Source of the DNA: Pecten maximus
Taxonomy: Eukaryota
Assembly (NCBI RefSeq): GCF_902652985.1
Contig: NC_047022.1
Location: forward strand, 40,734,001-40,798,000
Direction: 5' to 3'
DNA: 64,000 nucleotides
This document shows, in pieces, positions 1 through 64,000 of the stretch; within the stretch, counting starts at the first letter, position 1, and each line of letters begins with the position of its first letter. A program made the position numbers and the translations under genes. The notes under the pieces are model-generated. The model was not told where the DNA came from and did no database searches. It saw nothing but the letters and a program-made list of their open reading frames with translations.

Positions 1-404
1 TTTTTCTCGTAAAATGTAAGTTTGCATAATATTACATCGTGTAGGAATGGTGATATAGAATAATCGGAGTTCAAGTTTTCGTTTCAGAACTAAAATAGAA
101 GACATAACACATACCGAGAGGATATAAATGAAAATAATAACATCTTTCAGATGGAATTTTCGATGAGGAGCAAGTGATTTTTAATCCTTGCGATAGTTTG
201 GTTATAGTTAAAAGATATGTTGATAGTATCAGGGCAAGATTGATATCTAAACATGTACCAAAACTTATTCTTTGTATCAATTCCCTCTTTATCGGTACAT
301 AATTGTTATTTTTTTCTCGCCTCTGCAATCAGAAGCCATTTTCAACCGCTTCAGCTATCGCAACATCCGGTAACCATACAGTTGAGTTCGCACACAATGC
401 ATAC

Positions 405-610
405 GAGTGGTCTTTCCTCAACATGATAAAACAGGTAAGAGCGAGTTGTCTCTCCCGATACCCTCAATCAGGGTAATAAAAGTTGTCTTTCTTCAACATG
501 TCAAACCGAGTTAGAGCGAGTTGTCTCCCCTGATACCCTCAATCAGGGTAATAAAAGTTGTCTTTCCTCAACTATCAAAACAAGTAAGAGCCAGTTGTCT
601 CTCCTTCCCT
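405..610. repeat. Short tandem repeat, ~77-bp unit, ~2.5 copies
   Basis: GAGTTGTCTC..GATACCCTCAATCAGGGTAATAAAAGTTGTCTTTC recurs at ~443 and ~518, partly again at ~593. Confidence 0.7.
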
Positions 611-1015
611 CAATTATACCAGGAAAATCAGACTGATAACATGTATACCAGAGGACCGAGGATCTTAAATCTATGCACAATTAAAAACTTCAGACGTTGT
701 GGGTTTTTTCCTGATTTTTTCTTACGGAATAATGGCAATGGGTTATATAAAAATATTCTTTGTTTCTTGATGAATAACAGTTATATAACATCGAGGTGGG
801 TGAAAAATTTACATGAGTTAAAAATATCAAGGTTTCCAACCCACGAAAAGGCAACTACATTTAGCTGCACTTAAGGAGAACAAAACACTGACGGAGTACA
901 ATCATTCTCCACAAGGAGCAAACAGACAAAGCGTTTACAACGTCACGTGACAGAAGAAACGGTAAGTAGTATGATGGTGTTATATTTTGTGATGACGTGT
1001 GAAAAAGTACATTTT

Positions 1016-1181
1016 GCGGGCTATCTGATGAAGCGGGATATCTGATGAAGTGGGTTATCTGATGTAGTGGGCTATCTCATGAAGCGGGCTATCTGATGAA
1101 GCGGGATATCTGATGAAGCGGGCTATCTGATGAAGCGGGATATCTGATGAAGCGGGCTATCTGATGAGGCGGGATATCTGA
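1016..1181. repeat. 17-bp minisatellite (GCGGGMTATCTGATGAA), ~10 copies
   Basis: Direct tandem repetition is visible. Confidence 0.9.
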
Positions 1182-1839
1182 CAATACATCAAAACTCGAG
1201 ATCAAACAGCAAAGACAACAGCCGCAACGTTATACAACAACTTCATTGTACATTACGGCATACCCAGGCGAATTCATTCCGATCAAAGTCCAAACTTTGA
1301 AAGCGAGGTGATACGTGAACTGTGTGATTTACTTGGGATGGAGAAGTCTCACACTACGCCGTACCATCCTATGGGGAATGGAATCACAGAACGGTTTAAC
1401 CGTACACTTATTAGCATGCTTTGAACTTTGGAACCTGAAGATAAGAAGGATTGGAAGGCTGATATTCCATCTCTTGTTCACGACTACAATTGCACCCGTC
1501 ATGAGTCTATCAAAGTTTTACCATTTTACCTGTTTGGGAAGGCTCATCAAGCAAGAACAAACTCTCTCTGACTACACACAGAATCTTCGGGACCGGTGTA
1601 ACGTTGAAATGGACCCCCGTGGAAAATGGAACCCGGTTCCATTTTCAACGTTGAAAACGGAACCGGGACGCCGTGGAAAACTGACTCTCCTGTTGAAAAT
1701 GGACCCCACCAGGCCTCTCTTTTCCACGGGTAGTCTGTTGAAAACGGAACCCGTTGAAAAGTGAGCCACATGTACATGTTTCTCTGAATAATAGCACTGT
1801 TATAAGATACAAATCTGTATACAATTTAACAAGCATAAA

Positions 1840-3690
1840 TATTGATCGATATTGATTAACAATTCGATCTTTGGTGACCCATATAATGACCTTTAGTATA
1901 TCTTCAAATTGTAATATATAATATGTGATTGTATTTGTATTTTTTGTGTTTTGATAAAGGGGCGGATTGCCTCGAAAATTTAACAAGCCTCATTGTTCAC
2001 ACTGTTTGAATTACTTCTTTGCCCCATACATTCAAATTGTAATATGATATACATATAAAATGTAAACAATATAGATCAACATTGATAAACAATTTGACCT
2101 TTGACCTTTGGTGACCAATATTATGACCTTTGGTACAACTTATCACTATGATAAGATATTCCTGTAACAAGTACACGATATTGATCGACGTTGATTAACA
2201 ATTTGACCTGTGACCTTTGGTGACCCATATAATGACCTTTGGTATAACTCATCATTGTTATCAGATATGCATATGACATGTACACGATATTGATCGACAT
2301 TGATTGATAATTTGACCTGTGAGCTTTGGTGACCCATATGATGACCTTTGGTATACCTTCAAATTGTAATATGATATGCATGTAAAATTTATACGATATT
2401 GATCGACATTGATTGACAATTTGACCTTTGACCTTTGGTGACTCATAAAATGACCTTTGGAGTAACTGTTATCAGATATGCATATGACATGTACACGATA
2501 TTGACCGACAATTGGACATGTGACATTTGGTGATCCGTATAATGACCTTTGGTATATCTTCAAACTGTGATATGATATGCATATAAAATGTATACGATAT
2601 TGATCGATATTGATAAACAATTTGACCTTCGACCTTTGGTGACATATATAATGACTTTGGTATAATTTAACACTATGATAAGATATTCATGTAACAAGTA
2701 CACGATATTAATCGACACTGATTAACAATTTGACCTGTGACCTTTGGTGACCCATATAATGACCTTTGGTATAAATTATGACTGATATAAGTTATGCACA
2801 TATGTAACAAGTACACGATATTGATCGACGTTGATTAACAATTTGACCTGTGACCTTTGGTGACCCATATAATGACCTTTGGTATAACTCATCATTGTTA
2901 TCAGATATGCATATGACATGTACACGATATTGATCGACATTGATTGATAATTTGACCTGTGACCTTTGGTGACCCATATGATGACCTTTGGTATATCTTC
3001 AAATTGTAATATGATATGCATGTAAAATTTATACGATATTGATCGACATTGATTGACAATTTGACCTTTGACCTTTGGTGACTCATAAAATGACCTTTGG
3101 AGTAACTGTTATCAGATATGCATATGACATGTACACGATATTGACCGACAATTGGACATGTGACATTTGGTGATCCGTATAATGACCTTTGGTATATCTT
3201 CAAACTGTGATATGATATGCATATAAAATGTATACGATATTGATCGATATTGATAAACAATTTGACCTTCGACCTTTGGTGACATATATAATGACTTTGG
3301 TATAATTTAACACTATGATAAGATATTCATGTAACAAGTACACGATATTAATCGACACTGATTAACAATTTGACCTGTGACCTTTGGTGACCCATATAAT
3401 GACCTTTGGTATAAATTATGACTGATATAAGTTATGCATATATGTAACATGTACACGATATTGATCGACATTGATTGACGATGCGAACTGTGACATTTGG
3501 TAACCTATATAATAACCTTAGGTATATCTTCAAACTGTAATAAGATATGCATATAAAATGTATACGATATTGATCGATATTTACATTTGACCTTTGTTGA
3601 CCCATATAATGACCTTTCGTATAAATTCAAACAATGATAAGATAATCATGTATATGATATTGATTGATATGGATAAACAATTTGTCCTTT
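1840..3690 (+). repeat. ~108-bp satellite, left arm, including a 640-bp higher-order duplication
   Basis: Unit with TTGACCTTTGACCTTTGGTGACCCATATAATGACCTTTGG and ACGATATTGATCGACATTGAT. ORFs 2261..2620 and 2901..3260 are near-identical at a 640-bp offset. Confidence 0.9.
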
Positions 3691-3809
3691 TAAGCGTTCG
3701 TTTTTTTTTCCATAAACCGAGATCCACTGTATCATTTGAATATGGAACCGGGGTCATTTAAAAAAAATTATATGGAAATGGGTCAGTATGTTGTGAGGTC
3801 CATTTCACA

Positions 3810-5110
3810 AAAGGTCACAAGTCAGATTCTTCATAAATATGGACCAATCTCGTATACATGTCATATACACGTCTTATATAGTTAAAAGTTACATCAAAGG
3901 TCATAGGTCATTTTTATCAATGTCGATCAATATCGTTTTCGTGCTATGTGAATATCTTATAGCAGTGATAAGTTATACCAAAGTTTATTAAATGGGTTAC
4001 CAAAGGTCAAAGGTCAAATTATTAATCAATGTCGACCAATATTTTATACATTTCATATGCATATCATTACAGTTTGAATAGGGTCACCAAAGGTCATAGG
4101 TCAAATTCTTAATTAATGTTGACCAATGTCGTATACATTTCATATGCATATCTTATAACGGTGACAAGTTATACCAATGGTCATTATATGGGTCACCAAC
4201 GTTCAAAGGTTAAATTGTTTATCAATGTCGATCAATATCGTGTACATGTTATATGCATATCTGATAACACTGATGAGTTAAAGCAAAGGTCATCATATGG
4301 GTCCCCAAGGGTCAAAGGTCAAATTATTAATCATTGTCGATCAATATCGTATACATTTCATATCATATTACAGTTTAAATATACACCAAAAGTCATTATA
4401 TCGGTCACCAAAGGTCACAGGTCAAATTCTTAATTAATTTGGACAATGTCATATACATTTCATATGCATATCTTATAACGGTGATAAGTTATACGAAATG
4501 TCATTATCTGGGTCACCAAAGGTCAAAGGTTAAATTGTTTATCAATGTCGATCAATACCCTGTACATGCCATATGAATATCTTAAAACAGTGATGAGTTA
4601 TAGCAAAGGTCATTATATGGTCACAAAGGGTCAAAGGTCAAATTATTACTCAATGTCGATCAATATCGTATATATTTCATATGCATATCATATTACAGTT
4701 TGAATATATACCAAAGGTCATTATATGGGTCACCAAAGATTACAGGTCAAATTCTTAATTAATTTGGACAATGTCATATACATTTCATATGCATATCTTA
4801 TAACGGTGATAAGTTATACGAAAGTTCATTATCTGGGTCACCAAAGGTCAAAGGTTAAACCGTTTATCAATGTCGATCAATATCGTGTATATGTCATATG
4901 AATATCTATAGCAAAGGTCAATATATTGGTCACTAAATGTCATAGGTCAAATTGGTCATTATATTGGTCACTAGTTGTCAGGAGTTAAAGTGTTAATCAA
5001 TGTACATAAGTGTTACATACATTTTATATACACTTCTCATAACAGCCCAATGTGATATCAAAGGTCACCTAAGGTCACAGGCCATTTTATTTTACCAATG
5101 TCCTTCAATA
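3810..5110 (-). repeat. ~108-bp satellite, right arm in inverted orientation
   Basis: Reverse-complement unit CCAAAGGTCATTATATGGGTCACCAAAGGTCAAAGGTCAAATT..ATCAATGTCGATCAATATCGT is repeated. Confidence 0.9.
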
Positions 5111-5452
5111 TCGTTTATACATTGTATCATGTAAGCATATCTTATCGCAATGTCTATGACAATATAAACTGGTACCGAGATCCAATACTTTTATGTGGTT
5201 CACTATTCAACGGGGTCCATTTTCAACGGGTATGTAAAGAAAATTTGATATTTGGTTCCGTTTTCCACGGGGGTCCATTTTCAACGTTACACCGGCTCAC
5301 CTTTAGCTATGAATTAGCATCAAAGACGTTATCAAAAGAGGCGCCAGAAGACACATTATGACCTCAAGGTCCGAGGGACACATGTAAAGGTTGGAGATCG
5401 AGTTCTGGTAAGGAGGTTGGCTTTTGATGGGAAGCACAAGCAAGCAGATCTT

Positions 5453-6108
5453 CATTTCAACAAATGTTATTGACATTTGATGTTATTTGTCAAAAGGATT
5501 AAATAACAGGCCAAACCTATATAAATTTTCTCCTATGGTGGCAATTGGAATGTATAAATATGAAATTAATATATAAATTTACTATGAAATGAAAAAATTA
5601 CATGTATAACTAACATTTAAGGGAGATAACTCAAACATAAGCATTCACACATCATTCATACATTTTGCTTATATATACATGTATACTTGATAATATTTAA
5701 TATGAACTTTATCTATAAGAATTATTCATTGACAGGCATTAACCAAAAGTCCATGTGCATGTATGCACAGGTCGTGCCTGTCAATAATTAAGCAAAAATA
5801 ATATATATAAATGTAAAATATTATATCAAAAATTGTCAGAAAAAATTACTATCACTCAAAATGTTTAGCAGACGCTTTACTTCACATATATACAAGTCTT
5901 AGCTATCTCAACTGCTGACACATGTGACCAATGAAGATGAAGGGATATTTCAGGACATGTATAATCATACATACTCCATATTCATTAAAATTTAAGGTAT
6001 AAATAATATAACATAGTACAATACAATATAATATATAATATATAATATCATGACTTATATATTAAAGCATATAGAGATTAAAGCGTCTCGATTTCCCAAT
6101 GAACAAGA
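5453..6108. mobile_element. Unclassified ~656-bp AT-rich insertion in the Gypsy integrase
   Basis: Flanked by AGATCTT at 5446-5452 and 6109-6115. Removal rejoins K-Q-A-D-L-W. Confidence 0.6.
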
Positions 6109-6109
6109 A

Positions 6110-6883
6110 GATCTTTGGTAGGAAGATGCTTATACTGTGATCAAGCAGCCTAACCCTAACATTCCTGTATTCGTAGTGGAGTTGGAGTCAGGAGAAGGGA
6201 GAACAAGAACCCTGCATAGGAACAACTTATTGCCTATTGGATATATTCCAAGGGAACCGATGCCCTTGGAAGGGACACCCGGGAATGAAGATGACGAAGA
6301 TCAGCATATAAAGAAACCAGAATCAACTCTTGCATATTCCAGTGACTCTGACGTTGATGATGCAGATGTTTTATTAGTGCCTTGTACAGCTGACAGCTTG
6401 GAGTCTGATCATGAAGGAGGCGATACAGCAGCACAGGAACCGGATGACGATCCTGACTCTCCTGTGTCTGCCTCTGATCCGTCTGGTGACGACCAGTTCT
6501 CTACTGAGGAGGGAGGATCAGATGATGCCAATAAGGAAACTGTTCCCAAGTCAGTAGTGACATCTACTGATGGTAATGGTCAAGACACAGCTGTCATCCC
6601 GGCTGATAATGTCATGGGCAATGCAGGAGCTTCTGCAGATAAGGAACAAGTTTCGTCAGAACGCCCGTTATCAGTACCCAGACGGTTATTGCGAAAACAT
6701 GACAACCTGAATGGCAAAACATCTGGAGACTTTGTGATGGGAAAAGTCAAGAGTACACATACGGATGTGGATTCATGGAGGACTAAATCTGGACTGCTTG
6801 AAAGTTTGGCCAAGCAAGGTGTGTTTTCTGGAATTCCTCCGGATGTTTCTGTCGCAGTCATCAAGACCATTTGTGACTTGTAG
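6110..6883 (+). pseudogene. C-terminal part of Gypsy pol (integrase tail plus acidic low-complexity extension)
   Basis: ORF 6137..6883 starts with an integrase C-terminal motif (PNIPVFVV..RTLHRNNLLP). The upstream integrase has stops and insertions. Confidence 0.75.
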
Positions 6884-7181
6884 TGTATTGCAGTCATCAA
6901 GGCCATTTGTGATATATATATAGTGCATTATCTTTTTATGAGTTCTTGTTGAACTGTGTGATGTTTTATCTATTTTTCAGGTTTTACTTTTCTCAGTTAT
7001 TTTTCATTTCATAATATTTCTTGTATGTGATAAGATGAGCCCTTACATTGTTACATTCCCTCTAATATGTATTTCGTATTGTGATTATGCTATAATAACA
7101 ATTGTCGTCGCAATAGCTGTGATGTTCTGAATCTTGATAGCACTTAAGGCGACGAGGACGTCTTTTGTTAGCAGGGGAGGA

Positions 7182-8141
7182 TGTAATAGGGTCATTTTCA
7201 AAGTCATTTTGCCGTGTTATTTTAGCACTTATACCATATTGCTATACCGCGTTGGGCGGAATTGGCCGTGGTCACTTTTGTCTGTACTTGGCGGGAAGTA
7301 AAAAGGTAGCCATTGTCTACGGACGGACCAAATATGTAGTCGCCGTCAAGACAGATTTTAGGTATGTTACAATGCTAAACTATGTACAGTTAAGATTAAG
7401 AATAATTGTAAATCAATGCAGTTAACATTTATGTATTTTATAAAATGAAATAACATGTAATAAGCTTTTATATAAGTAAAAGATTATAGTCCATATATTC
7501 CCAACAGCTAGACGTTAAGTTCATGAATACATGTACGTTCCGTTAATCTTTTTACAAGATAATAGTTTTGCTGTCCTACGGATCCAAGTGTAACATTGTC
7601 TTATTAGCGGTTTATTTTATTTCCAGTATTTAGATTCATCATTGTCCTGGATATTCCAGATGATAGTTATTTGACCCTTGACCCATTGTTAGGGTAGGTA
7701 TTATATGTATAAGTAAATATTTCCAATACGATGTAAACGTAAATGGTTTATGATCATCATGTACATGTATGAATTTAAAAGTATGAACAGCATACCGCTG
7801 TAGTGATTGTACATCCATAATATAAACTTTGTGGATTATTATACAGCTATATTTATATCAATGTATGTGTATTCATATAATTATAGTACACGTTCATATA
7901 TACATATGTAATAGAAAGAGAGAAGTAATTTATGACTGTATGAAATAAGGTAATGATAGGTGTTATTGTTTTATGTTGTAGGGTCGTTAACTTTGTTAAC
8001 GTTTACTGATTCAATACTAAACAACTGGACTAAAGATGATGTGTTGACCCTCATTTTCACATGTATAACTGGCGATTATATAATTATCTTGACAGTTAAC
8101 TAGGTAGACCCATGGTAGCGTACAGAGGCGGGTTGTCTACA
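7182..8141 (+). repeat. Probable Gypsy 3' LTR (~960 bp)
   Basis: Starts TGTAAT right after the purine tract. The end is inferred at ..GGGTTGTCTACA; no second LTR in the window confirms it. Confidence 0.6.
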
Positions 8142-9004
8142 TACTTTGAATTATAAAACAGAATTTCGAATTGTGTGGCCAATCTAGGCCAATCTGACGG
8201 AGCGAGCAATACACAGGAAATGATAGCAATGTACAAAGGTTTCACATTAAATCATTTTAGATGACATAGCTCGAAATGTTTCATGTACATGTAGATACGA
8301 GGCTTCTCTCCCAGGCTGTTGACCTGGGATCCAGTCAGGGAGATTATAAACACTATCTAGTGTCTATCGGATAGATGGATCCGGAAATACCATTCATATC
8401 AATCTATCAGTTTATGGTAGATTCGTTATTCTAAAAGACGGAAATGAAGACTCTGTAAGGCCTCTTTTCTCAGTATATATTTGACACCGCTGTCACATAA
8501 ATAAGTGCACGTAACCTGGTAGCCGGAGAGACATAAAATATGTTTTTTCTTCTTAATTGTCCACGTTTATATCAAATTTCAACTAAGAGTGCGTTACTTT
8601 CCAATACGTAGCTATACCAATCAGAATGATACTCCTAGACATTGTGTTTACCTGTCAAGGTAGGGAACACAGGAAGGCCAGGGAAAGTAAGCATACAAAC
8701 ATTAAAATAAACCCAAACGGTGCCAAGCGCAACTACAACTAACGAGACTAAATCTAAGGCAGCATGTCTGATAAACCTGAAGAGATACTTCAAGACACTG
8801 GGCACGTGTAATTACGATAATTTATTGTTTCAACACGCGGTACAAACAAAATGAAAAACCGATAAATGTTCATATCCTCTAATTTTGTCACATAGAAACG
8901 TGTACTGAAGTTTATTTAGTGATCGGAGATGTGCCGTTTACCGGTCCGTCTGCGGGTAAGCCTCTTTAAAGGCCGTACAGTAAGAGACACAGGTGTTGTG
9001 ACAG

Positions 9005-9390
9005 ATATCACCGTGTACAGCCTCACCATTGGGGATGTGGTATCGTGGGATATAGGGTGTCGTCACTGAAGCGGCAGGGTGACCAACAAGGGAAGCCAAA
9101 TTTTTCAAAACATATTTATTGTACTTCAAATGATGTGCACGGAATGAGGGAATGTTACGGTGACGTAACTATCTAAAATATTTAGTGCAATACCCTTCTG
9201 AATGTGCAAACACTCCGAGTGTCAATACCTAAAGGCTGAATTTGCTATGCATGCGAGAATTTTCTTCAAATATATCTGTATTACATGTTTGTATAATAGG
9301 ATTTTCGCTTCTTTGAGAGTAATAAAGACTTGCGCGATGTAATTAAAGTCGTGGTTTTATGTTGATGTCGCTTTAAGCAATAACATGTTA
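9005..9390 (+). repeat. Left copy of a diverged ~380-bp inverted repeat
   Basis: Aligns by eye to the reverse complement of 13550-13943, e.g. ACAGCCTCACCATTGGGGATGTGGTAT and TTCTTCAAATATATCTGTATTACATGTTTGTA. Confidence 0.85.
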
Positions 9391-9539
9391 TTTTTATGGC
9401 GAAAAATTAATGTGTGTACTGGGGTTACGGTTTAAAAGAGCAATGGGGTTTCGGTTAAATTGTTAATTGTTTCATGTACGATCCCAGATGTCTATATTGA
9501 AATGGCGAAGAAAAAAGGGATTGTGGCCAAAAATACAGC

Positions 9540-12500
9540 CACAAGACAGAAACACAGACTTATAATCAATTACATCAAATAAGTGATGCATAGGAAGTTA
9601 GCATATGTGTCACCTTTGTTGGAAAGTAGAGCGATGCCCTCATCATGGACTTCTCTAAGGCGTTAGACAGTGTGAATCAATCTCTACTTTGTCACAAACC
9701 TAGATACTATCGAGTAAATGATAAAGTCAACACCTGGATAGAAAATTTACTATCACACAAAGAACAGTGTGTACTTGTGCGTGGCCAAAAATCTGAGCCC
9801 GTCAAAGTAACATTATGGGTGCCTCAAGGATCTGCCATCGGCCCATGTCTTTTCTTTTTCTATATAAAAGACATCCCCAAAATATCAATTCTACTGTTAG
9901 GCTTTTAGCTGAAGATACCATCATGCATTTGACAGTGAGTTCTGTAACAGGAGCGTGTCGGGGCCAGTTTGCGTACGTCAAACTGCACCCGACCCGCCCT
10001 TGTGGAACAACAACCCAGGTTCGATGGGTGACTTGTATCTGTCGTATAGAGAGAGAACAAACGTCTTGAACTACAATTAACCATTTATTAATGACGATAT
10101 AAACATTTACAACATAAAATTACATATAAACACACAACAGCATAAGCCTAGCTACTAAGTGTATCTAACATCCTAACCTAAATCCAACCCCCATACCTGT
10201 ACGACCTAACTAAACCCAAACATCCCGACTAATACTACCCACCCAAGACCCGAAATACCCTAACGCTACATTATTACTGACGAGGAAGACGTGACAGTAC
10301 ACAGGAAACTAATCCATCGGACTGCCTAGTATACGATACACCACCCTGAATTTATCCAACGTTTTAACAATACAAAACTATAAGGACCAATCACGACAGA
10401 GGATACACAGGGGCGACAGACACTGACGAAAAAGCAAGCGACTACGAACAATGCACGACAAAAACATCGACCAGAGACAGCACACGTGAACAGAGGACTA
10501 GCAAAGGTCAAGGTGACACAGGTGCACATAGTACAGACACGACATTTAGGCATGGCATATAGTTATCGTTAAGCTTAACCCTGTCAGCTTAACCTGTCCG
10601 TACATATACGATAACATCCCCCGCTACACACATCCCTTCTTTGAAAAAGTTAGCCCCCGTTTTTATGAAGTTAAAACAAAGTTTAATACATATAAAATAT
10701 AATTGAGAGCTAAAAACAAAGAAAATATGATATCAGTATGGCATACACATTTTCAAATATAAAGTCTGTAATTCTGAAATAGATATGAAATTGAAAACAC
10801 CCGAACGAATAGTACTTCCGGAATGTCTCGGGTAATATTGATTTTTTAGCACAGTTCAATTACACATCCTAGGTCTTCCTTCATCAGGTCGTGGTAGCCA
10901 CAGTCATCGGTGTGTTGATTACTGATTCCTCCCCGCTAGCTCGTCCATGGTCACGTTGGTAGCAATAGGCCATCCATCTCCTTTTCTTTTAAAACTTGGA
11001 CCGGAACTCCTCTTCCCTACAACGATGCACCGTGGAAGCGTCAATTCCTCCCAAGTCAGACCTAGCAGTCGTGCGCCTACTCCCATGGCGACTTATCCTC
11101 CTATATGTACAAATTGACTGCTATCCACACTTTGGTTGATCTGAGAGAGACCAAAGATCCACCTGCAGGAATGTATACACTTTTGTTGGCCCCTTCACCC
11201 AATCAATGTTTCCGATAGCCTCGTTTGCCCCTCCATTGACACATACAGCTCATACACCGGTACTTGACCAGTTCAATGGCTTTCATCTATTTTCATACAC
11301 CTTCACCATGACATACCCTCTTAAACTTCCCATTTCTACACTGTTAGGAGATAATTATATGGGAAATAATACCTAGTGTCATTTCCGGATATCCCTGTTG
11401 AGCCCACTCCTCTCACATTTGTGGTTTCCGACTCTCCCTTTCGTGCCACATTTACCCGACTATCAAACACACGAGCTTGTAGTACAGGCATTGTTTCGTT
11501 TGACAAGTCTTCACAGGACGTTCTATTTACGTCTACATCTGTCCCATAATACTTATTGACTAGAGACTTATAAAAATTAACAGAATTTGTGTTGTCTGTG
11601 TTGGATTATTAAATGTTAAATGAAGGTTTTTTTCTGTATCTACAGGTAATTCAATACCTTCTTTACAGAACATTTACGATTGCCTTATGTTGCCATCGTC
11701 CCTACAATATTGTATAGGCTCGAAATACTATCGACTGTTCGAACATTCTGATTATCGGGCTCTCCGCCATTACTGTTTACAGTGACGCGCCCCTGTGCCA
11801 TATTGGTGTACATATTAGTTTATTTCCAAGACCAGTAATAAAACTGACCAATTAAAACAACTTGTAACAGGGATTTTATTCAAGACACTTCCCCTTCTCC
11901 ATAAACAGAACAAGCTCTGGTCAATACGGCACCACTTTTCTAACAGGAGCGTGTCGGGGCCAGTTTGCGTACGTCAAACTGCACCCGACCCGCCCTTGTG
12001 GAACAACAACCCAGGTTCGATGGGTGACTTGTATCTGTCGTATAGAGAGAGAACAAACGTCTTGAACTACAATTAACCATTTATTAATGACGATATAAAC
12101 ATTTACAACATAAAATTACATATAAACACACAACAGCATAAGCCTAGCTACTAAGTGTATCTAACATCCTAACCTAAATCCAACCCCCATACCTGTACGA
12201 CCTAACTAAACCCAAACATCCCGACTAATACTACCCACCCAAGACCCGAAATACCCTAACGCTACATTATTACTGACGAGGAAGACGTGACAGTACACAG
12301 GAAACTAATCCATCGGACTGCCCAGTATACGATACACCACCCTGAATTTATCCAACGTTTTAACAATACAAAACTATAAGGACCAATCACGACAGAGGAT
12401 ACACAGGGGCGACAGACACTGACGAAAAAGCAAGCGACTACGAACAATGCACGACAAAAACATCGACCAGAGACAGCACACGTGAACAGAGGACTAGCAA

Positions 12501-13380
12501 AGGTCAAGGTGACACAGGTGCACATAGTACAGACACGACATTTAGGCATGGCATATAGTTATCGTTAAGCTTAACCCTGTCAGCTTAACCTGTCAGTACA
12601 TATACGATAACATCCCCCGCTACAGTTCTAAGTCAGATGCAGATAGCCTACAGAAAGACCTAGACAACTTGGCGATAAATATTCCATCCTATCCATCTCT
12701 AATAATAAAAACCATATGCAACTCTCTCACAAGCTACATGGAAATGGACTTAATCATGTGACCGGCGAAATACTTCGGAGTAACTGTCCAGTCAAATCTC
12801 AAGTGGGAAGCCCATATTCAACCCTGGGTATTTTAAGAAGAAGCATCAAAATAGGTTCCAAAAAAGTCAAAACACAAGCATACTTTTCCTTAGTAAGACC
12901 AACCTTGTTCTGCCGGGGATCCAAACTTGAAAAATGACATCAACAAGATTGAAATGGTTCAACGCAGAGCTACCCAACACATTTAGAAACAGCTCTAGTG
13001 TTGGAGCTATGATAGACATCCTAGAGTGATGCTCTTTAGCAAATAGATGTAAAGACGCAAAGCTTGTATCATTCTTTAAAATAAAGTATGACCTAATGGC
13101 CGTAAAGAAAAATCACGCATTCCACACCAAACTGTTTGTCTCCAAATTCCCACTCTAATTAACATCAATTTCGATCATGTAGAAAGCACACTGGGAAATC
13201 TTCATTCTTTCCCAGAACCATCACCGTCTGGAATGCCTTATCGCCACACATCACTCTAGATTCAAATCAGCTCTTCTTCAGGCCTGTTACTAAACCAAAA
13301 TTATCTTATCCATTTTAACCAGCGTTCTAGCTCCCCGCTTCGCCAATTATCTTCAATTTGTTAAAGATGTGCAACATCCG
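9540..13380 (+). mobile_element. Decayed CR1/L2-group LINE (RT to 3' end), interrupted by an LTR element
   Basis: MDFSKALDSV..WIENLL..VPQGSAIGPCLFFFYIKDIP / STVRLLAEDT before 9943. After 12625: SKSDADSLQKDLDNL, TLGILRRSIK..KTQAYFSLVRPTL, IEMVQRRA, SSFFPRTITVWNAL. Many frameshifts. Confidence 0.85.
9943..12624 (-). mobile_element. Young non-autonomous LTR retroelement: 686-bp LTRs, 1.3-kb non-coding interior, GTTC TSD
   Basis: Direct repeats 9943-10628 and 11939-12624, with only 3 differences noticed. GTTC at 9939-9942 and 12625-12628. On the minus strand, PBS TGGTGCCGT (tRNA-His-like) near 11935 and purine tract AAAGAAGGGATG near 10631-10642. Confidence 0.92.
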
Positions 13381-13549
13381 AAAGAACGACACCTTAGAAC
13401 TGTCAAAGGAGCTAAAGTCATGGTTCCACATGAATATCGTTGTGCTTGTACTCCATGAACTTTTGCGATGACGTCAAAATTACTATCATTGTGAAGTCAA
13501 AATAATCATACAAACTGTCTTGCGTTACGTTGAGGCAGATTTTTTTTTT

Positions 13550-13943
13550 CATATTTGACTGCTTAAAAGCGACATTAACATAAAACCATCACTTCTATTA
13601 TATCGCGTTACTGTTAATCACTTCCTAAGATCCGGAAATGCTATTCTACAAACATGTAATACAGATATATTTGAAGAAACTACTTTCGTGCATAGCGAAT
13701 TCAGCATAGGTATTGACACTGTCCACGGGTGTTTACATATTCAGATGGGAATTGTACTAAATATTTTAGACAGATAAGTCACCGAAACATTCCCTCCATC
13801 CGTGCATATCATTTTAAGTAAAATAGATAGATGTTTCAAGAAAGATATAGTTAATTTTGCTTGCCTTGTTGGTCACCTTGCCGCTTCAGTGCCGACTCCT
13901 ATAATACCACATCCCCAATGGTGAGGCTGTATACGGTGGATAT
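13550..13943 (-). repeat. Right copy of the diverged ~380-bp inverted repeat
   Basis: Reverse complement of 9005-9390. Confidence 0.85.
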
Positions 13944-14003
13944 AGGACAATATAGAGTCTCGGGACAGGGTCATCGATAGAGAAAGATATGTGTGAACTT
14001 GAA

Positions 14004-14260
14004 AAAACAAGTACAATCAATGATTGCGAAAGCTCACCGGCGGCGGCACACTATGCATTCATTTTTCATGTATGTATAAACATGTCATTTTGAAACTGTA
14101 CGTCACATAATATCGCTCCTAGACCTCTAATGGATGTATAAACCAAATAAGAAGGATGTGGACTTACAAGCTTTCCAAAAACTTTAAAGTGGGGTGGGAC
14201 GCCGACGCCGACGCCGGGGAATACAGCTCACGGTTACTCGTAACCGGTGAGCTAACAAAT
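14004..14260 (-). mobile_element. Short non-autonomous Helitron/HINE (pearl-like) element
   Basis: AAAACAAG start, GACGCC microrepeat, terminal hairpin AGCTCACGGTTACTCGTAACCGGTGAGCT followed by an A-rich end. The family call is from the structure typical of bivalve HINE-like repeats. Confidence 0.55.
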
Positions 14261-14762
14261 GCCTAGAAGTGAAATATAATCTTAATAAGATTTAGGTTAA
14301 AAGTTTCTATTGAGAAAAGTAACTTAATGGAAGAGGTATACGGCAGTGTGTTTACCAACGAATTTTGCACTGAATAATATATATGAATATTGAAATGTTA
14401 TGAGACAGGCCATGAAACCAATTCAAATCTAAAACTTGAGGAGGCATGACTTACGTATAACCTTTTCTCCTTCAACTCCCGGAAATTGAACGCAAAGATT
14501 GAGCTAACTTGATGTTTGAATAGCTCTGTCACACAGAGAATATTTGATCATGGAGGTTCTCTTCCCAGACATATGAACATAATGTAGATCGTCATTGGTC
14601 TGAAAGCAATCTGTTTGCTATTCGTTTGCCGACGATGATATCATAAATTAATACAAATATGAACAAAAAGAAAGTACATGTACACTGAAGAGGAAAAGGG
14701 AGAGTTTATTTGAAATGTCTCTGACAAAAAACACCATATCGGCAAATGCGGGAATCTCGATT

Positions 14763-15809
14763 TCATGGGGAACACATGATTTTCTGAAACTGTTGCCGAT
14801 ATTCCTTACATGCTATGATGTAGATAGGAAAATTAATGCAAGAATTCGCTATGAAGCAGATGTACCAGAACACCATAAGCATCCACTGAAGGTTGTCTTG
14901 TCTCTGGGCTGTATAGACATCGGAGCGGAGGAATATCACACAGCGGTTAATGGCACTGGGTAGGTTGGTGATGAGAAACACAATCGTCAATATCAGTATT
15001 GTTTTAGTAACCTGGATTTCCCGGGTATGTGCAGGGAGGTTGTGCTTGCGCAGTTGGGACTTCCTGGACTGGTATATGAGTGAGATTATAGTACCGGTAC
15101 TTGCTGCTGCCACCAAGCCTACAGGCGTGAAGCGTAATACTACTTCTATGGCGATATTCAGTATTCTAACCGTGCATTTGTCTTTACCGAATGTGGTTAA
15201 TGATACCGTATCAACAATCTCACCAGTGTCCGTGTTGTTCATTTCCTTGTTCTCATACAAGAAAGCCAGAGGGGCGGAGACAATGGCCGGAATGACGTAA
15301 GCGGCTATGACAGCTGCGATAGCGAATCGTCTACCGCAAAACACTCGAACCTTTAACGGAAATACCACTGCAACAAACCGGTCCACAGCTATCAGAGTGA
15401 CCAGGTAATTACTAATGGAGCCCGGAAGTGGGTTGATGTACGAGACAAATAACGGGACCAACAAGATACGGATACGTTCAGCCAAAAAACAGTCATGGAG
15501 ATCAAGTATCGACATCGAGCAAAACGCGAGACCACAGAGCAAGATCCAAACGTCACACACAGTTAGACCAATCAGATACACGTTTGTAGAAGTTCGTACT
15601 TTCATTGGACAGAGCAGAACAAAGCTGAAAACGTTAAAGACAAGGCCCACCACCGCCATTGTCGGGATAACGCCGCTGTACGTTGCCTTCATAATAGTTT
15701 GTAGAGTGGCATTACTAATGAAGTCACCGGAAACGGATAACTCATCACTTTCGTTTGTAGCTGTCACTGCAATGGCGTTCAGTCCCGTAGCATTCATATT
15801 CTCATTCAT
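14763..15809 (-). CDS. Class A (rhodopsin-like) GPCR, FMRFamide/peptide receptor-like, intronless CDS, 348 aa
   Basis: Seven hydrophobic segments; N-terminal NxS/T sites; GLVFN (TM1), STNVYLIGLTVCD (TM2), AVDRFVAVVFPLK (DRY-like), VFLITNLP (TM6), NSCINFPIY (TM7), helix 8 KEYRQQF. Confidence 0.93.
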   Translation of the reverse strand: MNENMNATGLNAIAVTATNESDELSVSGDFISNATLQTIMKATYSGVIPTMAVVGLVFNVFSFVLLCPMKVRTSTNVYLIGLTVCDVWILLCGLAFCSMSILDLHDCFLAERIRILLVPLFVSYINPLPGSISNYLVTLIAVDRFVAVVFPLKVRVFCGRRFAIAAVIAAYVIPAIVSAPLAFLYENKEMNNTDTGEIVDTVSLTTFGKDKCTVRILNIAIEVVLRFTPVGLVAAASTGTIISLIYQSRKSQLRKHNLPAHTREIQVTKTILILTIVFLITNLPSAINRCVIFLRSDVYTAQRQDNLQWMLMVFWYICFIANSCINFPIYIIACKEYRQQFQKIMCSP

Positions 15810-17934
15810 TCGGTTGCTGAAAAGGAAATTATGATTTTTTATGAGTTAATTGATATCAAAGTTGATTAAAAGTACAAATTAGTTAGTTATAGCAGTGAAG
15901 CTAGTGATCAGCAAGACCGTAGACCTCCCCGTAATACTGTAAATCACAAATAACATTGACCAGAAGTTAACCTCTTATTTCGAGTGTTTAGTTTCCTCCA
16001 TTTACTCATAAGTTTTCAAAACTTCAAATAAAATGCATGTACATAGATGTTACTAAAATATCGTAAGCTTTTGCATATGCATATTATATCGGTTAATAAG
16101 TACTGTACATTTTTACCGAAATACGAGAAAAGATGAAACAATACACGTAATAACCTAGGTGTGTAGATACCATTATATAGAGTATTTAATAGGTACAGTT
16201 CTTTGTATGTATTCTATCTCACGACACAATGAAACTGTTTTGAAGTTTCCATATTGCGTCGGCATTGAAAAAGAGTCGTCTATCAGATTGATATGAAATG
16301 CCAAAATATAGTTTATTGATGTTTTCGTAGTGCGAATGTATTTTTTACTCCGCTTTCACTACATCCTTTTAACGTGTTTTCATGCAAGTTAATGTAAAGG
16401 AGCGTTTAAACTATTTTGACGTATGGTACTACGAACCCCTCAAATATGCTTACAAAAAACCCGTTATCGCTGTAAGTGTTTGATTTTTATCGCTCAGTGA
16501 ATTTGATTTTAATCGTTTGACTGGGTTTTAGGACAGTGTCTGAATGTTTATAATTTCCCAAATCCTAATAATATATTATGATATGAAAAAATATCTTTTA
16601 CAAAGTTAGTAATTTATTGAATTCCTGATCCAAAATTATATTTGATTTAATACTGACTGTCGTTGAGCTATTAACTTGTTACTTGTTATCGAGCTCTTCT
16701 GTCAGGCTTTGGAGCCTGTCTGAGCCATTGGAGCTGATGTTTACATTACAAAATAACGTTAACAGATGTATTATATATAAAAGATGTTACGGATGTTTTG
16801 ATTAGTAACATCGGTGTATAAAGTATTAGAGTTAAAATACATACCGTAGCTAAACCAAGTACCTAATAAACCTGGTGTCACACGAAGTCTGGGTGTGAGA
16901 GTCAAGAGTATTTAGATTTTCATATCGTTAAGTAACATTACAATTGATTCGTCCCTAGTCTCGTCATCAAAAACACGTGGCAGCGCACAAATGATTACAT
17001 GGTCAACCACCCATTCCTTTGCTTCGTGTCTTTAAACAAAGGGGCTATCTTTATGCCGACTCTTTGAACGTTTGACTTATTACATTTGGACTACTATTCA
17101 CCGTCTTTGGATCGTTATACCTTTTCACAAAAAAACCCTGTGAAACTAATTACGACATAACTGGCGTGTCAACAACTGAAGCTGTTCTTTGTTTTATAAC
17201 TTTAATTAATCGTAATCTATAAAAGAAGACTTGACCTCGGTTTTATTGATTTATTGACTTCGTAAATCGACAAAACCTGTGATAAAATTGATAAGAAATG
17301 AAGTCGATTACAGAATGTAAGTTGTGATTATATTATATGCAGTGCTGAAAAATGTCACCTCCATTATTTTCTTTCTGGGTTGATGTTTTGAAATGCAATA
17401 TTAAATCATTGTACACCTACCGACATCCAATTAATTAATTATTTTGATTTTACCTATATATATACTGATTAAATGGTTGTGTTACCTAAAGGGCTACAGA
17501 AGTTGTTAGATTCATTATAAAACCATACGAGTAAATGGGACTTAACTGTGAATTTCGTAATGGTGGTATACTCAAGAAAAAAGCAAAGCTTGGTATTAAA
17601 AAGATTGTAAAACTGTTAACAAACTTATTTATCTAGTAGGCTTATCATTAAGATGACTCACCACAAATAGAATAGCACAAGATAGAAAAAACAGTATGTT
17701 CTGCTTTAGATACATGAAAATAGCAATCTAAATTATGATAAGAAATTATGTGAGAAATTCATGTAGCGAAATGTTTGTAAAGGATTCCATGGTGCAACCT
17801 AAAATATAAAAAAATAACGGTGTCGTATATCTTGAATTAGGCAGGTATTAAAGAGTCTTGCGGAAAATTAAAATTTGAATGTATACGATTGAACTCCCAA
17901 AACAGTATTGATAGAAAGTAACGATAGATCGGTG

Positions 17935-18230
17935 GTTTATGAGGAAATCACCGAGGATTATTTGAGGAAATCACTGAGGGTTATATGAGGAAATCACTAA
18001 GGGTTATATGAGGAAATCACTAAGGGTTATATGAGGAAATCACTAAGGGTTATATGAGGAAATCACCGAGGATTATAGGAGGAAATCACTAAGGGTTATA
18101 GGAGGAAATCACCGAGGATTATAGGAGGAAATCACTAAGGGTTATATGAGGTAATCACCGAGGATTATAGGAGGAAATCACTAAGGGTTATATGAGGAAA
18201 TCACTAAGGGTTATATGAGGAAATCACCGA
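17935..18230. repeat. 23-bp minisatellite (GAGGAAATCACTAAGGGTTATAT), ~13 copies
   Basis: Direct tandem repetition. Confidence 0.92.
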
Positions 18231-19269
18231 AAGTTGACAATAATTATTTTCCAATGATAAAACAGAAAAAAAAGTCTTTTAAAGGTTATTGATAACATTT
18301 GTACAGCAGTTATAGTTTACAGAAATATGTTTGAAAAGAAATTGCCGAAATTTGACTATCGCCACGAAATCAATATTCAGCGACACTAAACTGTTTTGTA
18401 AATTATGTGATCTGAATGACGAGTTTCCCTTAACAGCACTGGTTGTCCTTACTTTCCCCTATTTAACAAATGCAATGTGTACATATTCATGGAATCAATT
18501 TCTGAAAATAACACCAAAGGATTAACTAATTTTACTAAATACTAAACTCGTAATAGGATACGTAAGAGTGTCTTGTATGTAGACAGTAGTGATCTGTATA
18601 ATACTGATGAGTAACAAAATACGTCAACTTGGTATGCATATAGTTAACATTCTATCTACGGCCGTATAACAGTCTAGAGGATCCAATTAGAAAGCCGCTC
18701 TATAAGTCACACAAGACTCCATCTTATCGAGAATAACGAAACTTTTCTGTAGTTTTCTTGAACAGATGTAGTGCACTTGGTATGTTTGTAACATTTTAAC
18801 AACTGAGGGAGTTTTCTTCACTTTATTGAAATAAATTTAATAATCTCATAAACAAACGCCCTTTCATTATTCTGTTGAAGCCGTAGACTTTGCTAAATTA
18901 ACTTTCAAAATTAAAAATATGACTTATACTGTAGCAATAATAATGGTAGTCAATATTCTCTGTGTGTCTTTATGTAAATGTAGAAATACTGGTATAAGAT
19001 AATAACGTATCGATGGACCAGTTTGAGAGCAGAAATGTTTTAACATGAAACATATTCTCACAGGATAGTTCTCGAGAACGTAACCCCCGGATAATAAAAA
19101 TGTATAGAAGGACATAGGAAACAGATAATGTATAACAAGGCTAAACATTGTACAGTATTTTGTATATGAGCTAGTATTTACCAATAAATGTCCGCTAATG
19201 ATATTCTTTCTTTTTTTTTATTTTGAAATTCCTTGTGACCACATCGCAGTATACAAAGATTACAAAAAC

Positions 19270-19645
19270 ACCTATACTACAACCCATGGTATACAAACTT
19301 ACCTACGATAACCCATGGTATACAAACTTACCTACGATAACCCATGGTATACAAACTTACCTACGATAACCCATGGTATACAAACTTACCTACGATAACC
19401 CATGGTATACAAACTTACCTACGATAACCCATGGTATACAAACTTACCTACGATAACCCATGGTATACAAACTTATACCTACCATAACCCATGGTATACA
19501 AACTTATCTACGACAAAGCATGGTATACAAACTTACCTACCATAACGTATGGTATACAAACTTACCTACCATAACCCATGGTATACAAACTTATCTATGA
19601 CAAAGCATGGTATACAAACTTACCTACCATAACGCATGGTATACG
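19270..19645. repeat. 29-bp minisatellite (CATGGTATACAAACTTACCTACGATAACC), ~13 copies
   Basis: Direct tandem repetition. Confidence 0.92.
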
Positions 19646-20054
19646 AAAGTACAGATATCCGAGTATAATGTATCTCTAACTATTTATACATTACTCGAGT
19701 ATATTAGTAAATATGTTACCTATATATCTATCTATATGATATAACGTGTGGATGAAACAGAAAAAAATATGTTACCTGGACTTGTTCCCTAAAGCTGATC
19801 CGGCCGTGTGTGTGGTTGCCGTTGCAATCTCTAGCATATATATGTACGACGTCATCACTCCGCTCGGGTCGGTGCCCGGGTCGGTGCCCGTGTCGGTTAG
19901 GGTGTACGGATGAGTTACGTATTATAGTTGTCTAGTTGCAGCTGGGTTATTATTAAGGCGGAGGAAACTTTGGTTCTTGACTTAATTGTTTGATAATAAA
20001 CTTACATCAAATCACTCTTCTGACTTGACAAAAAAAACCAACAAATTTTACATT

Positions 20055-20812
20055 GTGAATCACCAGGTATTTTAACAAACATGTTTTCTTATGTAAAAAA
20101 TGTGAATGGCAGAACAACTAGATCTTCTATATCAAACAAATTGTATGTTCCAACAGCCAGAACAAACTATTTCAAACGTTCATTTGTATATACATGTTCA
20201 ATTTTATGGAACGAAGCTAATGATACTATTAGAGACTCAGATAGTATTGGGATTTTTAAAACTAGATACCTGCAGCTTTACTTCTCAAAATCTTAGCTAT
20301 ATATATATACCGCAATATTTTATAAATTACTTCAACTAGTCTAGTTTTAATTTCTAAATATTTCTTTTGTGATTATCAATAGAATATACAGTTATATCTG
20401 TGATTAATTCCCTTACACTGATATTTTAGTATAGTAATATTCAATCTCATTCCATAATCTTCCTTTCTAAATTTAATTTTAGATCACCTACTTCATTGTC
20501 CCATTTTAATTCACACTATGTTAGTGTATATTCTGTCAATTTTTACCTTTTGCTATATTAGCATTGTATGTATATTCGACTCCTAGTGCTTTAATCATGC
20601 CCTGCAGTAACACTTGTGTGATATACAAGCGTTCATTTTTAAACCATATTTAAGCTGTGATGATAATTATATATTTATTACATTGTTATATTATATCGTT
20701 ATTTTAAATTATGTCATGCTTGTGTAAATATATTTGATGCAGGGCCATGTTGTAAACTAGACATTGTCTAAATATGTTACCCTGGTTAAATAAAAGATAT
20801 TATTATTATTAT
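20055..20812 (+). mobile_element. 5'-truncated CR1/L2-group LINE 3' end
   Basis: ORF2 tail TRSSISNKLYVPTARTNYFKRSFVYTCSILWN..FKTRY; AT-rich 3' UTR; AATAAA followed by an (ATT)n tail. Confidence 0.8.
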
Positions 20813-21059
20813 AACAAAAAAAAACCCCTGATATCGTACTACCCAACCAGCCAGTAATTATGACAGGATCTGAACCAATTATAAAGCTAGCGGACTGAAT
20901 GTACAAACCAAACCAGAATGCCCGCATTGCATGTTGAAATCAGAGGCAATTTATTAGCTTATTGCTCTCTGGATCAATGGCACTTTTTTAAACAAAAAGA
21001 TTAACCAATGACCATTACCGTATACATGTAACATATGTACATTTGAGTGCATGTACTAA

Positions 21060-24000
21060 CGCGTTGTATGTAAGTTAGTGTGTTTCACGGTGTGTTTTTC
21101 CCAGCCATTTGTTTATAGATTCTTCATATATGAATAAGTCCTTATTTTGATAAATGTCTCCTCTCGTTTTTTGTTACTCAACAGAACCATGTTGCTTTAC
21201 GTGACTGTGATTATACGACTCCTGGTCTTTTTTTTACATGTCATCTTTCAAATTTATATGTACATATTATGACTTCCTTTTTTGCTTACTTAAGATGTCC
21301 TTACTTTTAGAATTCATATATCTAACCTTTTGCTGGACTGCAAGTTTGTCTGAATGTAAACCCAATCGCCTAACAAACTACTCGCGTTTCTGTTTTGATA
21401 ATGGGTAACGATTATATGAGCCATAGAATGGCGATTGGTGTTTTCTATTCCAAGGCTTACAGTTATTGTTTGATTAAGTCGAACTTTATTTTTCTTCTAA
21501 AAATCAGTGAAATTTTAAAAATGAATCATTATATTATTCACTATTTACATTGTATAGTTACCAATATTTTTTCTTGTTTCCATAATTTGGATTTTTCGCT
21601 AGTACAGTGTGTACTTGTATTATTGATTCTACAATGTATGGATGTTAAGCCAAATCCTGGTCCGAGCCTTGACGAGCTTTCACTTTTTCACTTGAATATT
21701 AGAAGCGTTCGAAATAAATTAGAATATGTCGAAGATATAATCAGTGAATATGACGTAATATGTTTAACCGAAACCCATCTTGATGACAGAATATCGTCTG
21801 ACGATTTGACAATCGAAGGTTTTGATGCCCCTTTTAGACGTGATAGAAACTACGCGGGTGGGGGGACTCTTGTTAACGTTAAACATTTATTAAATGTTAC
21901 TAGGTTACATCATCTAGAAAATCCAGAGGATGAAACAGTTTGGGTTCAGATTAATTTAAAAAATACTCAATTATTGTATGTACCGCCTACAGACCAGAAC
22001 ATTCCACTGCGATATTTTGGGAACATCTTCGCGCTTCTTTAAGTAATGCTTTTGATCTGTGTTCAAACGTAATTGTAACTGGTGACCTAAATGTAGACTT
22101 ATTAACTGTTCAACCCACTCACATTTTCTGTGACATCATTAATTCCTTCAGTCTCGTAAATGTTATAAATGAACCAACACGGTTTGGGCAGACAAGAAAT
22201 ACTCTACTAGACCCTATACTTTTATCTGATTCTCTTTCCAGTTCTATTTCTTCAACTGTTGCTATCGATAGGAATATTAGTGACCATGATGGCTGTATGA
22301 CTAGCATCAAAGTACCCGGAATTATTTCTCCGAGTTATATACGTAAAGTTTGGATATATAGAAGAGCTGACTTTTATCGTTTTAATAATCTGTTATCTGA
22401 GTATAATTGGGAAAATATGATTTTGTAGATTTAGCTTGTGATCGTTTTACCGATTTATTTTTACAATTTGCTAATCAATGTATCCCCTCTAAAGAAGTTT
22501 CCATTAGACCTAATGATAAGCCGTGGATGAATTCGGAAATAAGGAAAAATATCAGATTCCGTGATAGGTTATATAAAAAGGCCAAAACGACAAAACGCGA
22601 TCCGGATATTAGGAAATATAAAGACCAGAGAAATAAAGTTAATAACATGAAGAAAAATGCACGCTTAATTTTTTATGAAAATGTTCATGGTCTTATTGAC
22701 GAGTATTATAGTTCGGATCCTTAATCTTACTGGCGACTTGTTAAACGTCTTATGAAATCCAATATGTCAACTGAACAGATTCCAACTCTTATAGATACTG
22801 ATTCTAATTCTCTAGCCACTACAGACTCCGAAAAAGCTAATCTATTAAATAAATACTTTTGTGGCATTACCAGTCTTGATGACAGTGAACATGTATTACC
22901 ATTTTTTCCCTCTAGAACTAATAATACATTAAGTAATATAATAGTTACACAAAGTGAAGTTAAAGATGTTTTAAAAATACTGAAACTCGGCAAGGCATCT
23001 GGCCATGATGGAATCAGCCATCATATGTTGAAATATACTGTTGAGTCTGTTTGTATACCATTAACATTGTTATTTAACTTATCCTTATCAACATGTGTTT
23101 ATCCAGATGTATGGAAAACTGCAAATGTTATGCCTCTATTCAAGAAAAATGATAGGTATTCTGTAACTAATTATAGACCAATTTCTCTTTTATCAACAGT
23201 AGGAAAAGTGTTCGAGAGAGTTGTGTACAAACATATGCATAATTTTATGTTAGAGAATTCATTGTTTTATCAGTATCAGTCAGGTTTCATGCCAGGTCAT
23301 TCCACTGTTTTTCAGTTAATTGAACTATACCACAAAATCTGTTAGGCCCTCGAAGAAAAAAAGCACACGTGCATGATATTTTGCGACATTTCCAAAGCTT
23401 TTGATCGTGTATGGCATCGGGGACTTATTACTAAGTTAAAATCATATGGTTTTACTGGTGAACTTATAAAATGGCTTGAAAATTATCTTTCAAATCGTAA
23501 GCAGAAAGTCTTTATAAACAATTAATTTTCATCTCTTAGTACGATTAAAGCAGGGGTGCCTCAAGGCTCGATTCTAGGACCTCTTCTATTTCTGATATAC
23601 ATAAATGATATAGCCGATTTTCTTGAATCAGTTTCTAGACTCTTTGCAGATGATACTTCTCTTTTAGTTTCCCCCCACTCCTGTCAAGAGATAGAGCAAA
23701 TACTTAACAGAGATCTTGAAGTATTGAACACCTGGGCTAAAACATGGTTAGTTACGTTTAACCCTAATAAAACCGAAATGATTTTCATATCTAATTCAAA
23801 CGAAATTGAAGCAGACCTTGATATTGTTTTTGATGGAATTTTTGTAAATTTTACCGAGACTCATCGGCATCTTGGTGTATTAATCAGTTCATCTGCTAAA
23901 TGGGGAGATCATGTTAATTCTATATATAAGTCCGCTATGAAAAAGATCAATATGTTAAGGAAATTGAAATTCATATTAAAACGAGATGCTCTACTTAGAA

Positions 24001-24932
24001 TTTACAAAACTTTTATTTTACCTATTTTAGACTCTATAAAATTAGAATTAGTCCAACGTGAGGCAGCACGAATTATCACTGGTTTACCATCATATGTAAA
24101 TGTTTCAGCTTTATACTCAGAAACGAGCCTTGAGACACTCTCTGAGAGACGAAAACGAAGAAAATTAAGTCTATTCTACAAAATGGATAGGAACTTAACT
24201 CCACATTATCTTAATTCTCTTCTTCCTCCAAATGTCGGCGATACTAACAACTACATCTTACGAACTAACAATAATTACAGAATTCCCCACTACAGACTCT
24301 CCCTTACTACCTCCTCCTTTATACCTTCATCTCTACACATGTGGAATGACCTGGACGTAACTACTAGATCATCTCCTTCCTTGGCAACTTTAAAAAAAAG
24401 TATATCCAGGTCTGATGAAGATAAATACCCAACATTTTATAATTTTGGTGACAGAAAGACAAATATTATCCATACTAAATTACGACATAGATGCAGTGCA
24501 TTGAATTATGATTTGTTCCGTGTAAATCTCATAAATAGTCCAGATTGTAGTTGTGGAAATCGTTGCGAGAGTGCCTATCATTATTTCTTTGAATGTGAAA
24601 AGTATGTAAATTGCAGAGGCATTTTATTTGACAATTTAAGAAACTTAAATATTAATATAACATTGAATACTTTATTGTATGGTAACAATCTGTATGCCGA
24701 TAATGTAAATCTAAATATTTTCAGACATGTGCATTATTTTAAGTCCAGCAAAAGATTTTAAGATATACATTCGTACTATATATACATGTATATAATGTGT
24801 TATATTTCATTAATATTGTCTAAGCCAATAAATATTATATTGTATTTAGGAGAGGGCGTCAATAAAATAACTTGTGCCTCATCCTTTTGTTCACTTAATT
24901 GACAATAAAATATGTTTAAACTAAACTAAACT
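21060..24932 (+). mobile_element. Near full-length CR1-group LINE (APE endonuclease, RT, C-terminal Cys/His), disabled
   Basis: ATG at 21401. HLNIRS, VICLTETHL, GDLN and SDH (APE); NYRPISLLS, DISKAFD, PQGSILGP, LFADD (RT); CSCG..ESAYHYFFEC. AATAAA and (CTAAA)n tail. Frameshifts at ~21980 and ~22410, stops at 22722 and 23343. The 5' boundary is approximate. Confidence 0.93.
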
Positions 24933-25337
24933 ACCGAATGTCCTTGTTTAGTCTTAGGGAAATAGTTTCCGACACCGACATACGCTGTGATGAAACAACA
25001 CTACTGACATGTCTAACAGTGTTATCGTATAGAAATAATTCGCCTCGTTCTGGAAAGCATGTCTGAATGCTGCAAGACCTTTGTGATTTCGAAGTGTCTT
25101 AATGTCTTGTTTTTTGTTTTATTATTTTTCAATATCAAAGTAAGATACCGTTGCTCATTGTGTAATATATATGTCATGCTTGTCTTGAATGAGATCCGAA
25201 GCAATTATTCATAACTATGTTTTTTTTCCCTTATGTTTGTGACTTTTAAAACAACACTTTATTTAGCTTAGCTATTCATGACAGGTTTTGGTGTTCACAG
25301 ATTGTTGTGGTGGTAATAAATCATTTCCTGATTGTCT

Positions 25338-26535
25338 TATTTTAGAGGTTGCTATCTTCCTCCCTGCCATGTTTTCCCCTGAAGTCTATTTTAGAGGTTG
25401 CTGTCTTCGTCCCTGCCATGTTTTCCCCTGAAGTCTATTTTAGAGGTTGCTGTCTTCGTCCCTGCCATGTTTTCCCCTGAAGTCTATTTTAGAGGTTGCT
25501 ATCTTCCATCAGAAATCCAAGATGGCCGCCACAGCCGCCATCTTGAAAACACATTTTAAACTTCTTCTCAAGTTCCACCTGTGCTATTGAGCTGAAACTT
25601 GCCTGAAATGATCCTGAGATGATCCCGATCAAGTGTTGTTATTTTTCGGGCCAATCTGAAATCCAAGATGGCCGCCACAGCCGCCATCTTGAAAACACAT
25701 TTTAAACTTCTTCTCAAGTTCCACCTGTGCTATTGAGCTGAAACTTGCCTGAAATGATCCTGAGATGATCCCGATCAAGTGTTGTTATTTTTCGGGGCAA
25801 TCTGAAATCCAAGATGGCCGCCATAGCCGCCATCTTGAAAAACACATTTTAAACTTCTTCTCAAGTTCCACTGGTGCCATTGATCTGGAAATTAGTGAGG
25901 ATGTTTAGGGAGGGGAGCCAACAAAGTGGTGTTATTTTTTGGCCTTGTGAAAACTTTGACATGGCAGCCACGGTGGTCATTCTGTAACATGATTGTGCAA
26001 TCATGGTTTTCCTCAACAACACCTATTTCAAACTTCTCAAATTCCACCAGTTGGATTCAACTCTTATTTACCAGAAATGATCCTGAGATAGTCATGGTCA
26101 AGTGTTGTTATTTTCCCGGTTGATTTAAATTCTAAGATGGCCACCATGGCCAACAGTGCCACTATACTCGCTACAGAGAATGCATATAACAATAGTATAA
26201 GTGTCTTTAATTTAGAGTCAGATGACCGTTAAGGCCCCTGGGCCTCTTATTAGAGGTTGCTATCTTCCTCCCCGACGTGTTTTTCTCTGAACTGTTATTT
26301 TAGAGGTTGCTATCTTCCTCCCTGCCATGTTTTTCTCTGAACTGTTATTTTAGAGGTTGCTATCTTCCTCCCCGACATGTTTTTCTCTGAACTGTTATTT
26401 TAGAGGTTGCTATCTTCCTCCCTGCCATGTTTTTCTCTGAACTGTTATTTTAGAGGTTGCTATCTTCCTCCCCGACGTGTTTTTCTCTGAACTGTTATTT
26501 TAGAGGTTGCTATCTTCCTCCCTGCCATGTTTTCA
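25338..26535. repeat. 49/50-bp minisatellite (TTTTAGAGGTTGCTATCTTCCTCCCTGCCATGTTTT..) in two blocks split by an insertion
   Basis: Blocks at ~25338-25507 and ~26250-26535. Confidence 0.85.
25508..26250 (+). mobile_element. Helitron/HINE-like non-autonomous element with internal 146-bp tandem units, 5' truncated
   Basis: GAAATCCAAGATGGCCGCC..GCCGCCATCTTG at 25512, 25658 and 25804. Terminal hairpin AGGCCCCTGGGCCT followed by CTTATT. Confidence 0.75.
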
Positions 26536-26719
26536 TCCTTTTTAGATGGATGGATGGGATGGATTAGAACTATGCTATATGATAAGCCTGATGATTTCCT
26601 GCTTTATTTCAATTTCTAGGTAGTTACATCCCTGCTACCCTACCTACGATGTCCCAGGTCCTTCCCTATTGAAGGAATTGTTCCCATTGTCACGTTTTCT
26701 GTGACAGATGTGACAAATA

Positions 26720-27010
26720 ATTCAAGGTTGTATGGTCGACATCATGATCTCATTTGAAAATTTACGATTTCTTATTTAGTTTTGAAGTCAGTCGTGTTTG
26801 ATGCTTGTTGATATAGCTGTGCTTCCGTTGTCACTACTCTAGTTCTCATTTTGCGATTGTGACTTAACCATGGATTTTGCCTAAATTTGTATGGTGAGTG
26901 TCGTTGTGACCTAGATATGTATGGCGGATGTCGTTGTGACCTAGATATGTATGGCGGATGTAGTTGATAAAGAAGGGACGTTCACCCTTTGGAACACCTG
27001 GTCTCCATAC
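26720..27010 (+). mobile_element. Penelope-like element 3' remnant
   Basis: TTGTATGGTCGACATCATGATCTCATT = LYGRHHDLI, resembling the KFYGRHHDL motif of Penelope-like ORF ends. It is followed by GGGACGTTCACCCTTTGGAACACCTGGTC. Confidence 0.5.
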
Positions 27011-28091
27011 AAATCTATATATTTTATCATATTTGTCCCCATTTTATCTATTTTGAGTTAGAATTACGGTTTCGTTACGAAGTCAGTATTCTTCACATGT
27101 TGTTTTTGAAGAATCAATGTATACATAGAAACACACAGGTTCTTATAGGTCCACATCTTTATTTCTAACAGTTCAAAATCACTGTTCATGTTGGCAATGT
27201 ATATTTTAGATAAATGATTACATGAACTATCAGGATTAGAAGGTAACAGTGTTAAACATAGGCAATGCAAATCTGAACAAATCTGAATAAATAGTAATTA
27301 ATTATTATGTATCAAATCACATGTGGAAAGTGAAAACTGAACGTTCCCCTTCTCAACAATTACTGTTTTGTGTCGTGATGAAGATGAAAATTGTACGTAG
27401 AACAGACATACGATAATAGTGAAAAATAGAAATAGCAAATGTCCCAGATCCCATTAGTAACTGTATAACTGGTCAAATATTCAAATAGATATCCTGAACC
27501 TGGGTCTCGTGGACATTCAGAAGATGCTGTTTTCTCACACATTTTACCCATGTGACATTGAAAATGGATACCAATGTATAGCTCTTCATCTCGGCAAACT
27601 GGCCAAACAGGACTATAACTGTATACACACATACCTGTTATATTTTGTACCTTACATGTAAAGATAGTGTTACTCTCTATAATTATCAAAACTACAGAAA
27701 GTAATATATGTAGGGTCAAATACTGAAAATACTAAACAAATTAAATGATCAACTAACAAAGTTTAAATGGACTTGAAACAAACTACTGATGATACCAGGT
27801 TTACAGAGAAAAACAGTCATTCTTACATCAAAATTTGTTAAAAATTTACAAAAATATAAAGGTTTATTTACATCCATCTATAATAATAACAATAAAATTC
27901 TTAAAAATTCCATAAAAATTCAAGTCTATGATCAATACACGTGATGAATAGAAACTATCAAATAAAAATAAACCCACATTTTATGTGAAAAATATTTGAA
28001 AAGATCACTAGAAGTAAACATGTATCACATCAGGAACGATTTAATACAAAAGTGTGTTAAAGACTTTATGCAAATACCAAGATAATGTTTA

Positions 28092-28995
28092 TATCTGGAC
28101 GACTCTAATAAAGGTACACCATCACTCGTCCATGTTTGTATACCTGGACTGTTATAAAGGTACACCACCACTCGTCCATGTTTGTATACCTGGACTGTTA
28201 TAAAGGTACACCACTACTCGTCCATGTTTGTATACCTGGACGACTGTTATAAAGGTACACCACTCGTCCATGTTTGTATACCTGGACGACTGTTATAAAG
28301 GTACACCACCACTCGTCCATGTTTGTATACCTGGACTGTTATAAAGGTACACCACTCGTCCATGTTTGTATACCTGGACGACTATTATAAAGGTACACCA
28401 CCACTCGTCCATGTTTGTATACCTGGACTGTTATAAAGGTACACCACCACTCGTCCATGTTTGTATACCTTGACGACTGTTATAAAGGTACACCACTACT
28501 CATCCATGTTTGTATACCTGGACGACTGTTATAAAGGTACACCACTCGTCCATGTTTGTATACCTGGACTGTTATAAAGGTACACCACCACTCGTCCATG
28601 TTTGTATACCTGGACGACTATTATAAAGGTACACCACCACTCGTCCATGTTTGTATACCTGGACGACTGTTATAAAGGTACACCACCACTCGTCCATGTT
28701 TGTATACCTGGACGACTATTATAAAGGTACACCACTCGTCCATGTTTGTATACCTGGACTGTTATAAAGGTACACCACCACTCGTCCATGTTTGTATACC
28801 TGGACGACTATTATAAAGGTACACCACCACTCGTCCATGTTTGTATACCTGGACGACTGTTATAAAGGTACACCACCACTCGTCCATGTTTGTATACCTG
28901 TACGACTGTTATAAAGGTACACCACCACTCGTCCATGTTTGTATACCTGTACGACTGTTATAAAGGTACACCAACACTCGTCCATGTTTGTATAC
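28092..28995. repeat. 43-49-bp minisatellite (CACTCGTCCATGTTTGTATACCTGGAC[GAC]TGTTATAAAGGTACAC[CAC]), ~19 copies
   Basis: Direct tandem repetition. Confidence 0.93.
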
Positions 28996-31012
28996 CCTCC
29001 TCCTGTCACTCTCCTCATCACTTCATCACACCCTCCTCCTGTCACTATCCTCATCACTTCATCACACCTTCCTTCCATCACTATCCTCATCACTCCATCA
29101 CACCCTCCTCCTATCACTTTCCTCATCATTTCATCAAACCCTCCTCCCATCACTTTCCTCATCATTTCATCACAACCTCCTCCTGTCACTATCCGATCCT
29201 ATCCCTCAACACTCATCACAAACTCCCCTTCACACCCTCATCACTTCATCACACCCCCCTCCCATCACTATCCTCATCATTTCATCAAACCCTCCTCCCA
29301 TCACTTTCCTCATCACTTCATCACACCCACCCTCCTCCCATCACTATCCTCATCATTTCATCAAACCCCCCATCACCCTTTTATCACTTCATCACACCCC
29401 CCTCCCATCACTATCCTCATCACTTCATCAAACCCTCCTCCCATCACTCTCCTCATCACTTCATCACACCCTCCTGTCACTATCCTCATCACTTCATCAC
29501 ACCTTCCTTCCATCACTATCCTCATCGCTCCATCACACCCTCCTCCTATCACTATCCTCATCACTCAATCACATCCTCCAGTCACTATCCTCATCAAAAC
29601 CCCCCACCCTCTCCCACCATAAACCTCCCACCACCATCAATCACAACCCTCCCCATCACTATCCTCATCACTCCATCACAACCTCCTCCCATCACTATCC
29701 TCATCACTTCATCACACCCTCCTCCTGTCACTATCCTCATCACTTCATCACAACCTCCTCCCATCATTATCCTCATCACTCCATCACACCCTCCTCCTGT
29801 CACTATCCTCATCACTCCATCACAACCTCCTCCATCACTATCCTCATCACTCCATCACACCCTCCTCCCATCACTATCCTCATCGCTCCATCACACCCTC
29901 CTTCTATCACTTTCCTCATCACTTCATCACACCCTCCTCCTGTCACTATCCTCATCACTTCATCACACCCTCCTTCCATCAGTATTCTCATCACACCATC
30001 CTCCTGTCACTATCCTCATCACAACCTCCTCCCATCACTATCCTCATCGCTCCATTACACCCTCCTCCTATCACTATCCTCATCACTTCATCACAACCTC
30101 CTCCTGTCACTATCCTCATCATTTCATCACACTCTCCTCCCATCACTACCCTCATCACTTCATCACACCCTCCTCCTGTCACTATCCTCATCATTTCATC
30201 ACACCCTCCTCCCATCACTTCCCTCATCACTTCATCACACCCTCCTCCCATCACTACCCTCATCACTTCATCACACCCTCCTCCTGTCACTATCATCATC
30301 ACTTCATCAAACCCTCCTCCCATCACTACCCTCATCACTTCATCACACCCTCCTCCTGTCACTATCATCATCATGTCATCACACCCTCCTCCTGTCACCA
30401 TCCTCATCACACCCTCCTCCTGTCACCATCCTCATCACACCCTCCTCCTGTCACTATCATCATCATGTCATCACACCCTCCTCCTGTCACTATCCTCATC
30501 ACTCCATCACAACCTCCTGTCACTATCCTCATCATTTCATCACACTCTCCTCCCATCACTATCATCATCACTTCATCACACCCTCCTCCCATCACTACCC
30601 TCATCACTTCATCACACCCTCCTCCTGTCACTATCCTCATCACTCCATCACAACCTCCTCCTGTCACTATCCTCATCATTTCATCACACTCTCCTCCCAT
30701 CACTATCCTCATCGCTTCATCACACCCTCCTCCCATCACTATCCTCATCGCTTCATCACACCCTCCTCCATCACTATCCTCATCATTTCATCACACTCTC
30801 CTCCCATCACTACCCTTATCACTTCATCACACCCTCCTCCTGTCACTATCCTCATCGCTCCATCACACCCTCCTCCTGTCACTACCCTCATCACTTCATC
30901 ACACCCTCCTCCTGTCACTATCATCATCACTTAATCACACCCTCCTCCTGTCACTATCCTCATCGCTCCATCACACCCTCCTCCCATCACTATCCTCATC
31001 ACTTCATCACAC
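28996..31012. repeat. 36-bp C/T/A-rich minisatellite (CCCTCCTCCTGTCACTATCCTCATCACTTCATCACA)
   Basis: Direct tandem repetition; it generates spurious long ORFs in several frames. Confidence 0.93.
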
Positions 31013-31747
31013 CTTGTTTAAACACCTTCAAATGTATTATTAATCCCCACCATTACTATTTCTGAAACATCATAAAATATGATACCACACAAATGAAAAC
31101 ATTGGAATTTGAGCACATAGATTGTTATAAATGCTAACCTAGTGACTAGAATTATCTACAATTACATTTGTATAGTACAATTGCATTATTTTCCCAGAGA
31201 AATATTAAATTCTGTCAACTAAACGCATGTATGATGATACATTTAATGTTGAAAAGAATTACATGACGTATTCAGAAACAAAAGTGTTATTCGGCAGTCT
31301 GATGTATATTGATATGATTGACCAACAATTAAGTTCCCATCCACAACCATTCTGTAACGCCTCAACCAATTTTGTTTTTCTAAAGCTATGAAACAAGACA
31401 AATAAATATACATGGGTATAAAACTATTACTCAAATCTCACTGATGCTTCATTAATAATGTGGAATATTGAATATGTATACAAAAAAAAAAAAATTAATG
31501 AAATCATTAGATATCCTCTGTGTACAACACAACCTGTCCACTACAGTAATGTCAAAGTTCTACAGTGGAAACTTTGATGATTAAGTATAACAATAATCAA
31601 CCAAACAGTTTACACAGAATCCTGTGTTTACCGGTGTCTTCAACACAATGTGGGTGTAGCATGCTCACTACAATAACCTCAAACACTAATCAATATTTCT
31701 GACAATCACAACACAATGAATGTCACTGTAGTTTTTTGAAGTCCTAG

Positions 31748-32115
31748 GCCTCAGAATGTCCTCAGAATGCCCTCAGAATGCCTTCAGAACATCTTCATAA
31801 CCTCCTCAGAACATCCTCAGAACTGTCACCAGAACCTCCTCAACAGTACCTAAAATCTCCTCAGAACCTCTTCAGAACAGTACTCAGAACCTCCTCAGAA
31901 CCTCCTTAGAACCTCCTCAGAACAGTCCCCCGATACTCCTTAACATCCTCAGAACCTCCTCAGACTGGGTCTCAGAACCTCCTCAGAACCTCCTCAGAAC
32001 CTCCTCAGAACAACCTCAGAACCTCCTCAGAACCTTCTCAGGACATCCTCAGAACCTCCTCAGAACATCCTCAAACCCTCCTCAGAACCTCCTCAGAACA
32101 TCCTCAGAACCTTCC
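31748..32115. repeat. 11-bp repeat (CTCAGAACCTC) in the presumed calpain 3' UTR
   Basis: Direct tandem repetition immediately past the calpain stop codon. Confidence 0.85.
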
Positions 32116-32125
32116 TGGGACATTC

Positions 32126-35100
32126 TCAAAACGGTCCATCGAATGGTCCACTTCTACCTTTGACAGACGTGGTATGTCCATTCATCTGAACAGGTACATC
32201 TTCTTTAGGTCTGTTATAAAGGAGAAGGAAACGAGTTATCATTATTTCTTACTCTGTACCATGTGTCTATAAGTAATGGATAAAATGATGAGCCACAAAT
32301 AACATCCAATAACTGCATGGTACCATTAATGTTTAATGTTTAATGTTTATCAGTCAACATCGGATGGAATAAAAAGAAATGTGCAGGAAAATGTCACATC
32401 GATTATTGATACTGACAACCAACAACACAATAACTCTACATGGAAAGAGGTCCAAGGAATATGTGACACATTTACATACACATATACAACGGAAGCCTGT
32501 AGGGTTACATACACATATACAACGGAAGCCTGTCAGGTTATATACACATATACAACAGAAGCCTGTTGGTTATATACACACATACAACAGAAGCCTGTCA
32601 GGTTATATACACATATACAACAGAAGCCTGTTGGTTATATACACACATACAACGGAAGCCTGTCAGGTTATATACACACATACAACGGAAGCCTGTAGGG
32701 TTACATACACACATACAACGGAAGCCTGTAGGGTTACATACACACATACAACGGAAGCCTGTAGGATTACATACACATATACAACGGAAGCCTGTAGGGC
32801 TACATACACACATACAACGGAAGCCTGTCGGTTATATACACATATACTACGGAAGCCTGTCGGTTATATACACATATACAACGGAAGCCTGTAGGATTAC
32901 ATACACATATACAACGGAAGCCTGTAGGGCTACATACACACATACAACGGAAGCCTGTCGGTTATATACACATATACTACGGAAGCCTGTCGGTTATATA
33001 CACATATACAACGGAAGCCTGTAGGGTTACATACACACATACAACGGAAGCCTGTAGGGATTACATACACATATACAACGGAAGCCTGTAGGATTACATA
33101 CACACATACAACGGAAGCCTGTAGGGTTACATACACATATACAACGGAAGCCTGTAGGGTTACATACACATATACAACGGAAGCCTGTCGGTTATATACA
33201 CATATACAATGGAAGTCTGTAGGGTTACATACACATATACAACGGAAGCCTGTAGGGTTACATACACATATACAACGGAAGCCTGTAGGATTACATACAC
33301 ATATACAATGGAAGCCTGTAGGGTTATATACACATATACAATGGAAGCCTGTAGGGCTACATACACATATACAATGGAAGCATGTCGGGTTATATTTGGA
33401 GTAAAACAGTTTTCGGCTATATAACTCACCCAGCGAGACTAAATTTTTTCTCTCCAAACACTCGCAGCATGAAGCAGGACTCACTGACAATAAAGGTGGA
33501 TGGTATAATAACATAGTGACCTGGCTCCAATTCAAACCTCTGACTGACCTCGCGGTAGTTGATGTACACACCAGATTTACCACAGTCACGATTATAGCGG
33601 AAATGTTGGATGTTTAGCTTCACAGTGGGGTCCTGTGTCTGTTGATGAGAATCAATATAGTTTTAGTAACATTTCAAACTGATATATTTGATTATACAGA
33701 ACTCCCCACAATGTATCTTCGTTTTTCTTATATATATAGTTTTATTTGTAATACTGAAGTGTGTTGCATTTAATGCCAACAACCTATACACACATCACAT
33801 TTTTCTGAACATACATGTACGGTAACTGGTATCATTGATTCTAATGTAAGATACATTGTACATGTAAGTTGTTAACTATGCAGGGCTGTTGATCATTATT
33901 AAAAGCTTACCTTATAAATGAAGAATCCTATTTGGAGACTTTTGACCTTGACATTGCGCTTTGACCTTCGGTGTTCTTGCATTAGTGATATGACAATAGT
34001 ACACAGTCCCTCCCTCTCAGGGTCGTCCTTCTTCTCATCAAAGTCATCTGTAGCACAGGTCATAGTTCAAAGGTTAACAACTGGGGTACACACATGAAGA
34101 TAGACTTTACATAATTAGATTAGGACAAGGTTGTGTTATTGTATACAACAATATACCAGGGCTAAATTGAAATCAGAATTTAAAAAAAAAAAAAAAAATT
34201 TAACTTCACAATTTTTGTAAACTGTGTGAATTTATCAAAGGTTTGATGATAGCTACATATAGGACAAATATCTACTGTGAATTATGACATATTTACTGTC
34301 ACAAGTGTTTTACAATCATATTTACTTATTGTTTGATAAAGTCTTACAATTCTGTGACCAGTGTGAGTGTGACCTTACCTGGCTCTGTCAAGGTATGTTG
34401 AGTTGAGACCTTACCTTACAAGGTAGGTATGTAGGGTTGTGACCTTACCTGACAAGGTAAGTATGTAGAGTTGTGACCTCACCTGACAAGGTGAGTATGT
34501 AGGGTTGTGACCTTACCTGACAAGGTGAGTATGTAGGGTTGTGACCTTACCTGACAAGGTGAGTATGTATAATTGTGACCTTACCTGACAAGGTGAGTAT
34601 GTATAATTGTGACCTTACCTGACAAGGTGAGTATGTATAGTCATGACCTTACCTGACAAGGTGAGTATGTATAATTGTTACCTTACCTGACAAGGTAAAT
34701 ATGTAGAGTTGTGACCTCACCTGACAAGGTGAGTATGTATAATTCGTGACCTCACCTGACAAGGTGAGTATGTATATTCGTGACCTTACCTGACAAGGTA
34801 AGTATGTATAATTGTGACCTCACCTGACAAGGTGAGTATGTATAATTGTGACCTTACCTGACAAGGTGAGTATGTATAGTCATGACCTTACCTGACAAGG
34901 TGAGTATGTATAATTGTTACCTTACCTGACAAGGTAAGTATGTAGAGTTGTGACCTCACCTGACAAGGTGAGTATGTATAATTGTGACCTCACCTGACAA
35001 GGTGAGTATGTATATTCGTGACCTTACCTGACAAGGTGAGTATGTATATTCGTGACCTTACCTGACAAGGTGAGTATGTATAATTGTGACCTCACCTGAC

Positions 35101-38100
35101 AAGGTGAGTATGTATATTCGTGACCTTACCTGACAAGGTGAGTATGTATAATTGTGACCTTACCTGACAAGGTGAGTATGTATATTCGTGACCTTACCTG
35201 ACAAGGTGAGTATGTATAATTGTGACCTTACCTGACAAGGTAAATATGTAGAGTTGTGACCTCACCTGACAAGGTGAGTATGTATAATTGTGACCTTACC
35301 TGACAAGGTGAGTATGTATAGTCATGACCTTACCTGACAAGGTGAGTATGTATAATTGTGACCTTACCTGACAAGGTAAGTATGTATAGTCGTGACCTTA
35401 CCTGACAAGGTAAGTATGTATAGTCGTGACCTTACCTGACAAGGTAAGTATGTATAGTCATGACCTTACCTGACAAGGTGAGTATGTATATTCGTGACCT
35501 TACCTGACAAGGTAAATATGTAGAGTTGTGACCTCACCTGACAAGGTGAGTATGTATATTGTGACCTTACCTGACAAGGTGAGTATGTATATTCGTGACC
35601 TTACCTGACAAGGTGAGTATGTATATTCGTGACCTTACCTGACAAGGTGAGTATGTATAATTGTGACCTTACCTGACAAGGTGAGTATGTATAATTGTGA
35701 CCTTACCTGACAAGGTAAGTATGTATATTTGTGACCTCACCTGACAAGGTGAGTATGTATATTCGTGACCTTACCTGACAAGGTGAGTATGTATAGTCGT
35801 GACCTTACCTGGCTCTGACAGGGTGAGCACATATTGAGGGTTCATGGAGAACATGGCCAGGTCATTTCTAGATCCTCCAGCAGTCTTCCCCAGGATCCAT
35901 TCACCTTTAAGCATCTCTACATGGCCTGGAATATGTGTGATGTAAGTTCATTATGTCTTTTACAGACTAAAAATGTAATCAAGACTTAAATATCTTATTT
36001 AACAAAACATGTAATACCACTGGAACCATACCGCCACTAAACCGCACCTAATATACCACTGGTACCATACAGTCACTAAACCACACCTAATATACCACTG
36101 GTACCATACAGTTACTAAACCACACCTGTAATACCACTGGTACCATACAGTCACTAAACCACACCTGTAATACCACTGGTACCATACAGTCACTAAACCA
36201 CACCTAATATACCACTGACACCATACAGTCACTAAACCACACCTAATATACCACTGGTACCATACAGCCACAAAACCACACCTGTAATACCACTGGTACC
36301 ATACAGTCACAAAACCACACCTGTAATACCACTGGTACCATACAGTTACTAAACCATACCTGTAATACTACTGGTACCATACAGGCACTAAACCACACCT
36401 GTAATACCACTGGTACCATACAGCCACTAAACCACACCTGTAATACCACTGGCACCATACAGTCACTAAACCACACCTGTAATACCACTGGTACCATACA
36501 GTCACTAAACCACACCTGTAATACAACTGGTACCATACAGTTACTAAACCACACCTAATATACCACTGGTACCATACAGTCACTAAACCACACCTGTAAT
36601 ACCACTGGCACCATACAGTTACTAAACCACACCTAATATACCACTGGTACCATACAGTCACTAAACCACACCTGTAATACCACTGGTACCATACAGTCAC
36701 AAAACCACACCTGTAATACCACTGGTACCATACAGTTACTAAACCATACCTGTAATACAACTGGTACCATACAGCCACTAAACCACACCTGTAATACCAC
36801 TGGTACCATACAGTCACTAAACCATACCTGTAATACCACTGGTACCATACAGTCACTAAACCACACCTGTAATACCACTGGTACCATACAGTCACTAAAC
36901 CACACCTGTAATACCACTGGTACCATACAGTCACTAAACCACACCTGTAATACCACTGGTACCATACAGTCACTAAACCACACCTGTAATACCACTGGTA
37001 CCATACAGCCACTAAACCATACCTGTAATACCATTGGTACCATACAGCCACTAAACCACACCTGTAATACCACTGGTACCATACAGTCACTAAACCACAC
37101 CTGTAATACCACTGGTACCATACAGTCAATAAACTACACCTGTAATACCACTGGTACCATACAGTCACTAAACCACACCTGTTATACCACTGGTACCATA
37201 CAGTCACTAAACCACACCTGTAATACAACTGGTACCATACAGTCACTAAACCACACCTGTAATACCACTGGTACCACACAGTCACTAAACCACACCTGTA
37301 ATACCACTGGTACCATACAGTCACTAAACCACACCTGTAATACCACTGGCACCATACAGTTACTAAACCACACCTGTAATACCACTGGTACCATACAGTC
37401 ACTAAACCACACCTGTAATACCACTGGTACCATACAGTCACTAAACCACACCTGTAACACCACTGGTACCATACAGTCAACAAACCACACCTGTAATACC
37501 ACTGGTACCATACAGTCACTAAACCACACCTGTAATACCACTGGTACCATACAGTCACTAAACCACACCTGTAATACCACTGGTACCATACACTCACTAA
37601 ACCACACCTGTTATACCACTGGTACCATACAGTCACTAAACTACACCTGTAATACCACTGGTACCATACAGTCACTAAACCACACCTGTAATACCACTGG
37701 TACCATACAGTCACAAAACCACACCTGTAATACCACTGGTACTACACAGTCACTAAACCACACCTGTAATACCACTGGTACCATACAGCCACTAAACCAC
37801 ACCTGTAATACCACTGGCACCATACAGTCACTAAACCACACCTGTAATACCACTGGCACCATACAGTCACTAAACCACACCTGTAACACCACTGGTACCA
37901 TACAGTCAACAAACCACACCTGTAATACCACTGGTACCATACAGTCAACAAACCACACCTGTAATACCACTGGTACCATACAGTCACTAAACCACACCTG
38001 TAATACCACTGGTACCACACAGTCACTAAACCACACCTGTAATACCACTGGTACCATACAGTCACTAAACCACACCTAATATACCACTGGTACCATACAG

Positions 38101-41100
38101 CCACTAAACCACACCTGTAATACCACTGGTACCATACAGTCACTAAACCACACCTGTAATACCACTGGTACCATACAGTCACTAAACCACACCTGTAATA
38201 CCACTGGTACCATACAGCCACTAAACCACACCTGTAATACCACTGGTACCATACAGTCACTAAACCACACCTGTAATACCACTGGTACCATACAGTCACT
38301 TAACCACACCTGTAATACCACTGGTACCATACAGTCACTAAACCACACCTGTAATACCACTGGTACCATACAGTCACTAAACCACACCTGTAATACCACT
38401 GGTACCATACAGTCACTAAACCACACCTGTAATACCACTGGTACCATACAGTCACTAAACCACACCTGTAATACCACTGGTACCATACAGTCATAAAACC
38501 ACACCTGTAATACCACTGGTACCATACAGCCACTAAACCACACCTGTAATACCACTGGTACCATACAGTCACTAAACCACACCTGTAATACCACTGGTAC
38601 CATACAGCCACTAAACCACACCTGTAATACCACCGGTACCATACAGTCACTAAACCACACCTGTAATACCACTGGTACCATACAGTCACTAAACCACACC
38701 TGTAATACCACTGGTACCATACAGTCACTAAACCATACCTGTAATACCACTGGTACCATACAGTCACTAAACCACACCTGTAATACCACTGGTACCATAC
38801 AGTCACTAAACCACACCTGTAATACCACTGGTACCATACAGTCACTAAACCACACCTGTAATACCACTGGTACCATACAGTCACTAAACCACACCTGTAA
38901 TACCACTGGTACCATACAGTCACTTAACCACACCTGTAATACCACTGGTACCATACAGCCACAAAACCACACCTGTAATACCACTGGTACCATACAGTCA
39001 CTAAACCACACCTAATATACCACTGGTACCATACAGTCACTAAACTACACCTGTAATACCACTGGCACTATACAGCCAAAAGAACACACTGTCTTTTCTC
39101 CAACTTGCCAATCAGTGAAATTGTTACAGCTATTTCTGGGGTTCAGAAAGAGTTAATAGTGATTTATATTAAATGTTTAAATGTGAATTAGATGTAAATT
39201 AGTATTTCAAATGTTGAAATAAAAACATGACTCACATTTATCAGCAGTTCCATCTCCATCGAAGTCTGGCCCCGTTAGACATATAGTAACTTCCTGGAAG
39301 TGTTTACAGAAGTCTCTGTACGACATCCAGAACTCTCCATCATCCTTCAGTTGTAGGCCTATCTCTTTCTTTGTGGCATCATCCACCCAGTGCCAGTTAA
39401 CATCACTAAAACATCAATGGTTTTTACCTGGTAGTTCACCACGTGCACACTACAGTCCAATAACACATACCTACACAGTGTAAACATATAGTGGACATCT
39501 ATATGACAGTTATTTCAGTAAAGGACTTTCTATGGACCATACACAATACATCAAGTAAAAGTCCTGATATCTATACATACCCTATAACTTTTAATTCTAC
39601 AAAAGTATTTATGGCCAGATTTTCAAAACGGAGGTCATGGTGGTCACTTTCAATGTAGTATGGGTCCCATTTTCAGTTAAAGACCATCTATAGATCATGT
39701 ATAACTCATTAATGTTCAGAAAAGATACCATTTTGATTATGGTGGTTTACAGAAGATAGACAGCACATCATGGCATAAGACTTAAAACTTGAAACAGAAA
39801 TGATTTGATGAGAGTAATGAGGACTCCGATCTATAAATAAACCTACTTGTCACTCCAGGATCCCTTCCATTCGTTGTTGTCGGCCCATGGATTTCTGATC
39901 CGTACCAGTTTCTCCTCCCCTCTCTCATGTTTTATCTGCAAATATACAAATATATCAAATCAGTTTCTGTACAGAATTGTCATATATTTCTAACATACAT
40001 ACCTGGTAGTCATTTGAATATTGTCGTGTTGCATATTTTACTTTTCAAACAAGAACAAGGTGGAGAATATAGTAGAGTGTCCTTACCTTTCTGATGTCTG
40101 TGATAGTGTAAGGTGGACAATATAGTAGAGTGTCCTTACCTTTCTGATGTCTGTGATAGTGTAAGCGTGACCAGACACCAATCCATTTGGGTCAGCAATG
40201 GTACTTAATCTCCAATCTCCCTACAAAAAATAAAGAATGCATAAATCAAGAGTATTTTGTTCTTTTATCCAGAAAACAACATTTTGTATCAAACAAAAGT
40301 AATTTGACTTTTTTTCATTTCCTATAATTTGTGGAAGATGAACTTGCTTGTGTACATTTTGAGATACCAAATTAAAACATGAATATTCATTGATATTCTA
40401 CATCTTTTCTTTCACATATCAGCACTTTACATACACAAAGTGTAAGTCTGCTTATACTTCCACAAAGGAAGCACTCTGTGTAAGTATCTGACTTTAGGGA
40501 ACTTGCATTATTATAAGAAAAGTATAATTTTCAATTTTACTGTTGGACCATTATACCTGAAGGAAATCCTAATCAATTTTGTAATCATTATCAATCAGAG
40601 GACGCTATTTTTCAGATACCAATTTCTGTTCAATATCATAACAACTGTGTTGTTTTTAATTGCTAGCCTTGGCAGTTCTCATGATCTCCGGGCTACAGGT
40701 AAATCTAAAATAAAATTAAAATTCAAACAGATAATGAGATACATACAAGGGTAGGTACGTCTTTATAGTATTACTTTTCACAGAAAACTGACCTTCCTGG
40801 AGCAAGCAACAAAGGCCTCAGACAAGATGGCCCGGTCCACCAGTCGGTACAGGATAGGGTCTTTGTTAATGACCTCATGGCGCTCAGCCAAACCACCAGT
40901 CAGGTCCACCAGGGCGTTCATAGCCTGGCCTCCCTCTATAGCCTCATAGGAACCATGCAATCTGAGGGGATTACATAGGCAGTGTATAAAACATGCTAAA
41001 AATATTTATTACTTCTTTTCATTTCAGAATTCATTTTTAATCATATTAGTATAGCAATTCACAAACCAGCAGTAATGAGGCATCACAAGCAATAGAAATT

Positions 41101-44100
41101 GCCTCAGTACCAATTAATGAATCATACCTGACAAAATATCCTGCTATAAACCCTGAGACCAAATTGATAGAAGTATTCTTGTACCATGTACTTGGCCAAT
41201 ACCAGGTGAAGTTTGATCAAAATCCATTTAAAAATGAAGTGGCTTGTGGGATAACAAAATAATAGCTAGTACCAGTGCCCTTGTCCTTGACCTTGAAACC
41301 ATGAAACCTGAACATGTTCATGGTATCCTCATACTTGACCATTATATGAAGCTTTAAGAGAATCCATTTACTGTAAAAATGAAGTCTTTAGAGTACTGAC
41401 AAAGGTAAACATATGTTCATACACACTCACGTACGAACGTAACAGGTATAATAACACCCATTCATACACACTCACGTACGAACGTAACAGGTATAATAAC
41501 ACCCAACCACTTCACCATGAGGGATAATTAATGCGTTGACCTGTTTTCAAAAATTCAAAAATCCAAAACATACACGAACACTTCTATCATACAATTAAAT
41601 ATAGGGTATGAGCCATTTGTAGTGCTTAGTACATGTAGTTGGTAACAAGAGATCGTATCTAAGGGATATGTTCCTAACAAGTTTGCAGATGGACTTATAC
41701 GTATATAAAATGTACATACAATGTAGTAGCCTCCAGTGGTTAATGGTGATGGACTGATAACTGACTGCTACATCAGACATGTTTTACTCACTTGGCATAA
41801 GCCTTTTCTATTAGAGCCACCCAGAACTCTGTAGGGTCTGTACACCTTGCATAGATCAACTTTCCATCAACAGTTGGTAGTCGGTCATCCACGTACACAT
41901 CCACATACTGACCAAAACGCCAGAATTGGAAATGGACAATTCCTTGATAGCCCTCACCAAATAACGGCTGGTCTCCAGGAACAATCTAAAAATAACATAA
42001 TGATGGCTTTGTACAATAAGTATAATAATCTGGATATCTATATGTGTATGCTTCTTTTACACTTACTCTCTTTTTATCTTTCTTTTGAAAATGGCTTGTC
42101 TTTTTATTTACAGTGTTAGTAAACATACTCTGATGTACACAAAACAAAATTCCAGTTCTTTGGTTATGTTAGCTTACTTTTTTCATATAGTTTTCTCTTT
42201 GTGACACGGCAGCACAAGCTGATAAAAACCAGCAGTCCCCCAGGGTTCCCTGTTTGATATCGTCACGGGTAACGCCATCTAGGACAAGGTAAGGTTTCTG
42301 CCACTCTTCAACAAGATCCTGATGAAAAATTGAGACTGGTACTTGACAGGTTAGTCCAAAGAGAGGCTACCTATATATTACTGAAGATGATGTCAGATAT
42401 CTGGGTATCAATACTGGGTATATAATACCAGTATACATTGTACACCAAGGTTATATAGAGACAGACGACATTCGGAGTGGATATAGGGCAGAGTGCCACT
42501 TAATGAAAGTTCATCCTTTTTTAATAAGTGAATAAATGTGACATGAAGATTAAAACTTGTCTATATTAAAATTTAGTGAGACATTTTAATATTAGTGGAT
42601 TTATTAATTTAAAATTCTTATATACCATTTTATCACAGCAATGATATGAGCATATAGTTGTCTTAAAGTGGTTCACAAATAACTGTTCAAAATCATCATG
42701 CCTATTTAATTTAGCTATCAGCCAACAACAATTCTGAGGACAGCTGTCGCTGGCACTAACAGCTTATACGCAATAGTCCAGAATTCTCCTACAGTGTACA
42801 ATGTAGGTTTGGGGTTGGGTCTTTTTTACAAAAAAAAAAAAAAAGAAAAAATGTAAATAGGGAAGGGAAACATTCCAGGAATAAACTAAAGTTTTTGAGA
42901 ATTTGGTTAAATGTGAATTGAGTTTTTAACATTATCAACCCCAAAAAGCCATCAGAAAAAGCCCTGACAGCTGAGTTGACTGGAACAAAGTATAGAACCA
43001 TTGATCACCAGCCCATGCCAGCATCCTACCTCTAGACCGCCTCAAATATAAACAAACACAACCAACCAAATTGAAGGTTTTTTGTATTATTATACACCTG
43101 TACTACTATTTCATACAAAAACCAAAGGATAAACATACTATATTGTATACTTCTATCTTCCATGTTTCTGCTGCCATCACCCATTCCTATTGTGTAGTAA
43201 ACCTGGGCTAGCTAACTGGTCAATATTTTACAAGGCTGACTCTTTTATTTTTCTGGTATTCTGTACAAACACTGTATTTCATGATTTGTGCATAATATTT
43301 GAAAAGTATAATTTGTATTTATAATCATAATACTTACCTTAGGTCTCTTCCATAGGATACCTTGTGTTTCTGGCCTATCGCTGTAGAACAACGCATTATG
43401 GTCTGCAGGGAAGGCCTGATCACAGAACAACTCATAGTTCCCAAGACGACGAAGTTTTTTCTGAATATGTCTTGGATTCTGGAAGTAAACCTTTTTTTTC
43501 AGTCTGGCTGGGATTTATATCATCATCTAACTGAACTCATCAACTAAGATTTTATTAGAGCTGAAATCATCATCAAACATTTTACTGCAGAGCTGAAATC
43601 ATCACCTAGCATTTGGTTATAGAGTTGAAATCATCACCTAATATTTTATTATAGAGGTGAAATTCTCACTCAACATTTCAGTACAAAGGTGAAATCATTT
43701 CATTATAGAGCGGAAATCATCATCTAACATTTCATTATAGAGCTGAAATCATCAACAAACATTTTATTATAGAGCTGAAATAATCAACAAACATTTTATA
43801 GAGGTGAAATCATCAATAAACATTTTATAGAGCTGAAATCACCACCCTACTTTTTATTATAGAGCTGAAATCATCACCTAACATTATGTTATAGAGGTGA
43901 AATCATCACCTAACATTATGTTATAGGGCTGAAATTACCACTGAACATTTTATTATAGAGCTGAAATCATCAACTAACATTTGGTTTGAAATGAAAAAAT
44001 CACCTATTTTTTTATATCATCATAGAGCTGAAATCATCACTTAACATTTTATAATAGAGCTGAAATCGCCAAGGTACATATTTCATTATAGAGTTGCAAG

Positions 44101-44903
44101 CATCACCCAACAGTATATTAGAGAGCTGAAATTGTTACCTAACATTTGGTTATAGAGGGAAAAAAATCACCTGTTTTTTTTTTTTATAACAGAGGTGAAA
44201 TCATCACCTAACATTTCATTATAGAGGTGAAATCATCACTCAACATTTCATTATAGAGGTGAAATTATCAACAAAAGCTTGATTACAAAGGTGAAATCAT
44301 CACCAACTAGCGTTTTACTATAGGGCTGAAATCATCATTTAATATTTGATTTATTTATAGGGCTGAAATCATCATTTAATATTTGATTTATTTATAGAGC
44401 TGAAATCATCAACAAACATTATATTTATTTATAGAGCTGAAATCATCAAAAAAAAGAGATTTATTTATAGAGCTGAAATCATCAACCAACATTTCATTGC
44501 AGATTTCAAATAATCGTCTAACATTTTATTATAGAGCTCAAATTCATAATATAAGATCTTGCATTTTACTCGTTATAGCTGACACCATCGACTAACATTT
44601 TACTACAGAGCTGAAATCATCACCAAACATTTTATTATCGTGTGGTTACAGAGCCTAAAACCTTCATCTACGTACCGAAATTCCAAGTTGGCCGTCTTTG
44701 TATTCTTCCTCGGGAATTTCGAAGTGTGGATCCTCCGAATTCTTTAGAGAGAATTTGAAGGAGTCGGTAGGTAGAGCAGTTCCCTGTGCCGATAACGCAC
44801 TGATCGCTCTCCTCACGGGAACGTGTCTGTTCACAGGGACCCGCAGCTGTGGTTCCGATTTAGTCCTAACAATCGCCTTGTGTTTACTTGGACTCGATCC
44901 CAT
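32126..44903 (-). CDS. Non-classical calpain (CysPc + CBSW/domain III, no penta-EF-hand), 12 coding exons, ~586 aa
   Basis: Exons 44903-44676, 43478-43338, 42318-42178, 41985-41792, 40961-40793, 40220-40140, 39935-39847, 39405-39236, 35925-35809, 34047-33911, 33638-33430, 32210-32126. All are GT-AG with consistent phases (1761 nt). Motifs: [20 protein letters not shown] (Cys), [24 protein letters not shown] (His), RNPW (Asn), [35 protein letters not shown]. Confidence 0.92.
32470..33392. repeat. 32/33-bp minisatellite (TACATACACATATACAACGGAAGCCTGTAGGGT) in calpain intron 11
   Basis: Direct tandem repetition. Confidence 0.93.
34369..35808. repeat. 34-bp minisatellite (GTGACCTTACCTGACAAGGTGAGTATGTATAATT), ~40 copies, at the 5' end of calpain intron 9
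   Basis: Direct tandem repetition. The unit matches the exon 9 end plus donor site. Confidence 0.95.
36010..39078. repeat. 39-bp minisatellite (TAATACCACTGGTACCATACAGTCACTAAACCACACCTG), ~78 copies, filling calpain intron 8
   Basis: Direct tandem repetition, highly homogeneous. Confidence 0.95.
41085..41532 (-). mobile_element. Helitron/HINE-like non-autonomous element in calpain intron 4
   Basis: ACAAGCAATAGAAATTGCC start; motifs GAAGTTTGATCAAAATCC and TGACCTTGA typical of bivalve pearl/HINE repeats; 44-bp internal duplication; GGGATAAT end. Confidence 0.5.
43520..44640. repeat. Degenerate ~32-bp minisatellite (ATAGAGCTGAAATCATCACCTAACATTTTATT) filling calpain intron 1
   Basis: Direct tandem repetition. 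Confidence 0.9.
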
Positions 44904-44929
44904 ATTTCTTTTCCATATCAACCGTTTTT

Positions 44930-45167
44930 AGCATTGAAAACGAGAGTGAAGGGTCCAGCTTGCCGAATGGATTAAATCTTGTTTACATCCGCAACCATTT
45001 TGTATCTAACAAGCACCTGTTGTAAACTCGATTTTGATTGGTTGAATTTTAATTCAATGTGATCTTGATCATCTGTGTGTTTCCTTTTAGTAGTCTTTTA
45101 ATAGTTACACGACTAAGCTCTATGTTGACATTGACGATCATCCATTAACTGGAAAACAAAGATACAG
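44930..45167. promoter_or_regulatory. Putative bidirectional promoter and non-coding first exon of the membrane-protein gene
   Basis: Calpain ATG at 44903 (-). Plus-strand donor CAG|GTAAGC at 45167/45168, and acceptor TTCAG at 45561 just before ATG 45564. Reverse CCAAT box (GATTGG) at ~45036. Confidence 0.5.
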
Positions 45168-45563
45168 GTAAGCAATAAAGTCTTGTCCATTTGCTTTTAG
45201 GTCTTTATACCAGAATCTGACGCGTCTTGGGACCAACAGTTATATTGCTTAAGTTAATACATACGCACAGCAGTATCCTTTTTATTTCATGTAACGGTTC
45301 GATATTGTAGTCCCATGATCAGTCGAAATAGGCTATACATTGATTCAGCCTGTCAGCTGCAGGGACACGCCTGCTCTTGTGCAGGGACGTAATACAGTAC
45401 ATGTATGTCCATGTCTTTTGTTAGGGGTATTTCTGGCTATTTTTTGTTTATCTTATAAGACAAGATATGGTCCTGTTTATGATCTGTTCAATGTTTACAT
45501 AAAATCATATGAGCAAAATCAACATAAATTCATTAGGTAAAAATAGAGTATAATAATTCAGGT

Positions 45564-48500
45564 ATGGCAGACAAGTTTGACTATCTGAGAGGAGCAGCTT
45601 TTTTGGTTGCCTTTCTCCTCCTCGGAGTCTGGAGCCTGCCCTCCTGGTTGATAGCTGACACGGTGTTCACGGCTTTCTCTGGAATTGGACTTTATGTTAG
45701 ACCTGAACTCACCATTCAACTTCAGGTTGGTATTGTTAAGGAGTTGTGATACATGTATTTCTGGTAACTATATTTATGTATTACCATATATTCTTGCTAC
45801 CCTGCATTGATCAGAAAAAATATTTACTCATAGCTTTAAAATCAAAGGTACAGTTGTATAAGCGTGTTTAAATGGAGTTTTATATATTGTACAGTTATGA
45901 AATTTAATGGTATTACATGTAATTATGCTATTGAAACAGGGTGGGGATTTGGGGCAGAGGCAGAATGAGAAACACAATGGTGCAGAGTTCCTTCTTATCA
46001 CATTTATTCCATATAAATATAGTCTCAGTAGGACACCTCTATCAATGTGACAGGGGTTGATCATGAGTCCAAATACAAATTCCGTCCTTTTTTGACAATA
46101 AACCTTATCATGGCTCTTTGTATCCCCTGGTGGTCTGACTAGCTCTGTCCCAGCTCTGCATGTGCAGGGTGGGCCAGGTGTGCGAGAGGTTGTCACATGT
46201 ATATGGTTACAGGTGAAGGGTGCCAGGTATGAGGTCTAGGGTCACAAATACAAAACATAAACACAAGCACATGGCACTTGACATGGACACTGACACAGAA
46301 CAGGACTTGATTACAGTTGCATAGACAGTGACATACATTTGACACCAGAAACTCACAACCTCACTTTTACTATACACACTGTTTAAAATATTATATGAAA
46401 AATGTATTAAAATATTAACTTTAATTTCCAAGACTGTATGTCTCCGCCACACTATGTATGTTTATCATTATTTTGATGGTTTTAGACAGTGCTACTAGAG
46501 GAAAAACTGATAATGTTATCATGATGTTATCAAGATATTTTTTGAATGTTGTAATACTTTTTTTTTTCTATATCATCATTTATCCCTCCTCTGCTTTCAG
46601 ACCCAAGACCTGAAGCTTGACATTCTCCACTGTCATCTGAATCGAGTGTTTGGGTCTTTTCTGATTGGTTCAGCTGTAATATGGTGTATCTGTAGATCAT
46701 CCAAGGACAGTACAGTCACAGCGGCTCTGTTGTGGTCAAGATTTATGGTAATGGTTAAGGATGTAATCCCCCATCATGTGTACATTGTATGTGACACATT
46801 TGACTAAAATAACTTCTATCAAAAGTTTATATATTGTACCAAAAACATGTTTTTTTTTAGAATCCTCCAACTTATTTACATTGTGTGTATCTTGAGCTTT
46901 CATTCAATAAGTTGTTTCATTCTTCACTTATTCTTTCCAATTTCTTTTATAGGGATTGATATGCCTTCTTTCCATAGTTGTTACTGGCCATTTTGCAAAT
47001 AGAAAACTTTTTACTGACAAGGTAAGTAAACTGTTTATAGTACCAATGCCATAGCTTTCTCAGATAATGTATTATTTATTTGAAGGGTGTTAGAGCTGAT
47101 CCTATTTGATAGCATAATAATAATATAGTATTAAATGATACTTATTTGAGAAAAAAAAACATTTTTTTCTTCATATCTATTACAGCATCTATGGTTTGGT
47201 GTGCTAGGAAATTCCTTGTGGTGGCTTGCAAATGCTGTACAGTTATTGAAGTCTCGACCCAAAATCAGTGAAGGGCCTAATAAACAGTCAAGGGGGATAA
47301 CTCTAATATGCAACCTCAACTTGTTGATGTTGACCCTTGTATCCTTGGCATTCATGGCCTTCCCACTCATGACAACAGGTATAAAGGTATGTTATAAATA
47401 ATGAGCTTTGTCATTGAGTCCTATTATGGCTTTAGATGGACAGGGTTTGTTGTAGTTTCTTAAGGATTAAGTACATTTTCAAATTATAGACCCAGATTAT
47501 AATACTACATATAGCCACAAGTTTATCACATTAGTCTTATCCAGATAAAATAAGTGAGAACTCTCAAATTGGTTTCTAAGGAAGACATGCAAATTTGACT
47601 CAGACAGTATGTTTTCTCTACAGAGACTATTGTGTGACGTATGTTTTTGGTTACTACGACATCATATATTATCTATGACATCATATATTATCTATGACAT
47701 CATATATTATCTATGACATCATATATTATCTATGACATCATATTAGTGTTATGACATGTGTCTTGTTGATATTTATGACATGGCTGTGTTAGGTATACAG
47801 TAGAACAGGAAAATCATATGATTAAATAATTAAATTAATTAAATGAGGTGATGAGTATGTCTGATGTATTTGTTGTAACAGGGAAGAAAGCTGGACAAGT
47901 ACCACCTACACACAGCCAGAAGTATTGGAGCTCTTGCCATGTGTTTCAGCATCCTCACATGGTTTGTGCCAAAGTTCATCAACAAACGAGATGTCAGGGC
48001 AGTGTTTAGTGGACAGGTCTTGGTAAGTTCTAGACTAATTCAAAACTTATCAGATAAAAGTTATATAAAATATTTATACCGTTTCACCAAAAACACAATC
48101 AATGTCATAGTCTACAAAAATACTTGTTTGAGGATGTTTGGGGATGAGGTAAGAGTTGGGCCCCAGCCAACAGTCCTAGTTTCGGACAGAAAACTTTGTA
48201 TGTTATGGACCTATTGAGAGGGGCTTCTTACTGGAAAGGAATGCTTATGGAGATTCTGTTTACATGATGTTTTGTATGGTATGAGATGGTAGTGTGTTGA
48301 ATATTTTGTTTTTAATTTATTGCCAGACTGTCGTTTTGGTGTACACAGCTAAAGCCTATATGCAATATACCACTAAGATCATGGGTCGTGGGGAGGTCCT
48401 TGGCTGGACATTGATGTACCTTCCTCTTCTCCTACTACCAATGAACGGGATGATCCTGACTTACTTAAACGACACAAAAACTGCTCCAGATACAAGTGCT

Positions 48501-48569
48501 GAGATCTCGGAGTCGGATAAGGAAGTAGACGAGGAAACGGTAAAAGAGGAGGCCAAGAAAGGGAGATAA
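45564..48569 (+). CDS. Uncharacterised polytopic membrane protein A (~320 aa) with an internal 2-fold repeat; possibly TP53I11-like
   Basis: Exons 45564-45725, 46601-46747, 46953-47021, 47186-47386, 47882-48022, 48327-48569. All GT-AG, phase 0, open frame. About 8-9 hydrophobic segments; ends KKGR. Matches paralog B exon for exon. Confidence 0.88.
47658..47745. repeat. 19-bp tandem repeat (GACATCATATATTATCTAT)
   Basis: About 4.5 direct copies. Confidence 0.85.
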
Positions 48570-49042
48570 CTGGTCAGACTACACAAGGCAGATGTTGGCC
48601 ATTACAAAGTGTAATATGGTCATTGGTTATACATATTTATTGTCCAGGCTAAAATCAAACTATTCCCTTAGGTTTTTATATAAAAATATTTCCCCCCATA
48701 ATAATGAGATACTCCTATGGTAATATATATAACAATAGTAAGTCATAATAAAAATAGTCATGAAGGTTAATCAACTTATAACAGTGTCAGTTTAAAGTGT
48801 CCATCTGTTTCCACATTGCATTTTATCTCATTACATAAGGTATCTCTTAAGCACATGTGCTTTATACCAGACATATTCAGTTTATTTTGAAAGAAATATA
48901 TCATTGTAGTACATGATGTATTCAGTGTGTGGACAAACAAAAATATTTCTTATAATCTGCATTTGCATTAGTATATAAGGAAAATATTTATTTAATTGAA
49001 AAATATGGGACTATGTAAAAATAATGACCAATACTGAAAGTC

Positions 49043-49365
49043 TACTGTAAAAGTGGAAATGTTCGCGGCATGGAAATTTTCGCTTATTTTGCGAACATTA
49101 AATATCCGCGAAAATATCCACATGCGAATATAATAACACGTGAAAATATTGGCACGCGAATATTTCCACCAAATAAACTAAATACACTATTATCCAAGAC
49201 GCAAGTTCCTGGTAGTAAACCTACTTTATATACATGGCTAATGACATCGCAACGCGAAAATACCTTTTCAACATGACTGACAGCGCAAAAATATCCACAC
49301 CGCGAACAGTTTGGAGGCTGACTAAGCAAAAATTTCAACGCGTGAAAATATCCACTTTTACAGTA
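49043..49365. mobile_element. MITE with TA-flanked TIRs
   Basis: TACTGTAAAAGTGGAAATGTTCGCG ... CGCGTGAAAATATCCACTTTTACAGTA; internal CGCGAAAAT repeats. Confidence 0.85.
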
Positions 49366-50420
49366 TGTGTATGATAGTGAATTGTGCTGGAGTGTCTAGA
49401 ATAGGTCCAGGGTTTGATACTAAGCAGTTGTTTGAGTGAGTGTGTATTTGTAATACTAGATCTCGGTGTGTGTGTAAACACCTCACCAATAGTTGTTGTC
49501 ATTTCTAACATCGTCTTCTGTTTTAATGTATAAGTCCCCTTATTGTCAATTTTTTTGTCCCAGACAGGGTATATTCATTACCCTATAATTGCCAAATATG
49601 AAAATACCTTTTGTGATGTTCGAGTATTACTCAGTCTGTATATCACATCTCATTTTACAGAGTTATGTCCCTTTATTTTTCGTATCTCACTTCGTCTCTG
49701 GTATACCTCTACAATGTGCTGCTACTGCCTAACTTATGTACTTGTATGTATTTTAAGGTCTGATGAAATGGATTTTGTGCATGTATACATATTTATATAT
49801 ATAGAACAAAGAAGTAGTTCAACAGTGTTGACAATGAAAGATGTCAAATTTTCGAGGCACTACACCCTTTCATCAAGACACAAAGTATACAAACACAATC
49901 ACATGATATAAACAGTACTAGAAATACAGTAAGATACAGTAAGAGTAATCTATATTGTAGTTGAAAAAAACCCAACCATGAACCCTTTGGCTATCGTGAG
50001 CCAAAGACAGATGCTAGAATATGCACAGAACCATGTTCTATGATGGAACGCTTTATGGTTGTTTATTATTCAGCTACTTTCATTGTCTACACTTGGATCA
50101 AGATGTATGGCTGTTGGGTGATCTTAACCATTATCAAGCTTCCAGGATCAAATTTGTTAAAACACTCAATCAACTTCTTCTGATTAAAGGTCTTGAATCA
50201 AGATGTAAGGTACAGGTAGGTTCCTGTGATGAGGCATGAGAAAATTCCTTTCCTTGTTACATGCGCGACAAAATTTTGAAACAAAATCACCTTGACCTAC
50301 ATATTTATATTAAAGTTAATTTATCAAAACAGAGAAACAAATTCTTTTGATTAACTGAAAAGTATAGAGACACCAAAGAAGTGAATACCAGGTGAATGAT
50401 AGGCCCATTGGGCCACTTGT

Positions 50421-50896
50421 TTTACTAGCTCACCCGAAGGGCCGGTTAGCTTATGTCATGGTACGGCGACTGTCGTACATCAGTCATCCGTCAACATTCC
50501 CTTTAAATACACTAGTCAAAAAGTCCTGAATAGATTTGAACCAAATTTGGTCAGAAAGATCCCATAATCATATAGGACATTGTTGGACATCAAGAGATAA
50601 ATTCAATCCTAATGTAAAAAAAGGCCCAGGGTTCTTTCTCCACCCTACGGGACTCGGTTCCTTTAAACACAATCATGTTGTAAAAACAATTCCCTGGGTT
50701 CTTTTCACACGCCTTGGGAGTCTGGACTTGGTTTCTGGGTTATATCATTGAAGCAGTTGAGATCCCCACGTCATAACCATATATGGCATTGTTTGACATC
50801 AACGAATGAAGCTATAAATGAATTGAACATGAACATTATTTTTATTTTTGGTCAAATCAAACCAGGTAAGCAATACAGGCCCTCTGGGCCTCTTGT
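50421..50896 (+). mobile_element. Helitron/HINE-like non-autonomous element
   Basis: Start TAGCTCACCCGAAGGGCCGGTTAGCT; end AGGCCCTCTGGGCCTCTTGT. Preceded by another 3' end, AGGCCCATTGGGCCACTTGTT, at ~50401. Confidence 0.7.
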
Positions 50897-50967
50897 ATAA
50901 AGTTTTACGTTATGTTTTACTAGAATGATCTCAATCATCCAACTTATTTCTGGGATTTGATTTGCAT

Positions 50968-52131
50968 TGTTAGCCCACCATCATCAGATGGTGGGCTATT
51001 CAAATCGCCCTGCGTCCGTGGTCCATCCGTCCGTCCCTCCGTCTGTCCGTAAACAATTCTTGTTATCGCTATTTCTGAGAAAGTACAGAAGGGATCTTTC
51101 TCAAATTTCATATGTAGGTTCCCCTTGGTCCCTAGTTATGCATATTGCATTTTGGGACCGATTCGAAAACAAAATGGCCGACAGGCAGCCATCTTGGATT
51201 TTGACCATTGAAGTTTGTAATCGATATTTCTGAGAAAGTACTGAAGGAATCTTTCTCAAATTTCATATGTAGGTTCCCCTTGGTGCCTAGTTATGCATAT
51301 CACATTTTGGGACCGCTCGGAAAACAACATGGCTGACAGGCAGCCATCTTGGATTTTGACAATTGAAGTTTGTTATCGCTATTTCTGAGAAAGCACTGAA
51401 GGGATCCTTCTCAAATTTCATATGCAAAGGTTGCCCTTGGTTCCTAGTTAAGCATATTGCATTTTGGTACTGATCGGAAAACAACATGGCCGACAGGCAG
51501 CCATCTTGGATTTTGATCATTGAAGTTTGTTATCGCTATTTCTGAGAAAGTACTGGAGGGATCTTTGTCAAATTTCATATGTAGGTTGCCCTTGGTCTGT
51601 TGTTATGCATATTGCATTTTGGAACCAATCGGATAACAACATGGCTGACAGGCAGCCATCTTGGATATTGACAGTTGAAGTTTGTTATTGCTATTTCTGA
51701 GAAAGTAACGAAGAGATCTTTCTCAAATTTTATTTGTAGGTTCCCCTTGATCTGTTGTTATGTACATTGCATTTTGGGACCGTTCGGAAAACAACATGGC
51801 CGACAGCCAGCCATCTTGGATTTTGACAATTGAAGTTTGTTATCGCTATTTCTGAGAAAGTACTGAAGGGATCCTTCTCAAATTTCATATGTAGATTCCC
51901 CTTGGTCCGTCGTATTGCATTTTTGGACCAATCTGAAAACATTGTCGACAGACAACCATTATCGCTAAATCTCAAATTTCATATATAAGTTTCCCTTGTT
52001 TAAAAAGCACTGGAGGGATGTTTCTCAATTGATACAGATTAGTAAGAGGAAGGGAGAAAAGATCAATCTGACATGGAACCTATGAAGATCATTCAATGGT
52101 GGGCGCCAAGATCCCTCTGGGATCTCTTGTT
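50968..52131 (+). mobile_element. Complete Helitron/HINE (pearl-like) element with ~156-bp internal tandem array
   Basis: 5' hairpin TAGCCCACCATCATCAGATGGTGGGCTA; GTCC microsatellite; ~5 units with AACATGGCCGACAGGCAGCCATCTTGG; 3' hairpin AGATCCCTCTGGGATCT followed by CTTGTT. Confidence 0.8.
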
Positions 52132-52250
52132 GTAATTTAAAGTGTATTCCTGTTAATTTCTGTCTGTAAGGATATATGTGCAATATAATACACTGAAGTG
52201 TATACATTCGTGTACTGTTTTAGATTTGGTTTGGATTTATTTTGCTACAA

Positions 52251-52365
52251 GGGGCAGCGGTGGCCGAGTGGTTAAGATGTACCATCACTTTATCACTAGC
52301 CCTCCACATCTGGGTCGCAAATTCAAACCCAACAAGTGGGGACAGTTGCCCAAATACAATGATCA
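52251..52365 (+). mobile_element. tRNA-derived SINE head, truncated
   Basis: GGGGCAGCGGTGGCCGAGTGGTTAAG (A box); degenerate B box AATTCAAACC; then GGACAGTTGCC. Confidence 0.65.
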
Positions 52366-52669
52366 TCTACCTGAAAATTAGGCTTAATGATTTTTGCTAA
52401 TCTAGATTAAATTTTATGCTAAATTTTCTTCTGCTTAAATATGAATACATGAGATTGTTGACCAAATAATGTTGCATTTTTATATATCAATCACTCTTTT
52501 ATTACTTTTCATGTGTTTTTGTTCAGTTTGAGATTTGTTTTTTCTTGAATGTTTACATTAGTTTTGCCATTTTAATTTGTAATAATAAACTATTGATGTG
52601 ATTGATCCGGTCTTGTGTTAAATCAGTCAAATGTGACAGAGTTAGTGTAAAAGCTACAGGTGGCTAAGA

Positions 52670-53755
52670 GGCACTGTGGAGTAGTGGTAGGATACAAGGC
52701 TGTGTGATCTAATGGTCACCAGTTGGAGTCCTGGCAATGACACTGCGGTCTAGTGGTAGGATACAGGGTTGTGTGATCCAGGGGTCACCTATTCCAGTCC
52801 TGGTATAGGCTTTGTGGACTAATGGAAGGACACATGGCTTGACCTAAGGATTGCCAGTTTGAGTCACAGCATGGACACTGTGGTCTAGTACACTGGCATC
52901 TGCTTCTGGCTAGTATCTGTAGAAAAAAATATAAGCCCCTCCCTACTCAATATCAATAAGGTATAACACTTGAAGATCAGACGATGCATCGACTATAGAA
53001 CGGTAGTAGGCTATCTATCTTAGAGCTGATTTAAAACGGACAGTCTGATTGGTCAACAACTAAGATGGTATTGTTTACAGGGCTGTTGACTATCGGATTG
53101 CACTCTGCAAAAACTGCTCTAAAATGTATAGCTTAACTTACTACTTCCATTCCACAGTTGATATATTGTCGCCTTTCACAACTACTTTTGGTCTATTTTC
53201 TTATCTTTGAATCATTATGACACGACAAAAGAATAACATGCATTGATATTTAAGGATTCTAATCCAAGGTATGTTACTGACGTTTGTGTACATTCAACAT
53301 TTTAGAGTGATTCGAAGCTCACCCCCACTTCCGACCTTGCAAGTGTTACACATTGTTGATATATTAGAAGTAGAGGCTAATATTTGTTTCTATTAGAATC
53401 TAATACTGGCTAGAAGCAGGCACCTGTATCTAGTAGTAGGATGCAGGGCTGTGTGACCTAAGGGTCAGCAGTTCGAGTCACAGCACAGTGCACCATCACA
53501 GGCACTGTTGTGTAGTGATAAGACACAGGGCTACAAGGTATCTTACTTGGAGGTCGCCAATTTAAAGCTCTGGTCTAAAGGTGGGTTGAAGGGTTGTGTG
53601 ATCTAACGGTCAGCAGTTAGAGTCCTGGCAATGACACTGCAGTCTAGTGGTAGGGTACAGGGTTGTGTGATCTTAGGGTTGCCAGTTTGATTCTCATGAT
53701 CAGTGCATAAGGATGTGTTGCATTCTTGAACAAGATGCATGTACCTTACTCTGCT
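52670..53755 (+). repeat. Tandem array of degenerate tRNA-like (~69 bp) units, SINE-related
   Basis: Repeated GCACTGTGGTCTAGTGGTAGGATACAGGGYTGTGTGATC..GGTCRSCAGTTYGAGTC units with A-box and B-box-like motifs. Confidence 0.6.
52900..53419. mobile_element. ~520-bp MITE inserted in the tRNA-like array
   Basis: TIRs CTGCTTCTGGCTAGTAT / ATACTGGCTAGAAGCAG; flanks GCAT / GCAC. Confidence 0.65.
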
Positions 53756-53761
53756 GTGTTC

Positions 53762-53882
53762 CAGTCAAGTTTCCTCTGGTCCGGACACCAGACTTGGACA
53801 TGTCTGTTGAAGGACCATATTACAGACATCTATTAGTTAGAATGTCCAGGTCTGGTGCCAGGGCTAGAGGAAACTCGGGCTA
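53762..53882. mobile_element. ~120-bp hairpin MITE
   Basis: AGTTTCCTCTGGTCCGGACACCAGACTTGGACAT pairs with ATGTCCAGGTCTGGTGCCAGGGCTAGAGGAAACT. Confidence 0.65.
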
Positions 53883-54195
53883 TAATCATATCTGTCCTGC
53901 GTGGTCATCATGATCTACCTGATGTTTGCTGCACCGCTGTGTACGGCTAGGTCACAGTAGGGGTTACCATTGTATAGTCTCTATTACTACATAATGTACA
54001 ACGAGGTGGGGCGGAGAAGTCCGACGTCCTGCTGTCGCTGTTCGGTGAAATAATTTGGTAGAGGAATCAGATGAGGTACCCGATGTATTCAACAGCGCTC
54101 CATAAACGATATCACAGGGACATGAGAATCTGTTAGTCTACATGTATATGAACCTTCCCTATTGTGTATTGCACATTTTTAGACGTTTTTGGGGT

Positions 54196-54227
<32 letters not shown>

Positions 54228-54777
54228 GGCTAGCTATAGATTAAGAATCAGTAAAAATGACACCTCCGACCGTTGTTCGTAACAAGCATAGTAGAAAGTA
54301 CTCCAAAAATATTAGAGGTTTACACGACAGGAAACTTTTGACAGACTGTCATGTAATATCTACCAATGTAATCAGGTGGAATAAGACCTCATATACATTT
54401 TGTACGTATAGGAGTAAGTAGAAAGACGCCGTAAACTGATAAGTTTTATGCAGTTGACATGTTTTGGATAGCTAGACTATCCGTCATTAGAACAATTTTA
54501 CGTAAGACATTTTCGAGTTAAGGTGCAAATTACGGTTAAAAAAAGTTAACTGCTCTTATCGCGTGATATACAATGAAGATTTTTGGCGGGAAAAGGATAA
54601 CATGCGAGGGTTATTCCTAATGGTAACTGATACGCGATATATAGTAGATGAATAAAATTACATGTATATTATAAAAGGGTAGTAACGTATATATAGTTCC
54701 TATGTAGAGTTTGTGGTTTTTTACGGAGATAATATTCCGTAAATACAATTTTTTGTACAGTAGTGCCACGGGACGCG

Positions 54778-54960
54778 GAAAGTGTTTATCATATTCCGAC
54801 AGGGTGCTGCAAATTCTTCGAATCCTGACGGCTTGACTGAATAGTATACTTTTGATGTTTCGGGTGACACGAGTCGTAGTGTTAATACAGATCCATCGGT
54901 AGGTTTTGTGTAAAGGGATGTTTGGAGTGTGTCGTCTTCTAATTTCAAAGTTATGGAAAA
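54778..54960 (-). mobile_element. Penelope-like RT remnant
   Basis: Minus-strand frameshifted translation KLEDDTLQTSLYTKPTD..HYDSCHPKH..SQAVRIRRICS, typical of the Penelope RT thumb region. Confidence 0.75.
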
Positions 54961-55244
54961 AAAATTGTTATTTTTCGCAGTTCTGGCAATTTACCTAATA
55001 CCATTAGATGGTAATCACTATTATGATGGAAAGAGATTGAAATTGTTAATTAATTTCGCTATCTAGGTGTCCCATAACTCCGCATGTTTAGTCAACAATG
55101 TTGAAAATGCGTGTACCGAATTATGAATACATAATGTAATGACAATTTTTAAACTAAATTTCATGTACATGTATTTGGCATTTATATTGAACAAGTGTAT
55201 TTAAGGACTGAATGTTGCTTTGTTCGATTTCATTGGGTGATGAA

Positions 55245-55335
55245 TTGAGTTGCTCTTGAGGCATGTTGAATTTGTCTCAAAAGCAGAGCTGAGTTGATTT
55301 TTAGACAAATTCAACATGTCTCAAGAGCAACTCAA
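55245..55335. repeat. Near-perfect inverted repeat (~36-bp arms)
   Basis: TTGAGTTGCTCTTGAGGCATGTTGAATTTGTCT ... AGACAAATTCAACATGTCTCAAGAGCAACTCAA. Confidence 0.9.
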
Positions 55336-55924
55336 CACAGTAACCCGAAAACAATATAAAAAATAGCATGATTTAATTAAAATACTAAGTGTGTCGTTGA
55401 ATTCAAAATTTATAATAAAAACGCGTTCTGACATATTAGCATAGACATAGGTATTGTTAGTATGTTTATATTATATCAGCATAAATAGCGGCGGTATTTT
55501 CACCATGACAATTAAATACCTCAAAACATTTTCCAAAATGAGGGCATCGCTCTACTGTCGTAAACTGTAATGTGGCGCAAAACGAACTTTTTCATCTGGA
55601 ATCCAAATGGTATCACTTTGACGGAATCTAAATAGCGAGTAATCCCGATCATCCCCGTGAGTATTATGACTGATACTTGCATGTTTCCACTAGTGGATGT
55701 GGTCAAATGCTTTTAGATATTGTTAAAATGAAAGGTTGGAAGAATCTATTTTTTTTTCTGTCTGGACCTGTATATTAAAGTACGAACACACCCAAATTAT
55801 TGTAGTTATACGAACGCGCCAAGGTGACCTCTGAACGCGTCCTCCAGGTGGCGCAACATTCGAGGAAAGCGGCGCATTGTTTGAAAATATTGTTTAAATA
55901 TATTTTAAACTAAAAGCACTGAAA

Positions 55925-58900
55925 ATGGTCCCTGTTTTTGATGTGATACGAGCATTAGCTCTCGTGGTAGGGTTTGCAGTCAGTCAAGTGGACAGGAAGA
56001 CTGCTATGTTTGCAGATATGGTATTCACATCATGGCTCGGAGTCGGAACGATCCTCTTTCCACAATTTTTCATGGGTCAGCAGGTGCGTTGTCTCTAATA
56101 TTGTTAAGTGGTGCTGTAGTATATCTGCTACTCTTTCACAATTTGAATAGTGGCTAATTGTATCAATTATGCCAATGCTGTCAACTGGATAGAAGCTAAA
56201 GGAAACACTTCTCAGTTATTGACCTGTCAGCCTTTGGAAGTCCTCAGGCTCAGCGCGTCGGATCAATGCAGAAACCGTTTTCCAATTTGTTACATATTAA
56301 GAATAAGAACAATAATTCACAAAGTCTATGTACATTGCACCAAAGTGATGTAATTTTATTGTAATGGACATAGAGGCTACCAGCTATCATGATTTATCCT
56401 AATAAATATAACGTGTTTATCATTACAGCTGTACAGTGACAAAACTATCAAGGATCCGGATAATATCTTAATGTACCGCATGTTTGGTGTCAGTATTTTG
56501 GCTCCCATGTTGATGTGGTACTCCTGCAGAAAGTCCAGAGATGACAGTGTCATTGGAGCTATGCTTTGGTCAAGATCATTGGTAAACCACTAAATGTAGT
56601 CTTATCCGAGTACAATTTTCTCTATATGACGATGAAATGGAAAATTGCTTAGCATGTTCTTATGTCTATGACATTTTATAATTTAATATTTGTGAACCAG
56701 ACTGAGAACATAATATGTTTTTTTTTTCGACTCACTTTTTCTCAGAAGAATGCTTAAAATGACGCACAGTATAGAAATTTGTACCTAAACACCAGATGAC
56801 AACAAAAAATACTAATTGAGTCCTAATCCAATAGTGGCAATACTATATAGCTAGTAATTAATATTATAATATTCACTTTGAATCTGCCGTAAGAGGTATA
56901 AACTTTTGGATGATGGTATTAGATTTTGGTAACTTTTGGTAATGTTTGAATATATAATAATTATATTTATATATATACAACAGTCCAATGGTGTTTTCAT
57001 AAGTTATAGATCATTAATACTCTTTGTCAGTGATAAAGCAACTTTGAAAAGCTGTTGTTATAACTGTGTTCTGTATTGACAGGGGTTGTTCCCACTGCTG
57101 ATGGTGCTGCTGTACGGACACTTCACCTACTCCAAGACTTTCATCGACCGAGTGAGTGTAATAGTGATGACTGATCAGTCATCAAAAGAGGACTTAATCA
57201 TTAATTGTAAAGTTTAGGTCTAAAAAATACAAGTTTCTGCTAACATGTCTGAAAAAATGGTGTAGGTAGGTTGAGTAGTTTTTGACGAAGATTATATAGA
57301 CAAGGAATCTAATTAAGAGTCATTCCTTTAACTTAAAAAATAGGGTTGGTTAGGTTAGTGGACACAGGATATTTTTAGGCATCAATTTTGTGTATGAAAT
57401 TTTACATGTTTTCACAAGGCAAAGTGTTGCAGTGTATGAGTCGAGTCTTATTTTAGGTCTGTAAGCAACAAACTTTATCACTATTGTTCAACTCTATTTG
57501 TCAATATTGTGGTATTATATGATATGGGTTTGGTGTTGTATGGTAAAGTGTTTTTTAAGCTGCTGCTTCTTTAAGGCTAGGACTGAGCAAAACAAAATTG
57601 TCCTGACAATAGCTATGATATGTCATATATAATGATAGTAAGTAAGATATATACACATGTATTTGGTACTCAAAACATGGTGGAGTCTTACAAGGAAATG
57701 AACAAGATTATTCATGAAATCATTTTTGTATTTAAACCGAGATTTTGTGATACGTATAATGCTGAAGCAAAATGATCATTTCTTGATTCTATAACATTAT
57801 TCTATAACACAGGACACATATATTTCTAGCGATTAATTAGTAAAAGTGTTATTTCCATCATGTTTGCTAGCATGTTCCCCCCTAATTGTTCCTTCATTTT
57901 GTTTTGTAGCACATGTGGTTCTTCATTCTGTTTGTTGGCTGTATCTGGGTGTCCAATGTTATCCAGCTGATGAGAACAAAACCATCTGTTGGTAGACGAG
58001 AACAGAAGGGACCAGTCAGTGTGATTCTACGACTTGATTTCCTTATTCTGTTTCTTGTAGGATTGGGAGGAATGGCTTTCCCCAAGCAAGCACTTAGTTT
58101 TATAGTGAGTATTTGATACTTACTCCATTGAACAAGTATATCATACATTGATAAGGGACATTGTATAGTATGTGCAGTCTGAAAGTGTACAGGAGGTTGA
58201 TGAAAATGGTCCCCAACCCATCCATCCATATGCCAATTAAAGCGACTATACTAATTAGATTTCATACTCATTAAAAAGTAAAATGGGTTTAAAATATATA
58301 TAGCAATACATCGTCTATACCGTAATAATTGTTGTATAAATATATGTTGCAGGTTTTGCATCACTGTTTTCCAAGTTGATGTTTGTAAATAATGCTAGAA
58401 AGAGAATGTAAAATGGAGTAAGTCATTGTAAACTGGAGTTAGTCATGTGGATACATTACATGGTTACCGACAATTTTGATTTTCCACATTTAAGGGAAAG
58501 TCTTAGTTATATGATACATTTTTATGCCTGATTATATTTTCCAACAGTATTAGCCTGTTTCAATTATAGTCACTATAAGTGGTAATACAGGATCTGTATG
58601 ATACTTCAATGCTTAGGTGCTGCTATATCCTTGCTTCACCATTTGTACATAATCATTAAAAAGTGCCGTTCTTCGATTTTGATAGATTAGGTTTCTATTT
58701 TAAGTATTTAATATCGGGTCACTATTTCTGACAAAAATGTATTGGTCTGTGTGGATTTTAAACATCTGTCTTGCTATTTCTCACAAAATATTAAGTGTGA
58801 CAGTTAACCTTGAACTTCATATGTAGTAGTTTCCTTGATCTGATATTGTGCATTTTAAGCTGTATCTAATTATGAAAATTCTTTTGGAAATGGCCTCTGG

Positions 58901-61900
58901 ATAATTTAAATGTGAAAAAAATTATGGCAAGCAACTTCCTTTAACTATATATATATAAGAATGATAATATATTTTAAGAATATAACAGATAATAACCAGT
59001 TTATTAATTAAAGAAAAGATGGAAAAAACCCAAGAATATTTAATTTTCTTTAAAGATATAGCACTATTAAATGAAGATCATGATGGACACCAAGTTTCAT
59101 CACTGTAGGATGTTTGTATTTGATACACTAATGAGAGAAACACATTTTATTTCATTGTCAATGAGTCTCCTGTCTGTACAGTGCAGTAGAAAGAGAAAAA
59201 ATTGTATCCAAACTCCTATGGTGTCGTCTAAGTATGCCTGCTATGAGATTACATATGAACATCTATATAACTGAACAAATAGCATGTCCCCTCAGTAGTG
59301 TGTATGTGAAGTGTACTAATCTAAAGTGCATTCAATGTAATAGGTTAATACTTTGTATCCACTTCCAGATATTTGAACCAAAGAACTTCCAGCTGCACTT
59401 GGAGCGTATGTCTGCTGCCGTTGCATTCAGTCAGATTTTCCTGGCTTGGTTTGCCCCAAGTTTCAGAGATAATGAAGACAGGAGGAGACTTTTCTGCATG
59501 CAACTTACGGTAAAGCATTCTTATGTTACAAAAATATTACTAGTTTTGAGTTAATATTCTATATTGGTAGCAGTGGTGTCATTTATAACACACGTGTGAT
59601 ATCAACATCCTCCATCAGCTCATTCTCCTACTCCAATATCATTGGACCCTCGAGAGAAAGTCTCGCTTGCATATTAAAACAGTCAGTATCTTATACAATT
59701 ACATACAATATAATATGTTTTGATAATCAAGGCAGCATTCATTATTATACCTGAAAGGAGTCCAGGTGTTTGGCTGACCATATATACCCAGATAGTGACA
59801 ATGCTGGGTCAGTTGATAATTTACCTGTATCACCACTGTATTAATGTAAACAGTTGCCAAGCGCACATGATGCCTCCACTGTACACTGGATGAAAACAAA
59901 GTTGATGGCAGTTTATATAGAGTTGATTTCAATACTAGTGTAAAGAGAGAACAGGACTTAGTAATATGGCCAGTTTATAGGCTAGAGTCTGGATAAGGCC
60001 GAGTCAAACTATTATAGATAATGAAAGAATTGAAATTTTAGATTTTTGAACTGGTTTACACTAATATCAAGATGGAACAGATTCTGTTTTAGGCAAGAGT
60101 TCATTGTGTGGATCTAAGAAAGTTATTTGCTCTGAACCCCAGCGGGGCATTTATGCAGTACTGTAAACATGTTTTGATTCTGAAATCTCAGGGATCTAAT
60201 TCTTTGAAAATAATTTAATAGAAAAAAACGTGTTGATATAAAACACTTCAAAACACCTCAATACATGTTGATATTAAACACCTCAATACATGTTGATATT
60301 AAACACCTCGATACATGTTGATATTAAACACCTCAATACATGTTGATATTAAACACCTCGATACATGTTGATATGAAACACCTCAATACATGTTGATATT
60401 AAACACCTCAATACATGTTGATATTAAACACCTCAATACATGTTGATATTAAACACCACAATACATGTTGATATTAAACACCTCAATACATGTTGATATG
60501 AAACACCTCAATACATGTTGATATTGATTAAACACCTCAATACATGTTGATATTAAACACCTCAATACATGTTGATATTAAACACCTCAATACATGTTGA
60601 TATTAAACACCTCAATACATGTTGATATGAAACACCTCAATACATGTTGATATTAATTAAACACCTCAATACATGTTGATATTAAACACCTCAATACATG
60701 TTGATATTAAACACCTCAATACATGTTGATATTAAACACCTCAATACATGTTGATATTAAACACCTCAATACTTGTTGATATTAAACACTTCAAAACACC
60801 TCAATACATGTTGATATTAAACACCTCAATACATGTTGATATTAAACACCTCAATACATGTTGATATTAAACACTTCAAAACATGTTGATATTAAACACC
60901 TCAATACATGTTGATATTAAACACCTCAATGCATGTTGATATTAAACACCACAATACATGTTGATATTAAACACCTCAATACATGTTGATATTAAACACC
61001 TCAATACATGTTGATATTAAACACCTCGATACATGTTGATATTAAACACCACAATACATGTTGATATTAAACACTTCAATATATGTTGATATGAAACACC
61101 TCAATACATGTTGATATTAAACACTTCAAAACACCTCAATACATGTTGATATTAAACACTTCAATATATGTTGATATGAAACACCACAAAACATGTTGAT
61201 ATTAAACACCTCAAAACATGTTGATATTAAACACCTCAATACATGTTGATATTAAACACCTCAATACATGTTGATATTAAACACTTCAAAACACCTCAAT
61301 GCGTGTCGATATTAAACACCTCAATACATGTTGATATTAAACACCACAATACATGTTGATATTAAACACCACAATACATGTTGATATTAAACACCTCAAT
61401 ACATGTTGATATTAAACACCTCAATACATGTTGATATTAAACACCTCAATACATGTTGATATTAAACACCTCAAAACATGTTGATATTAAACACTTCAAT
61501 ACATGTTAATATTAAACACTTCAATACATGTTATTAAACACCTCAATACATGTTGATATTAAACACCTCAATACATGTTGATATTAAACACTTCAATACA
61601 TGTTATTAAACACCTCAAAACATGTTGATATTAAACACCTCAATATATGTTGATAAATCATAGGATCTGAAAGTGTTGATAATACTCAAGACATTAGAAG
61701 AGCAAATAGCTTGTACAAATATTCATGCAATGTCCTTTACCCAACTCATTTGAACAGTTAGTAAGTTCTTATTACAAATTGGTATAATTTCTGGCTATTT
61801 TCAATTGTACAGAGATAAAATCTTGCCTTTATTTCCAGGGACTGTTTCTTACCCTTGGATGTTGGGCTTGTGCCTTCTATGATGGGACGCTCAATGCTGA

Positions 61901-62027
61901 ACGGTTAAGGGTGTGTCTGTTTTACTGTATACCCTCTGTGCTGCCTGCTGCTGGTCTCTACTACTTGTCTGAGGAAAATCAGTCCTTGACGTCCAAGACA
62001 TACTTCACAAGGTCAAAGGCATCGTAG
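55925..62027 (+). CDS. Uncharacterised polytopic membrane protein B (~301 aa), paralog of A; possibly TP53I11-like
   Basis: Exons 55925-56083, 56429-56581, 57083-57151, 57910-58104, 59369-59509, 61839-62027. All GT-AG, phase 0. The 69-nt and 141-nt exons match gene A in size. Shared motifs ADxVFT, RxFG, CRxSxD..AxLWSR, GHF, HxWF, MAFP, LH..R, WFxPxF. Confidence 0.88.
60228..61657. repeat. 25-bp minisatellite (AATACATGTTGATATTAAACACCTC) in the last intron of gene B
   Basis: Direct tandem repetition, about 55 copies. Confidence 0.95.
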
Positions 62028-64000
62028 TGTGACAACGAAAGCTTGCAGATGTATGTCTCCCCACCTTCCTGCTTCAGTTTCTGAATTTGACTGTTTTGTA
62101 AATCCCCATGTGCATGTTTGATAATGAATCAAAGTGAGATGTTCTGGAGTGGAATGTGTGTAGGAACAAATACGTTTATGTAGATTGATGGCTGTTCTTT
62201 CTACAGAAGTCTTGCATTCACTTCATTTGTGAACTCTAACTAACAAATGGAACATTGTAATCATTCTAAAAAACTTCAATTAAGGTGATAGAAATCTGAG
62301 GGAGATAACTCTAAGTCTGGAAGGAAAATATCTGAGGGAGATAACTCTAAGTCTGGAAGGAAAATGGAAATTTTAGTACATAGCTTTATACATTTATGTT
62401 CAAATAACTATAAATGCATATAAAGTAAGTTATATTAGAGATTTGAAGTTAGTTAATATAAGTAAATATCATTCATTCTTCATTGGGAGACAAACAACCA
62501 AACCTGGTGCTATTTTAAGTAGCATCAGTATGAAAAGGCAGCATTCATTGTTCTACAAGTGCAATTTTTTATATTCTGGGGACATTTTTTTTCTGTAAAT
62601 ATGTACACTGATTTTTTTTTACAATCTTTACACTTTTTGTTGTCTGCCCTGATAGCCCAGGTAGTTAATTCATAGTTGACATACACCTACAAGGTAACAT
62701 GCCTGGATTGTCACAGTTGTTTCTAATTTCTGATGACAGATAGCAGGTATATCTGCGGGGGTGATACATAGCCTCATGAAATTGTTAACTTTTGAAGGGT
62801 GTGTGTTTTAACATATTTTTTTAGCCGTAGGAGATTTAAATGCGTGATATAACCACACAAAGTGCATTGTATGTTCTCTGTTCTGATCAGTGCTGCCAAT
62901 TACATGATCTGTGTGCAGGCATCAATTTGTAAATAAAAGAATCATATTCATTTACTTTTAATATAACTGATCAAGTACATTTTAACATGATATTACTTAG
63001 TTTGACATATAATGAAATCAGAACATGTTGTTCTTTTATACCATTAGCCTGGTAGGTACGAAAAGGAAAACTTTTTTCTTACTGAATGTTTCAAGAGTAT
63101 ATACTTCAATTGAAGTTAAATTAGTTGTATTGCTCTTTTAAGATAGAGTATACATGGTCTTGTTATATCAGGTCTCCTTTCAGATTGTCCAAGTAAATAT
63201 TAACAAACAGTAACATGAACATTTGATTTTCACAGCTACAATGTATTTGATGACAGATAATTGTGGTGGTGAAGTCACCTGAAGTTTACTTAGTAGGAGT
63301 AAATGCAATGTGTTATAATGTATTTGTATCCATTTATCAACCTCATCCAGTTTGTATCAGAGATACATGTATGAAATCATTTTGACAATTTTGCTATATT
63401 TTTTATCAAATATATTATACAATGGTGTATCTGATGCAATAAAGGATTAGTAGATTTGTGATTTGTCTTGATGCATTCTGTTAGTGGTTTAAACTAGAAT
63501 TCCACAGAAGTGGATACCAGGTATATCTCCTGTGCCCACTATATATTAGGAATAGTATTATAGCTGTGCTTTCTGTTGTTGGTTTACACAACATGAGGTC
63601 ACATATATTTAGGTGGTGTCGTGTGTGACAGCACATGATAGATGATGGAAGTAGTATAACTCAGCAATAAATGGAATATGACACAGGGATTGAACTCAAC
63701 TGTAACTCATCATAATAGTGTCATGTTACATACTTATGTGGCAATCATTACCAAAAAAAATCCTATATGCAAATTTTCATAAATCAAACAAAAAGTGTAA
63801 TATTGACGGTGAGAACTCCATTTGTAATCCATGTTGGTTAAGGTGGAGCTTGGACTCAAAAGGACCATAGTTACAGTAACTATGACAACAATAAAAACAG
63901 TGTTATACACTGTATGGGTATAGGTGTACTGGTAATGCAGAAGAGATTCAGAAAGGGTTTTTAGACAACATGACGGACAGGATAATCCAGTAGAGTATAT

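What the first reader, a model, noticed from the sequence alone, without database searches (positions are those of the whole stretch)
34369..35830. A satellite made of splice sites: ~40 abutting 34-nt mini-introns with self-masked donors, grown out of calpain exon 9
Seen: on the sense (-) strand exon 9 ends ..TATGTGCTCACCCTGTCAGAGCCAG|GTAAGGTCAC. The following array unit is GTAAGGTCACAATTATACATACTCACCTTGTCAG, i.e. the exon end plus donor minus 6 nt. A fuller copy (..CAGAGCCAG|GTAAGGTCAC) closes the far end at ~34380. Each unit has a donor (CAG|GTAAGG, like the real one), a branch-like TACTCAC and a terminal CAG, so units join as AG|GT, the signature of recursive or zero-length-exon sites. ACTCACCT resembles the U1 snRNA 5' end (ACUUACCU) and can fold onto the adjacent donor across a 4-nt loop. 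The exon-matching unit has one mismatch in that stem. Two variants (about ten copies each by manual count; plus strand CTTACCT-gaca-AGGTAAG and CTCACCT-gaca-AGGTGAG) mostly make it perfect, and I saw no double variant. Using donor +34 frameshifts, and +68 hits TAA. Inference: a decoy, ratchet or poison-donor array whose copy number could tune calpain output, or a neutral expansion tolerated because the donors are hairpin-masked.
Basis: partly seen in the sequence, partly recalled or inferred. Interest (0 to 1): 0.8.

Follow-up and report, generated by a model that had tools for sequence, protein, structure and literature searches.

The report
Splice-junction minisatellite in scallop calpain
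A 34-base repeat, copied about 41 times from the end of a calpain exon plus its splice signal, fills most of the next intron in the king scallop. The assembled RNA still splices from the original site, and this kind of repeat is already known from lancelets ("mirages") and from human genes such as F7.

Summary
Window 34403-35811 holds a 34-nt tandem array (41.4 copies, 91% alike). Its first unit spans the exon 9/intron 9 boundary of a calpain gene on the minus strand, and a fuller junction copy closes the far end. Every unit carries CAG|GTRAGG, and the two hairpin-perfecting variants occur 10 times each with no double variant.

Spliced contigs from four runs (two studies) all join the first, authentic donor (35809) to exon 10 (34047). 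No assembled contig uses an array donor.

Hairpin masking does not explain that choice:
- Half of the array donors, including the very next one, are predicted to be as accessible as the authentic donor.
- The array folds no better than shuffled sequence (z = +0.57).
- A sister array on another chromosome carries mostly stem-breaking variants.

The genome is Pecten maximus. Tandem arrays cover about 29% of a 200-kb sample. The same gene has a second, two-copy junction duplication at exon 6.

This is a "mirage"-type junction-reiterating minisatellite, as in amphioxus Adh3 and globins and in human F7, IFI6, CBS, LMNB2 and PDGFA. It is most likely a tolerated by-product. The scan had already found the same kind on three other pieces of this genome. 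Minor array-donor isoforms are not excluded.

The parts
35809..35925 (-). Calpain exon 9 (start of domain III). Its last roughly 22 nt are the template for the 3' part of the repeat unit.
   Evidence: Spliced contigs in 4 runs cover 35809-35925 exactly. Pfam Calpain_III profile positions 2-33, E = 1.5e-8.
35803..35811 (-). Authentic 5' splice site CAG|GTAAGG (GT at 35808-35807). It lies in the first unit of the array.
   Evidence: Joint 35809 to 34047 skips 1761 nt with GT..AG ends on the minus strand, in all 4 runs.
34420..35808 (-). 41 head-to-tail units of 34 nt, in 16 sequence types. Each has GTRAGGTCAC, a variable middle, and ACTYACCTTGTCAG.
   Evidence: TRF; unit parsing and per-position counts; 40 pattern matches against 0 expected.
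34369..34419 (-). Degenerate far end of the array. A 36-nt copy keeps the exon-type AGAGCCAG before GTAAGGTCAC, and a last donor-like copy follows at 34378.
   Evidence: Sequence. Alignment to the authentic junction is 20/20 identical over AGAGCCAG|GTAAGGTCAC.
34048..34368 (-). Unique remainder of intron 9, with the true acceptor. The intron is 1761 nt, and about 80% of it is array.
   Evidence: Sequence; joint coordinates.
33911..34047 (-). Calpain exon 10.
   Evidence: Contig pieces 33911-34047 in 4 runs. Pfam Calpain_III profile positions 33-73, E = 3e-8, continuous with exon 9.
40057..40165 (-). Second, nascent junction duplication in the same gene. A 53-nt unit (last 23 nt of exon 6 plus the first 30 nt of the intron) is present 2.1 times. 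The donor at 40139 is reiterated at 40086.
   Evidence: TRF 98%; sequence; the two copies match 52/53. Exon 6 and exon 7 hit Peptidase_C2 positions 209-225 and 228-253.

Best explanation
This is a junction-reiterating ('mirage'-type) minisatellite in intron 9 of a Pecten maximus calpain gene.

Origin (inferred). A short tandem duplication spanned the exon 9/intron 9 boundary. One internal copy lost 6 nt (AGCCAG, between two CAG repeats). That 34-nt form then expanded to about 41 copies by slippage or unequal exchange. The oldest, exon-like copies are left at the two edges.

Effect on the gene. It has no demonstrated function. The splicing machinery uses the first donor, the one attached to the defined exon (shown here). 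The 40-odd identical pseudo-donors stay silent or rare, as shown experimentally for the human F7 IVS7 VNTR (inferred by analogy). Any product made from an array donor would carry a premature stop and probably be degraded (inferred).

Hairpin variants. The C-to-T and A-to-G variants that perfect the hairpin are most simply DNA-level events. They fit quasi-palindrome correction by template switching, followed by spread through block duplication inside the array. They need not reflect selection for RNA masking (inferred).
For: - Array anatomy and its edge copies.
- The exon end is ancestral coding sequence. Exon 9 and exon 10 abut at Calpain_III profile position 33.
- Spliced contigs of 4 runs from 2 studies join 35809 to 34047, and none starts from an array donor.
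- The array is unique to this locus in the genome.
- The genome is Pecten maximus: 918,306,378 bp in 3,983 scaffolds, with matching scaffold lengths.
- Tandem arrays of period 10 or more cover 29% of a systematic 20 x 10 kb sample and 27% of the window, or 0.22 arrays per kb with period 15-80 and at least 5 copies.
- Two more junction-spanning repeats were seen: calpain exon 6 and a BRCT-like gene on C2 with about 70 units of 33 nt.
- The unit-type string shows repeated blocks such as KLID/FLID. G at donor +3 and T in the arm are linked within units (27/7/3/3). Variants therefore spread by duplication.
- No masking advantage for the authentic donor.
- The C2 array has the same quasi-palindrome but mostly stem-breaking variants: GTAGGG 8, CCCACC 4, CTCAAC 3, against CTTACC 5.
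- Published precedents: F7, IFI6, CBS, LMNB2 and PDGFA (PMC1557585) and amphioxus mirages that do not disturb splicing (PMC3087553).
Against: - Logan contigs drop rare variants, so minor array-donor isoforms (perhaps up to 10-20%) and recursive intermediates cannot be excluded.
- The runs are only guessed to be RNA, although spliced contigs show they hold cDNA.
- No population or cross-species data were available, so neutrality, VNTR polymorphism and age are untested.
- In this array, 2 of the 3 variable stem positions are exactly the mismatch pair, each changed towards complementarity (about p = 0.03). T/G junctions are absent (Fisher p = 0.043, uncorrected for shared descent). This bias is not explained by pure drift.
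- Earlier notes of this scan claim such arrays sit at donors about ten times too often. If true, that calls for a seeding mechanism rather than chance.
Confidence: 0.8

Rival explanations
1. Poison-donor or decoy array. A regulated fraction of transcripts uses array donors or traps U1, yielding stop-containing mRNAs, so that copy number tunes calpain output.
For: There are 42 donors with an identical 9-mer, CAG|GTAAGG or GTGAGG. Every array-donor product has a premature stop. In human IFI6 and CBS the two nearest pseudo-sites are used (PMC1557585).
Against: Only the authentic junction is assembled in 4 runs. In F7, LMNB2 and PDGFA only the first site is used. Such arrays are frequent in this genome and in unrelated genes.
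Confidence: 0.07
2. Recursive or nested splicing. Internal CAG acceptors and the regenerated donors are used stepwise. Because units abut as AG|GT, every route converges on the normal exon 9-10 mRNA.
For: Each junction reads pyrimidine-rich tract-CAG|GTRAGG, the recursive-site consensus. The end product seen is the normal junction, which this route also predicts.
Against: The intron is only 1.76 kb, whereas known recursive sites sit in very long introns (general knowledge). AG|GT follows automatically from copying a consensus donor. Contigs cannot show intermediates or lariats. Human F7 units do not end in AG and are tolerated all the same.
Confidence: 0.1
3. Selected hairpin masking. RNA stem-loops formed by the U1-like CTYACCT and the next donor hide the pseudo-donors, and the variants are compensatory changes under selection.
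For: Hairpins of -8.0 (T/A) and -10.3 (C/G) kcal/mol, against -4.0 for the ancestral state. Perfected donors need 8-12.6 kcal/mol to open. Both frequent stem variants perfect the stem and no T/G junction occurs.
Against: 20 of 40 array donors, including the nearest, open as easily as the authentic one. The whole-array fold is not better than shuffles (z = +0.57). A U-G wobble would be allowed in RNA, so the missing T/G class fits a DNA mechanism better. The C2 sister array accumulates stem-breaking variants. The F7 authors found no masking structure either.
Confidence: 0.08
4. Assembly artefact: a collapsed or inflated repeat in the PacBio assembly.
For: Tandem repeats are error-prone in assemblies. 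Copy number was not checked with reads.
Against: The unit order is structured, with 16 types and distinct edge copies. Array unitigs occur in independent runs. Exon coordinates and intron ends fit spliced contigs exactly.
Confidence: 0.02

Closest known systems
Amphioxus 'mirage' minisatellites (Adh3; globin genes BflGb6 and BflGb9), as described in PMC3087553
   Same: Tandem repeats that span an exon-intron boundary and reiterate splice signals. Regular splicing is not disturbed. Edge copies escape homogenisation. Length is unstable.
   Different: A mollusc, not a cephalochordate. About 41 copies of a short 34-nt unit, against 2-6 copies of about 150 nt in the globins. Polymorphism was not tested here.
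Human F7 IVS7 37-bp VNTR (Borensztajn et al. 2006, PMC1557585)
   Same: The first monomer spans the exon/intron boundary. Identical pseudo-donors follow the authentic one. Only the most upstream site is used. The pseudo-sites are not explained by masking structure.
   Different: F7 has 5-9 copies and a weak donor (TGG|GTGGGT), and its units hold only 4 exonic nt. Here there are 41 copies, a near-consensus donor with 8 contiguous U1 pairs, about 22 exon-derived nt, and a CAG acceptor-like end in each unit. No mutational test was done here.
Human IFI6 (6-16), CBS IVS13 31-bp VNTR, LMNB2 100-bp and PDGFA 81-bp junction repeats (cited in PMC1557585)
   Same: Minisatellites that reiterate the donor 10-25 times. 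LMNB2's repeat also covers most of its intron.
   Different: In IFI6 and CBS the two nearest pseudo-sites are used constitutively.
Recursive splice sites / ratchet points of long Drosophila and vertebrate introns (general knowledge)
   Same: Juxtaposed 3' and 5' splice-site motif: pyrimidine tract-AG|GTRAGT.
   Different: Those are single, conserved sites in introns of tens of kb. Here there are 41 tandem copies in a 1.76-kb intron, produced by duplication, with no evidence of use.
Quasi-palindrome correction by template switching (Ripley-type mutations; general knowledge)
   Same: An imperfect inverted repeat (CTCACCT-loop-AGGTAAG) whose only common variants make it perfect, each by changing one arm to match the other, never both.
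   Different: Not demonstrated here. The variants are also ordinary transitions and have spread by unit duplication, so independent events are few.

Membership tests
Junction-reiterating ('mirage') minisatellite | Head-to-tail tandem array of a 10-160 nt unit | tested here: met
   TRF period 34, 41.4 copies, 91%.
Junction-reiterating ('mirage') minisatellite | The first monomer spans an authentic exon-intron boundary | tested here: met
   Joint 35809 to 34047 in spliced contigs of 4 runs. Exon 9 and exon 10 are contiguous on the Calpain_III profile.
Junction-reiterating ('mirage') minisatellite | Units contain copies of exon-end sequence plus the splice signal | tested here: met
   Exon tail against unit 12/13, with 3 of 2000 shuffles as good. 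The far-end copy is 20/20 identical over AGAGCCAG|GTAAGGTCAC.
Junction-reiterating ('mirage') minisatellite | Normal mRNA is still made from the authentic site | tested here: met
   The only assembled junction uses the first donor. Minor isoforms are not excluded.
Junction-reiterating ('mirage') minisatellite | Copy-number polymorphism (VNTR behaviour) | not tested
   Reads were laid on RNA runs, and no second individual's DNA was examined.
Recursive splice site | Juxtaposed acceptor and donor motif | tested here: met
   CTCACCTTGTCAG|GTRAGG at 40 junctions.
Recursive splice site | Splicing intermediates, lariats or sawtooth coverage showing use | not testable with these tools
   Only Logan contigs were available, and they cannot show intermediates.
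Recursive splice site | Lies in a very long intron where stepwise removal is needed | tested here: not met
   The intron is 1761 nt.
Structure-masked 5' splice site | Pseudo-donors are sequestered more strongly than the used donor | tested here: inconclusive
   True for the 20 perfected junctions (8-12.6 kcal/mol) but not for the 20 ancestral ones (about 6.1-6.8, against 5.0-6.7 for the authentic donor). Array fold z = +0.57.

The most novel reading that the evidence does not exclude
Junction minisatellites in this scallop are not random accidents. In this reading they are seeded preferentially where exon-end sequence happens to be complementary to the donor (a U1-like CTYAC motif next to GTRAG). 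The resulting DNA hairpin would promote slippage and then be 'perfected' by template switching. The arrays would be harmless because every AG|GT unit boundary lets any mis-step be respliced to the normal mRNA.

Leads:
- The calpain, C2 and C7 arrays all carry such quasi-palindromes.
- 3 of 9 periodic-CAGGTAAG arrays in the first 5.3 Mb of C1 carry CTYAC (my own post hoc count).
- Four changes in the calpain unit all improve the stem.
Probability: 0.1. Interest if true: 0.6.

Novelty: new member of a known kind. Interest (0 to 1): 0.3.

Why it matters
On its own this is one more example of a repeat class known since the 1990s, so it changes little.

Its value is as a natural test case. A near-consensus donor is repeated 42 times within 1.4 kb, each time next to an acceptor-like CAG, and yet the assembled mRNA uses only the first. 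That is an extreme version of the human F7 system that was used to argue for 5'-to-3' ordered donor choice.

Together with the other cases in this genome, it marks Pecten maximus as a place where the birth rate and the splicing cost of such repeats could be measured.

Tried and rejected
1. Genome-wide enrichment of periodic donor motifs. CAGGTAAG three times at period 26-42 gave 6540 matches against 739 for the built-in reversed control. A same-composition 8-mer gave 5331, and its reverse 7107. The apparent 9-fold excess is therefore not robust. In 66 sampled arrays GGTAAG occurs in 3 units (mean 6-mer 1.1, 95th percentile 4), which is not significant.

2. A dispersed satellite family. The unit is unique to this locus. 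The only relatives are 71-73% matches to three other minisatellites, and the shared core with its 6-nt loop occurs only at C2.

3. Hairpin masking as the selector of the first donor. Rejected for half of the donors.

4. A known RNA family in the window. None at Rfam gathering scores.

Turri et al. 1995 is not held.

Full report
**What is there.** Read on the minus (sense) strand, window 35925-35809 is an exon that ends ...CTCACCCTGTCAGAGCCAG and is followed by GTAAGGTCAC. Tandem Repeats Finder reports one array at 34403-35811: period 34, 41.4 copies, 91% matches, no indels. A 23-nt pattern across the unit boundary matches 40 times, against none in 100 shuffles. Cutting at GTRAGGT gives 41 units from 35808 to 34420, of which 38 are exactly 34 nt, in 16 sequence types. 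After them comes a degenerate 36-nt copy (34414-34379) that keeps the exon-type AGAGCCAG before one more GTAAGGTCAC at 34378. It matches the authentic junction 20/20 over that stretch. The exonic part alone matches the unit tail 12/13, and 3 of 2000 shuffles do as well.

**The gene and its splicing.**
- The exon translates to Calpain_III profile positions 2-33 (E = 1.5e-8).
- The next exon (34047-33911) covers positions 33-73, exon 11 covers 79-137, and exon 8 covers the end of Peptidase_C2.
- The exon end is thus old coding sequence, and the array is the derived copy.
- Six runs held 12-16% of the words of a 10-kb query, about the exonic share.
- Contigs of four of these runs, from two studies, were laid on 33420-35960. 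Each run has one contig that joins 35809 to 34047 (skipping 1761 nt, GT..AG on the minus strand) and 33911 to 33638.
- No contig starts from an array donor.
- Two 64-nt unitigs of array sequence at depth 4-5 are what 41 collapsed copies of pre-mRNA background would give.
- Contigs drop rare variants, so this shows the dominant product only.
- Array-donor products would be defective. Reading on from exon 9 stops at TAA at 35773-35771. The +34 donor shifts the frame, so that exon 10 reads AGA TGA.

**The hairpin.**
- CTCACCT, a 4-nt loop and AGGTAAG form a 7-bp stem with one C/A mismatch.
- The 40 internal junctions are 20 C/A, 10 C/G, 10 T/A and 0 T/G (Fisher p = 0.043, not corrected for shared descent).
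- Predicted RNA energies are -4.0 (C/A, which prefers a shifted register), -8.0 (T/A) and -10.3 (C/G) kcal/mol.
- The energy needed to open donor positions -3 to +6 is 5.0-6.7 kcal/mol for the authentic site and about 6.1-6.8 for the 20 ancestral-type array donors. It is 5.58 against 5.63 for the very next donor, and 8-12.6 only for the perfected ones.
- Exon tail plus five units folds at -40.5 kcal/mol, against -42.6 +/- 3.7 for dinucleotide shuffles (z = +0.57).
- Masking therefore cannot be what singles out the first donor.
- Of the 34 unit positions, 9 vary. In the stem these are the mismatch pair plus position 22, a C-to-T change in 3 units that weakens the stem.
- G at donor +3 and T in the arm are linked within units (27/7/3/3). 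The type string shows repeated blocks, so few independent events lie behind the 10 + 10 variants.

**Context in the genome.**
- The assembly has 918,306,378 bases in 3,983 contigs. The scaffold lengths (60,076,705; 44,824,366; 32,483,354) equal those published for Pecten maximus (PMC7191990).
- The array is unique to this locus.
- The best weak match is a 33-nt array of about 70 units on C2. It also begins at an exon end (...CTCACCTTGTTATAG before GTAAGG) in a BRCT-like gene. The Pfam support there is weak but ordered, at 0.082 and 0.0017.
- The C2 array has the same quasi-palindrome with a 6-nt loop, but mostly stem-breaking variants.
- Inside the calpain gene itself, a 53-nt unit made of the last 23 nt of exon 6 (the GHAY active-site exon) and 30 nt of intron is present 2.1 times. 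It reiterates the donor at +53.
- A systematic sample of 20 x 10 kb shows tandem arrays of period 10 or more over 29% of the DNA, against 27% in the window.
- With 0.22-0.46 arrays per kb and units of about 35-40 nt, chance alone would reiterate on the order of 1-2% of donors. This is my rough estimate.
- A test for periodic donor motifs looked 9-fold enriched against its reversed control, but vanished against another same-composition 8-mer. It is not significant in the sample either.

**What is known.**
- Borensztajn et al. [quoted passage not shown]
- For F7 they show that the identical pseudo-donors are functional, but only the most upstream one is used, and that no masking structure explains this.
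- Ebner et al. 2010 (PMC3087553) report the same structures in amphioxus globin genes. They cite the name 'mirages' from Adh3, note that splicing is not disturbed, that edge copies escape homogenisation, and link them to Rogers' duplication model of intron gain.
- I found the F7 paper before consulting the scan's notes.
- The notes show that three other windows of this genome were already read as the same kind. One of them gave me the 'mirage' lead, which I checked in the paper.
- Their claim of a tenfold excess at donors I could not test.

**Verdict.** The most likely account is a tolerated by-product of very frequent tandem duplication. The first donor is chosen by position next to the defined exon; the use of the first donor is shown here, while the reason is inferred from F7. 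The pseudo-donors stay silent or are cleared by surveillance (inferred). The variants are shaped by duplication and perhaps by quasi-palindrome correction (inferred). Decoy, ratchet or dosage roles remain possible only as minor effects that contigs cannot see.

Noticed in passing
window 40057-40165 (-): A 53-nt unit (the end of the catalytic-His exon 6 plus the first 30 nt of its intron) is duplicated 2.1 times at 98% identity. It reiterates the donor at +53. This is a nascent junction repeat in the same gene.
   Followed up: yes
L015:3049-4001 and L011:1-1890 (G000:C2:46146049-46148450): A 33-nt array of about 70 units starts at the donor of a BRCT-like exon (...CTHLVI). It shares CTCACCTTGT..AG|GTAAGGT with the calpain array. 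Its stem variants are mostly disruptive.
   Followed up: partly
window whole; L016-L035: Tandem arrays of period 10 or more cover 27% of the window and 29% of a systematic 200-kb sample. The published repeat table lists only 0.99% simple repeats and 16.7% 'unclassified' (PMC7191990). Minisatellites may be hidden in that unclassified class.
   Followed up: partly
window 35816-35836 (-) against the unit tail: The four differences between the exon 9 tail and the array consensus are all transitions. In the exon frame they are synonymous or conservative (TAT/TAC, GTG/ATA = Val/Ile, CTG/TTG). This would fit the array preserving an older state of the exon.
   Followed up: no
window 19281-19644 (-): A 29-nt array of 12.5 copies in which each unit carries TAG|GTAAGT on the calpain sense strand. 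I did not determine whether it abuts an exon.
   Followed up: no
window 36010-39075: A 39-nt array of 78.6 copies (3 kb) fills most of intron 8. It starts about 150 nt after the exon 8 donor and ends about 85 nt before the exon 9 acceptor. It is not junction-derived.
   Followed up: partly
L013:964-4201 (G000:C7:4925463-4928700): A 37-nt array of more than 87 copies with AAG|GTGAGTAC followed by its near-complement GTACTTAC. This is another donor-like quasi-palindrome, and it adjoins a 22-nt array.
   Followed up: no
G000:C1:0.74-5.27 Mb (one search list): At least 9 distinct arrays carry CAGGTAAG in every unit within the first 5.3 Mb of C1. Three of them also carry CTYAC, the donor's complement.
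   Followed up: no
window 21395-24761 (+): Long ORFs with endonuclease-like and reverse-transcriptase-like sequence, by eye a non-LTR retrotransposon, downstream of the calpain exons.
   Followed up: no
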